From Eledone cirrhosa (Eukaryota), in NCBI GenBank assembly GCA_964016885.1, contig OZ024749.1:4836001-4900000 (forward strand): a DNA stretch of 64,000 nt, in the 5' to 3' direction. The notes under the pieces are model-generated. The model had not been told where the DNA came from and did not search any database. It worked only from the letters and a program-made list of their open reading frames with translations. Of this stretch, positions 1-64,000 are shown piece by piece (position 1 is the first letter of the stretch; every line of letters begins with the position of its first letter). The position numbers and the translations under genes were made by a program.

Positions 1-196
1 ATACAGGATGAGCACAACGGTAAAGATTTTGATTAAAATTCCATCTTTAGACAATTTACCTATTCGAGATTGAGCCATCTGTTTGGGCTTGCCTGTGCTT
101 GCCTATATATGTCGAATGTTGTGTCGACTCGTAATTGTCTTTAGAGTTGACTATTATGCGTGCGCTTTTAAGTTAAGTACAACATACCGAGATCTA

Positions 197-197
197 G

Positions 198-260
<63 letters not shown>
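197..260. repeat. (TATC)n microsatellite
   Basis: Perfect tetranucleotide run seen directly. Confidence 0.95.
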
Positions 261-322
261 GTCGAAGGTATGGTAAGGAACCAGTTGGACCATAACAATA
301 CTTAGGATAGTAGAGTAGGTAA

Positions 323-443
323 TAGGAAATCGTTTAACCCCGACAGCAGAACTCAAGCCGTTTCAACGGCTATTTCTGGACTATTTCCAGAAATAACCGT
401 CGAAACGGCTTCAGCTCTGCCGTCGGGGTAAACTTTTTCCTAT
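323..443. repeat. Short imperfect palindrome (fold-back element)
   Basis: taggaaa..accccgacagcaga..gccgtttcaacgg..tttctgga mirrored by tccagaaa..ccgtcgaaacggc..tctgccgtcggggt..tttccta. It shares accccgacggcagagct with a hairpin at about 60013-60076. Confidence 0.75.
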
Positions 444-455
444 ATATATATGTGT

Positions 456-635
456 GTTTCTACTTTAGGCACAAGGCCAGCAATAACCCAGTGTATTACT
501 GGTACTTTAATTTATCGACCCCGTAAGGATGAAAGGCAAAGTAAACCTCGGCGGGATTTGAACTCAGACCGTAAAGGGACGTAACTATGCTGGAAAGCAT
601 GGTGTCCAACTCTCTACCGATACTGACAATCCACG

Positions 636-640
<5 letters not shown>
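456..640 (-). mobile_element. tRNA-derived SINE, family A (full length)
   Basis: Reverse complement has a tRNA-like head with B-box (gagttcaaatccc), central gcctttcatccttacggggtcgataaa and tail ggccttgtgcctaaagtagaaa. Many copies occur in the window. Confidence 0.85.
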
Positions 641-716
<76 letters not shown>

Positions 717-734
717 CTGTACATAGTCAATAGT

Positions 735-960
735 CGATCGAATAGATCCTAGACCTCATTCGCCTAACGAGTTGGCTGGTGCTCATCGAATCGGACCTAG
801 GAAACAATGTTTTCATTGGTCTTTCCAATTGCTAATACTATCTGTCGGTCGGAAGTCTAGACAGAAAGAGCAACGTGAAATGAAGCATCACCCGGTGTGG
901 GAGTCGAACTCACGACTTCACGATTGCGAATACAATTCTCTAACAGATCAGCGACGTGAA
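735..960 (-). mobile_element. tRNA-derived SINE, family B (degenerate)
   Basis: Homologous to 11120-11333 (atcggacc..tctttccaattgctaatact..gcaacgtgaaat..tcgaactcac..acgattgcgaat). Confidence 0.7.
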
Positions 961-1002
961 CACGTACACAATATATACATACACACACATTATATATATA
1001 TA

Positions 1003-3018
1003 TCATCATCATCGTTTAACGTCCATCTTCCACGCTTGCATGGATTTGGACGGGAGTTTTCCCACTTGAGGCAGGAGTGGTTGCCTTGCTCGCATAGGAC
1101 TGTCTGGCGGGTTTTCTACGGCTGGATGCCCTTCCTAACACCAACCACGTTTACAGTGTGGACTGGGAGGTTTTTACCGTGTTACCTACACGGCCACATT
1201 ACAGCGTGGACTGTGTGTTTTTTTGTCGTGACACCTACACGACCTCATTTGTTTCGGACTGGATGTTGTGGTACCAACATAACTTTAAATTGAAAGGGGT
1301 GGTGTGGATGGGGTTGGGGTAGTGGGACGGGCGTGTATTTTTGTTAGAGGTGCCTACTGACTGTAGTAGGTTTCACTTTGTACTTAGGTAAGGCGGGTCT
1401 TCTGTATTACTGTGTAACGCCAAAGATCTCGGTCCTGTGACATTGTCTTGGAGAGGTGTAAGTGTGTGAGGTCGTAATTTATAAAGTCGTCCCAGGTTTT
1501 TTCTGGGTCTGCCTACTCCGTGGCTACAGTCTATTTTTATTACCCTGCACATTTTTATACAGCTGTTGTCTTTCATGCGCACCACGTGACCATACCAACG
1601 TAGTCTTCTCTCGAGTAAACAACATCTGATCCCTCTTATTTCTAATTTTTCCCTTAGTTCGTTTATGCTTTGCCGTTCACGTATATTACTATTATACATC
1701 CAGCGGAGCATGCAAGCTTCGTTCCTCTCCAGTCTGCGTATATCCTCTGCACACAATGCCAGGTCTCACTGCCATGTAACATTGCTGTTCGTATGCGGGC
1801 ATCATACAGCCTGCCTTTCATTTTTAGAGAGAACCCTTTAGCGGCTAATAGTGGTATAAACTCTCTGAACTTTTTACATCCCAGTTCTGACTCTAGCTAC
1901 TGTACTTTTAGAAGACCCTCCACCACTGCTGATTTTGTCACCCAAGTAACGGAAGGTGTCCACTATTTCTATAGAACCATCTGTGCAATGGAATGAGCTA
2001 GTATTCTGTGGGCACTTGCTGCTACTTATTGCACCAGAGCACCGGCCACATAAAATCTATGTTCTTAGTTAGCTTACCTGTGATCCAACTACATCTTTTA
2101 TGCACCCATACTTTGCATTTGGGACATAAAATGGAGTTTCTACCTACTCCTTTCCTACACACTGAGCATGGCCATTTCCCGGATGGGACCGGTGCCCTAT
2201 TTTCCTTCCTACAAACTAGAACTTTAGTCTTAGACAGGTTAATTTTAAGGCCTTTTGAATCTAGGCCATACTTCCATGTTTGGAATTTCTTCTCTAGTTC
2301 AGCCATTGATTCAGCTATGAGCGTTAGATCATCTGCGTATAGGAGTTCCCATAGGCAGCCGGTCTTGAACTCCACTGTTATAGCCTGAAGGGCAATAATA
2401 AATAGTAGGGGGCTAAGAACGGAGCCCTGATGAACACCAACATTTACGCTAAACTCTTCACTATATTCGTTGTTAATTCTAACCTTGCTGACTGTTTCTT
2501 TATACATGGCTTTTACGAGTATAGCTCTCACAAGCCATTCATCAACACCTAGTTTTCTAAGAGCCCACCAGATAATGGAACGGGGGACTCTGTCGAAGGC
2601 TTTCTCCAAGTCGACAAAAGCTAAGTATAGTGGTTTACTTTTAGCTAGGTACTTCTCCTGTAGTTGTGGTACAATGAAAAGAGCGTATGTGGTACTTTTA
2701 CCTGACACAAACCCGAACTGCATTTCATCTAGATCAATTCGCTCCCTGATTAGTTGCGCTATTACTTTTTCCATGATCTTCATGACCTGGTCGATTAATT
2801 TAATGCCTCTATAGTTACTCCTATCTAGGGCATCTCCTTAACAGTTAATGATGTAGCAGTTAATGATGATGCTGCTACGCCAGTCCTTCGGACCAACCCC
2901 ATTCTGTATGACATGGTTTACTAATCAGGTGATCATGGTGTGTCCCACCGTTCCAGAAGCTTTCAGCATTTCAGCAACTATTTCCGAAGGCCCAGCCGCC
3001 TTGCCCGTCTTCATATCT
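1003..3018 (-). mobile_element. 5'-truncated RTE-clade LINE, frameshifted
   Basis: RT motifs QFGF, FVDLEKAFDRVP, GVHQGSVLSPLLF, LLYADDL (ORF 2022-2783) and RTE C-terminus RRLRWYGHVVRM..GRPRK (ORF 1373-1756). The 3' UTR ends in a (GAT)n tail at about 1003. Confidence 0.92.
2022..2783 (-). pseudogene. RTE reverse transcriptase fragment with an embedded PHD-like Cys/His finger
   Basis: RT motifs followed by WPCSVCRKGVGRNSILCPKCKVWVHKRC. The frame breaks near 2050. Confidence 0.88.
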
Positions 3019-3122
3019 TTGATATATCTTATATATATCTTATATATATAAGATATATCAATTATGTTCATAATTATGTCTGTAGCATAGAACAAAGGAG
3101 AGACAGAAAAATTAAAAACCTA

Positions 3123-3165
3123 GTCACTGAGGAGGTCATATAATGTGTGACGAAAGAGCTTTGAC
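3123..3165 (+). ncRNA. Minimal type I hammerhead ribozyme motif
   Basis: gtca-CTGAGGA-g-gtcatat/gtgtgac hairpin-GAAA-gagc-TT-tgac. Stem I is gtca/tgac. Confidence 0.6.
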
Positions 3166-3454
3166 AATACATAAACAACCTTCCGGTTACCGAACCAACC
3201 AACCGATCGGAAACTTATAATAAATTGTAATGAAATCAATATATGCGTGTGTTTTTATTGGAAGCATGATTCTCCCTCCCAATGTTTAACAATATGTTTC
3301 CACACACGTTTTCAGATAAGAAATCTCGCAAAAGCAAATTACGTATATATATATATTTATATATACATATGTATATTATGTGTATATATACATATGTATA
3401 TATGCACATAAATGTACTCTGAGTTTTTCGAGTATTAATAATTGTTTGCAATAA

Positions 3455-3628
3455 ATTATTTCTACTGTTGGCACAGGGCCAAGCGCATTATTGGTACTTT
3501 ATTTATGGTCTGAGTTCAAATCCCGCCGAGGTTAACTTTGCCTTTCATCCTTACGGGGTCGATAAAATAAAGTACCAGTAATGCACTGTTAGATTGCTGG
3601 CCTTGTGCCTACTAAGTAGAAACAGTTA
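3455..3628 (+). mobile_element. SINE family A, 5'-truncated, preceded by an inverted copy of its own tail
   Basis: 3455-3505 is the antisense tail (ttctactgttggcacagggcc..ttggtactttattt). 3506-3628 is the sense body from the B-box to the tail. Confidence 0.75.
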
Positions 3629-3629
3629 T

Positions 3630-3673
3630 ACACATATATATATATATATGAATATACATATGTGTGTGTGTAT

Positions 3674-3748
<75 letters not shown>

Positions 3749-3817
3749 CATACACACACACACACACATACATATCTGTGTGTGTGTATGTATATATATT
3801 ATACATACACAATATTG

Positions 3818-3915
<98 letters not shown>

Positions 3916-4425
3916 TCATATATATATATATGTGTGTGTATATATATATATTCATATATATATATGTGTGTGTATATATATATCTTCATATATATATATA
4001 TATATGTGTGTGTATATATATATAAATATATATATTCATATATATGCAAAAGTTTTTTTTAAAATTATTAGGTTACAACAAGTAAATATTTTATAACCGA
4101 TATAAAGCACTCGACAAGTTTTTGGAGGAGATATACGATAGTAAACAAATGGAAACTATATTTATAAAACCATATTTATTTCATTATACATATTTCAGGG
4201 ATACCATATTAAAAATATGGCATGCATTCGTCAGATAAAATAGAATATGTAGACTGTTTTATAAATAATTGTGACGTACCATAAATATAAGCGAGCATAG
4301 ATATATATGTGTATATATATATATATTCATATATATATATATGTGTGTGTATATATATATAAATATATATATCCATATATATATATGTGTGTGTGTATAT
4401 ATATATAATTATATATATTCATAAA

Positions 4426-4465
<40 letters not shown>

Positions 4466-4556
4466 TATATATATATGTGTGTATATATATATATATATGT
4501 GTGTGTATATATATATATATATATTTCATATATATATACGGGTATATATATATATA

Positions 4557-4600
<44 letters not shown>

Positions 4601-4608
4601 TATATATA

Positions 4609-4643
<35 letters not shown>

Positions 4644-4664
4644 TCATATATATATATACGTGTA

Positions 4665-4702
<38 letters not shown>

Positions 4703-4716
4703 TATATATATACGTG

Positions 4717-4748
<32 letters not shown>

Positions 4749-4836
4749 TTCATATATATATACGTGTATATATATATATGTATATATATATATATTCATA
4801 TATATATACGTGTATATATATATATGTGTATATACA

Positions 4837-4869
<33 letters not shown>

Positions 4870-4886
4870 TCATATATATATACGTG

Positions 4887-4929
<43 letters not shown>

Positions 4930-4962
4930 TCATATATATATATGTGTGTATATATATATACA

Positions 4963-5022
<60 letters not shown>

Positions 5023-5052
5023 TTCATATATATATATGTGTGTATATATATG

Positions 5053-5088
<36 letters not shown>

Positions 5089-5108
5089 TATACATATATG
5101 TGTGTATA

Positions 5109-5166
<58 letters not shown>

Positions 5167-5172
5167 TATATA

Positions 5173-5220
<48 letters not shown>

Positions 5221-5242
5221 TTCATATATATATATATGTGTG

Positions 5243-5278
<36 letters not shown>

Positions 5279-5356
5279 TATTCATATATATATATGTGTG
5301 TATATATGTATATATATATATTCATATATATATATGTGTGTATATATATGTGTGTA

Positions 5357-5398
<42 letters not shown>

Positions 5399-5504
5399 AA
5401 TATATATGTGTGTATATAGGTGTGTATACATATATATATATATATATATTCATATATATATGTGTGTATATATGTGTGTATATATGTGTATATATATGTG
5501 TGTA

Positions 5505-5578
<74 letters not shown>

Positions 5579-5580
5579 TA
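3630..5580. repeat. Compound (CA)n/(TA)n microsatellite field, interrupted at about 4050-4300
   Basis: Direct inspection. Source of the spurious YIYI ORFs. Confidence 0.95.
4060..4290 (-). mobile_element. Small non-autonomous hammerhead-bearing element (family also at 59395-59630 and partially 63505-63625)
   Basis: Minus strand 4242-4177: tattttat-CTGACGA-hairpin-GAAA-tatgta-TA-atgaaata. Flanking homology to the two other loci (aagcactc.acaa..tggag..aaatggaaactata). Confidence 0.75.
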
Positions 5581-5584
5581 TATA

Positions 5585-6385
5585 GTTTTAATATAGATGA
5601 GATTCTATAGGACTAGAACTGTTTCATTTTTTGAGAAATCATCAGGAATCTGGGTATCAAAAGATAAATATGGTATTTATAGGCCTCTTCAGGTGGTAGG
5701 AGTGGGATGGATAGAGGTCATTGGTTGAAAGAAAAGGGAATTCATTAAATGCTAATTCTTTAAAGCTATAATTTATATTTAGAGTAACAAAGGCAGAAAG
5801 AATTCTATAAACAAGTTCAGAATGGGGTGCTAATCCTTATTTTTAAGTTTCTCTTAAGCTAACAATGCCTAGATTTCAGGTGTCTATAAGATCATTGGGG
5901 GTCAGTCATGTTTGATGGATTTAAAGAAAAAGGAAATTAGCTTTTAAAGAATTTCCCTATTGTTTAAATCCATCAACCATGACTGACCCCCAATGAACTC
6001 TATAGACACCTGAAATCTAGCATTGTTAGCTTAAGTGAAACTTAAAAATAAGGAGTGGCACCCCATTATGAACTTGTTAATAGAATTCTTTTTGCCTTTG
6101 TTACTCTAAATATAAATTATAGCTTAAAAGAATTAGCATTTAATGAATTCCCTTTTCTTTCAACCAATGACCTACACCCATCCCACTCCATACCCTCTCC
6201 TAGCACCTGAAGAGACCTATAAATAGCATATTTATTTTTTGATACCCAGATTCCTGATGATTTCTAAAGAATGAAACAGTTCTAGTCCTGTAGAATATCA
6301 TCTATATTAAAACATTTATACTCTGCTATGTATTGAGTACCTTACTTACTGTGGTTACCTCCGATTCTACTCGGAATAACGTATA

Positions 6386-6387
<2 letters not shown>
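5585..6387. mobile_element. Penelope-type pseudo-LTR in head-to-head inverted duplication
   Basis: Arms at about 5585-5944 and 5946-6313 are reverse complements, each with a hammerhead. CCAAT (about 6164) and TATAAATA (about 6218) lie upstream of the plus-strand ribozyme. Flanked by (TA)n. Confidence 0.82.
6249..6296 (+). ncRNA. Type I hammerhead ribozyme motif (mirror copy on minus strand 5601-5650)
   Basis: gattc-CTGATGA-t.ttc/taaa/gaa.t-GAAA-cag..ctg-TA-gaat. Confidence 0.7.
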
Positions 6388-6432
<45 letters not shown>

Positions 6433-6473
6433 ATATATATATATAGATATATATATATTCATATATATATGTG

Positions 6474-6522
<49 letters not shown>

Positions 6523-6528
<6 letters not shown>

Positions 6529-8880
6529 ATACCAATACCTTCTAAGGATGACTTCTTACTCCTTATGATACAGAAAACTAACCAATTTATCAGAAGAGTT
6601 AGATGGAGGGCCTACCACTTCGATACAAAATCTAAATATGCAGATAAGAAATATATGTATGATTTCAATACTTACAAGAATCCACCACACAACTCTCTAC
6701 TTGAAGACTTTGAGAAAGACCTTTTTAATTTAATTAAACACCTCAAATTTAAGAAGTATAAATCTGTCTTTCAAAAGGACCTTGATTCTACCCTATTGGA
6801 CCTAAAAAAGTCTAAAAAAATCCATGTCCACTCGGACAAAACTGGAAACTTGTATCACATGGATATTGAAGATTATAATGAGTTCATATATAAAGAACTC
6901 AGGAAAAATTATAAAGAATCTAATAATGCGTCACTCACCAACATCAACAACAAAACACACAACATAGTAAAAAAACTAAACATTGAAGATAGAACTGAAC
7001 CTTTGGCATTGAAAAGACCACACTTCAACCTGAAGGATCATAAATCAAACTTTAACTCAAATCCTTCTATAAGACTTATATGTCCCTCCAAATCTGATAT
7101 TGGAATAATTAGCAAAAACATTTTGGATAGAGTCATCCCACAAATAAGAAAACACGTTAATTTACCACTCTGGGAAAACACTTCCCAGGTAATTAACTGG
7201 TTTAAAAATATTAGATGTAAATCTTCTGCTTCTTTTCTACAATTTGATATAGATAATTACTATTCTTCTATATCACCTATACTCCTGAACAAAGCTTTAA
7301 TATTTGCTAAAAATAGTTCTAACTTAACTTTGGATGACATTAATATTATTACACATGCTAGACTAACACTTATTGAATTTCAGAATGAATACTGGACCAG
7401 AAACACATATAGTAATCTATTTGATATCACTATGGGTTCAAGCGATTCCGCCCAAATTACTGATCTTGTGGGCCTCTTTCTCCTTTTCAAAATAAATGCT
7501 TCCTTTCCCCACCTTAAAGGTGGTTTATATCGTGATGACTGTCTTCTTCTTTCCAACAACCTTAGCCTTTCAGAAATAGAAAAAAACAAAAAGCTTATTA
7601 GAACTTTCCTTAAAGACTATTATAGTCTTCATATTACTTTTGAAAACACAAGTAAAGTAGTAAATTTCCTAGCTATAACTTTAGACTTAGCTACGGGTAT
7701 CTACCAACCTTACCATAAACCCAACCAAAACTTACACTACATACACTCACAATCTAATCACACTAAATATATCCTTAAAAACCTTGCATATAATATATCA
7801 CTTAGAATTTCTAACCTTTCGTCTAACCAAGATGTATTTGATAAAAATGCGTCCTTCTATAACGAAGCTCTAGATAGAAGTGGCCACAAAAATAGATTAG
7901 AATATAAACCTTCTACTAAAAATACTATAAACATACAACCTAATATTACCAACAAACACCAAATGAAAAGTACACACCTAAATGCCACCCACACTATACC
8001 CCAAAATACCAACAACTCCTCTAATATAAAGTATAGTAACTCTCAAAAAACTACTCATCATACAACTCTAATAAATGTTAATAATAAAACTCCTAATAAA
8101 CAAGATAAAACACCTAAATCTATAAATCTAACTAAAAATGTGCGTGGTGAGATCATTAACATTAATCCCCCTAGTAAACATCACGATACAACCTATAAAA
8201 ATAATAAACAACATAGAAACCGTAATAGACGAGTTACTTGGTATAATGCTCCATTTAATTTACAAATTAAGGATAATATTGCTAAAAAATGTTTTTATAT
8301 CCTAGAGAAAAACTTCCCGCCAAACCACAAATACCATCAAATCTTAAATAGGTCAACAGTTAAATTCTCATACTCAACAACCAAAAACATAAAACAAAAT
8401 ATAAGTGCCTATAATGCATATAAATGTAAGAATACCATACGTATACCACCAATACATCAAACTAACCATAATATCTCCTCAAATACAGAATTAACGAAAG
8501 GTTGTAACTGTAGAAACAAAGCAAACTGCCCATTAAAAGGAAATTGTCTTGTTAACAACATAGTTTATAAATGTAATGTTAAAACTAAAGATTCTATTTG
8601 CTCATATATAGGAGCTACTTCTAACAATTTTAAGGTAAGGTTTAATACCCACAAACATAGTTTTAAAAATGCCGCACTAGCTAATACAACATCTCTAGCA
8701 GAAAAAATCAATAGTTATAAAAATAAGAATATAGAATATGATATGACCTGGAGTGTGCTCAAAAGAGCCACCCCTTATCAAAATAATAGAAATGAATGTA
8801 GATTATGTTCCCAAGAACTATTTGAAATAATGAAATCTAAGGATATCCTATTAAATAAGCGACAGGAATTAATTATATCG

Positions 8881-8910
<30 letters not shown>
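6523..8910 (+). CDS. Penelope-like element polyprotein (RT + C-terminal GIY-YIG endonuclease), Naiad-type; N-terminus abuts microsatellite
   Basis: Uninterrupted ORF with [33 protein letters not shown] and YHKPN..YIH motifs. Endonuclease region [52 protein letters not shown]. The ORF-track start at 6421 lies in (TA)n. Confidence 0.9.
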
Positions 8911-9900
<990 letters not shown>

Positions 9901-10129
9901 TTTCTTTCTTACATTTCCTAATACTGAAACTACTATGTAAACACATATTATGATCTAGATGCAATTTAATATTCTATGTTCCTTGAAACCTATATTTACT
10001 CTAATCCCCCCCCCCCCTATAATTATTTGTATTTGTAAGCGTGGATGTACGTATGTATATGTAGGTAGGCATGTATGTTTGGGTGCTTGTATGTGAGTAT
10101 AAAAATACATATGTGCGCATGTAAATAAG

Positions 10130-10139
10130 GGTGTATGAT

Positions 10140-10201
<62 letters not shown>

Positions 10202-10338
10202 TGTATGTATGTATGTATGTGTATGTATGTATGTATGTATGTATATGTATGTATGTGTGTGTGTATGTATGTGTATATATATATGTCTATGTGTATGTGT
10301 GTGTGTATATATACGCGTATGTGTGCGTGTATATGTGA

Positions 10339-10382
<44 letters not shown>

Positions 10383-10716
10383 GTGCATAATTGTTTGACT
10401 GTGTGTATTTATTTATTTATTTATTTATTTATTTTATTTTATATATATGAGTATATGTATATATATATGTATATATATGTGTGTATATATATGTACGTAT
10501 ATGTGTGTGTGTGTGTGTATATATTTATGTGTGTGTATATATATCTATATATATATATATATATATGGGTATATGTGTGTATGTATATCTCTTTATTTAT
10601 GTATGTCTGAGTTGTGTGAGCGTGTAGTTGTATGTGTATATGCATACATGGATGTGTGTGTTTGTGTATATATGCGTATATGTATATGTATGTGTGTGTG
10701 TGTATATGTATGTGTA

Positions 10717-10771
<55 letters not shown>

Positions 10772-10854
10772 GTGTGTGTCTATATGTGTGTGTGTATGTG
10801 TGTGTGTATATATATATGTATATATGGGTATGTATGTGTATACGTGTGTGTACA

Positions 10855-10899
<45 letters not shown>

Positions 10900-11009
10900 T
10901 GTGAATATGTATATATATATATATATATGTGTGTATGTATATGTGTCTATGTATTTATATGTGTATATGTATGTGTCTCTGTATATATGTGTGTGTATAT
11001 ATATGTATA

Positions 11010-11040
<31 letters not shown>

Positions 11041-11120
11041 GTGTATGTATATGTGTATGTATATATATGTATATATATCGATGTGTATTTTATATTTTAC
11101 CTGTTTATATATATATATAG
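10130..11120. repeat. (TA)n/(TG)n/(TATG)n microsatellite field
   Basis: Direct inspection. Confidence 0.95.
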
Positions 11121-11333
11121 GAACGATCGACTTTCGTCAAATCGGACCGAGGGAACAATGTTTCCGTTGGTCTTTCCAATTGCTAATACTATCTATCGGT
11201 CGCAACTCCAGGTAGAAGGAGCAACGTGAAATAAAGTGTCTTGCTCAAGGACATAACGCATCGCCTGGTCCAGGAATCGAACTCACAACCTTACGATTGC
11301 GAATCCAATTCTCTAACCACTCAGCCACACGCC
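11120..11333 (-). mobile_element. tRNA-derived SINE, family B (full length, CORE-like centre)
   Basis: Minus strand reads ggcgtgtggctgagtggttagag (A-box), gagttcgattcc (B-box), then gtccttgagcaagacacttta. Confidence 0.85.
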
Positions 11334-11923
11334 TTCATATATATATATTATTTTAATATTCTTCTTTTTATTTCTAAATTTATAGACACATTTTTAAATA
11401 GGCAGTTTGTCTGACACACGTAAATACTGACCCCCCCCCCCCCCAACCTACTTTCTGTATCTGGACCTAAATATATGTGGCAGTGCTTATGTGCGTGCCT
11501 TAATGTCCATATGCTTATGATGATAATAATATATACACATATATGTGTGTGTGGGTGTGTGTGTGTGTGTATGTTCGTGGTTATGTGTATGTTTATGCGT
11601 ATATGCGCGTGTGTGTGTGAATGTATGTTTATGTGTGTATATATGAATGTATATATGTTTATATACGTGTATGTATTTTATCTGTAGATTATAAACATAC
11701 AGAGACATTAGCCCTGAATTTTTGTATTTACATACATTTTTTCGACATGCGTATGCATGTGAACATATAATTTTATGCATATATGTGAACGAAGTTACTT
11801 ACATATATACACACACCTAACTGTATTTTCTGGACATATTTCTGTGTATTTCATTGGTCAATTTGAACTCTGTTCCCAAACAGACCTGTAATTTTGAATT
11901 GTTGTTATTATCAATAAATATAT

Positions 11924-12076
11924 TTCATTATTTCTGAAGACGGCATATATATGTGTTGGTATGTATATTAAATTTGATAGTTTGTATAATTTTGTATAAT
12001 TTTGTACATAGATCTGTTGAATATGCATGCCAATTCTAACACATATATGTCCTAGAAACGATCGTTAAATAATGAA
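11924..12076 (+). ncRNA. Type I hammerhead motif with long stem II insertion, within a pseudo-LTR-like element (about 11800-12275)
   Basis: ttcattattt-CTGAAGA-[ggcatatatatgtgttgg...ctaacacatatatgtcc]-GAAA-cgatcg-TT-aaataatgaa. Stem I is a perfect 10 bp. Confidence 0.72.
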
Positions 12077-12274
12077 CTTTTTTTGTTTAATATAAGGAAC
12101 TGTTTCATTGTTTTATTCATTATTTTTTTTATATTTTATCTTGACTCTGTATTCCGTTTATCTTTCACCGAAAGGGATTTTTGAATGCATCTCTTCTTTC
12201 CATGATATCCGGATTACATTGAGTTCTTCATACGGATTGGACACTACCGTAAACTCTTGGTAGATTTATCTACA

Positions 12275-12294
12275 TATATTCATATATATATATG

Positions 12295-12331
<37 letters not shown>

Positions 12332-12479
12332 TCATATATATATATGTGTATATATATATATATATATATTTGTGTGTGTAAATGAAGTAATGAAGTAACT
12401 ATATATATATATATATATTCATATATATGTGTGTATATATATATATATTTATATATATATTCATATATATTCATATATA

Positions 12480-12525
<46 letters not shown>

Positions 12526-12609
12526 TATATATGTGTGTATATTTATATATATATATATATTCATATATATATGTGTATATATATATATATTCATATATAT
12601 ATATGTGTG

Positions 12610-12655
<46 letters not shown>

Positions 12656-12673
12656 TATATATATATATGTGTG

Positions 12674-12709
<36 letters not shown>

Positions 12710-12781
12710 TATATATATATATATGCGTGTATAAATATATATATATATATGTGTGTATATATATATATATATTCATACATA

Positions 12782-12814
<33 letters not shown>

Positions 12815-13980
12815 TCATACATATGTATTCATATATATATATATGCGTGTATAAATATATATATGTGTGTATATATATATATATATTCATACATATGTGT
12901 GCATATCTATATATATATATTCATATATATATGTGTGCATATATATATATATATACATATTCATATATATGTGTGCATATATATATATATAAATATATAT
13001 ATATATACATATATATGTGTGAATATATATATATATATATATTCATATATATGTGTGAATATATATATATATATATATATTCATATATATGTGTAGATAT
13101 ATATATATATATATTCATATAATTGTGTGTATATATATTTATATATATATATATATTCATATATATATATGTGTGTGTATATATATATATTCATATATAT
13201 GTATATATATATATATATGTGTGTTTGTGCGTATGTGTTCCTTAATTTTCAGCTCAGTGTTATTCTTAATTCTGGTATTGTTGATGTTTAATATATCTCC
13301 TGCAAGAGACAGCTGGCTTTGGGAATGACGTCTCTGTTGACATACGATATTTACATTTGGCTGTAATTTCTTAATGTTTCTAGCTATATGATAAAATGGT
13401 AAAACTATTTCCAAAGATATTTCCTATAAGTGTTTTCATACGAAGTATTTAGTTTCATAAGGGGAAAGTGAAGTAAAAACAATACTCATCAACATATAGT
13501 GCATACATACACGCGCACACACATACACACGCACACACCCAGACACACCCGCACACACACATACACACGCACACACCCAAACGCACTCACACTCACAGAT
13601 ACGTCTGTGTGTGTGTGTATATATCAATATATTGTCCATATATGAAAATAAACATACACACACACACACATATATATATGTATGTTTGTATGTAAATATA
13701 TGAATATAGATATGTATGTATGTGATTGTGTATATATGTATGTTTGTATGTAAATGTATGAATATATGTATCCATGTATGAAAATAAACACACACATACA
13801 CACCCATATATATACATATATATATGTATGTATGTATGTATGTTTTTATGTAAATATATGAATATATATATATGTGTTTGTGTATATGTATATGAATATA
13901 TATATACAACGTGTGTGTTTGTCTAGATATGCATATGTGTCTGTGTATATGCATTTGTGTTTCTGTGTGTGTGTATATAT

Positions 13981-14071
<91 letters not shown>

Positions 14072-14080
14072 GTGTGTGTT
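12275..14080. repeat. (TA)n/(CA)n microsatellite field with a unique island at about 13220-13495
   Basis: Direct inspection. Confidence 0.9.
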
Positions 14081-14955
14081 AGTCAAATCAAAATACAGGA
14101 TAAAGTATGTTAGCATGGCGTTCAAATGTAAACATTGAATTAACGGAAAAATAAATATTTCCAGTAGCTTTCTGCATCCAGCATAATCTATACCAATTTA
14201 ATTTTGCGTCCAACATTCTCTGATTTGCCGATAAGAATTCAATGTTTGTTTGTATTCATTGTTCAATATAGGCGTGGCTGGTATAGATATATGCTTAAGA
14301 AATTCGATTCCGATTACCGGCATTTTAGATTACCTGTACACGGGACCTTTTCAAATATATCCTAAGGTATTTTAATGCGAGAAGACATGGCTTTTCCATA
14401 TATTGGTTGTTTGTATTCAGGAGTTTTCGAAATATACTTTTAGCTGTTTATGCTTGGAAGAGGAGCATTCTCAAATCCATGTGTATCATGTTTTCCAACT
14501 CTTTATAGCTCCATCTATTGGATCACAATGGACTTACATTGGGCGTGGTAAAATATCGCTAACGCCATTCGTAGTTCAAACAGGCACGCACGCACACACA
14601 CCACACACCACACACACACACACACACTCACACACTCGAACACGAAAACAATATGTTAGAATTTCATCAAATTCTATTTATCACGTAATCTTGTGATAAG
14701 CATTTTCAATGCATCTGCTTTGCAATGATGATCCCACAATCTCATTACCGATCATATTAATTATAGATCCCTCAGAGATGTGATTATCCATCCAATATAA
14801 CTGCTGGTGAGCCTAAGTGATATTCCTTCACCGCTCAGGCAGCATACGCCCCGTGATCAGTCCTACTTAGGGATGTTTTTATTTTACCCTGCATAAAATC
14901 AAACCACGGATATATCGACACAGAATTATCATACCATACCATGATATATATATAT

Positions 14956-15148
14956 AGGGTGGTGGGTTGGCAGTATCGGTAGAGGGTCGGACGCCATGCT
15001 TTCTAGCATAGTTACGTCCCTTTACGATCTGAGTTCAAATTCCGCCGATGTTGACTTTGCTTTTCATCCTTACGGAGTCGGTCGATAAAATAAATACCAG
15101 TAATGCACTGGGTAATTGCTGGCCTTGTGCCTAAAGTAGAAACAATTA
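14956..15148 (+). mobile_element. SINE family A (full length)
   Basis: Head gggtggtgggttggcagtatcggtagag, B-box gagttcaaattcc, tail ccttgtgcctaaagtagaaacaatta. TA-flanked. Confidence 0.88.
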
Positions 15149-15320
15149 TATATATATATATATATATGGGATACAAAGTTATCGTTATAGGTAATCCAGT
15201 TAGAGTACTCCGCGTCGTGGATAATTTTAAAGTACGGCTTTGTTTGCATCAAAAAGATGTTTCCATAGTTATGCATTAATTCCGCGGTAATTTCTATGCA
15301 GGTTATACTTGGAGTAATAA

Positions 15321-15658
15321 TAGTTAAAGAAGGAAGAGTAACATGGTTGGCTGTACAATAAGGGCTTTATTTAAAGTCCTGACAGTTGTTTCGTTGAGCA
15401 GGTGTGTCTAGAGTTCGCTAATCGCTTGAGGTTGCGTCAATCGATCTCCAATACATTGTTTACAACTGGTCAACACATCAGAGCACGTGGATATATACGT
15501 GCACTGATGTGTTGACCAGAAGTAAATAAGGTATTGGAGATCGAATGACGCAACCTCAAGCGATTAGCGAACTCTAGACTCACCTGATCAACGAAACAAT
15601 CGTCAGTACTTTACATAAAACCCTTATTGTACAGCCGACCATGTTATTCTTCCTTCTT

Positions 15659-15666
<8 letters not shown>
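15321..15666. mobile_element. About 345-bp palindromic element with a hammerhead-like motif in each arm
   Basis: tagttaaagaaggaagagtaacatgg.. mirrored by ..ccatgttattcttccttctttaacta, centre about 15490. Right arm: gtgca-CTGATGT-gttga...tcaac-GAAA-caatc-GTC-agtac. Confidence 0.8.
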
Positions 15667-15715
<49 letters not shown>

Positions 15716-15846
15716 GAATATAAAAGAAAGATAAACAGAGATATAAACATACATGTGTTCAAATTGTAAGGGGTCAGAAAAGCCTCTTTCTTTGAACTAT
15801 TTAATTGTAAGACGCTATTTTGAGTTTCTAACTCAATATATAGCTT

Positions 15847-15889
<43 letters not shown>

Positions 15890-17500
15890 CTGTGGACCGT
15901 TCGAGCGTCACAGATCACAGATGACCAGGTAACCAACTCTTTCCTTTCTTCTTGCCTCTACACCCACCTCATGGTTACATACGGCTTCATGTCTTCCTAC
16001 TCGTTTTTCCTCTGCCTCTCTTCCTCCCTCAGTGTACTGGTACCTGCAGGACAGTGTTGGCAAGCCCTGAAGATCTTGTCACCTGTCCGTACCATCTCAA
16101 TTTGCGTTTAATTACAATGACCAGTAGGTTTTCGTGGGGCCCGATGGTTTGGCAAATTGTGGTTCGCACCTCCTCATTGGAGATGCGGTCTCTCTAAGTG
16201 ATGCCAAGAAGGTTTCTGAAGCATTCCAACTCCATAACATGTATCTTCTTTCCAGATCTGTTGTTATTGTCCAAGACTCACAGGCATATAAGATTATGGA
16301 CATGGCCAGAGATCACTAAGTAAGGGCGAATGATGATCATGCAGGACAAGGACGGAAAAATCCAGACTGAAGAACGGGACACCCTAAACAGTTGGACTGA
16401 GGACTGCTCAGATCTGTACCACAACAGACCCAAGGAGATCCAGAAGTATTGAAAGTCCCTACAGCAAACAACAACGACAACTACCCCATCCTTCGTGAGG
16501 AAGTGGAAACAGATGTGACGTCGCTCAAGTAGCGGGAGTCTGCAGAAGTGGACAACATGCCAGCGGAGCCGGTGCAGAGAGGAGAAGAGGCCATGATAAG
16601 TGCCCTAATTACTATCTGCATCAAGATCTGACAGACAGGGGAATAGCCAACAACACGGACCCAGTCACTCATCATCATGCTCCCCCCAAAAGGCAATCTA
16701 CAGCTATGTAAAAATTAATGTACTATCAGCCTTATCACCCACACAACCAAATTCATGTTGAAGATCTTGCTAATGCTATTGAAGCCTCAAGCTGAAAAAT
16801 TATTACTGAAGAGCAATGCGAAGTAAAGTAGAGCAGATCCTACCTTAGTATAATATGCGAAGGGTACCTCCAACATCAGAAGGATCTCATATGGACTCCA
16901 TGAAGGCGTTCGACGGGGTTTGGCATGCACCATTGGGGGCCAAAATGAGTTTGTACAACATCAATATAAACTTGACCGGAGTGATATGAAGCCTATATGA
17001 CGAAGTCAACAGCGCAGGATAATTAAAAGCAGTGTTGCGGACTTGTTCAAAACCACAGTCGAAGACAAGGCAGTTTACTCTCTCCAGTTCTCTTCAACAT
17101 CCTCTTAGGGAAGGTTATGACAGATGCAATGGAAGCCAATGAAGGGACATTTAGCATTAGCGTCAGGACTATTATGAACTCGCATTTTGCCCAAGACACA
17201 GATGGTCTATCAGGGAAGGAAGAAGATTTAGCCAACCTAGTGGAACATCTTGACAAAACTTCTATCGCCTATGACAAACAGATCAGTGTAGAAAAGACCA
17301 ACGTGATCACCAACGGCATCAGCACTGACACCAGGGTCAACGGCGAGAAACTAGAGTATTTCAACAGTTTCAGATATCCGGGAACAATCATTTCAGATGA
17401 AAGATCTCGGCCAGAAGTACCTCGCAAGATTTACCTAGACCACAGCAACACTTATATAGCCTAAGACTATTTGGAATGACAGAACCTAGCCCTCAGCTCA
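15890..17500. mobile_element. Decayed RTE LINE with inverted 5' portion
   Basis: 16320-17500 (+) encodes degenerate RTE ORF2 (QDKDGK..EE.., KAFDGVWH, FAQDTDGL, FRYPGTIIS). 15940-16318 (-) encodes the immediately following segment (ILYACESWT..). Confidence 0.85.
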
Positions 17501-17525
17501 ATGATCATATAGGTATGTATGTATG

Positions 17526-17591
<66 letters not shown>

Positions 17592-17668
17592 GTGTGTGTA
17601 TATATGTATATAAATATATATATATAAAAGTAAAACAAAAAAGCCTTCAATACATCAAAAGTCTTTAT

Positions 17669-17710
17669 TAGCCAACAATGTTTCATCCTATTAAGGACTC
17701 ATCAGGGCAA
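17669..17710 (-). ncRNA. Minimal type I hammerhead ribozyme motif
   Basis: Minus strand: gcc-CTGATGA-gtcct/taat/aggat-GAAA-cattg-TT-ggc. Lies in an island of about 230 bp between (TA)n tracts. Confidence 0.72.
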
Positions 17711-17961
17711 TTAAAACAACAAGAAGTATTATCGGCCTATACAAGCCGAAAATTCTTCGGCTCTGTTTAATTACATTGAACTATACATTTTACTGTCATT
17801 CCTATAATACGAAGAGGGTGTTTAACTCCAACACGCTCCAGTATTTTAATCCTTATATATATATATGTGTGTGTATATATATATATGTGTGTGTGTATAT
17901 ATATAAATATATATATATATGTGTGTGTATATATATATGTATATGTGTGTATATATATATA

Positions 17962-18004
<43 letters not shown>

Positions 18005-19238
18005 ATGTATATATATATATATATGTGTATGTATATATATATATATATATATATGGGTATGTATATATATATATATATGTATATGTATATATATATATGT
18101 GTATGTATATATATATATATATGTTTATGTATATATATATATATATGTGTATGTATATATATATATGTGTATGTATATATATATATATATATGTGTATGT
18201 ATATATATATATGTGTATGTATATATATATATGTGTATGTATATATATATATATATGTGTATGTATATATATATATATGTGTATGTATATATATATATAT
18301 ATATGTGTATGTATATATATATATATGTGTATGTATATATATATGTGTATGTATATATATATATATATGTGTATATATATATATGTGTATATATATATAT
18401 ATATGTGTATATATATATATATATGTGTATATATATATGTATATATATATATATGTGTATATATATATGTATATATATATATATGTGTATATATATATGT
18501 ATATATATATGTGTATATATACGTGGGAAAGTGAAAAATCGGAGAATAGACCGTTAAAACATGTTTATTGAAAATATCACCTACGTACGTTTCGCCCAGT
18601 TGGGCTTCTCAAGGGCATAAACAGTCACAAGTGTTCCTTATATAGTTTGGAAAGAGATTTGGGGGTTAAATCGACATCAAGATTCATTGTTCGCAAAAAT
18701 ATCTTGTTTTGATTTTTCAGCAGGTCAAGGGAGGTAACTTTGGCCGGTGTTAGGGCAGTCTTTCCCGGATAATTTTTGGTATGCAGGGATCGTTTTTTGG
18801 GTGTTATTTTGCTGCGCCTGCCCGCCGGGGTGTTAAGACTTGTTGCAGGGAGATCCAGTGTGTTATTTCACTCTCCATTCTTAACCCATCTAAAGAAGGA
18901 TATTTTTAAGCGATGTGTACAACTTATCGCTGTTTCAGCTCTGCTGTTGATGAGCTCGTGGGGTGCAGTTATGATGTGGTAGAGCTCCATGAGGCAAAGA
19001 TCGCATTTCCTCTTGAAGTTGTACGGTGCAGCCCTGTCGACAATCTCCCAGTGCGTGGAGAAGCTAATGTTTAAGTCCTTTAGTGATGTGATGTAGTCCG
19101 CGAGCGAGGTGGAGTGCCTTAGTTTTCTATTTGTGAAAGAGTGGAGATGTGTTCGAAACCTAATTTTGAACGGGCCGGAGGTGGCCCCTATCTAATGTTG
19201 GCAACGGCATCCGCAGACGCAACCAGAATGACCGCGAA

Positions 19239-19832
19239 GTGACTGGGGAACATGCAAAACATGGCGTGCGGAATGACAATCGCACCATCCCGCGTGCTGT
19301 GGGTTGTAATTCTGCTAACGACAGCTGCGGTAGCGCAGCTAACAACGTAGGCAGCAATAATGATAGCCTTATCGTGGGAAATAGACGGAACAGCGACAGA
19401 AATTGCAACTGCCGCGACAGAGGACGGTGCCCCCTTAGAGGATACTGCTTGACCGATAGGGTTATATATAGATGCACTATTACTAGCCACAATAGCGTTA
19501 AACATTATATAGGGGCCACCTCCGGCCCGTTCAAAATTAGGTTTCGAACACATCTCCACTCTTTCACAAATAGAAAACTAAGGCACTCCACCTCGCTCGC
19601 GGACTACATCACATCACTAAAGGACTTAAACATTAGCTTCTCCACGCACTAGGAGATTGTCGACAGGGCTGCACCGTACAACTTCAAGAGGAAATGCAAT
19701 CTTTGCCTCATGGAGCTCTACCACATCATAACTGCACCCCACGAGCTCATCAACAGCAGAGCTGAAACAGCGATAAGTTGTACACATCGCTTAAAAATAT
19801 CCTTCTTTAGATGGGTTAAGAATGGAGAGTGA
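19239..19832 (+). pseudogene. PLE GIY-YIG endonuclease fragment (one nonsense codon at 19650-19652)
   Basis: Homologous to the C-terminus of ORF 6523-8910. The inverted copy has TGG where this copy has TAG, and the frame continues ..CNLCLMELYHII..SCTH. Confidence 0.85.
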
Positions 19833-20080
19833 AATAACACACTGGATCTCCCTGCAACAAGTCTTAACACCCCAGCTGGCAGGCGCAGCAAAATAACACC
19901 CAAAAAACGATCCCTGCATACCAAAAATTATCCGGGAAAGACTGCCCTGACACCGGCCAAAGTTACCTCCCTTGACCTGCTGAAAAATCAAAACAAGATA
20001 TTTTTGCGAACAATGAATCTTGATGTCGATTTAACCCCCAAATCTCTTTCCAAACTATATAAGGAACACTTGTGACTGTT

Positions 20081-20125
20081 TATGCCTTTGAGAAGCCCAA
20101 CTGGGCGAAACGTACGTAGGTGATA
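20081..20125 (+). ncRNA. Variant hammerhead-like motif in PLE 3' region (mirror at 18575-18619, minus)
   Basis: tgcc-(C/T)TTGAGAA-gccc/aact/gggc-GAAA-cgtacg-TA-ggtg, about 20 nt downstream of TATATAA. The core deviates from CUGANGA. Confidence 0.55.
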
Positions 20126-20687
20126 TTTTCAATAAACATGTTTTAACGGTCTATTCTCCGATTTTTCACTTTCCCACGTGCTTACGCTCTGCTAACTCTC
20201 TAGCCCACTAAATATTAACACTTCGAATATTTAATACTGCCGGCACTAGTATCGAGCACCTTTGGCATACGCTACTTGGCAAATAACTATATGTATCACC
20301 TATCCCTCCTTTTTTTCTCTCTTTCTCGATACGTAAATACTATATGTGTATATATATATGTGTATATATATGTGTATATATATATGTGTATATATATGTG
20401 TATATATATATATATGTGTATATATATGTGTATATATATATATATATATGTGTATATATATATATGTGTGTATATATATATATGTGTGTATATATATATA
20501 TATGTGTATATATATATATGTGTATATATATATATGTGTATATAATATATATATACATGTGTATATATATATATATATATGTGTGTATATATATATATAT
20601 ATGTGTATATGTGTATATATATATATGTGTATATATATATATGTGTATGTGTGTATATATATGTGTATGTGTGTATATATATATATA

Positions 20688-20734
<47 letters not shown>

Positions 20735-20834
20735 GAAGTATTTCGGTAAATTATGCCCGTTATTTTATTTCAGCCTCCCTTTCATTTATCCTAAACTATT
20801 TTCAAATCCATATCAATTCCATAATTAAACAAAA

Positions 20835-20890
20835 AATTCTGATGAATGAAGACAGACATAAGTATCTTTCTTCAAGAAACCATTGGTAAG
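20835..20890 (+). ncRNA. Degenerate hammerhead-like motif
   Basis: CTGATGA-a-tgaaga...tcttca-a-GAAA-ccattgg-TA. Stem I is weak. Confidence 0.4.
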
Positions 20891-20920
20891 TGAATTAATT
20901 ATCGTATGTTGTTTATTACA

Positions 20921-20993
<73 letters not shown>

Positions 20994-22264
20994 TGTATGT
21001 CCCTGTCTGTGTGTATACATCTAAACTTAGATTCTGTAACTTAGTAATTTGTCAAAAAGGGATCAGGATTATGTTCCAGATTTGAAAAAATAAGTATTGC
21101 TGTCGTCACAATTCATTCCATGGATCGTCATGTTCGACTCAACCCGAAAGAATTACTGCTATATATGTTACTGATGCATAGAAACAGCCTCGCTGGTCAG
21201 CGAGTATGTTTCCTACACCCACCTTAAACCGTGGCATCTACCATTGTTACATACTGAGAGTTATCATATCACTGCTATTACTGTTTTTATTAACATTATG
21301 GAGCTCAGAGAGCCTCTAGATGGTTAATTGAACTGCTAGAAACAGCAGTGAAAAATTCTTCCAATCGAATCCTTATGTCATATTTAAAACTTGTTAAATC
21401 GAAGGATGTATTGAATGATTATATAAAAAAAAATGGATGATGGTCACGGCAGGAATATTTTGAATCGTAATCATGTGCGGCCACTTGAGCTTAAACAGCA
21501 AAGTCAACAACAGTTGCCGATTAATTAGGTGGCAGATCATTGTAATGTAATTTCTGAAATCAATCAATATCTTGCCATGAGTCGATCAGCTGATCAATAT
21601 TTATTTTTTCTTTAGTGAAATCAAATGTCATTTGAGATTTTGGTTTGCTTTTAATTCTTGACAGAATGTGGTATGAATCTCATCATTTGTTTCACTTATC
21701 ATTTTGAAATACCTCATAAATATTACAACAAATCATAGGTATTCCGGCGGCCTCGACGATGATAAGTTCGTCGTTCGATCGAATTCCGACTTTACCAGTA
21801 ATCCTAAGACAATCGGGTATATTTCCTACCCAGCGTATTCAATCCACTGTGTTTCGAGTCCAAATCTCGCCTCCTTTCACCTTCAAAGCTTTGGAAGTTC
21901 GTTCTGGCAGGGCTTACAACTGTGAAACAGTAGTAAACCATTTCAACAGTTGTTTATACGCTCGCGGGAAGTAATTCCCCTAAAATAGGGATCATATTCA
22001 TTCTCAGATACTGAGTAAAATGTGTTAATTTTGTATTCTTCTGTAAGCTGAAATAATGATTGAATATGAAAGAAGTAACACATAATTGCTGATCTTTCGC
22101 ATGATATTGTTCGATCCCTTTATCTGGTAGAAGACATTTACACAACGGGCGTTTGCGCACTTTAATGAACACCTGATACTTAAAGCAATGTCAGCTGTTA
22201 TTATATTTTATCGATCTCCGTCAGTTTCTAACGGAATATCCTGATCATACTGCGCATAGTTTTA

Positions 22265-22435
22265 CCGTATTTCCCGGCGCCGAAGACGCTTCGTCCTCGA
22301 GGACGGCCCCTCATTTTGACAACCCAAAATTTGAAAAAAGAATAATAAACAACGCTTCGCCCTGCGGGATACATGGTAGATTTTTGAGACTCATTTTAGG
22401 TAAAAAAGAAGCATCTTCGACCCCGGGAAGTACGA
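22265..22435. mobile_element. Tc1/mariner-type MITE
   Basis: Imperfect TIRs ccgtatttcccggcgccgaagacgc / gcatcttcgaccccgggaagtacga with TA on both sides. Confidence 0.7.
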
Positions 22436-24159
22436 TAACTATTAAGTATTAAGGACTCTATAGACACGTGTACTCTTAATGTAATTCTCTGTTAGATTAA
22501 GCGTGTTAGTATGTCTGATAAGGTTGGCCCATTGCATTATATGTACAGTACATTTGACGGCTTTCCAAACATTATCCATCTACACAATTTCACTGACAAG
22601 GCATGGGGTCTATTTTCCCAAGATATGACACAGTGGGATTTAACCTGAGAACTATTGATTGTGAAGCATATTTCTTAAGAGTTTGATAATACTGCATCCA
22701 AAATATCATTCAGGATATTCAAAGAATAGCACTAAAATATATTTATTTTATTCATATATTTTTTATATAAATCTTTACTCCATTCATATATGTCTGTATG
22801 GATCGCTTAGACGTATAATAATACACACCGAGTTTTTGTATATTTAATATTTCAATTTTTATAAATGTATACAAAACAGAAAATCTGAATTTAGAGTGAT
22901 TTACTAAAAAAATAATATTTACCAACTACAAGAGCTGAAGCCTTAATTCTCAGATATCAGTCCTACAGAGGAGCTAGTCAACAATATACTTTAAGTATAT
23001 TCAAGTATTTATGTTTCATCTCATTTGCTGTTGATACTGTTATTGCTGTTATTTCCATCATTTTTTTTACTGGATGTTGATATTCTCTGCGCGCTTTTGT
23101 GTGTGCGTGTGAGGTGTGTGCTTGCACGCGTCTCTGCGGGCGGGTAACTAAGTATATATGGACCATAACAGTGCCATGGTGACATAGAGCATATCTTTGG
23201 AATTTAAAAACAGGTGGGGCCCATATCCAGGTTTCATAACAGTCAATTTCTACCAGGACCAGGAGAGTGGAGGAAGAGTGATAGAAAGAACGTGAAAAAA
23301 AGATGTATTGGAAGAGCTGACACCAGTAGTGGACTGTTTCAAATTGATCATCTAAAGATTCCATATGCCTGTGTGTCAGTATCAAAATGCCGATATGTAT
23401 GTATATATAACAGTCTAATATATATATATATATATTTAATCTGTTTGTGTATGGATAGACTGAAACCTGTTTACAATATATGCAACTATATATGTACTAA
23501 TGTGTGTAAAATGTGGACAATATTTTCTATAACTTAAGATATAAAATATATCAGCAACATTTACATTATAAAGATTCACTGCTTCTGGAAGATTCTTTTT
23601 TTTTTTTTTTTATATATTTTGATTTTCATATATATTGGATACAAATTGATAGAAGTTACATTAAATATTTGTAACTTGAACATTTGTAATGGAAAGTTTC
23701 AATTGACATCTATCACACTTCGATAGAAAATAGCTTCTATCACCATGTATTATATATACTGTATGATAGAATATAGTTTCTAATAATTGTTTCTACTTTA
23801 GGCACAAGGGCGGCAATTTCGGGGAAGGGGAATGTCGATTAGATCGACCCCAGTGCGTTATTGGCTCTCTATTTTATAGCCCGTGAAAAGCAAAACTATA
23901 TTTCTATATAAACAGCATTAAGCTAAAATAAAATACTGTCACCGCTTACATCTCTGGTGACGGCGGTGTATATTTTGTGTATGTATGTATGGTCCTGTAA
24001 CTCCTGATAGTGCCGCAGGGACGCCGTATTGACATAAAGCGTCTCTTGGGCAATTTAAGTCTGGTGGAGCGCATCCCCTTCCAGGTTTGAGTACAGCATA
24101 TTTCTTCCAGGGAAAAATAGAAAGTGAGAGGGAAGAAATGAGAAGGAGATGTAGAAGAC

Positions 24160-24312
24160 GAATCGATCCCAGTACTAGACTGGTACATTTTTATCGACCT
24201 CTAAATGATGAAAGGCAAAGTTTAACCTCGGCGGTGTTCTAACTACAAGAGCCGGAACAAATAACATAATGTATTCTATCCGACGGTCTAACGACTCTGC
24301 CAATTCGCCGCT
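24160..24312 (-). mobile_element. SINE related to family A (older subfamily)
   Basis: cccagtac..ctggtac..ttatcgacc..gatgaaaggcaaagt..acctcggcgg. Confidence 0.7.
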
Positions 24313-24369
24313 TATGACACTAAATACACCAGCTTTAATATGGTAGAAAATAGCTTCTAATGATAAATA

Positions 24370-24562
24370 ATAATTGTTTCGACTTTTGGCACAAGGCCAG
24401 CAATTATCCCAGTGTATTACTGGTACTTTATTTTATCGACCCCCGTAATGAAAGGCAAAGTTAACCTCGGCGGGATTTGAACTCAAATCATAAAGGGCCG
24501 TAACTCTTTGCTGCAAAGCATGGCGTCCTACCCTCTACTGACACTGCCAATCCACTGCCCTA
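24370..24562 (-). mobile_element. SINE family A (full length)
   Basis: Same head, centre and tail as 456-640. Confidence 0.88.
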
Positions 24563-26359
24563 TAAGTAATAATAATAATAAATAGGATTGCTGAAAATGT
24601 ATACTTGACATGACTCACCTCAGAAGGAATAAAGACAAAGATGTCACCGGTGGGATTTGAACTGTGGTCATGAACGAAACACGATTAAATCGCTTCATTG
24701 CATTTCGTCTGGTCTATAGATTATGCCATCGATCACAATGTAGTCATATGATAATATTGATTTCTATAAATATCGGCACAAGGTCATACAGGCTGTGAGA
24801 AAATTAATGCCAACATCATTGGATATGAAATACAAAAGAAAACAAAAAATATAATAATATATATATATATAGAGAGAGAGAGAAAGTGTAAAATATAATG
24901 AAACATGGGGTTGAAATAGGATATCAAGAACATGTTTGACATGTCGTCTCATTCGAATGCAAATATAAAATTAGAGAAGAAAATAATAACAACTATAACA
25001 AAACAGTTAAATAAAGATCAAATGATGGCAGATCATCTTGGAAAGGAGAATTCATGGTGTTACACTGTCAAGCAAACAGACTGGAAAAATTAGATTAATT
25101 TAAAAAGAAAAATGTAAAAAATAGTTTAATGCGCAGCTTTTGTTCGTGTGAAATAGGTTGTTGTGTGTTTTTAATATTCTACTTTTTATGTTGTTTTTTT
25201 TTGTTGTGATGTTAATATATTTTTATACTTTAATTTTACCAAATTTCAAATTAAAGTAATGTTTTGTTTTGTCCGCATGTTTGTGTGTAAGTTTGTGTGT
25301 GTTAAATAAGCTATCAAAATATTTGATAAAATGGAATTAAATTAAAAATGAAATAAATAGAGAGAGGAGGCGATGAATGAGAGGTGGAAATGTACCAGAC
25401 GGAAAGGAAATAGAAAAGAAATGAATTAAGGGGAAAACAACACAGAGGGGGATAGAGAAATAGAGCGCAAGAGAGAGATCGAGACTAAATACATCAAAAA
25501 TAGTAAGGGAACTTCATAGAAGACAAGTGTAAAGAAACACATGATAAACGCCGAAGATAGTGAAAAGAGGAAGACATAATGCATGAAAGGATGTAAGCAG
25601 GAAATAGAAGGATAAATTAGGGGAGGTAACTGGATGACGTGATTGGCATTTGAAAATTCTCTGTTTTGGGGAAGATTTGCATTATATTTTCTATTTTTCT
25701 TTTTTAATTTTTCAAGATGTTAAATTAAATTTAAATGGTGCCGGAAGCGACTCTACCATTATGAATGATCAAAATCACACTTGAGTCGAGAAGACAAATA
25801 TCTGATTAATAACTCTGTAATTATTAACTATCCGAAGATTTGTAATTAAACAAATTCACATTTGACATGTTCCTTTAAAGATTATTTTTAAAAAAACAAC
25901 ACATAAACGAAAAAAATAAAAGAAAGAAAAATTTAAATCAAGAAATAATAAAAAAATAAATGATAAATATATATTTTTAAAATGGCGAGATAAAAATGGA
26001 CGCTAACCTAAGAAGACTGTTTGATTCCGATAAAATCCAATTCCTTTCAGAACTGGCAATGATTAAATTGGTAGTTTGTTGAATTATGAGGTTTTCTATG
26101 ATTAAGAGTTCCATGTACTTTACTTTGCTACCATAAAGTACCATTCCTTACCAAGTCTCTCATTAGAAAGATTATTGGTTAATATTGCAAGATAACAGCG
26201 AGAGTGACATGTGTTCGATCACATTACTAGAAATAGCAGACTTACCGTCGAATTTAAAAGATGACAGAATAGGTAATGTAGATTGGGAGAGGGAATATTT
26301 ATTTTAAAAATACTAAATGACACTGAAAATCCTTGGACGGAGTTGCTTTCACCATATGA

Positions 26360-26634
26360 CTAAGAAGCTTCGCCCACAAAACCCGGTGCCACGGCCCACC
26401 ATGCAGTAGAAAGGAAGATAAACAAATATCGGCCGCTTCCTCTTGCACCGGTCGCCGTCAAGACCTCAGGCGTATTAGGACCCCGTACGGCTGGGCTTTC
26501 CGGCAGTCCGTCTGAGGAAGGAGCCTCCGGAGGTGGGGTGTCTGCTGCAGCAGGGGTTGCTGGCCATTGTCCGCGGGAATGCTTTTGCACAGCCTCATTA
26601 CCGCCGCGCCCAATTTCTATTAAATTGTATTAAC
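26360..26634 (+). mobile_element. 3' fragment of a CRE-like non-LTR retrotransposon (restriction-like endonuclease end)
   Basis: GC-rich island. Plus-strand frames give ERKINKY.., PVAVKTSGVLGP and LAIVRGNA, typical of CRE-clade C-termini. Frameshifted. Confidence 0.65.
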
Positions 26635-27264
26635 ACCATATGACTGTAAGCCTCGAATTGACAGTCGTAAGAAAGGTGAACAAATGTCTATATTCAGAAA
26701 CGCTTCTAAACATTGTGTTTCATAATTTCGAGGTTTACATAGTACAAGACAGGCTGTTAAATAAAATCAAATGTTTCTTAATTCTTGAAGGAGTCATAGG
26801 TTTGCCATCATTTTTAATCTGGTGGAAAGAATGACCCTCCATATGGGAAAACTCCCAATTTCCTTCAGAGAAAGAATGAAAACCAACTTATATACTGGAA
26901 AATTCTTTATCAACTTTGAAAAAATGAATGGCAGGTTGAGATCGGCAGAAAAAATATCGAGGGCATTTTTAATCTGACATCCTCACGACTCTGTCAATTC
27001 ATCGTTTTAGAAACCAGGTTCCTCAGTGGGATTACGTTCGACTTTCACTCCAGAACAAACCGACCTTGCTCGCACATTGCCTGACAGAGATGACCAAGAT
27101 ATGCAGTATGTCAAGACAGTTTCCTTGTAATTCCCTTAAAAGTTTGTAAACCCGATATAAAGTAAGACATCCAAAGATAAGTGAGTTTATTTCTGTCATA
27201 TCCACAACTGCCTTGATCATTATACCATGATAGAGGAACTCGCTCTCAAAACTTTCTACAATCC

Positions 27265-27515
27265 TCACCTCACACACACCTCCATCCTTACCTCACACAC
27301 ACCTCCATCCTTACCTCACACACACCCATCCACCCCTCTCGCACGTCATCCCCCCCTCTCACATACCATCCCCATCCCTCTCACATACCTCCATCCCCAA
27401 CCCTCTCACACACCTTCATCCCCACTCCCACACACATCCATCCCCCCTCTTATACCCCCCCTCACCTACACCTCCATCCCCACCTCTTACACACACCTCC
27501 ATCCCACCTCTCAAA
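27265..27515. repeat. C-rich low-complexity minisatellite (cacctccatccc-like)
   Basis: Direct inspection. Confidence 0.75.
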
Positions 27516-28004
27516 CATCGTTCATCCATCTCTTTAAACATTTAGATGCATCGTTTCCTTCACTAAACTTCAGATGAAGGACAAAGATTCGAGACTTTAG
27601 ATTAAGTTTGCTTTCCCGATTTGAAACTATTGAGAAGTAAAAGAGAGGTAATTATCCCTAAAATATAGTCCTCCTCTAAATGTTTGTAACAGAGGGGACT
27701 ATGTTATGGGAACAAAAAGATCAGGTGTTGGTCACTTTAGAACGACTGGCGGATGAATATATCATGGCGATTGAATTCCTCTCATCCCAAGATTTTATGA
27801 TCTCTCACACCAAAACCGTTCTAGGCAAGTCAACCAACAGTCATACATTAGCTGGGATTATATGTCGTCGCCGAATTAAGCATAACATTCTGAGAATACG
27901 AATAGAAAAAACTCAATATTATACAGACACATGCACATATTCACACATACATACTCACCCGCACTCACACATAAATATATTTATATAGGTGAGTATATAC
28001 AAGT

Positions 28005-28238
28005 ACCGACACACACACATACACACACACACACACACACACAGGCACACATACACAGACATACACACACACACACAGACACACACAGACAGACACAGAC
28101 ACACACAGACAGACACAGAGACACACACACACACACACAGACACACAGACACATACACACACAGACACACACACACACATACACAGACACACACATACTC
28201 ATCCAAACACACACACATACATACTCATTCACACACAC

Positions 28239-28304
<66 letters not shown>

Positions 28305-28433
28305 CTGTATGTACACATAGATTTATATATGTACAAAGCTTGGGTCATAAACAATATATTGCCGTTTACTTTATCTAATTGTCTGCTTAAGTTAAGCCGT
28401 AATAAAAATACACAAGTTTCCTCCCTCTTTCAC

Positions 28434-28464
<31 letters not shown>

Positions 28465-28539
28465 ATATGTATGTGTATATATGTGTGTATATGTATGTAT
28501 ATATATGTGTGTGTGTGTGTATACGTATGTGTATATGTG

Positions 28540-28604
<65 letters not shown>

Positions 28605-29007
28605 GTGTATGTATGTGTGTATATATATATATGTGTATGTATGTATGTGTATATATATATATATATATGTGTATGTATGTATGTGTATATATATATATAT
28701 GTGTGTGTATATGTGTGTGTATGTGTATGTATGTATATGTATATATGTGTATATCTGTATATATATGTGTATATGTATGTATATGTATGTATGTATGTAT
28801 ATATATATGTATGTATGTATATGTATATATATACATATGTATGTATATATATATATGTATGTGTATGTATGCATATCTCTCTCTATATATATGTATATCT
28901 ATATATATATATATCTATATGTATATATATCTATATGTATATATATCTATATGTATATATATCTATATGTATATATATCTATATGTATATATATATATAT
29001 ATGTATG

Positions 29008-29042
<35 letters not shown>

Positions 29043-30152
29043 AAATAAATAAAAAATGGCGGTATCAGCAAAGAATAAATCCAGGATGGAGAATATCTAT
29101 CAATGATAGTGGATCTGTATATTCAGTAAATTTCGGTGTCAGAGGTAATATCAACCGTTTAAATGTGTGGCCATTCTTATCGTTTTTTTCTCTTGTCTCC
29201 ATTTATTTTTTTTCTTTTAAATATATCAGAAAAAAATAATTTATCTCCTACTAGCTGCACTTGCTATTCGATGTTTCGGCTTTTATAACGTTTATTTGGG
29301 GTTTCTAAATATTCTATTGTTCTTTTATTTAGTTTATGTTGTTATATTTCGGCTTTCATGAAGTCTGATTCAGAACGTATAAGTATTTTCATTTCCAATT
29401 CGTTGCAGAGAGAGAAATAAGTAAGAATAAATACACGATTGTGCATATTATCTCAATGGATATGACTTATCCGCACATAAAATCCATCTGCGTAGGTTGT
29501 CTTCGTATACGTGAGATATACATACATACATGCAAACATACGGGCATATATATATATATGTGTGTATATATAATATATATATATATATATGTTTATATAT
29601 ATATATATATGTGCGAGTGTGTATGTATTTATGTTTATATATGTGTGTGTGCGTGTGTATGTATGTTTATATATATTGTGTTGGTGCGCGCGCGCGTGTG
29701 TATATATGTTTGTATATATATATATATATATGTGTGTGCGTATGTGAACGTGTGTATATATGTATGTTTATATATATATATATATGTGTGTGCGTATGTG
29801 AACGTGTGTGTATATATGTATGTTTATATATATATATGTATGCGTGTATGTGTGTGCGTGTGTATATGTGTATGTTTATATATGTATATATGTATGCGTG
29901 TGTGTATATGTATGTTTATATATGTGTGTGTCTGCGCTTGTATAGATATATATGTATGTGTATGTATATGTGTGTATATATATATATGTATGTGTACATA
30001 TCCTTTAAACAACATTAGTAAATAAATCTAAACTGCCCTGCACTCTAATAACATCTTATCTTCTCTTCTCTAAATATTTTTTTTTCTCATATATATTCAT
30101 TTGAAGTGTGTGTGTGTCGAAAGTGATGTATATATTTGTATACATATATACA

Positions 30153-30200
<48 letters not shown>
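28005..30200. repeat. (CA)n/(TA)n/(TG)n microsatellite fields with short unique islands
   Basis: Direct inspection. Confidence 0.9.
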
Positions 30201-30201
<1 letters not shown>

Positions 30202-31009
30202 TGCCTGTTCTCTCTATAATTCCAATCGTAACAGAGCTATAAATCCACAGGTGTAGCTACACTATTATGAAAGACACTTTAACTATTCTAGCTATTGCAC
30301 AAACGAAAATAAAACCATTATATTAATTCAGCTCCAAATCATTCGAGTTCCATTCTTTTTCTTATTCAATCCCCTGTCCCTGTTCTCTTCTAAAGAGTCG
30401 TTCATGCAATAATATGAAATATTATATATATATATATATATAAATATATATATATACATATATATATATATAATCAGGCGGCTTTATAAACACAACTGCA
30501 GTGAAGCTTATCAATTAGAAAAAATACAGAAAATAACCCCCCTTTCTTTTGTGGCTATCGCCAATATTATTCAATATCATTGACTATCGTGAAACAGCAG
30601 TCCGCTATTTCTGAAAGCAATCTCTTCTCTCTGTTGATCATAACAATATTATGATAACAAGAGTTAGTAGGAAGCGTGTCTCTTACTATACAATTCTGCA
30701 CCACGAGAGGCCAGCATTTCACAAAAGAAACTGTCTTCATGAAAGCGAAGCGGATCACTTAAAATTATTGTATTATATATTTGCATTTTAAGACTTATTC
30801 ACGTGACATCAATCCTGATTTTGACTCCACTGTTAACCGAATCCGAAATCCAATGAAAGTGAGTTATATCTGAATAACTGTATAGCTGTATAGCTATTTC
30901 ATTAATCTATTTGCTCTGTTAAAGTTTGGTTTTATATATATATTTATATATAACAAAATACAGGAGGTAATTTTACAGTTATATTAGGTTCACGCTTGGT
31001 GATATATAC

Positions 31010-31043
<34 letters not shown>

Positions 31044-33039
31044 TGTACATGTAAGTGTCGATCTAACTGTGATTTGTCTCATATGGTCCCTACATTTCTG
31101 TATAGATGGGACCCCACATTCCCTGCGTTGAGCAATTTTCTTCTTCCAGTGTTGGTATATTTTTTTTTTCTCGGGTGAAAAATCGTAACATTTTTCCCGA
31201 CTGTCTATATATATATATGGTTGGATCAAAGGGAAACAGAGAGAGAACTATATAATTGGGGAATGTAACAATTGGAGAATGTAACAATTGGAGAATAGCT
31301 TGATATATAAGGTAGGCATTTCAGCGTCACATATTTCGATTAAGCGTGAAATGAAATCAGTCGTTCCCGTTACAGATATGGTGTATGTTGGAGTTTTCTT
31401 TTTATTTTCGGGGAGGCTTTTCTTTTTATTTGCTCTTTTCGTTGACCCCTAGTGTTTGAAACCTTTGCTGCAAAGCGATGGGGTTTCACAACTATTTTCT
31501 TTCTGGGGATGAGACAATTGAACACTAAAGAAGAATCGGCATTATTTTTATTGGGCGGAGAGGAGAGAAGAGACGTTATTAAAATTATGTTTAATACATT
31601 TATTCTCATCCTCATCATCAGTATCACCATCAATGCCAATATTGTCTTCGTCATTATCATGGGCAGCATCGTAGTGAGAATGATGGGTAGAATCATTAGA
31701 TTGTTGGAGAAAATGCTGTGACGTATATTGACCCGACTCGACACGTAGTCAGTTCACATAGCAACGTGGTGATTTTTCTCATTCTTCTTTCCGGGGATGA
31801 CGAAATACTGTGTAAGTATAGTACTGTGGTCGGTATAATTGCGACCAGGCTTAGCAAAATCACTGGAATTCTAGCTAATATATACATCATTGTTATGGCT
31901 ATGTTTTTATTCGACCTCCACGTATTGCCATCCTTAGATTCATTATAATCACGCAACATCACGTCATGGTCAATGCTTTTTATCCTCTCAGCAATGTCAG
32001 CGCTGTGCGCAATGCATGTCATTCACTGAATCGTCTGCAATAATTCTAGTATGTTAAAGACCTTTTCACGTGTCATGCATGGCATGAATGAGACTGAATT
32101 AAATACAATAATTGCTGGAGCCCTTGCAGTAATATGCCCCTTTCAGCATTTGGTCTTCAGAATAAGGGAGTTCAGGTGTAAAAGCCAAACTGTGTGCTCC
32201 GACCTGCACTTACCCCTGGTTATGAATCTACGTTAATGATTACAAACTGCCAAAATCGGGTTCCTCTGAATTGATCTATATCATTGGTTCCCAACCAGGG
32301 GGCCATGGCCCACCAGTGGGCTATAGTAAGTTATTGGGGGAGCCACGGGAATTAACTAAAAATCACAAGATGTTTTACATAAAAAAGAAGAGTAGTTTAC
32401 TAACATAATTTTAGTGATCTCCCTCGACAAGGCACGGATCTCTGAGATCAGGGAGTCACTTAGGTTAGTACCGCAACTTATCTAAATCAAGGGATCACTG
32501 CTCCGCTGCTAGAGAAATGTTATTAATATTTAAGTAAAAAATGTTATTAATATTTAAAAAATATTAAAAAAATGTTATTAATATTTAAGATAAAATAAAG
32601 TACCAGTAATGCACTGGGTCATTGCTGGCCTTGTGCCTAAAGTAGAAACAGTTATTAATATTTATGTAGGGTGTCGCTGGAGAGAATTTCACAGTTAAAG
32701 CCAACTGACAGGGGGCTGAGAGGTACACAATATGACAAGGGGCTGGATAATATTCATGAGTTCGGTTGGTCACGTTTGGTGATCGAGCTGGATCATCTTG
32801 AAGTGGTTGCTTCAGTTAAGTCACTCTGGAAAGGGTGGGTATCTGGAGATGTTTTCCTCAAGGCTATCGCATGAATAAATGGGTGAGAAGGAGAAAGAAG
32901 AAAAAGAATATAAATATGTTCAACGCCGTTACGGCCCTTTACTGTCTGAGTTCAAATCCCGCCGTCGATTTAATCAACTTTCCCCTCCTCTAAAATTACT
33001 GGCCTTGTGCATAAATGGAAGCACATATTTCAAACGTCA

Positions 33040-33211
33040 TATTATGATATTAATCATCATCATCATGATCATCAGCTTGATAGTCGTCATTGCTGCTGTT
33101 GTTCTTATCAACGTCATCGGTATCGTCTCCAGCAAAAACAGAGGTAACGACATCATTTACATCTCTTCTGTCAGTTTTATCATGAACCTCATCACCACCA
33201 CCACCACCACC

Positions 33212-33245
<34 letters not shown>

Positions 33246-33405
33246 CCACCATCACCATCATCACCATCACCATCATCACCATCACCACCACCATCATCAT
33301 CACCATCATCATCATGAATAACACCATGAATTTCATCATCATCATCATCATCATTTTCATCACGTATAACACTATTATCATCAACATCACGATCATCTTC
33401 ATCAT
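33040..33405. repeat. (CAT)n/(CAC)n trinucleotide repeat
   Basis: Direct inspection. Gives the poly-I/T ORF artefact. Confidence 0.9.
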
Positions 33406-33567
33406 TCCATTATATAGTGTATTTTTTCTTAATTCAAATTACATCAGACAAGACGTGAATGAAAAATCCGAATGAATTTTTTGCATATATGCATGTTGAT
33501 GCGTGCCTGTATATCAAATATAGTTTATGTGGAGGTACACATATATATACGAGCGTGTATATATGTA

Positions 33568-33650
33568 CAGCTTTTCCCAAAAAATGTATACACGTAAACA
33601 CATATCTATTAAGATGTTGTTGAAGTATGTAACCATTTTAGGACACCCTG
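33568..33650. mobile_element. Tiny Tc1/mariner-like MITE remnant
   Basis: ta-cagcttttcccaaaaaatg ... cattttaggacaccctg-ta imperfect TIRs. Confidence 0.45.
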
Positions 33651-33651
33651 T

Positions 33652-33686
<35 letters not shown>

Positions 33687-34219
33687 AAAAAATATATATT
33701 TAAAAGAATATATATTGTGTGTGTGTGCGTTTGTTTATATCCATCTTATGTTAAAGAGATATAAGAAAAACAAGATATGACATGTTCATCGTTGTAAGCC
33801 AAGATACTACAGCGTACAATTTAATTATATATCCTATACAAAAAAACTAATTTCACATCTTCAGCTGGTGTCAATAAGAATATGATTTCCAAATAGTATT
33901 GGTGATGGAGGACGTGATGGCGGTACAGACAAATATTATTAATGATGGTGGGCATGATGGCGGTAGAGACGATGGCGAATTTACTGCTGTTGGTAGTGCT
34001 GGTTATGGCAGGTGTGTTAGTATTCCTAATGGAATGGTATTTATTTTTGTGTTGATGTGGTGACGTTGATGCCTTTATAGTTATGGTATTAATACTACTG
34101 TGATAGTGTGATGATATTGTCGGCGGTTCTGGAGATAGTTTTCATGCTGAAGTTTAATAACATAACAGTGCAGCAACAACATAACATTATACATACTAGC
34201 TAAATATTAATATCTATTG

Positions 34220-34550
34220 GTCAATAGACCTATGGAGTGGAAGGCATTCCATCCGCTACGACGACGAGTGTTCCAGTTGATCCAATCAACGGATCAACAT
34301 TCTCGTGAATTAACGTGCAAGTAACTGAGCATTCGAGATATACGCGTAGCCTTAACGTAGCTCTCAGGGAGATTCGGTCTGATACAGAATGTGACATGGC
34401 TGATCCTTCGAAATACAGTTACAACTCATTTTATCCAGCTAAGTGAAATGGAGAAACGTAACATATAGTGTCTTGCTCAAACACAGCGCGCCACCGGGAA
34501 TTGAACTCACGACCGTCACCCGAATTCACTAAATACACAGCCATGCCCCT
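34220..34550 (-). mobile_element. tRNA-derived SINE (family B-like head, different body)
   Basis: agtgtcttgctcaa..aacagcgcgccaccgggaattgaactcacgacc is the antisense of the CORE-like/B-box region. Confidence 0.65.
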
Positions 34551-35595
34551 TCACATTTGTTTTACACCTTTACACAAGATTAAATGGCATAACCCATCTA
34601 TGTATGATGCTTTTATTATTTTAGTGGTTTCATTGGGCAAATGCTTAACATCTTGCTATAACATTATGCGTCCGGCTGTCAGATCGCGCCGAGATTAACT
34701 TTGCTTTTCACAGCGCACTGGTGTCGACTTAATCGCCTCTCTCACTTTTTGCTGGTCGTATACTAAGATTAGAAACAACCATTTAATGGTTTCATTGGGT
34801 AAATTCTTAACAGTATTTCGCTATGGTCAATTACGTTCTTAGTTCAAATCCTGCTGCGGTCAATTTGGTCTTTCTTCCTTATGGAGTCGATAGTAATGTA
34901 ATGCCTTCGATTAAATCGACTTGACCGTCCTTCAAATTGCTGGCCTTGTGCTAAGTTAGAAATCATTGTTTAAGTGGATTCAAGCATTCGAATGGCGTCT
35001 GTTGGAACTCCGCCTTCGGCAGATTTCAGTGTGTCATATCACACTCAATATCACACTCAATATCACACTCAATACCTAATTTCCTCTTCCCCATTATCTG
35101 TTTGGATGACAAAAGTACATTCTCAGTACTGCGCGTTTCATTGATACTTTTTTCATATTTTCCTGTGCCACATTAAAGGTACCTAAATCTATTATGTTCT
35201 CACCATTGGGAGACGTCATCGACTGTTTTGCCTCCTGGTCTGATTACGTAAAGCGACCAGAGAAATATGTATTGTGCATCAATAATGGCATGTAGTCTTC
35301 TCATGTTATTGGAATTTGGCCGGCTCGTGTTTTTCACTGTTATATATATTATATATATATGAGTGTCTGTTTTTGCAAAATGTAAACGGAACAACAAAGT
35401 AAAAAGTACTGTACAAAGAAGAAATATAATAGTGCAATGCTTGACATAGTAGGAAGAGGCTCTTTACGTTTTGCGCATCGACGTTCATCAAAAGGTAAAG
35501 TGTGGGAAAAGGAACAGAAGGAAAAAATGTTTGAGACAAAGCGATTGTGTATTCAGTTAGTGTTATATAGGGAGCAGAGTGATCACTGGCGATTG

Positions 35596-35648
<53 letters not shown>

Positions 35649-35674
35649 AACCTGGGGAGGGTCATATTGTTATA

Positions 35675-35795
35675 ATAATTGTTTCTACTATTGGCACAAG
35701 GCCAGCAATTACCCAGTACATTACTGGTACTTTATTTTATCGACCCCCGTAAGGATGAAAGGCAAAGTTAACCTCGGCGGGATTTGAACTCAGAT
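35675..35795 (-). mobile_element. 5'-truncated SINE family A inserted into another repeat (35650-35935, homologous to about 39005-39185 minus)
   Basis: Tail-to-B-box match. attgttat(t)ataat-like duplication at both sides. The host repeat shares aataacagaacacactcactgtttgg. Confidence 0.75.
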
Positions 35796-35940
35796 TGTTA
35801 TTATAATGCCAACAAATAATAACAGAACACACTCACTGTTTGGTTGGTTTTCGCTTCTGTATATTTTATATCTCTAGTTAATTTATCTGGCACTCAATGT
35901 TTATCATTGATTGAGCAACGGTTAAAAATACAGATATAAA

Positions 35941-36640
35941 TATATATCAATGGGATATATTGAGTTAGAAACTCCAAGTTACAATTAAATAGCCCAAGGA
36001 AAGAGATTTTTCCGAGCCGTGTAATATAATTGAATATAAAAGAGAGATAAACAGAGATGGATACACATACGTGTTCAAATCGTAAGGGACCAGATTCGCT
36101 AGGATGAAAAAATACTAACTATGAACAATAGGGTTTGCCAGGCTCACTTTAAAAGAATAAATCAAGAAAAGAAATACAAATCAATAATGGGGCAACTGCA
36201 AAAACACCCAAACAGCTTTTGGTAATGCTGTATCGAAATTTTAGTGAAGGGAATTTCCGAACCTTACGCTCATCAGTGGGGGTAAAATGAGTAAACCCTT
36301 CACTTTTAAGTATCGCAGAGGACTGAATATTGTGCATATATAAAATAACGCATATGGCATCAGAAGCTAGCATGCTCATAACCGTAAACTACTAAAAATA
36401 GCAGCCAAGTTTACTCGACAATTAAATTAGTAAAAGATGATGAGCAAAAGAATTTTTAATGCACTTCACTAAAATTGCAAAACAAAAGCTTTTCTTTATT
36501 TATTTATTTTTAAATAGAGTCTGGTAAACCCTATTGTTCATAGTTAGTATTTTTTCATCCTAGCGAATCTGGTCCCTTACGATTTGAACACACATGTCTA
36601 TGTATCTGTGTTTATCTCTCTTTTATATTCAATGATATAA
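35941..36640. mobile_element. Composite inverted-repeat element (arms about 36024-36172 and 36490-36640), related to 15710-15850
   Basis: ttgaatataaaagagagataaac..gtgttcaaatcgtaagggaccagattcgctaggatgaaaaaatactaactatgaacaatagggttt and its reverse complement. Confidence 0.7.
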
Positions 36641-36989
36641 ATATATATAGAGAGTCTATCAAATTTGGTTGGTCACACATCTATGACATTATCAGTGGTA
36701 CTATTGTTTCCTTCCGTTGTATTGTAATGAACACGCCATTTTTATTATATTTATTTATTTATTTATTTATTCTTGTCTCTGTTTGAGCTTGCGTTTGCAT
36801 GTGTGTTACCTGTTTGGTGTGTGTGTGTTGGAGTTTGAATGTATGCGTTTTTGTATCCTATCTTTGTTCACTAGTGTGTGTTTATGTGTGTTTCTTATTA
36901 TTATACTCGTGTATATAATAATATTTTATTTACAATACACTTAGGTCACCTGTTGAATAAACTCAAAGTTTCTAAAGAATACATCCGAG

Positions 36990-37633
36990 CATGTATGTAT
37001 ATATATACATATATATATATTTTACATGTATATATCTTTTACATATATATATTATATATATATTACATATATATATATTTTACATATATATATTGTAAAT
37101 ATATATATGGCATATATATATTATATATATATATATATTACATATATATATATTACATATATATATATTACATATATATATATTACATATATATATTATA
37201 TATATATATATTACATATATGTATTATATATATATATTACATATATATATTAAATATATAAACATTACATGTATATATTATATATATATTACATATATAT
37301 ATTAAATATATATACATTACATATATATATTATATATATTTTACATATATATATTAAATATATATATATTACATATATATATATATTAAATATATATATA
37401 TTACATATATATATATTAAATATATATATATTACATATATATATATATATTATATATATATATATTACATATACATATTATTTATATATATATTACATAT
37501 ATATATTCTCTTTATATATATATATTCTATATATATATATTATATATATTATATATATATAATATATATATTATATATATTATATATATATAATATATAT
37601 ATTATATATATTATGTATATATAATATATACAT

Positions 37634-37675
<42 letters not shown>

Positions 37676-37795
37676 TATTATATATATAAAATATATATAT
37701 ATATATTATATATATAATATATATATTATATAAATAAAGTATATATATATATATATTATATATATTATATATATAATATATATATTCTATATATA

Positions 37796-37827
<32 letters not shown>

Positions 37828-37959
37828 ATATATATATATATTATATATATATAATATATATATATATATATTATATATGTATATATATTATATAATATAT
37901 ATATATTATATTATATATATATATATATATTATAATATATATATATATATTACATATAT

Positions 37960-37990
<31 letters not shown>

Positions 37991-38027
37991 TATATATATA
38001 ATATATATATAATATATATATATATAT

Positions 38028-38069
<42 letters not shown>

Positions 38070-38132
38070 TATATATATAATATATATAATATATATATAT
38101 ATATAATATATATATATATATATAATATATAT

Positions 38133-38167
<35 letters not shown>

Positions 38168-38218
38168 TAATATATATATATATAATATATATATATATAT
38201 AATATATATATATATATA

Positions 38219-38257
<39 letters not shown>

Positions 38258-38450
38258 CATATATATATATATATATATAATACATATATATATATAATAT
38301 ATTATATATATATATATATAATATATTATATATATATATATATAATATATTATATATATATATATATATAATATATTATATATATATATATATATAATAT
38401 ATTATATATATATATATATATATAATATATTAAATATATATATAATATAT

Positions 38451-38484
<34 letters not shown>

Positions 38485-38700
38485 ATAATATATTATATAT
38501 ATATATATTATATATATATATATATATATAATATATTAAATATATATATAATATATTATATATATATATTATATATTATATATATATATAATATATTATA
38601 TATATATATATTATATATATATATATAATATATATAATATATATTATATATATACACACAATCATATATATACACACGTACTTACACATACATACACACA
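36990..38700. repeat. Very long degenerate (TA)n tract
   Basis: Direct inspection. Confidence 0.95.
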
Positions 38701-39230
38701 TATATACATGCATACATACGCATGCACAAATATAGATATATGTATACACGCATACATACGCACACACACAAATAATTATAATAAAAAAATATAATAAAAA
38801 TACCGTCACAGAAGAAGAAATAAAAATGAATATAAACATTATTATAGTGTTGACAGCGATACAGGCAACAAATAAATTATTTAGTCTAAATAAAGATGGC
38901 GTAGAAAATACAATGCAACGGGAGGAAAGTATAGCATCACTGACGATGTTGCAGATGTGTAACGAAAGAACTTTTATAAACTATATATATGTGTTTGTGT
39001 CTATATTGTATCTGTATTATTTTTGACCGTTGGTCAGTCAATGGCAACATTGAGGACCGAATTAATTAGATTACCGATATAAAAGTCACAGAAGCGAAAA
39101 GCGAAAGCCAGCCAAACAGTGAGTGTGTTCTGTTATTAATTCTGGCAATATCATTACACCAATATGACCCTCCACAAGTATAACAATATTTGTTTCGACA
39201 CACGATTTCATATCAAAAACCTCGCCAAAC

Positions 39231-39263
<33 letters not shown>

Positions 39264-39264
39264 C

Positions 39265-39304
<40 letters not shown>

Positions 39305-39320
39305 ATACATATATATATAC

Positions 39321-39509
<189 letters not shown>

Positions 39510-39516
39510 CATATAT

Positions 39517-39547
<31 letters not shown>

Positions 39548-39624
39548 TACATATATATATACATATATATATACATATATACATATATATATATATACAT
39601 TTATATATACATATATATATATAT

Positions 39625-39993
39625 GATGTTGGCATCGCCTTCAAGATAGACCCAAGGCTGGGGTCCCGTGCTATCCGTCCCATTCAAAAATTTAAATCGC
39701 AACTCATAACAACAATACGGCACAATTATTTCACCTCAATCGGCCCTGCTCTCTTCAACATCACACCAGGACACGTCAAAACAGAAACTGACCACACAAA
39801 ATTCAAGAAGTCTTTGGACAAATTCCTCCAAGTAATCCCGGACAAACCACCCACACCCGGATATGTCTCCGCAAACAGTAATTCTCTTCTCGAATGGGCC
39901 ATGGTGCCCAAATCCTGAATTGAAAGACTTCGCCAGGTGGTGCTATTAAGTTAGACATGGCCTGGGCCAATACTGGCCAAAACATTTCAAAGT
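39625..39993 (+). mobile_element. 3' end of a CR1-group LINE inserted in (TA)n
   Basis: In-frame [30 protein letters not shown], stop at 39918, short 3' UTR. Confidence 0.78.
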
Positions 39994-40447
39994 TATTCAA
40001 AGTTATATATATACATATATACATATATATATACATATATATATATATATACATATATATACATATATATATATGTGTATGTGTGTACATACAAACATAT
40101 GTTTCTCAATTATTTCACTTATGAATTATCAAGCATCAATAATTTCATAGTCGTCCTCCGGCATTAATCTATGTTGATGTGGTCTGTACAAGGCATCGTA
40201 ATTATGGCCATGAAATGATGGAACTACTTGTCATTTGTGTAACATTGCTTCTTGTTTGTTGTCATGGTGAGCTTATTGGTTTGAGGTGGCGGGGAGATCG
40301 GGTTGACTTTCTTTGACAACCCTTCTAAACTCCATTATTTTTCATGTTTATTTTTACATAAAAATACATATACATAAGTACATACATACCTACATTGATC
40401 CATTCAAAGATACGTACGTGCAAACATATATGCGTACATACATACAC

Positions 40448-40510
<63 letters not shown>

Positions 40511-40952
40511 CGTGTGTGTGTGTGTGTTTGAGGGCTGCAAAGTCTGATAGGAGTATTGCAATCGTTTGTCAGATTCAGATGTGTGACGCTCGGATATGAC
40601 TTTCCAAGCCTGCTAGATACTTGCATTCCTTCGCACACTGACGACAACTATAGATATCTCTGACCCCAGTTCTTGCATCAGTTTGCTTGAGAACCTTCAC
40701 AGTACCGTGGAGATCATAGTTCACTGGTTTCCTTCGAACATAGCTGCGACTGTGGCTCCTGAGGCCACATTTGCTGAAGCGAATATTTCCACGCTCAAGG
40801 CACTTGAATTCAATGGAGACACCGATCGTTTCGAGAGATAAACCAGGGCATTGCTTACGAACATCCCGTTTGATCTTTTCGTACTTTATGCGTCTGTCCT
40901 AAAACTTATGGACCCCAACATTCACCATTCAACGCCAAGTTTCTCTTTCATA

Positions 40953-41270
40953 CATACAATCATAAATATATACAATCATACATACATACAATCATACATA
41001 CAATCATAAATACATACAATCATAAATACATACACTCATAAATACATACAATCATAAATACATACAATCATAAATACATACAATCATAAATACATACAAT
41101 CATAAATACATACACTCATAAATACATACAATCATAAATACATACAATCATAAATACATACACTCATAAATACATACAATCATAAATACATACAATCATA
41201 AATACATACACTCATAAATACATACAATCATAAATACATACAATCATACATACATTCAATCATACATACG
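40953..41270. repeat. 16-bp minisatellite (catacaatcataaata)n
   Basis: About 19 tandem units seen directly. Confidence 0.9.
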
Positions 41271-41332
41271 TACATACGTACATACGTACATACATACATC
41301 ATACTCATATACAAGTATATCGTAGTATAGAT

Positions 41333-42024
41333 CAGTGCTACTGAAAGTGGTGGTCCGCGGACTGGTGCCGGTACGCGAGCCATCAGCTACCGGTACGCGG
41401 CCAGTTCCCAGGCCATGCCAGGGAATCATTTGAGGAATTGGTTATTAAGATAAAATACAAGAATAATATGGATATTCATTCTCCATTGCACGCGGCACTG
41501 TCCTCAATTGAACCACAACTGGATAAACTGACAAAGAAGGAGGAGGCTCACCTTTCACCCTAGTAAAGATTAAGGTTATATAATTTTTATTTTTGTGTTA
41601 ATAAACTGCTTGTGATTTTTTTAATTACATTTTTTATGTTTTGATATTGTATCATTTGTTTACACCGGGCGGTGGATTGGCAGTATCGGTAGAGGCTCGG
41701 ACGCCATGCTTTGACGCACAGAGTTAGGGCCCTCGTCATTCTGATTTCAAATCCCGCAGAGGTTAACTTTGCCTTTCATCCTTACGGCGTCGATAAAATA
41801 AAGTACCAGTAATGTACTGGGATAATTGCTGGCCTTGTGCCAACAGTAAAAACAATTATTTGTTTACAAAATAAATAGAAGATACAAAAATGTTCAACTA
41901 TTATTATATTCATTATATATATCATTTCCGGTATGAATTAATATTACTACGAAATATTAGCGGTACGTGGCACATTGAAAAAAAAAATGCCGGTCTGCCA
42001 CATCAGATAGTTTGAGAAGCTCTG
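41333..42024 (+). mobile_element. Non-autonomous hAT (Charlie-like) DNA transposon with 8-bp TSD
   Basis: TSD gtatagat at 41325-41332 and 42025-42032. TIRs cagtgctactgaaagt / agtttgagaagctctg. Internal transposase C-terminal remnant IKIKYKNNMDIHSPLHAALSSIEPQLDKL..AHLS. Confidence 0.88.
41665..41857 (+). mobile_element. SINE family A nested in the hAT element, 11-bp TSD
   Basis: atttgtttaca at 41654-41664 and 41858-41868. Full head, centre and tail. Confidence 0.88.
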
Positions 42025-42152
42025 GTATAGATGATTCTGTGAATTAATGTTTATATATACTTAACAAAGATGGGTGTAGTAAGATACCAGGTGTACCATA
42101 ACGTACCAGAGTATATGTATGGATATGTGTGTATTTTTATGTATATGTGTGT

Positions 42153-42188
<36 letters not shown>

Positions 42189-42200
42189 GCATGCATATAT

Positions 42201-42355
<155 letters not shown>

Positions 42356-42383
42356 ATGTATATATATATATATATATATACAT

Positions 42384-42447
<64 letters not shown>

Positions 42448-42462
42448 TATATATATATACAT

Positions 42463-42500
<38 letters not shown>

Positions 42501-42553
42501 ATATATATATATATATATATACAATATATATATATATATATATACATATACAT

Positions 42554-42591
<38 letters not shown>

Positions 42592-42597
42592 CATACA

Positions 42598-42673
<76 letters not shown>

Positions 42674-42679
42674 CATACA

Positions 42680-42710
<31 letters not shown>

Positions 42711-43002
42711 AAAACAAATAACGAAACGAAATTAAATTTCGTTTCATTTGTAACTCACTTTTGTATGACTGACGCTTAAACAATTAAGTTAAAGATGTAC
42801 ATCCACATATGTATACTGAAATACTAGTATGCATATGAATACACACACGTATACATATGTAGATGTACCGAGTTTTTCACTGGTCACTTTACTGTGAGTG
42901 TCCAGCTATTCTGTATGTAAACACACAGACAAACCGGTTTTTAGAGTCATACTGGTTTTTGAGGAAACACCTTTCCTCTATTCTCCAGAAAGCCAGGCAA
43001 GG

Positions 43003-43047
43003 AATATTGAACTAGTTTCGATGTTGTTACATCTCATCAGCAATATT
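43003..43047 (-). ncRNA. Type I hammerhead ribozyme (also 43469-43513, 43935-43979, 44401-44445 on minus)
   Basis: aatattg-CTGATGA-gatgt/aaca/acatc-GAAA-ctag-TT-caatatt. Perfect core, 7-bp stem I, 5-bp stem II, palindromic stem III. Confidence 0.9.
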
Positions 43048-44548
43048 TACCTATCTTCCGGCCTCTCTAGAGAATCGTAAAAGCACATATCGTTATATGC
43101 TTTTTCTATGAAAATTAGTAGTGGGCAGACTAATTTGCATAGAGCGTGAGTACGTACCGGTTCAACGGAGACGATAAAAACAAATAACGAAACGAAATTA
43201 AATTTCGTTTCATTTGTAACTCACTTTTGTATGACTGACGCTTAAACAATTAAGTTAAAGATGTACATCCACATATGTATACTGAAATACTAGTATGCAT
43301 ATGAATACACACACGTATACATATGTAGATGTACCGAGTTTTTCACTGGTCACTTTACTGTGAGTGTCCAGCTATTCTGTATGTAAACACACAGACAAAC
43401 CGGTTTTTAGAGTCATACTGGTTTTTGAGGAAACACCTTTCCTCTATTCTCCAGAAAGCCAGGCAAGGAATATTGAACTAGTTTCGATGTTGTTACATCT
43501 CATCAGCAATATTTACCTATCTTCCGGCCTCTCTAGAGAATCGTAAAAGCACATATCGTTATATGCTTTTTCTATGAAAATTAGTAGTGGGCAGACTAAT
43601 TTGCATAGAGCGTGAGTACGTACCGGTTCAACGGAGACGATAAAAACAAATAACGAAACGAAATTAAATTTCGTTTCATTTGTAACTCACTTTTGTATGA
43701 CTGACGCTTAAACAATTAAGTTAAAGATGTACATCCACATATGTATACTGAAATACTAGTATGCATATGAATACACACACGTATACATATGTAGATGTAC
43801 CGAGTTTTTCACTGGTCACTTTACTGTGAGTGTCCAGCTATTCTGTATGTAAACACACAGACAAACCGGTTTTTAGAGTCATACTGGTTTTTGAGGAAAC
43901 ACCTTTCCTCTATTCTCCAGAAAGCCAGGCAAGGAATATTGAACTAGTTTCGATGTTGTTACATCTCATCAGCAATATTTACCTATCTTCCGGCCTCTCT
44001 AGAGAATCGTAAAAGCACATATCGTTATATGCTTTTTCTATGAAAATTAGTAGTGGGCAGACTAATTTGCATAGAGCGTGAGTACGTACCGGTTCAACGG
44101 AGACGATAAAAACAAATAACGAAACGAAATTAAATTTCGTTTCATTTGTAACTCACTTTTGTATGACTGACGCTTAAACAATTAAGTTAAAGATGTACAT
44201 CCACATATGTATACTGAAATACTAGTATGCATATGAATACACACACGTATACATATGTAGATGTACCGAGTTTTTCACTGGTCACTTTACTGTGAGTGTC
44301 CAGCTATTCTGTATGTAAACACACAGACAAACCGGTTTTTAGAGTCATACTGGTTTTTGAGGAAACACCTTTCCTCTATTCTCCAGAAAGCCAGGCAAGG
44401 AATATTGAACTAGTTTCGATGTTGTTACATCTCATCAGCAATATTTACCTATCTTCCGGCCTCTCTAGAGAATCGTAAAAGCACATATCGTTATATGCTT
44501 TTTCTATGAAAATTAGTACGATTCTCTAGAGAGGCCGGAAGATAGGTA

Positions 44549-44593
44549 AATATTGCTGATGAGATGTAACAACATCGAAACTAGTTCAATATT
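44549..44593 (+). ncRNA. Type I hammerhead ribozyme (also 45015-45059, 45481-45525, 45947-45991 on plus)
   Basis: Same motif. Predicted cleavage after GUU at 44586. Confidence 0.9.
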
Positions 44594-46212
44594 CCTTGCC
44601 TGGCTTTCTGGAGAATAGAGGAAAGGTGTTTCCTCAAAAACCAGTATGACTCTAAAAACCGGTTTGTCTGTGTGTTTACATACAGAATAGCTGGACACTC
44701 ACAGTAAAGTGACCAGTGAAAAACTCGGTACATCTACATATGTATACGTGTGTGTATTCATATGCATACTAGTATTTCAGTATACATATGTGGATGTACA
44801 TCTTTAACTTAATTGTTTAAGCGTCAGTCATACAAAAGTGAGTTACAAATGAAACGAAATTTAATTTCGTTTCGTTATTTGTTTTTATCGTCTCCGTTGA
44901 ACCGGTACGTACTCACGCTCTATGCAAATTAGTCTGCCCACTACTAATTTTCATAGAAAAAGCATATAACGATATGTGCTTTTACGATTCTCTAGAGAGG
45001 CCGGAAGATAGGTAAATATTGCTGATGAGATGTAACAACATCGAAACTAGTTCAATATTCCTTGCCTGGCTTTCTGGAGAATAGAGGAAAGGTGTTTCCT
45101 CAAAAACCAGTATGACTCTAAAAACCGGTTTGTCTGTGTGTTTACATACAGAATAGCTGGACACTCACAGTAAAGTGACCAGTGAAAAACTCGGTACATC
45201 TACATATGTATACGTGTGTGTATTCATATGCATACTAGTATTTCAGTATACATATGTGGATGTACATCTTTAACTTAATTGTTTAAGCGTCAGTCATACA
45301 AAAGTGAGTTACAAATGAAACGAAATTTAATTTCGTTTCGTTATTTGTTTTTATCGTCTCCGTTGAACCGGTACGTACTCACGCTCTATGCAAATTAGTC
45401 TGCCCACTACTAATTTTCATAGAAAAAGCATATAACGATATGTGCTTTTACGATTCTCTAGAGAGGCCGGAAGATAGGTAAATATTGCTGATGAGATGTA
45501 ACAACATCGAAACTAGTTCAATATTCCTTGCCTGGCTTTCTGGAGAATAGAGGAAAGGTGTTTCCTCAAAAACCAGTATGACTCTAAAAACCGGTTTGTC
45601 TGTGTGTTTACATACAGAATAGCTGGACACTCACAGTAAAGTGACCAGTGAAAAACTCGGTACATCTACATATGTATACGTGTGTGTATTCATATGCATA
45701 CTAGTATTTCAGTATACATATGTGGATGTACATCTTTAACTTAATTGTTTAAGCGTCAGTCATACAAAAGTGAGTTACAAATGAAACGAAATTTAATTTC
45801 GTTTCGTTATTTGTTTTTATCGTCTCCGTTGAACCGGTACGTACTCACGCTCTATGCAAATTAGTCTGCCCACTACTAATTTTCATAGAAAAAGCATATA
45901 ACGATATGTGCTTTTACGATTCTCTAGAGAGGCCGGAAGATAGGTAAATATTGCTGATGAGATGTAACAACATCGAAACTAGTTCAATATTCCTTGCCTG
46001 GCTTTCTGGAGAATAGAGGAAAGGTGTTTCCTCAAAAACCAGTATGACTCTAAAAACCGGTTTGTCTGTGTGTTTACATACAGAATAGCTGGACACTCAC
46101 AGTAAAGTGACCAGTGAAAAACTCGGTACATCTACATATGTATACGTGTGTGTATTCATATGCATACTAGTATTTCAGTATACATATGTGGATGTACATC
46201 TTTAACTTAATT

Positions 46213-47115
<903 letters not shown>

Positions 47116-47709
47116 TCTTGGTTAAGAGAGTGTGACTGGCTTTGTGGAGTGCCTTTGCTCACTATAAAAGCTTCACGGCACAGGCATTGCTTTATATCTG
47201 GAGATCTCTCTGAACTTGTTGTCACATGGTGCCATGGGCCCAGCACTATGTGTCAATAATTGTCACAAGTGTAGTGTTTGTACCAGAGTGTTCAAGTCGC
47301 TGGCTGGACTAAAAAGTGACACTCGTTCAGCGCATCGGTAGGGGTTCACCTACATGGATATAAAGTAGTGGCCGTACTCGAAAACGAGTTGGCCGCCACC
47401 ATTTATGTCTATATATAGATAGATTGATAGATAGATAGATAGATATATTTCTTTTATTTGCCACTAGGGCATCAAAAGTGGGACAAGTACAAAGGGGGGA
47501 GTTTACACAAAAAGGCGTCCTCAATAAGGAGGAGGCAATAACAAAATATAAAAATAAAATAAGATATAACAAAAAATAAAATTTTTAACAAAATCCTCAA
47601 TAGAGAGGAGGCGCCTTGGGGGGTCGCACACACCCCCTAAAAAAGTGTGCAACCCTTCTCCTCAGGAGCACAGAGAAGGGGTGCTCCCTTGGTCTTTCAT
47701 CTTCCTCAC

Positions 47710-50700
47710 CTATAGTCTGATGTAGAGTGAAGGCCCATTCACACGGGCCATTCTCGCCACTTTCACCCATCTTTCATAGAAAGGGCTGGGGTGCAGCACC
47801 TCTCTCTCCATCCTGATCCTTCTTCCGAAATGATATCGGAAGAAACGGACCAGTTGTTGGCCAGAGAGAAAGGTGCCTGACCTCAGTCCTTTCAGACGCG
47901 TCCACCATACAACCTCTTTCGCCATGGCTATTACGCACAGAAACACCGCCTCTGCTTCATCTTTGAAGGGGGGAGGCGGCTTGATCATTACAATAGACTC
48001 GGTGGTCAACCGGATCGGTTCCACCCTTGACAGCAGTTGTTCGACATAGCCCCACAGATCGGCTACGCCCGAGCAGTGTACCAATGCGTGTGCAACGGTT
48101 TCCTCGTCGCACACGCATCTGGGACAGATCTTTTTGGCGGGGTCCCTACCCGGGCGCCCGTGTCTGTAGAGCCTTTCTCGAACGGGTAAAGCCCCTCGGT
48201 AGCACTGCCAGGCCAGGGACTTCTGGAAGTTGTCCATAGGTCCCGGGCTGAATGTCCTACCGAACAGGCTGGCCAGTTCGTCCTCCTCCATGTCTAGGGC
48301 TTCTCCGAGGGCGTCGTCGCACCTGCTGCGTACCAGCCCTCTATAGAATGTTGCGGTGGAGTCTCCACTGATAACCGGATCCGCCTGCCAGAGGGCGGTG
48401 AGCGCCTGGGCACACTCAGTGTGCCAGGCGCCCAGTTTTCTCGGTCTTTGCTTGACCCAGGATTGCAGCTCGGTGAGTGAGACGAGTCTGGGAAAGGTTC
48501 GCCTCACAAACGAGGCCCACACCGGTTGTCCGGTGAGGAATACGTAGAGGTGCCGTAGCCTTAATGCGTGTTTACGCATCATTAGCCACGGCATCCCCAG
48601 CCCTCCTTTCGAAGGGTGTTGACAGCAGATGGATCTCCTCACCATAGGAGCCCGCCTCTTCCAAAGGAATTGGAAGAGCGCGCGCTCCATCTTGGTGAGG
48701 GTTTCCCTTGGGCAGGGCACTACGGTCAGGCGGTAGTAGATGACGGACGCTATGTAGGTGTTCGCCACCTCCGCCCGACCTTTCAGGGATAGTTTGCAAC
48801 TGGCCCACTTCTGGGTCAGTGCAAACACCCTGTTCGTAACCTCCGTCCAGTTTTTCTCCACCTGGAGGTCCGGTCCGAACCAGACCCCGAGCAACTTCAC
48901 CGGGCCCTCCGTCCAGCGTCCGACGACGCCATCGGAGGGCATCGGTCTGCCCCTCCACGTGCCGAGTTGCAAACCGATCGACTTGTCCCGGTTCAGCTTA
49001 GCCCCTGTGAACTTTTCGTACTCCTCCAGTAAGGTGCCGACCGCCTCGATTTCGGAGGCCGTCGACACCATTACTGTCACGTCATCGGCGTAGGCCGACA
49101 CCGCTTTCCGCAATCCCGGTTCCAAAGGGATGCCCTGCAACAACTCCAACTTCCGCAGTAGTGGCTCGAGAGTCAACACATACAGAAGGGAGGAGAGAGG
49201 GCACCCCTGTCGGATGGACCGCGCGATTTTGAACGGCTCCGAGAGGTAGCCGTTCACCTTGACCCTAGAGCAGATGCGGCTGCTGTGCATAGCAGTGATC
49301 CAGCCCCTGAAAACGGGTCCGAAGCCTGCCGCCGCTAGCACCGCATCCAGGTAACCATGGTCGACCCTATCGAACGCCTTAGATTGATCCAAGTTGATCA
49401 GAGCCCCACCAAAGCCGGGTTCGTTCCCAACCCTCTCTATGATGTATCGCATGAGGTGGAGGTTGTCATGGATGGACCTGGACGGGATAGCGCATGTCTG
49501 CGCATCTCCCACCAGGTTGCCCACGACAAGCGCCAACCTCTTTGCTAGCACCTTGGCCAAAATCTGTAACTCTGTATTTAGCAGAGTTATGGGCCTGAAG
49601 TTACTTATTTCGTCCCCCTTGTTCTCGTCCTTCCTCACTAGCGTGACTACGCCCTTGGTCACAGTACAGGGAATTCTCCCATTCTGTTGCCAATTGCAGT
49701 AGACCGCCTCGAGGAGATCGGGGAACAAGTCCGGCATAGCTAGATATAATTCGTAAGGAAGACCATCGAGACCCGGGGATTTGCGTTTGCCGCATTGGCT
49801 CAGCACGTCCTCTATCTCAGCGGCCGAAATCGGCTCCTCGCAGGACTTCGCCTCCCTGTCGGAGAGGCGCGGCAGGCCGTCGAGGTATGGACCGAAGTCC
49901 ACGTTCCCAACCGGCTCCCCGCCCCTCCCGAACAGTCGGGCAAAGTGCCTTTGAAATGCCTCACACATCTGCTTAGGCTCAAGAATCGCCCGTCCATCCA
50001 GGTCTCGCAAAGACCGGATGGTGGATTTAGTTCCACTGTTGGCCTCTGTCACGCGGGCCCAGCTAACAGCTTTGGTCCCCTCGTTCCCTAGAGCACGTAT
50101 TTTACTTCGGACAACGCAGCCTTCGTGCTTCGCGTCGAAAAACTGGCTCAAAGCCGTTCTCGACGCTAGCACTCTGGCCACGTCGCCGCTTCTAATTGCC
50201 TCTTCTACTCTATCTATTAGCTCCCTTTCCTTCCTATTCCTATCCGCAGCTAGAACCTTACTAAATTCTATCGAGACTACTCTAATCTCTCTCTTTAGAG
50301 ATACCCACCACCTGCTGTTGACGATCGCTCCAGTCAACCGTTCCTTAACTAACGTACTAATCCGATTCCTGTAGGCTCTACTTGCCGGCAAGGACAAGTT
50401 GAGCTTCCAGTAACCGGGGCCCTGTCTATGAGTTCTGTCAAGGTTGACCATGCAGGTCACTAATTTGTGGTCTGAATAGCCAACCATGCGCATTTTTGGA
50501 CAACTTAAAAAGTCCTTATCCTTAATTCTAACTAAGAACCTATCTAGGTACGACCTAGATGATCCGCTACGATTTGCCCAAGTCCAGGTTGGCGCAGTCG
50601 GAAAATCTAGTCGATATCTATCGGCCAGGTCAAATCGACCGATTAGCCCTTTGAGGCTATTACACCCCTCTCTATCGGGGCAGGCCCCTACGTAGTCCCA

Positions 50701-51147
50701 GCGTGCATCTAGGATACCATTCCAGTCCCCCACTAATAGCAAGGAGCGGGACGTCCCCAGAAAAGTCTCCAGACGATGGAAGAAGTCCGGCCGCATTGAC
50801 CCGAAAGGGCCGTAGGCGGCTACCAACCTAAACGCTCCGCCTTTACCACTGCCAAGGTCCAGAACCACTAGTCGACCCTCCGGGTCCAAATGTACCATCT
50901 GTGTTGCGAGACCCAGATGTTTTTGCAGCAGAACGACAACTCCACCCCCACCTCCGGGCTGACAGAGAGATGCGTGCATCTCAAAGTCATCAAAGGTGGG
51001 GGCCAGCTGTCGCACGTTGCTGATCCGGGCCTCGCAAATAACCATCACATCTATACGTTGTGACCTGAGGTCATTTAGAAGCATTGCTTGCTTCCAAGTT
51101 GAGCCCAGGCCACGCGCATTTAAACAGCCTACTCTTAGCATAGCCAT
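47710..51147 (-). CDS. L1/Tx1 ORF2: APE endonuclease + reverse transcriptase + C-terminal Zn-binding domain
   Basis: LNARGL, GDWN, LDRFL, SDH (APE); GPGYWKLN, KSPGLDGLP, FRPITLLN, DQSKAFDRV, RQGCPLS, YADDV (RT); CPRC..ETVAHALVHC. No stops. First ATG at 51147. Confidence 0.95.
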   Translation of the reverse strand: MAMLRVGCLNARGLGSTWKQAMLLNDLRSQRIDVMVICEARISNVRQLAPTFDDFEMHASLCQPGGGGGVVVLLQKHLGLATQMVHLDPEGRLVVLDLGSGKGGAFRLVAAYGPFGSMRPDFFHRLETFLGTSRSLLLVGDWNGILDARWDYVGACPDREGCNSLKGLIGRFDLADRYRLDFPTAPTWTWANRSGSSRSYLDRFLVRIKDKDFLSCPKMRMVGYSDHKLVTCMVNLDRTHRQGPGYWKLNLSLPASRAYRNRISTLVKERLTGAIVNSRWWVSLKREIRVVSIEFSKVLAADRNRKERELIDRVEEAIRSGDVARVLASRTALSQFFDAKHEGCVVRSKIRALGNEGTKAVSWARVTEANSGTKSTIRSLRDLDGRAILEPKQMCEAFQRHFARLFGRGGEPVGNVDFGPYLDGLPRLSDREAKSCEEPISAAEIEDVLSQCGKRKSPGLDGLPYELYLAMPDLFPDLLEAVYCNWQQNGRIPCTVTKGVVTLVRKDENKGDEISNFRPITLLNTELQILAKVLAKRLALVVGNLVGDAQTCAIPSRSIHDNLHLMRYIIERVGNEPGFGGALINLDQSKAFDRVDHGYLDAVLAAAGFGPVFRGWITAMHSSRICSRVKVNGYLSEPFKIARSIRQGCPLSSLLYVLTLEPLLRKLELLQGIPLEPGLRKAVSAYADDVTVMVSTASEIEAVGTLLEEYEKFTGAKLNRDKSIGLQLGTWRGRPMPSDGVVGRWTEGPVKLLGVWFGPDLQVEKNWTEVTNRVFALTQKWASCKLSLKGRAEVANTYIASVIYYRLTVVPCPRETLTKMERALFQFLWKRRAPMVRRSICCQHPSKGGLGMPWLMMRKHALRLRHLYVFLTGQPVWASFVRRTFPRLVSLTELQSWVKQRPRKLGAWHTECAQALTALWQADPVISGDSTATFYRGLVRSRCDDALGEALDMEEDELASLFGRTFSPGPMDNFQKSLAWQCYRGALPVRERLYRHGRPGRDPAKKICPRCVCDEETVAHALVHCSGVADLWGYVEQLLSRVEPIRLTTESIVMIKPPPPFKDEAEAVFLCVIAMAKEVVWWTRLKGLRSGTFLSGQQLVRFFRYHFGRRIRMEREVLHPSPFYERWVKVARMARVNGPSLYIRL

Positions 51148-51171
51148 GTTGGTGGTGAAGAGAAAAGGCAC

Positions 51172-52966
51172 TTACCTCTCTGCGTCCCGGGTATCGGGCT
51201 GCACAATTTCCATTAGGGTGGGGGATGGGTTGTTGGGTGGGGTGGTGGTTTGTGGAAGTGTGGGGGCATCAGTGTGTTGTGTGGTTGGGGAGCTTGGAGT
51301 TGTGTGGGTGTTTGGGGAGGGGGTGGGATAGTTTTTTAGGAGGACGCGGTTAATGGGCCCGACGCAGGGGGGACCCACGTCCTCTTTAAAATTGTTTTTT
51401 AAAGTTTTATAGGTGTCCTGTGGGGCCTTAATCATTTTGAGGTGGGGGAAATCCCCTGCCTGGGTGAAGTTAGGCCCTTGTGTTTTTATTAGATTGTTGT
51501 TGTACACAATGTTTAACAGTTTTTTGTTTCTTGTATTTATGTATGTGTATGCATGTTTTTGTTTTTGTGTGGTGTTTTTTGTTTGCTGTTGTGAGCTCTT
51601 TTGTGTTGGTGTCAGTGTTATGTTTTGGGGAGAGGTTTTTTTCATTTGTGTGTCTGAGGTGTGTTTTCTTTTTTTTCTTTTGATTGTGTGGAAGTGCTCC
51701 TCCTCGTCTGACGACGAACTAGGGTCATCTTCCGCGTTGGAGGGGAGGGGTATATTTTCGGGTTGTGTTTGCGGTACGGGTGTTTTGGAAATTGTTTTTG
51801 TTTTTTGAGTGGAGGGGATGGGTTGGACATTGTTTTGTTTTGGTTTGAGCTGTGGTGGTTGTTTTTGTAGTGGTAGTTGTGGTGATTGTGTTGGTTGTGC
51901 AGTTGTTGGTGGTGTAGGCAGGATTGGGGTTTTCTTATTAAGTTGGGGACAGACAGCCCTCAGGTGACCTCTGGTTCCGCAGAGGTAACACGAGGGCCGT
52001 CTACCCTCAACGGTAATGTTGATGAAGGTTAGATCATCCAGTATGACGCGTTCAGGGATCTGGGCGATCCTTTCGGGCCTCATTTGAACTACAAGTTCGA
52101 GGCTCGTTCCACTGAACGCGTCACCCGATGCCTTTCCCATGGACACCAGCATGTCATCCTCCAGGTCCAGAAAACCTGTCAAAACCCACCATATGTCCAT
52201 AATCGGCAGGATGGTGTGGATTTTTATTTTTTGTGTTCTTCTACCCATGTACGTAGGGTAGAAGGTGTATGCGGTGGATGTGATTGGTTTGATGGACAGT
52301 TTCACTGCTGTGTCCCTGTCCTTCATGAGAATGGATAGACTCCCGTAGAGTCTATCCTTCTGAATGAAGGTGATGTCCTTCATGACGTCTTTTAAAACCA
52401 GCTCTATCTCGCTCTGTGATGGTTGAGCTGGTTTTTTACTTTTGTTCGAGATTGTCCTAAACATGACCGTGTTTAGGAGTCTCTGGCTTTTTAGTTCCGG
52501 GGGTGGAATGGATTGTGAATGAACCATTTTCCCCGTACACTATATATTTTTTCGCATCCGCCAGTAGCTCCTTCGCTTTTGTTATATCTACTGGCAGATA
52601 GTCGAGGGTTTTCCTTGTCGTCTCGGCGAAGGAGAAATTTTGTTTGTTTGTGTTGTTGTTGTTGTCGTTGGTGGTGTTGTTGTTATCATTGTTGTTGTTG
52701 TCACCGTTATTGGTCTTGTTGTTGTTGTTATTGTTATTGTTATTGGTGTTGTTTTCGTCCGTCGCATTGTTGTTGTTGTTGCTGTTGCTGCTGATTCTTT
52801 GGGTTGTTGCCATGGCAACGTCAAGTTGTCGGTTAACAGGTGAAGAGAATTCTTCCTCTGGCTGACCTTTCTTCTTGACCTCTGCTACTGTGACAGTGGC
52901 AGGGGGAAGCTGTAAGTTCATCTTCCCCTTTCCTCCTTCGAATTTTGGTGAAGAAGCTTCGGCCAT
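51172..52966 (-). CDS. L1/Tx1 ORF1 (gag-like, CCHC zinc knuckle), split into two overlapping frames near 52457-52530
   Basis: ORF 52457-52966 (Asn-rich) overlaps ORF 51172-52527, which contains CYLCGTRGHLRAVC and a basic NLS-like KRKKRK. Confidence 0.8.
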
Positions 52967-53517
52967 TTAAAAAAATATTGACTTTTCAACAAGAAAAAAC
53001 TTTTTTTTTTTTTGTTTAACTATTTCGCCTAAAGGCGTAGAATATTTTGAGAGACTGACCAGATCAAAGTTTGACCTGGCAGTCCCTCTACAAAATGGTA
53101 CAAAAATTAAAGTTATCAGACAAGAATTTCTATAGAAATTTAAACAGAACTTACTCAGCAAGTTATACGCGTGTGTCCATCCCAGAGATAGATAGATAGA
53201 TAGATAGATAGATATTCTTTTGCTATTTTACCTGTCCAGCCATCCGATTGAAGCCCTGCTGGGACACCGCTCTTTTTGCATCACTTTCTATACCCATCTT
53301 GCGTTAGCTGTCATTGATTTACGTTCATCTGTGATCTTGGATAGCAATGTGTCAAGTTGTTTCATGAGAATATGCTCGTCCACACCAGGCAGACCTCTCA
53401 ATTTTCTTGACAGCTTATTAAAAAGTTGGGAGCCTTTAAACCCGGACTATTTCAGTATCTGTTCCTCACACTAGATATATATATATATATATGTTTGTTT
53501 GTATAGTATATATATAT

Positions 53518-54033
53518 ATAAATGTAATCCGAGTTTTTCGAATATTAATAACATTCGATTCGTTTGTAATTATTCAAAAACGCCTCATTTTTAAAGCCAT
53601 GTCAGTGGAATGAACGCTTCATTCTTGCACTTGTGTTGTTGTTTTTTAAATTTGAATGTGGCAAAGCTGGCCATTTATCGCTGGTATACAGGAATATGAC
53701 TGGCGAGTCTGCTGATATGCAAATCTGGCTGATCAGTGGATCTGCTAATATGCAGATCTGACTGATCAGCCAGTCTGCTAATATGCAAATCATGCCGATC
53801 AGTCACTGTGTATTTTAGAAAATAGCATATATTTTCTCTAGCTCTGACAGTTTGGCAGGTGAACAGTGAGCTGTACTGATGAAGGGTGATACCCAGAAAC
53901 ATTACATGCCAACACAAGAGCAAGAATGAAGTTGTTCATTCTACTGACATGGCTGTAACATTGAGGCTTGTTTGCATAATTGCAAACGAATCGAATGTTA
54001 TTATTAATATTCGAAAACTCAGATTACATTTAT
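53518..54033. mobile_element. MITE/fold-back element with about 120-bp TIRs and internal about 33-bp tandem repeats
   Basis: aatgtaatccgagtttttcgaatattaataacattcgattcgtttg..ttgtgttg mirrored at 53910-54033. Internal tctgctaatatgca repeats. A related end occurs at about 3410-3440. Confidence 0.78.
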
Positions 54034-54082
54034 TGTAATCAGTCATGTAGAGCAAAAATGTGTCAATATATATATATATATC

Positions 54083-54183
54083 TATCAACTAGAAATTGAT
54101 TGGCATATATATATATATATATATATCAACTAGAAATTGATTGGCATATATATATATATATATATATCAACTAGAAATTGATT

Positions 54184-54228
<45 letters not shown>

Positions 54229-54300
54229 ACTAGAAATTGATTGGCATATATATATATATATATATATATATCAATTAGAAATTGATTGGCATATATATAT
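54083..54300. repeat. Tandem repeat tcaactagaaattgattggca separated by variable (TA)n spacers
   Basis: Five copies seen directly. Confidence 0.88.
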
Positions 54301-54769
54301 ATATAAAATAAACATGAAACTATCACAGGAAATAATTTGTAAATTGTGTAAGCACACACAGTCAGGTAGGTAACTAATTAAAGTTTAACTAGGACTTCAA
54401 ATATAGATACCTTTTCAAATGAATAATCTCCTTTGTATATATTTCATTAAATACAGAAATATATTTCACCCTCAATCGGTAAATCACAGTAGTCAAATCC
54501 TGGATTTTCAACAAAGGAAAGATTTACCAATCTGCGTTTAGACAGCAAATGCAAGTCTGTTAATGACTTGTAGAGGGTGTTGCATTTTTTTAAAAATACA
54601 CACACCGTACCAGCGTCATCCCAATTGGAATTCAGTCCTAGGGACACCCTTAGTCCATACTTGGATAATTCCAGTTCCATGAGCCCATCACCTTTCCAGG
54701 TCTGTACTCAGACAAATCCTTCCAGATTCGAATGAGAGAGGGGGAGGATATGAGAATGAGATATAGAAG

Positions 54770-54930
54770 AAGAATTGACCCCAGTAGTAAAATGGTACTT
54801 TTCTTATTGAACTCGAAAGGGTGAAAGGCAAAGGTGACCTCGGCGAGGTTTGAACTCAGAGAATGCAGAGAGCAGCTACGAATGTCTACCACTCAGCATT
54901 CTACCCGACGTTCAAATTTCACTGCTCATT
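54770..54930 (-). mobile_element. SINE family A-related copy
   Basis: gtgaaaggcaaaggtgacctcggcgaggtttgaactcagag. Confidence 0.7.
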
Positions 54931-56740
54931 CATCATGCCATACCTTCTGTATGTTTGCCAATCTTTCTATTTCTAGCCTTGTTTGTAACACGAGCCAGAA
55001 TTATCTGTGGAACGACCTCATAATTCCCACCTTCATTTCTATTCTTAGCGTCCTCTTATGTCCATCATATATATCTAAAGAAATAATCCGGTTCATTATT
55101 TTTAGTTCTTGATTTGAATCAAATTTAAATCCATTCTAGTAAATTCATCTCATCACATAGTAACATTGGTTAATTTGTACGCCTTCACTTTACATTCGAT
55201 CGAGTTTAGATATCTAGCCGTGTATTGTCCACTTTTAATTGGATTGAATCATTTGTATAGACGAGAAGCTTTATAATTTGTCAATATATATATATATCTG
55301 ACACTAAGAATTTGTTGATTGAAACCACATAAAATTATATATATAAAGAGAGATAGAGAGATATGGCTTCTATTTTCAATGGCGAAACACGTGTCAATTA
55401 TGTGATAACTGTGAAATTGATGCATTGATGAGATGTATTAGTTCGGATCTCTGCTGTCGAACCGGCCGCAGCTCAGTCGTAGGTGTCCTGACTCTTTTCC
55501 TATATATATATATATATATTTTTTTTTATTAAAATAACAGAGTAAAGTTTAAGCAAATAATCGCTGCTTTCACCCTTAACGGGATGTTCTGAAACTAACA
55601 AAGTCAATCTGTGAACGCAGAAGTGAATATTTCAAAAAACGTTCCAACCGGAGGAAGACAGGAAGACGATACTTTGGTTCGTGGAAACGTTCCCTGGCAA
55701 ATAACGGGAAAAAACATATAATGCTGAGTAATTGGTGGCCTTGTGCCTAAAGTAGAAACAATTATTTGGAGCGGTGAAAAACAATTACACGCAAAGACAA
55801 AACCAAGTTTATGGTATAAAAGAAGTCTTAGACTAATATCCTATTAGGTGATTCATAGAGACGTTCTCTGGCAATGAACGAAAAAAACGAAGATAATACG
55901 TCATATGTGAAGCGTGGCGAACAATTACACGCAAAGACAAAACCACGTAATGGTATCACTGAAGTCGTAGACTAAAATTCTAACTAGGATACCGAATGAT
56001 TCTCGGCTTCAGAGTTAAGAATAAAGTAAATAAAATACAGAGATAATTGAAATTAAATAAATACATACACGCATCCATATACGTACATACACAAGCATAC
56101 GCGAAAACACTCGCCATAGGTATACAAATACACACACATATATATATGGGTGTGTGTGTGTGTGTGCGTGTATACAAATAATTAAATAAACGTATATAAA
56201 TAAATAAATAGGTATATAACAAGCACACACACATACCTACATCTAAATACACATATGTTCGGAGACTACGTCAACCAAAACACGAAGTACACATATACAC
56301 ACACCCTACATACGTACGAACCCGCATACTTGCACAGACGCAAAACTCACGTATACACATAACCAAAAGCATATGTACCAGAATATATAAAATATACGCC
56401 ATAACATATACAATCAAATATACGTACGAGAGAGTATACGTACCTTCACAAAACATACAGGTAATATATACCTACCTATACAAATAAGTAATGGTATAAA
56501 CATAACATATATTTAGCTATCACATCAAGACGTAAAAATATCCGCGTATAGATCGTACTATCCGTTAGGGTATAATGTGGGGCTGTAATACAGGAAAGTT
56601 TTGTGCAATTTACGTTTACAAGCCGAAATTGCCTCAGATTTTTTGTTTAAGATTTGGTCTTACGGTTCTTATATATTTGATATATATTTATCCTTATCGA
56701 GCTCTCTTTGGATTTTAGTCTTCACAATTATTATTATTAC

Positions 56741-56818
<78 letters not shown>

Positions 56819-57259
56819 CGTGTGTGTGTGTGGTTTCAATAAGATAATTGTTAGTGTTATTAGAGATACTGGTAGTATAGCAGGACAGAAAGACACTTAA
56901 ATCCTGATAGTAGTGGTGACGTCCTAATAGAAAACATTTTAAACCTGGCGTCACACAAACTTCTCCAGAGCTGAACATGTCCAATTTCTTTGGGAAAAGT
57001 GAGAGCAAAACACATTTATAAAGAGGGATAATAGAATAGATCTCCAGTACTTGACTGGTAATTTACTCATCGACCTCGAATTTATGAAGACCAATGTTGA
57101 CCTTAGCAGTGTTTTAAATATGAAGGACAATGGGCCGGAGCAAATACCTTTAATTTTATCCAACGGAGATTTCTCCATCGTACTACAGAGATTGTGGGGC
57201 TAGAATACAGAAAACTTCCCAAGGGAACACATTCTACAAGGCAAATCTGTAGTAGTAAG

Positions 57260-58200
57260 GGTAGCCGGTAATTTCACCCCTTGTAATTTCACTGCCAGTA
57301 ATTTGATTGCCACTCAATTTCACTCCTTGTAATTTCAGTCCCGATGTTAGAACAAAATAAAACATTGCAATTCCTCATTACTATCACTAGTCATTATCAG
57401 TTCAAAGTATAAAACCAATACAGTATTTCTAATATATAAACTAACTATACGAAACAAGAAAACAAATACTACTAAAAACCGTGTTAACATCCTTTATTAA
57501 TCCAATACATGAAGGTAATCATATTAGTTAAAAGTATGAATCAACGTGTAATTATAATAAAGATAAAAGGTACAGTACAACATAAAAATATTATTAAAAG
57601 GTTCAATAATGAATGTTATGAACTATTCCTCGTAAAAGATCCATCCTATTGTCAGGATTATATCGCTCAACAATTATCTGCAGTCGTTTGCTTCTATCTT
57701 TATAGTATTTTGGGGTCTCTCAGATCTCACCTAGATCAATTTCAACCTTTCTCAGTTTTGCCAAGTGTTATTTCCTGTTAAATGCAATAATTAATTTCCA
57801 TAGATTCGTATGTGTACAAGTCAAGCTAAAGGACTTTGTTGTGCGTTGTGATATCCCTCTAAATGAGTATTAGTGCGAGGCATATCCGATTCTGTTCTGA
57901 AGCGGACATTCAAACTATCAATGGGAATCAAAGGAGTTCTTCATGCCCTAATTCCTTAACCTCGCAATAATCCTATCTACGATAATTCAAAGTAGGACAG
58001 AAGTTCTTGCGGGAGATCATTGTAAGTGAGGGCCTTAAGTAGTAAGATTAAGGCTCTCGCCTTCATCGGACATTGTAGATAAACCTGTGTACATAGGAAG
58101 GAGTCCGTTATGTTAATGTGGAATTTAGGGGTCGTTATCCCACATCTTTGGGAAATATATCTACATACTATTATAATCGTATTGTAATTCATACATGATC
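57260..58200 (-). mobile_element. Decayed Mutator-like (MULE) transposon end
   Basis: Minus strand encodes LLSYFE and PRTNTHLEGYHN, the MULE transposase C-terminal motif. Terminal short tandem repeats (gtaatttcac) at 57268-57340. Confidence 0.6.
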
Positions 58201-59394
58201 TGTTTATTGATACAGACCTGTCAACCTTCTCGGTCCGACCGGGAGATTTCCCGCACCCTTTGCGGTGGGTGAGAGATGTCTTCTCTCGTGAAAATTGGTA
58301 TAGCTTTCATTATCTAAAATCTCCCCATTTTGTCTTATTTCTGGCTGTTGTGGGGCACTTCTGTTTCATGGTACTCCTTGTTTGGGTTTTTAGAGGTTGG
58401 GAGGTCTGCTAATGTGTCTTTACTGTTGTCGCCAAGGAAAGGAATTATCATGAACAATATTGCTATTATTAGGTTAATAATGGTTATTATTACTGACAAG
58501 GCTATTATTAATAATCTTCTCTTCAACATCATCTAAAGAAGTTTTTTTTCCAGTTGTTTTTTTCAAAGAGAAAATATAATAATTGTTGGTTAAAAAACAA
58601 AAACAAAGAATACGCATTGAAAAAGTAGACATAATGAAGACACTATTCGTTTCAAGAGACTATTTTTCTTAATTAGTATAAAAAATTATAATCTATATTT
58701 CCTGTGCATTTTCCATTGATGTTGACCAATTTAAATTGAAATGAAAGTGAGAAAAAAGTACTCTGCACTAATACAGACACAGAATCATCAATGGAAATGT
58801 GAAATAACAGTAAAATAAGTAGTCGTAGTATTAGTAATAATAATAATAATTATAATGACAGTGGTAATAATAATAATAACGAATATATAATTAAGAAAAA
58901 TTGGTAGACAGACTATATTGATTTGCTTCTGTGAAGAGCATGAAAAACATTTAGGTGGGCAGTTTAAGAGACCTCGGTGGGAGCCGCTATGGACATGTTG
59001 GGGATGGTAGTGGTGGGTTGATTTGTAAGTAAAACATTTGTCCAATTTTCATCGTTGTGACATGTGAAATGTGTAAGGTAAAATATTCCATGTATAAACT
59101 CTTAGAGAAACTGATTCTACCTGTTCTCCAAACATTCCTGATGAAGGTCTTCCGTTCCAAACATTCCTGATGAAGGTCTTCCGTTCCAAACATAAAAGTC
59201 TCCTCCAATGCTTCTACGCCTGACTCTATTTATTGCATTATCTACATCTCTCCGTTCATCCGCTCAATATGAGGTTACATCTTGAGCTGGCCTTTTCTTA
59301 TACACTGAGCAATTAATATTTACAACCACACACCGCACTGAGATTCCTACAATTTTATGAAAGAAAAAAAAAAAAATATATATATATATAGAAG

Positions 59395-59630
59395 TTCTAT
59401 TTAAATTGTTGGGATACAACAAGCAAATATTTTTATAACTGATATAAAGCACTCAACAAATTATTGGAGTAAAAATACGATATATTAACAAATGGAAACT
59501 ATATAAAACTGATCTATATTATATTTTATCTGATGAAAGCACACCATAATTTAACTTGGTGAACTTGAAATATGTATAATGAAATAAATATGGTTTTATA
59601 AATAGTTTCCATTTGTTAATATATCGTATT
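59395..59630. mobile_element. Hammerhead-bearing small element with inverted 3'-end duplication
   Basis: 59522-59586 (+): tattttat-CTGATGA-aag..ctt-GAAA-tatgta-TA-atgaaata. 59474-59501 is the reverse complement of 59602-59630. Confidence 0.75.
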
Positions 59631-60566
59631 ATATATATATATATATAGAGAGAGAGAGATAGTTCCAAATGTTAAAGTCCTTTATTGGTAATGATGTTAT
59701 ACATATATCAATGACGACACTGACCACACGATTCTGTGTAACCAGTGCCGTGACATCATCATCCTGCAGGACTAAAAACAAAACCTGTCAAAGAGCAAAG
59801 GAGCTCTTAAGAGTCAATGGCCATCCAAAATCACTGGGAGAGATGACATACCTATATACATATATACGTACATATATACATACATATTATATATACATAT
59901 ATACATACATATATACATATATATATATATAAGATAGGGTGTGGTAAAAACCAGCTAGACTAGAACCCACCAGAGTATTCTCGACACTTGGGGTAGTGAG
60001 TGGGTAATATGAAAATATTCATGACCCCGACGGCAGAGCTCCGGCTGGTGCGCAGCCGTCGGGGTCTTGAATATTTGCATATATATATACATACATAGCA
60101 TCGGGACGTTGACCAATCGATATTAACTTGATTATAAAATATCAGGTACAGATAGGCTTTTGTAGATATTGTTATATGTACAACATTATTTGTATCTTGC
60201 AGAAAAGACATGTAACTATGCAGAATATAAAAATATCACTTACATTACATATTTATAGTTCTCTCTCTCTCTCTCCCCTTTCTCCCCCCTCTCTCTCTCT
60301 CTCTTATATATATATATACATATGTATGTACGTATGTATGTTCTTCTGGTTTTATAATTTCACAAATCTTTACCAATAGAGAGAGAGTCGATTTCTAACA
60401 TAGACACAAGACTCTCTCATTGGAATTTACTCAACATCAGCTAGGTAGATATGTATGCATGCATGCATGTGTGTGCAGGTATGGATGTTATTGTATGTGT
60501 GGATGTGGATGTTTTGAGGTGTATGTGTGCATATGTTGTGTATCTGTACATGTGTATATGCAGTTA

Positions 60567-61030
60567 TTAGATGCAGAATGTTTTAAATGTTTTACATATG
60601 TTTACTGTTGCATTAATGGATTGTACTTGTAATTTCCTAACTAGTCGTGTTCTTTCTGTTCCCGTGAAGCCTAGCTTCTCAAGATTTGTATTGAGGCAGT
60701 TACTAACATACCCCAGTGCCCCAATAATCACAGGCATAAATCTGAAGGTGTAATCAGGTTTGTGTATCTGCAGATTTCTCATCAATTCTGCATAAATATT
60801 CTCCTTTTCGCTAACCTTTGATATTATATTGGCATCTGTTGGGCAACTAACTTCCACTACTGTGCATGCTTTCTTTTCCCGGTCCCACATCATAATATCT
60901 GGTCTCTTATGCCTGCATTTTATTGGGGGTTTTACTGGAACATTCCACCAGTACTCTTTCATATTATGTATATGGATGTCTTCCACATTGTTGTAGCTTT
61001 TAATGTGTTTATTATCGGGGCTATCTTTTC
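60567..61030 (-). mobile_element. 3' fragment of an R4/Dong-like non-LTR retrotransposon (restriction-like endonuclease)
   Basis: RPDIMMWD..VVEVSCP..KENIY..PVIIGALG is the PD-(D/E)xK RLE signature. Flanked by (TATG)n-like repeats. Confidence 0.8.
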
Positions 61031-62497
61031 TACGGATTGCATTGTATGTATGTATATATGTATGTATGTATATATGTATGTATGTATATATGTATGTATG
61101 TAGCTATCTGCTAGTGGGCGTTATGTGTGATAACACATGCAGTAATACTAAAAATGAAGTGAAGAAGAAAACCCAATACTTCAGCTATATAGACAGTATA
61201 TATGTCTATAGTTACAACATATACTATAGCATTCTCCGACGGATGGATGAATACCTGGTATTTTACAGGGTTAAAACAACCGCTAAAAGTAGTGCCTTGA
61301 TCTACTTCACATCACACTGAAATGTAAATGTGGAAAGAAGATTCTGAACAAAATGATATTTGACATTGATCTAATATACATGCTGGGTCCCGGCTAGACT
61401 GCTTATATCCTATGGCGTCACAATATGGCGACTGAAGTATACAATATAGATATAATGGATACAAGGGCATATTTAGATATAGAGATGGACACCCATCATT
61501 GCAGTTATGTAAATATTTGTTTACACTGAGTTTGCGGGCCAGGCAGTGAGCTTCAATGTGGTCATGTGACCAGCTAGAAAAAGCAGACAACTTTCCTTTA
61601 AATCACACATTTATGTCTTCCAATGTGAGATGTGTTGGCTAATGTAAGTGTAGGTTCTCTGCCTATAAGGAAAAGCGGAGTTAGTTAGCTCTCAGGTATA
61701 CATTTGATTATATGTGTGAGTTTAGGCACGACAATAATATCAAAAACGGTGATTACAAGGACAAGAACAACACAAACATGAACATTTCATCGGTTTCCAT
61801 TTAGTCTGTCTGCTGTGGGAATCACAAATACATTATTCATCGATTTAAGCGTCGAATCAAATTAAAAACCGAAAAATTCTCCTTACAAATAAATCATCAT
61901 TTGGGTGTTTGTTTATTCATTTGGAGTAACATGGCTAATTTTAATATGAAATATATTTTAAGCAAATAAAGATCATGCAAATAAAGTAAAAGTAAAATGA
62001 TTTAAAATTTGTCCCAAATATTTGTAAAATATTCACCACTCTTCCGATACATTCATGGAGATATTTACAAGAATATAACATGTACTTTTAAAGAAAAACA
62101 ATATGCAATTTTTCATGAAAGATATTCATTTCAGCTGAGATATTTAAATTTTGTTTTCCTACAGCCATGTAAGGTTCATCCGGCTGTCAAGTAAATTCTC
62201 TAATGGTATCGCCTTTGTCAACGTCTTTTGTTATTTAATGTCATATAATTTTGTTTATTTTATAGTCGTTCTGGTTTAACCCACAGGGCTATCCTCATTG
62301 AACAGAATTATAATATAAGGTGTCACTGCTATCAGCGTGTGTCATTTTGGGAATTGCAGTTATTTTATATTTAAAACAGTCTGGTGCTTGTAACGTGAGA
62401 GAGATATGTGTGCTATTTCCATCAGGCGACACGGCCACTAATAGATTTTCCCTCTAATTTATTGAGTTATATATGTATAGCATAGATATAGATACAT

Positions 62498-62650
62498 AGG
62501 CGGTGAATTGGCGGAGCCGTTACAACGTCGGATAGAATGACATGTAGTGTTCATTCTCCCCCTGAGTTCAAATTCCCCCCTGGTCAACTCTGCCTTTCCT
62601 CTATACATGGTTGATAAAAATTACCAGTCATGTACTGCGGTCGATGCTTC
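62498..62650 (+). mobile_element. SINE family A-related copy (degenerate)
   Basis: ggcggtgaattggcggag..ctgagttcaaattcc..ctgcctttcct..gttgataaaaattaccagt. Confidence 0.65.
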
Positions 62651-63266
62651 CTCTGTATCATGTTCTCTCTGCCTTTCTCTCAGTCTTTCCATCCTTCTCA
62701 GGATTTAAAAAATACACTAGAATCTCCGTTTACCAATATGACTCCCATACGACTCCCTCGGAGGTTACGGGACCTTACATACATACACATATTCTGTTTG
62801 TTACCTCTTCTCCACGGGTTCAAATGAGCACCAAATTGGCGGCAAAACCTCATCCGTTTAGAAATGAAGTTCCTAAATACAATCGCATATCCTATTCTGA
62901 TAGACATTTCCTTTGCACTATAGAACGTACTTCCGCCTTCTTGCTTTTCTGATCACTACAATTTTGCAAATATTCAAAGGCAACATCAATCGCCATCTCC
63001 TCTTTCTTGATGTGTGTTCCATCTGTCTTGTCGTTATAATTTCTCACAAATCTCTTGCACTTTGTTGGCTTTATTTTTGTAGTTCTAGTAAGCAAGAAAA
63101 GATACATTAACACGCACACACACATATACACATGTGGAAGGATGGGTGTGCGCGTGTGTGTCTATGAGTGTGTGTGCGAGTGTGTATGTGCATGTGTGTC
63201 TCTCAGTGTGTGTGTCTCTTCCTGTTTACTCTTTACCTTTCTATTTTATCTGTCATCTCTAATTTT

Positions 63267-63304
63267 GACTTCTGATGACTGACTAGTGTCCGAAAGTTTA
63301 AGTC
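63267..63304 (+). ncRNA. Degenerate minimal hammerhead motif
   Basis: gactt-CTGATGA-ct.gac/tagt/gtc.c-GAAA-gt-TT-aagtc. Stem I is a perfect 5 bp, and stem III is almost absent. Confidence 0.45.
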
Positions 63305-63450
63305 GCTTTTTTCTGTTATTTGACGCGTTAATCTAATATATTTCTTCATCGTTTAGTTTGTTAATTCTATTTATTTTACAGGCATACACACACACACACT
63401 CACACACACACACACACACACACATACACCCCCCCCCCACACACACACAC

Positions 63451-63492
<42 letters not shown>

Positions 63493-64000
63493 AAGCAAAG
63501 AGATATTTAATTTGTTGGTTATTCAACAAATTTATTTATAACAGATTCGAAGCACTCTACAAGATTTTTCTGGAGTATAATATCAATGATATTAATAAAT
63601 GGAAACTATATTTATAAAACCATTTACTAATATCATTGATATATATATATATATATATGAGAAAATTATTAAATGAGATGTCCTACACGAGTGAAAGTAT
63701 AAAGAAAAGAAATCGAGAATGCAACAGAGTTTGTGGTTTTTCTCACAGATGCGAGAAAAACCACAAACCTTCCGTTTCTACTTTTGAAAATCATAAGAAC
63801 TGTGAAACCGGAAAAGGAAACAAATAAATATTCTTAAAAAGACTCCTGTTGCACTTTAGCTATCTTTTCTTTATATATTTATATATATAACCAATATATA
63901 TAACCAAAAGTTTAACAAGGTTCATTGATTAATCAATGAATATAGTTTTACAATAGATTAGAAGCATATATATATTTTACTTGTCTTTATATATACTTAT

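Follow-up and report, generated by a model that had tools for sequence, protein, structure and literature searches.

In L1 twin priming, both strands of the target prime on one RNA and the outcome is an inverted joint with microhomology; the second priming site is variable, and the cDNAs span adjacent parts of one linear RNA. Penelope-like elements (PLEs) carry a tail that, in the available text of PMC8557442, is attributed to endonuclease resolution within a cycle called unresolved. Anole Poseidon PAc, as described in the available part of PMC11167929, cuts and extends both strands in vitro from two internal RNA sites; uncut linear RNA is its dominant substrate, the start sites are alike for both strands, and priming shows no homology. 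For metazoan non-LTR retrozymes, the accessible portions of PMC7229834 and bioRxiv 10.64898/2026.07.22.740005 propose that circular RNA is the RT template and that PLEs are the mobilisers, and PMC7229834, again as far as its available text goes, proposes circle-templated tandem cDNA and names editing as a possible cause of circle heterogeneity.

The 64,000-nt stretch of the Eledone cirrhosa genome analysed here (hereafter the window) contains a 466-nt unit arranged as a pair of inverted arrays, the arms, which are 100% identical. Unit positions are numbered from the first base after the predicted hammerhead cut. The left arm (42708..44518, minus strand; 1811 bp, 3.89 units) has its inner start at unit position 356 and its outer end at a site designated B (302), and the right arm (44517..46212, plus strand; 1696 bp, 3.64 units) has its inner start at 397 and its outer end at site A (228). 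The inner starts lie 111 nt (left) and 70 nt (right) upstream of the cut site, and the outer ends, unit 302 versus 228, are 74 nt apart and both enter (TA)n. A 2-nt TA microhomology (44517..44518) would be the meeting point of two cDNA 3' ends, and the 39-bp spacer of the palindrome (44478..44516) lies within the left arm at unit positions 358-396. The left end alone bears a 74-nt "tail" (unit 229-302; 42708..42781, minus strand), located between the two putative priming sites. A long hairpin is predicted immediately 5' of site A (unit 142-213; 44728..44799, plus strand), recurring in each unit, and another immediately 5' of site B (unit 262-290; 44848..44876, plus strand). The junctions, the starts about 110 and 70 nt upstream, the TA overlap, the 39-bp spacer and the end offset of about 75 nt given by the first-pass annotation all hold. 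The target microsatellites are (TA)n-rich on the left (42156..42707) and on the right (46213..47080), and any target duplication is hidden in (TA)n. The 7.5 units in total contain zero internal variants, and the locus is a real, young non-LTR retrozyme insertion. As a separate observation, interrupted microsatellite units of 12-30 nt are reiterated beside the ends in the flanks of the window array (42350-42710) and of loci L031, L061 and L205; in L031 they occur on both sides, as if a target duplication had been repeated.

A hammerhead core is present in every unit, eight of eight in the window and four per arm. The Type I hammerhead at 44538..44609 (plus strand; core 44556-44586, predicted cut after 44586) matches Rfam HH9 at E=1.6e-6, below the gathering score, and at the gathering threshold Rfam gave 0 matches within the window. 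Further right-arm cores start at 45022, 45488 and 45954 (plus strand); the left-arm core at 44408..44438 (minus strand) is repeated at 43972-43942, 43506-43476 and 43040-43010. The predicted cuts follow GUU, after 44586, 45052, 45518 and 45984 on the plus strand and 44408, 43942, 43476 and 43010 on the minus strand. Among the 16 commonest variants (103 locus haplotypes) the cut triplet is GUU or GUC; in a sister family, described below, it is GUA. A compensatory A-U/U-A change in helix II supports the putative ribozyme call, which draws on the core, this compensation, the cut triplets and the sub-threshold HH9 match. Co-folding predicts that helix III pairs between two unit copies, and self-cleavage would probably involve a dimer held together by the palindromic helix III. 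The unit is about 36% GC, lacks an LTR, and has no ORF of at least 120 aa in either arm. Short, non-coding, tandem and low in GC, with a type I hammerhead in each unit and a dispersed multi-locus family, it belongs to a non-LTR retrozyme that occupies about 2,000 loci of the Eledone cirrhosa genome.

This family was counted across 3.0 Gb in 1796 contigs. There are 967 exact hammerhead cores and 1959 exact matches to the B end followed by (TA)n; neither count is due to chance, since the reversed-pattern controls gave 0 for both. Matches to the A end number 2100 and are partly redundant. Set 1 consists of the window plus 29 loci, picked by unit identity among the matches listed (150 of 243), with 40 of 189 candidates scored and the selection blind to ends; set 2 comprises 59 B-end-anchored stretches, nearly all in order along one contig (C1); and set 3 comprises 40 stretches out of 127 B-end matches without a following T. 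One duplicate (L092, of L091) was left out, and 12 nt were trimmed off the arm ends ahead of variant counts. Set 1 yielded 25 head-to-head pairs and six single arms, with flanks that are mostly (TA)n, and arrays of 17-60+ units occur in the genome. A sister retrozyme family, about 67% identical, has a 419-nt unit in L041 (8500-9240) and occurs also in L057, L175, L178 and L211; its helix II differs, its palindromic helix III is shared, and its end lies at the homologous B site. The site-B hairpin sequence is partly retained there, and the sister end likewise falls about 15 nt beyond the hairpin. Public runs labelled as 16 other organisms (X4-X20) contain 20-66% of the unit's words, and in two of the public-run contig sets the greater part of the unit is represented, with the cut junction crossed at low depth. 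At 5584-6390 the window holds another inverted pair with a hammerhead, also set in (TA)n, the left end of which is short and the right about 75 nt longer, as judged by eye; it repeats the short/long arrangement of the main arrays.

The outer ends of the family are confined to two sites, A at unit position about 228-234 and B at about 301-302, at one or other of which 52 of 56 set-1 arm ends lie. Of the 25 set-1 pairs, 21 combine A with B, none is A+A or B+B, and four have one off-site end; such agreement among 21 classed pairs has a chance probability of about 5e-7. Consistently, the B-anchored sets contribute 34 A+B pairs out of 34 classed in set 2 (0 B+B; four off-site, two cut by the fetch edge) and 21 out of 21 in set 3 (two off-site). 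All 76 classed pairs thus carry one A and one B end, and the 12 unclassed pairs of 88 comprise ten with an off-site end and two cut by the fetch edge. By eye, seven apparent single arms (L061, L063, L065, L083, L107, L114 and L040) have an inverted A stub of 5-20 nt. The combination of one A with one B end is the Penelope-like signature of a tail at one end, here in the form of a strict pairing rule. The first-pass annotation had envisaged priming "independently at AT-rich sites", a view that the fixed sites (52/56) and the uniform pairing (76/76) do not support. Its expectation that a circular template gives permuted ends is borne out by the inner ends, which are near uniform, and fails for the outer ends, where permutation is ruled out by the fixed A and B termini (52/56). 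It had further taken a fixed terminus to speak against a circle; the outer ends do have one, and the circle is not thereby refuted, because Penelope RT starts at fixed internal sites according to the available text of PMC11167929.

Outside pure (TA)n, a direct repeat of 12-14 bp surrounds the whole two-armed structure at 15 of 18 sites, and a stagger of 11-12 nt fits all 15 duplications once overlap with the element ends is removed; the three other sites have a repeat of 17, a repeat of 9, and none. A second copy of the expected duplication was not found in seven of 14 re-checked set-3 loci. Among 76 joints examined, 56 are insertion-free and 20 have apparent insertions; microhomology of at least 2 nt occurs in 34 of the 56, as against a null of 17.7% (p 9e-13). 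The strand read inward from either flank is antisense to the RNA, which is the expectation for two target-primed cDNAs. The duplications (15/18) and the joint microhomology (34/56) support the earlier proposal that both target strands were primed and their cDNAs joined head-to-head. The inner ends approach uniformity (KS p 0.67; 94 arms of at least one unit), with an excess at unit positions 1-30 (18/152 versus 9.8, p 0.009) in an interval chosen post hoc, and arm lengths within a locus are weakly correlated (rho 0.29, 55 loci, p 0.03). Classical L1-type adjacency, in which one arm starts where the other primed, fits L033, L037 and L056/57 but is contradicted by the near-uniform inner ends. 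We hold twin priming at two fixed sites to be very probable.

Our main reading, to which we assign a probability of roughly 0.6, is that a hammerhead retrozyme was inserted as inverted tandem arrays by a borrowed Penelope-like RT/endonuclease, probably from a circular 466-nt RNA. A multimer transcript would self-cleave, and the monomer would be ligated to a circle. Both (TA)n strands would then be cut in a staggered manner, leaving 3' overhangs of about 11-12 nt that would give rise to the observed duplications. One 3' end would prime at site B (about 301) and the other at site A (about 225-234), with 1-5 nt of pairing, as suggested by the fixed ends and the one-of-each rule. Each RT may lap the RNA a variable number of times, for which the variable inner ends and lengths are the visible counterpart of the presumed rolling. 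Finally, the cDNA 3' ends would anneal through the microhomology seen at the joints and copy each other to make the second strands.

The form of the template can be approached through alleles. The two arms of a locus share a haplotype: in 33 of 36 loci no arm from elsewhere is closer than the partner arm, which speaks for one template for both, and 46 loci carry 38 haplotypes. Five locus-fixed alleles were searched for genome-wide. The allele 118G>T has 16 occurrences, all in L036 (7+9 units, 16/16 covering units); 18C>T has nine, all in L050 (9/9); and an A>G pair has four, all in L058 (4/4), so that each of these three single-locus alleles is present in all covering units of both arms. The other two are subfamily markers in long arrays, with 69 and 285 matches, which means that homogeneous linear sources exist; uniqueness within the sample, considered as proof of allele uniqueness, failed genome-wide for these two of five. 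A parent source of the single-locus alleles could sit on the unassembled haplotype. L199 was considered as a parent of L197, and their haplotypes differ.

The locus-fixed changes, defined as fixed within a locus and absent from the six nearest loci, are also skewed in type. Among 77 such changes in 130 insertions, A>G outnumbers T>C by 25 to 7, whereas among 305 single-unit changes the numbers are 29 and 31 (Fisher p 0.007 versus 25:7). In set 3 alone the ratio is 10:1, and the bias persists with 4 or 10 neighbours. The 5' neighbours of the 25 fixed A>G changes are U 12, A 8, C 5 and G 0, consistent with the 5'-neighbour preference of ADAR. The fixed bias thus resembles RNA editing, with polarity drawn from nearest-neighbour loci and an RT or transcription error bias as a possible source. 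For an edit made on one RNA unit to turn up in every unit of the two arms, that unit must have been copied repeatedly. As a separate matter, the sense-strand single-unit changes of sets 1 and 2 include G>A 48 times and C>T 28 times out of 286, which may reflect cDNA-strand damage or error.

Since 441 of 442 cut junctions are without an indel within 5 nt, a covalent circle is favoured over end-to-end jumps, and a monomer circle would, on this genomic record, probably be the usual template. A cleaved linear monomer copied once, which the first-pass annotation had held unable to template the arms, is excluded. Its proposal of a circular (or uncleaved multimeric) template finds the circle favoured across the family, with no private allele at the window locus; its use of the out-of-phase ends as a rolling-circle sign is correct in the phases given, but phase alone fits an uncut multimer too. 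Because the window haplotype is identical to those of L031, L032 and L033, the window locus alone cannot separate circle from multimer, and its template form is inferred from the family-wide evidence.

The same A/B twin priming could have operated on a linear multimer, the transcript of an array already in the genome, left uncut or cut only in part, with both primers beginning in one unit and reading upstream. Arrays of 17-60+ units are available as sources, the identical arm of L031, at 5.4 units, is long enough to have been the source of the 3.9 and 3.6 units in the window, and the inner-end excess falls directly past the cut site. Uncut RNA is moreover the in vitro substrate in the available text of PMC11167929. 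The terminal units of L045, L088 and L097 share alleles missing from inner units, which fits a multimer or later conversion, while a monomer circle needs conversion. Against a multimer, the single-locus alleles occupy all 16, 9 and 4 copies across both arms, and edits on a multimer are expected to be patchy among units, yet are fixed. Furthermore, 38 haplotypes occur in 46 loci, and old heterogeneous arrays predict heterogeneous daughters, yet 11 of 44 loci are without an internal variant. We judge this explanation unlikely; a multimer route likely applies to a minority of insertions. Multimeric circles were considered for the periodic variants in long arrays, but these variants follow no regular pattern, for the most part keep to one arm and are therefore read as later crossover.

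That twin-primed insertions of about one unit per arm were expanded afterwards in DNA, by unequal crossover or slippage, is a route proposed in the available text of bioRxiv 10.64898/2026.07.22.740005. Older arrays (L043, L051, L054, L056/57 and L120/64) do show irregular higher-order patterns, and 14 of 29 older loci have variants common to a subset of units. Larger arrays, however, are not the more diverged internally (rho -0.11 across 44 loci). Loci of 16-20 units carry 0-2 internal variants, and both observations argue that arrays are born long. The 11 loci without an internal variant include ones of 16 and 20 units, and the window has none in 7.5. DNA-level expansion accounts for later remodelling of old arrays, not for array birth, and as an explanation of the latter is quite improbable.

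[quoted passage not shown] Template jumps are usually imprecise, as known from R2 work, whereas 441 of 442 junctions here are free of indels within 5 nt, and inter-molecule jumps would mix haplotypes, whereas the arms are mostly homogeneous; such copying is very improbable. Finally, a fold-back artefact of assembly or library is a scarcely credible source of the palindrome. The 100% identity of the arms might suggest one, and contigs from three short-read runs, uninformative for a high-copy repeat, did not span the joint, nor did short-read contigs show the ends; but the arms differ in fixed ends and flanks, and 76 loci have distinct joints with a common end rule and target duplications.

The main reading, insertion by a borrowed Penelope-like enzyme, calls for a partner, as the retrozyme element has no ORF with RT and GIY-YIG endonuclease. 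Its 3' ends, which are fixed, internal and set apart by the tail, its inverted 5'-truncated partner and its AT-rich or microsatellite target are of PLE type; the retrozyme behaves PLE-like in insertion but is non-autonomous. A Neptune-like PLE family of this genome has a C-terminal GIY-YIG domain and an upstream CxxxxCxxC motif, as given for Neptune and Nematis in the available text of PMC8557442. In this family 12 of 12 inverted pairs join a short end to an end with a tail of about 40 nt (20 loci; two of the 12 are near-duplicates). In L078 (508-4250) a retrozyme B arm is fused to the Neptune-like short end, in agreement with the end rule; in L103 (508-3510) a retrozyme B arm is fused to the tailed end, which breaks it. 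Because the Neptune-like PLE obeys the same end rule, and given the L078 fusion, it is likely that the retrozyme is mobilised by a PLE. Both fusions involve the 3' part of the Neptune-like PLE and may reflect a two-RNA template switch or later deletions.

Comparison of the unit with the Neptune-like elements in 20 loci found no shared sequence, two matches being sister-retrozyme copies. Across the loci compared, no terminal sequence is common to the unit and either the Neptune-like family or a PLE-like ORF at 6529-8910, and none of the elements compared is an autonomous one with sequence in common with the unit. The Neptune-like protein, searched against the PDB, returned nothing significant. 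The frame at window 6529-8910 is open, PLE-like with RT and GIY-YIG-type regions, 793 aa long and without a Pfam match; it has 144 scored genome matches at 95-100% identity, and it may belong to clade Hydra. Elsewhere in the window are inverted PLE endonuclease-region remnants in (TA)n-rich repeats, with one end shorter by eye (18520-20340), a separate hammerhead core on the minus strand (17674-17705), a LINE with endonuclease and RT of 1153 aa and an upstream 455-aa frame (47710-52539, minus strand), and a separate RT fragment (2022-2837, minus strand).

A more general scheme can be put forward tentatively, at a little under even odds: PLE twin priming would be obligatory and asymmetric, with retrozyme circles as rolling templates and A-to-I edited circles becoming germ-line arrays. 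Its priming component, held just as tentatively, would consist of a staggered cut of both strands, a single fixed start site on the RNA for each of them, and mutual second-strand priming. If true, one priming rule explains why PLEs have inverted copies and a tail on one side, and how hammerhead satellites are born; edited circles then enter the germ line as arrays that reach up to tens of units, a possible way for RNA editing to shape heritable satellite sequence. That retrozyme circles are reverse-transcribed into tandem DNA was proposed earlier, and the single-unit-bottleneck alleles described here, many of which look like RNA edits, bear on that point. How PLEs come by their inverted copies and tails is a question that PMC8557442 leaves open, and the present family offers a countable record of it.

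The words "inverted" and "target site" have 0 matches in the available text of PMC7229834, and that of bioRxiv 10.64898/2026.07.22.740005 contains nothing relevant; head-to-head arms, paired fixed ends, target duplications and allele evidence are absent from both as available. Among open-access papers searched by title and abstract opening, none describes the pairing rule or the allele evidence.

Set against the described systems, the family resembles metazoan non-LTR retrozymes, as the available parts of PMC7229834 and bioRxiv 10.64898/2026.07.22.740005 present them, in its non-coding tandem organisation, its type I hammerhead per unit, a GC content below 45% and the lack of an LTR. Its 466-nt unit slightly exceeds the 150-450 bp quoted for metazoan retrozymes in the available text of PMC7229834, and the evidence for it is genomic; the retrozyme papers, as far as available, have RNA or cleavage data. 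With PLEs, as covered by the available text of PMC8557442, it shares an inverted partner, a one-end tail, (TA)n targeting and terminal-repeat hammerheads; it differs in having no ORF, multi-unit arms and a tail of 70-74 nt rather than 30-40 bp. The strict rule of one short and one long end, with a stagger of 11-12 nt, likewise contrasts with the PLEs of that text, in which the tail is often one-sided. With Poseidon PAc, on the available text of PMC11167929, it would share the cutting and extension of both strands and two internal starts spaced by the tail, and it has in common AT-rich targets and a predicted dimer. Unlike Poseidon PAc, the retrozyme uses one site per strand with a 1-5 nt overlap, and its alleles indicate a monomer. 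Unlike L1 twin priming, both sites are fixed and both arms repeat the same unit several times. The non-LTR retrozyme class and the circle model are thus already known; what appears to be new is the strict asymmetric twin-priming signature, together with genomic evidence that one RNA unit, in many cases an edited one, was the template.
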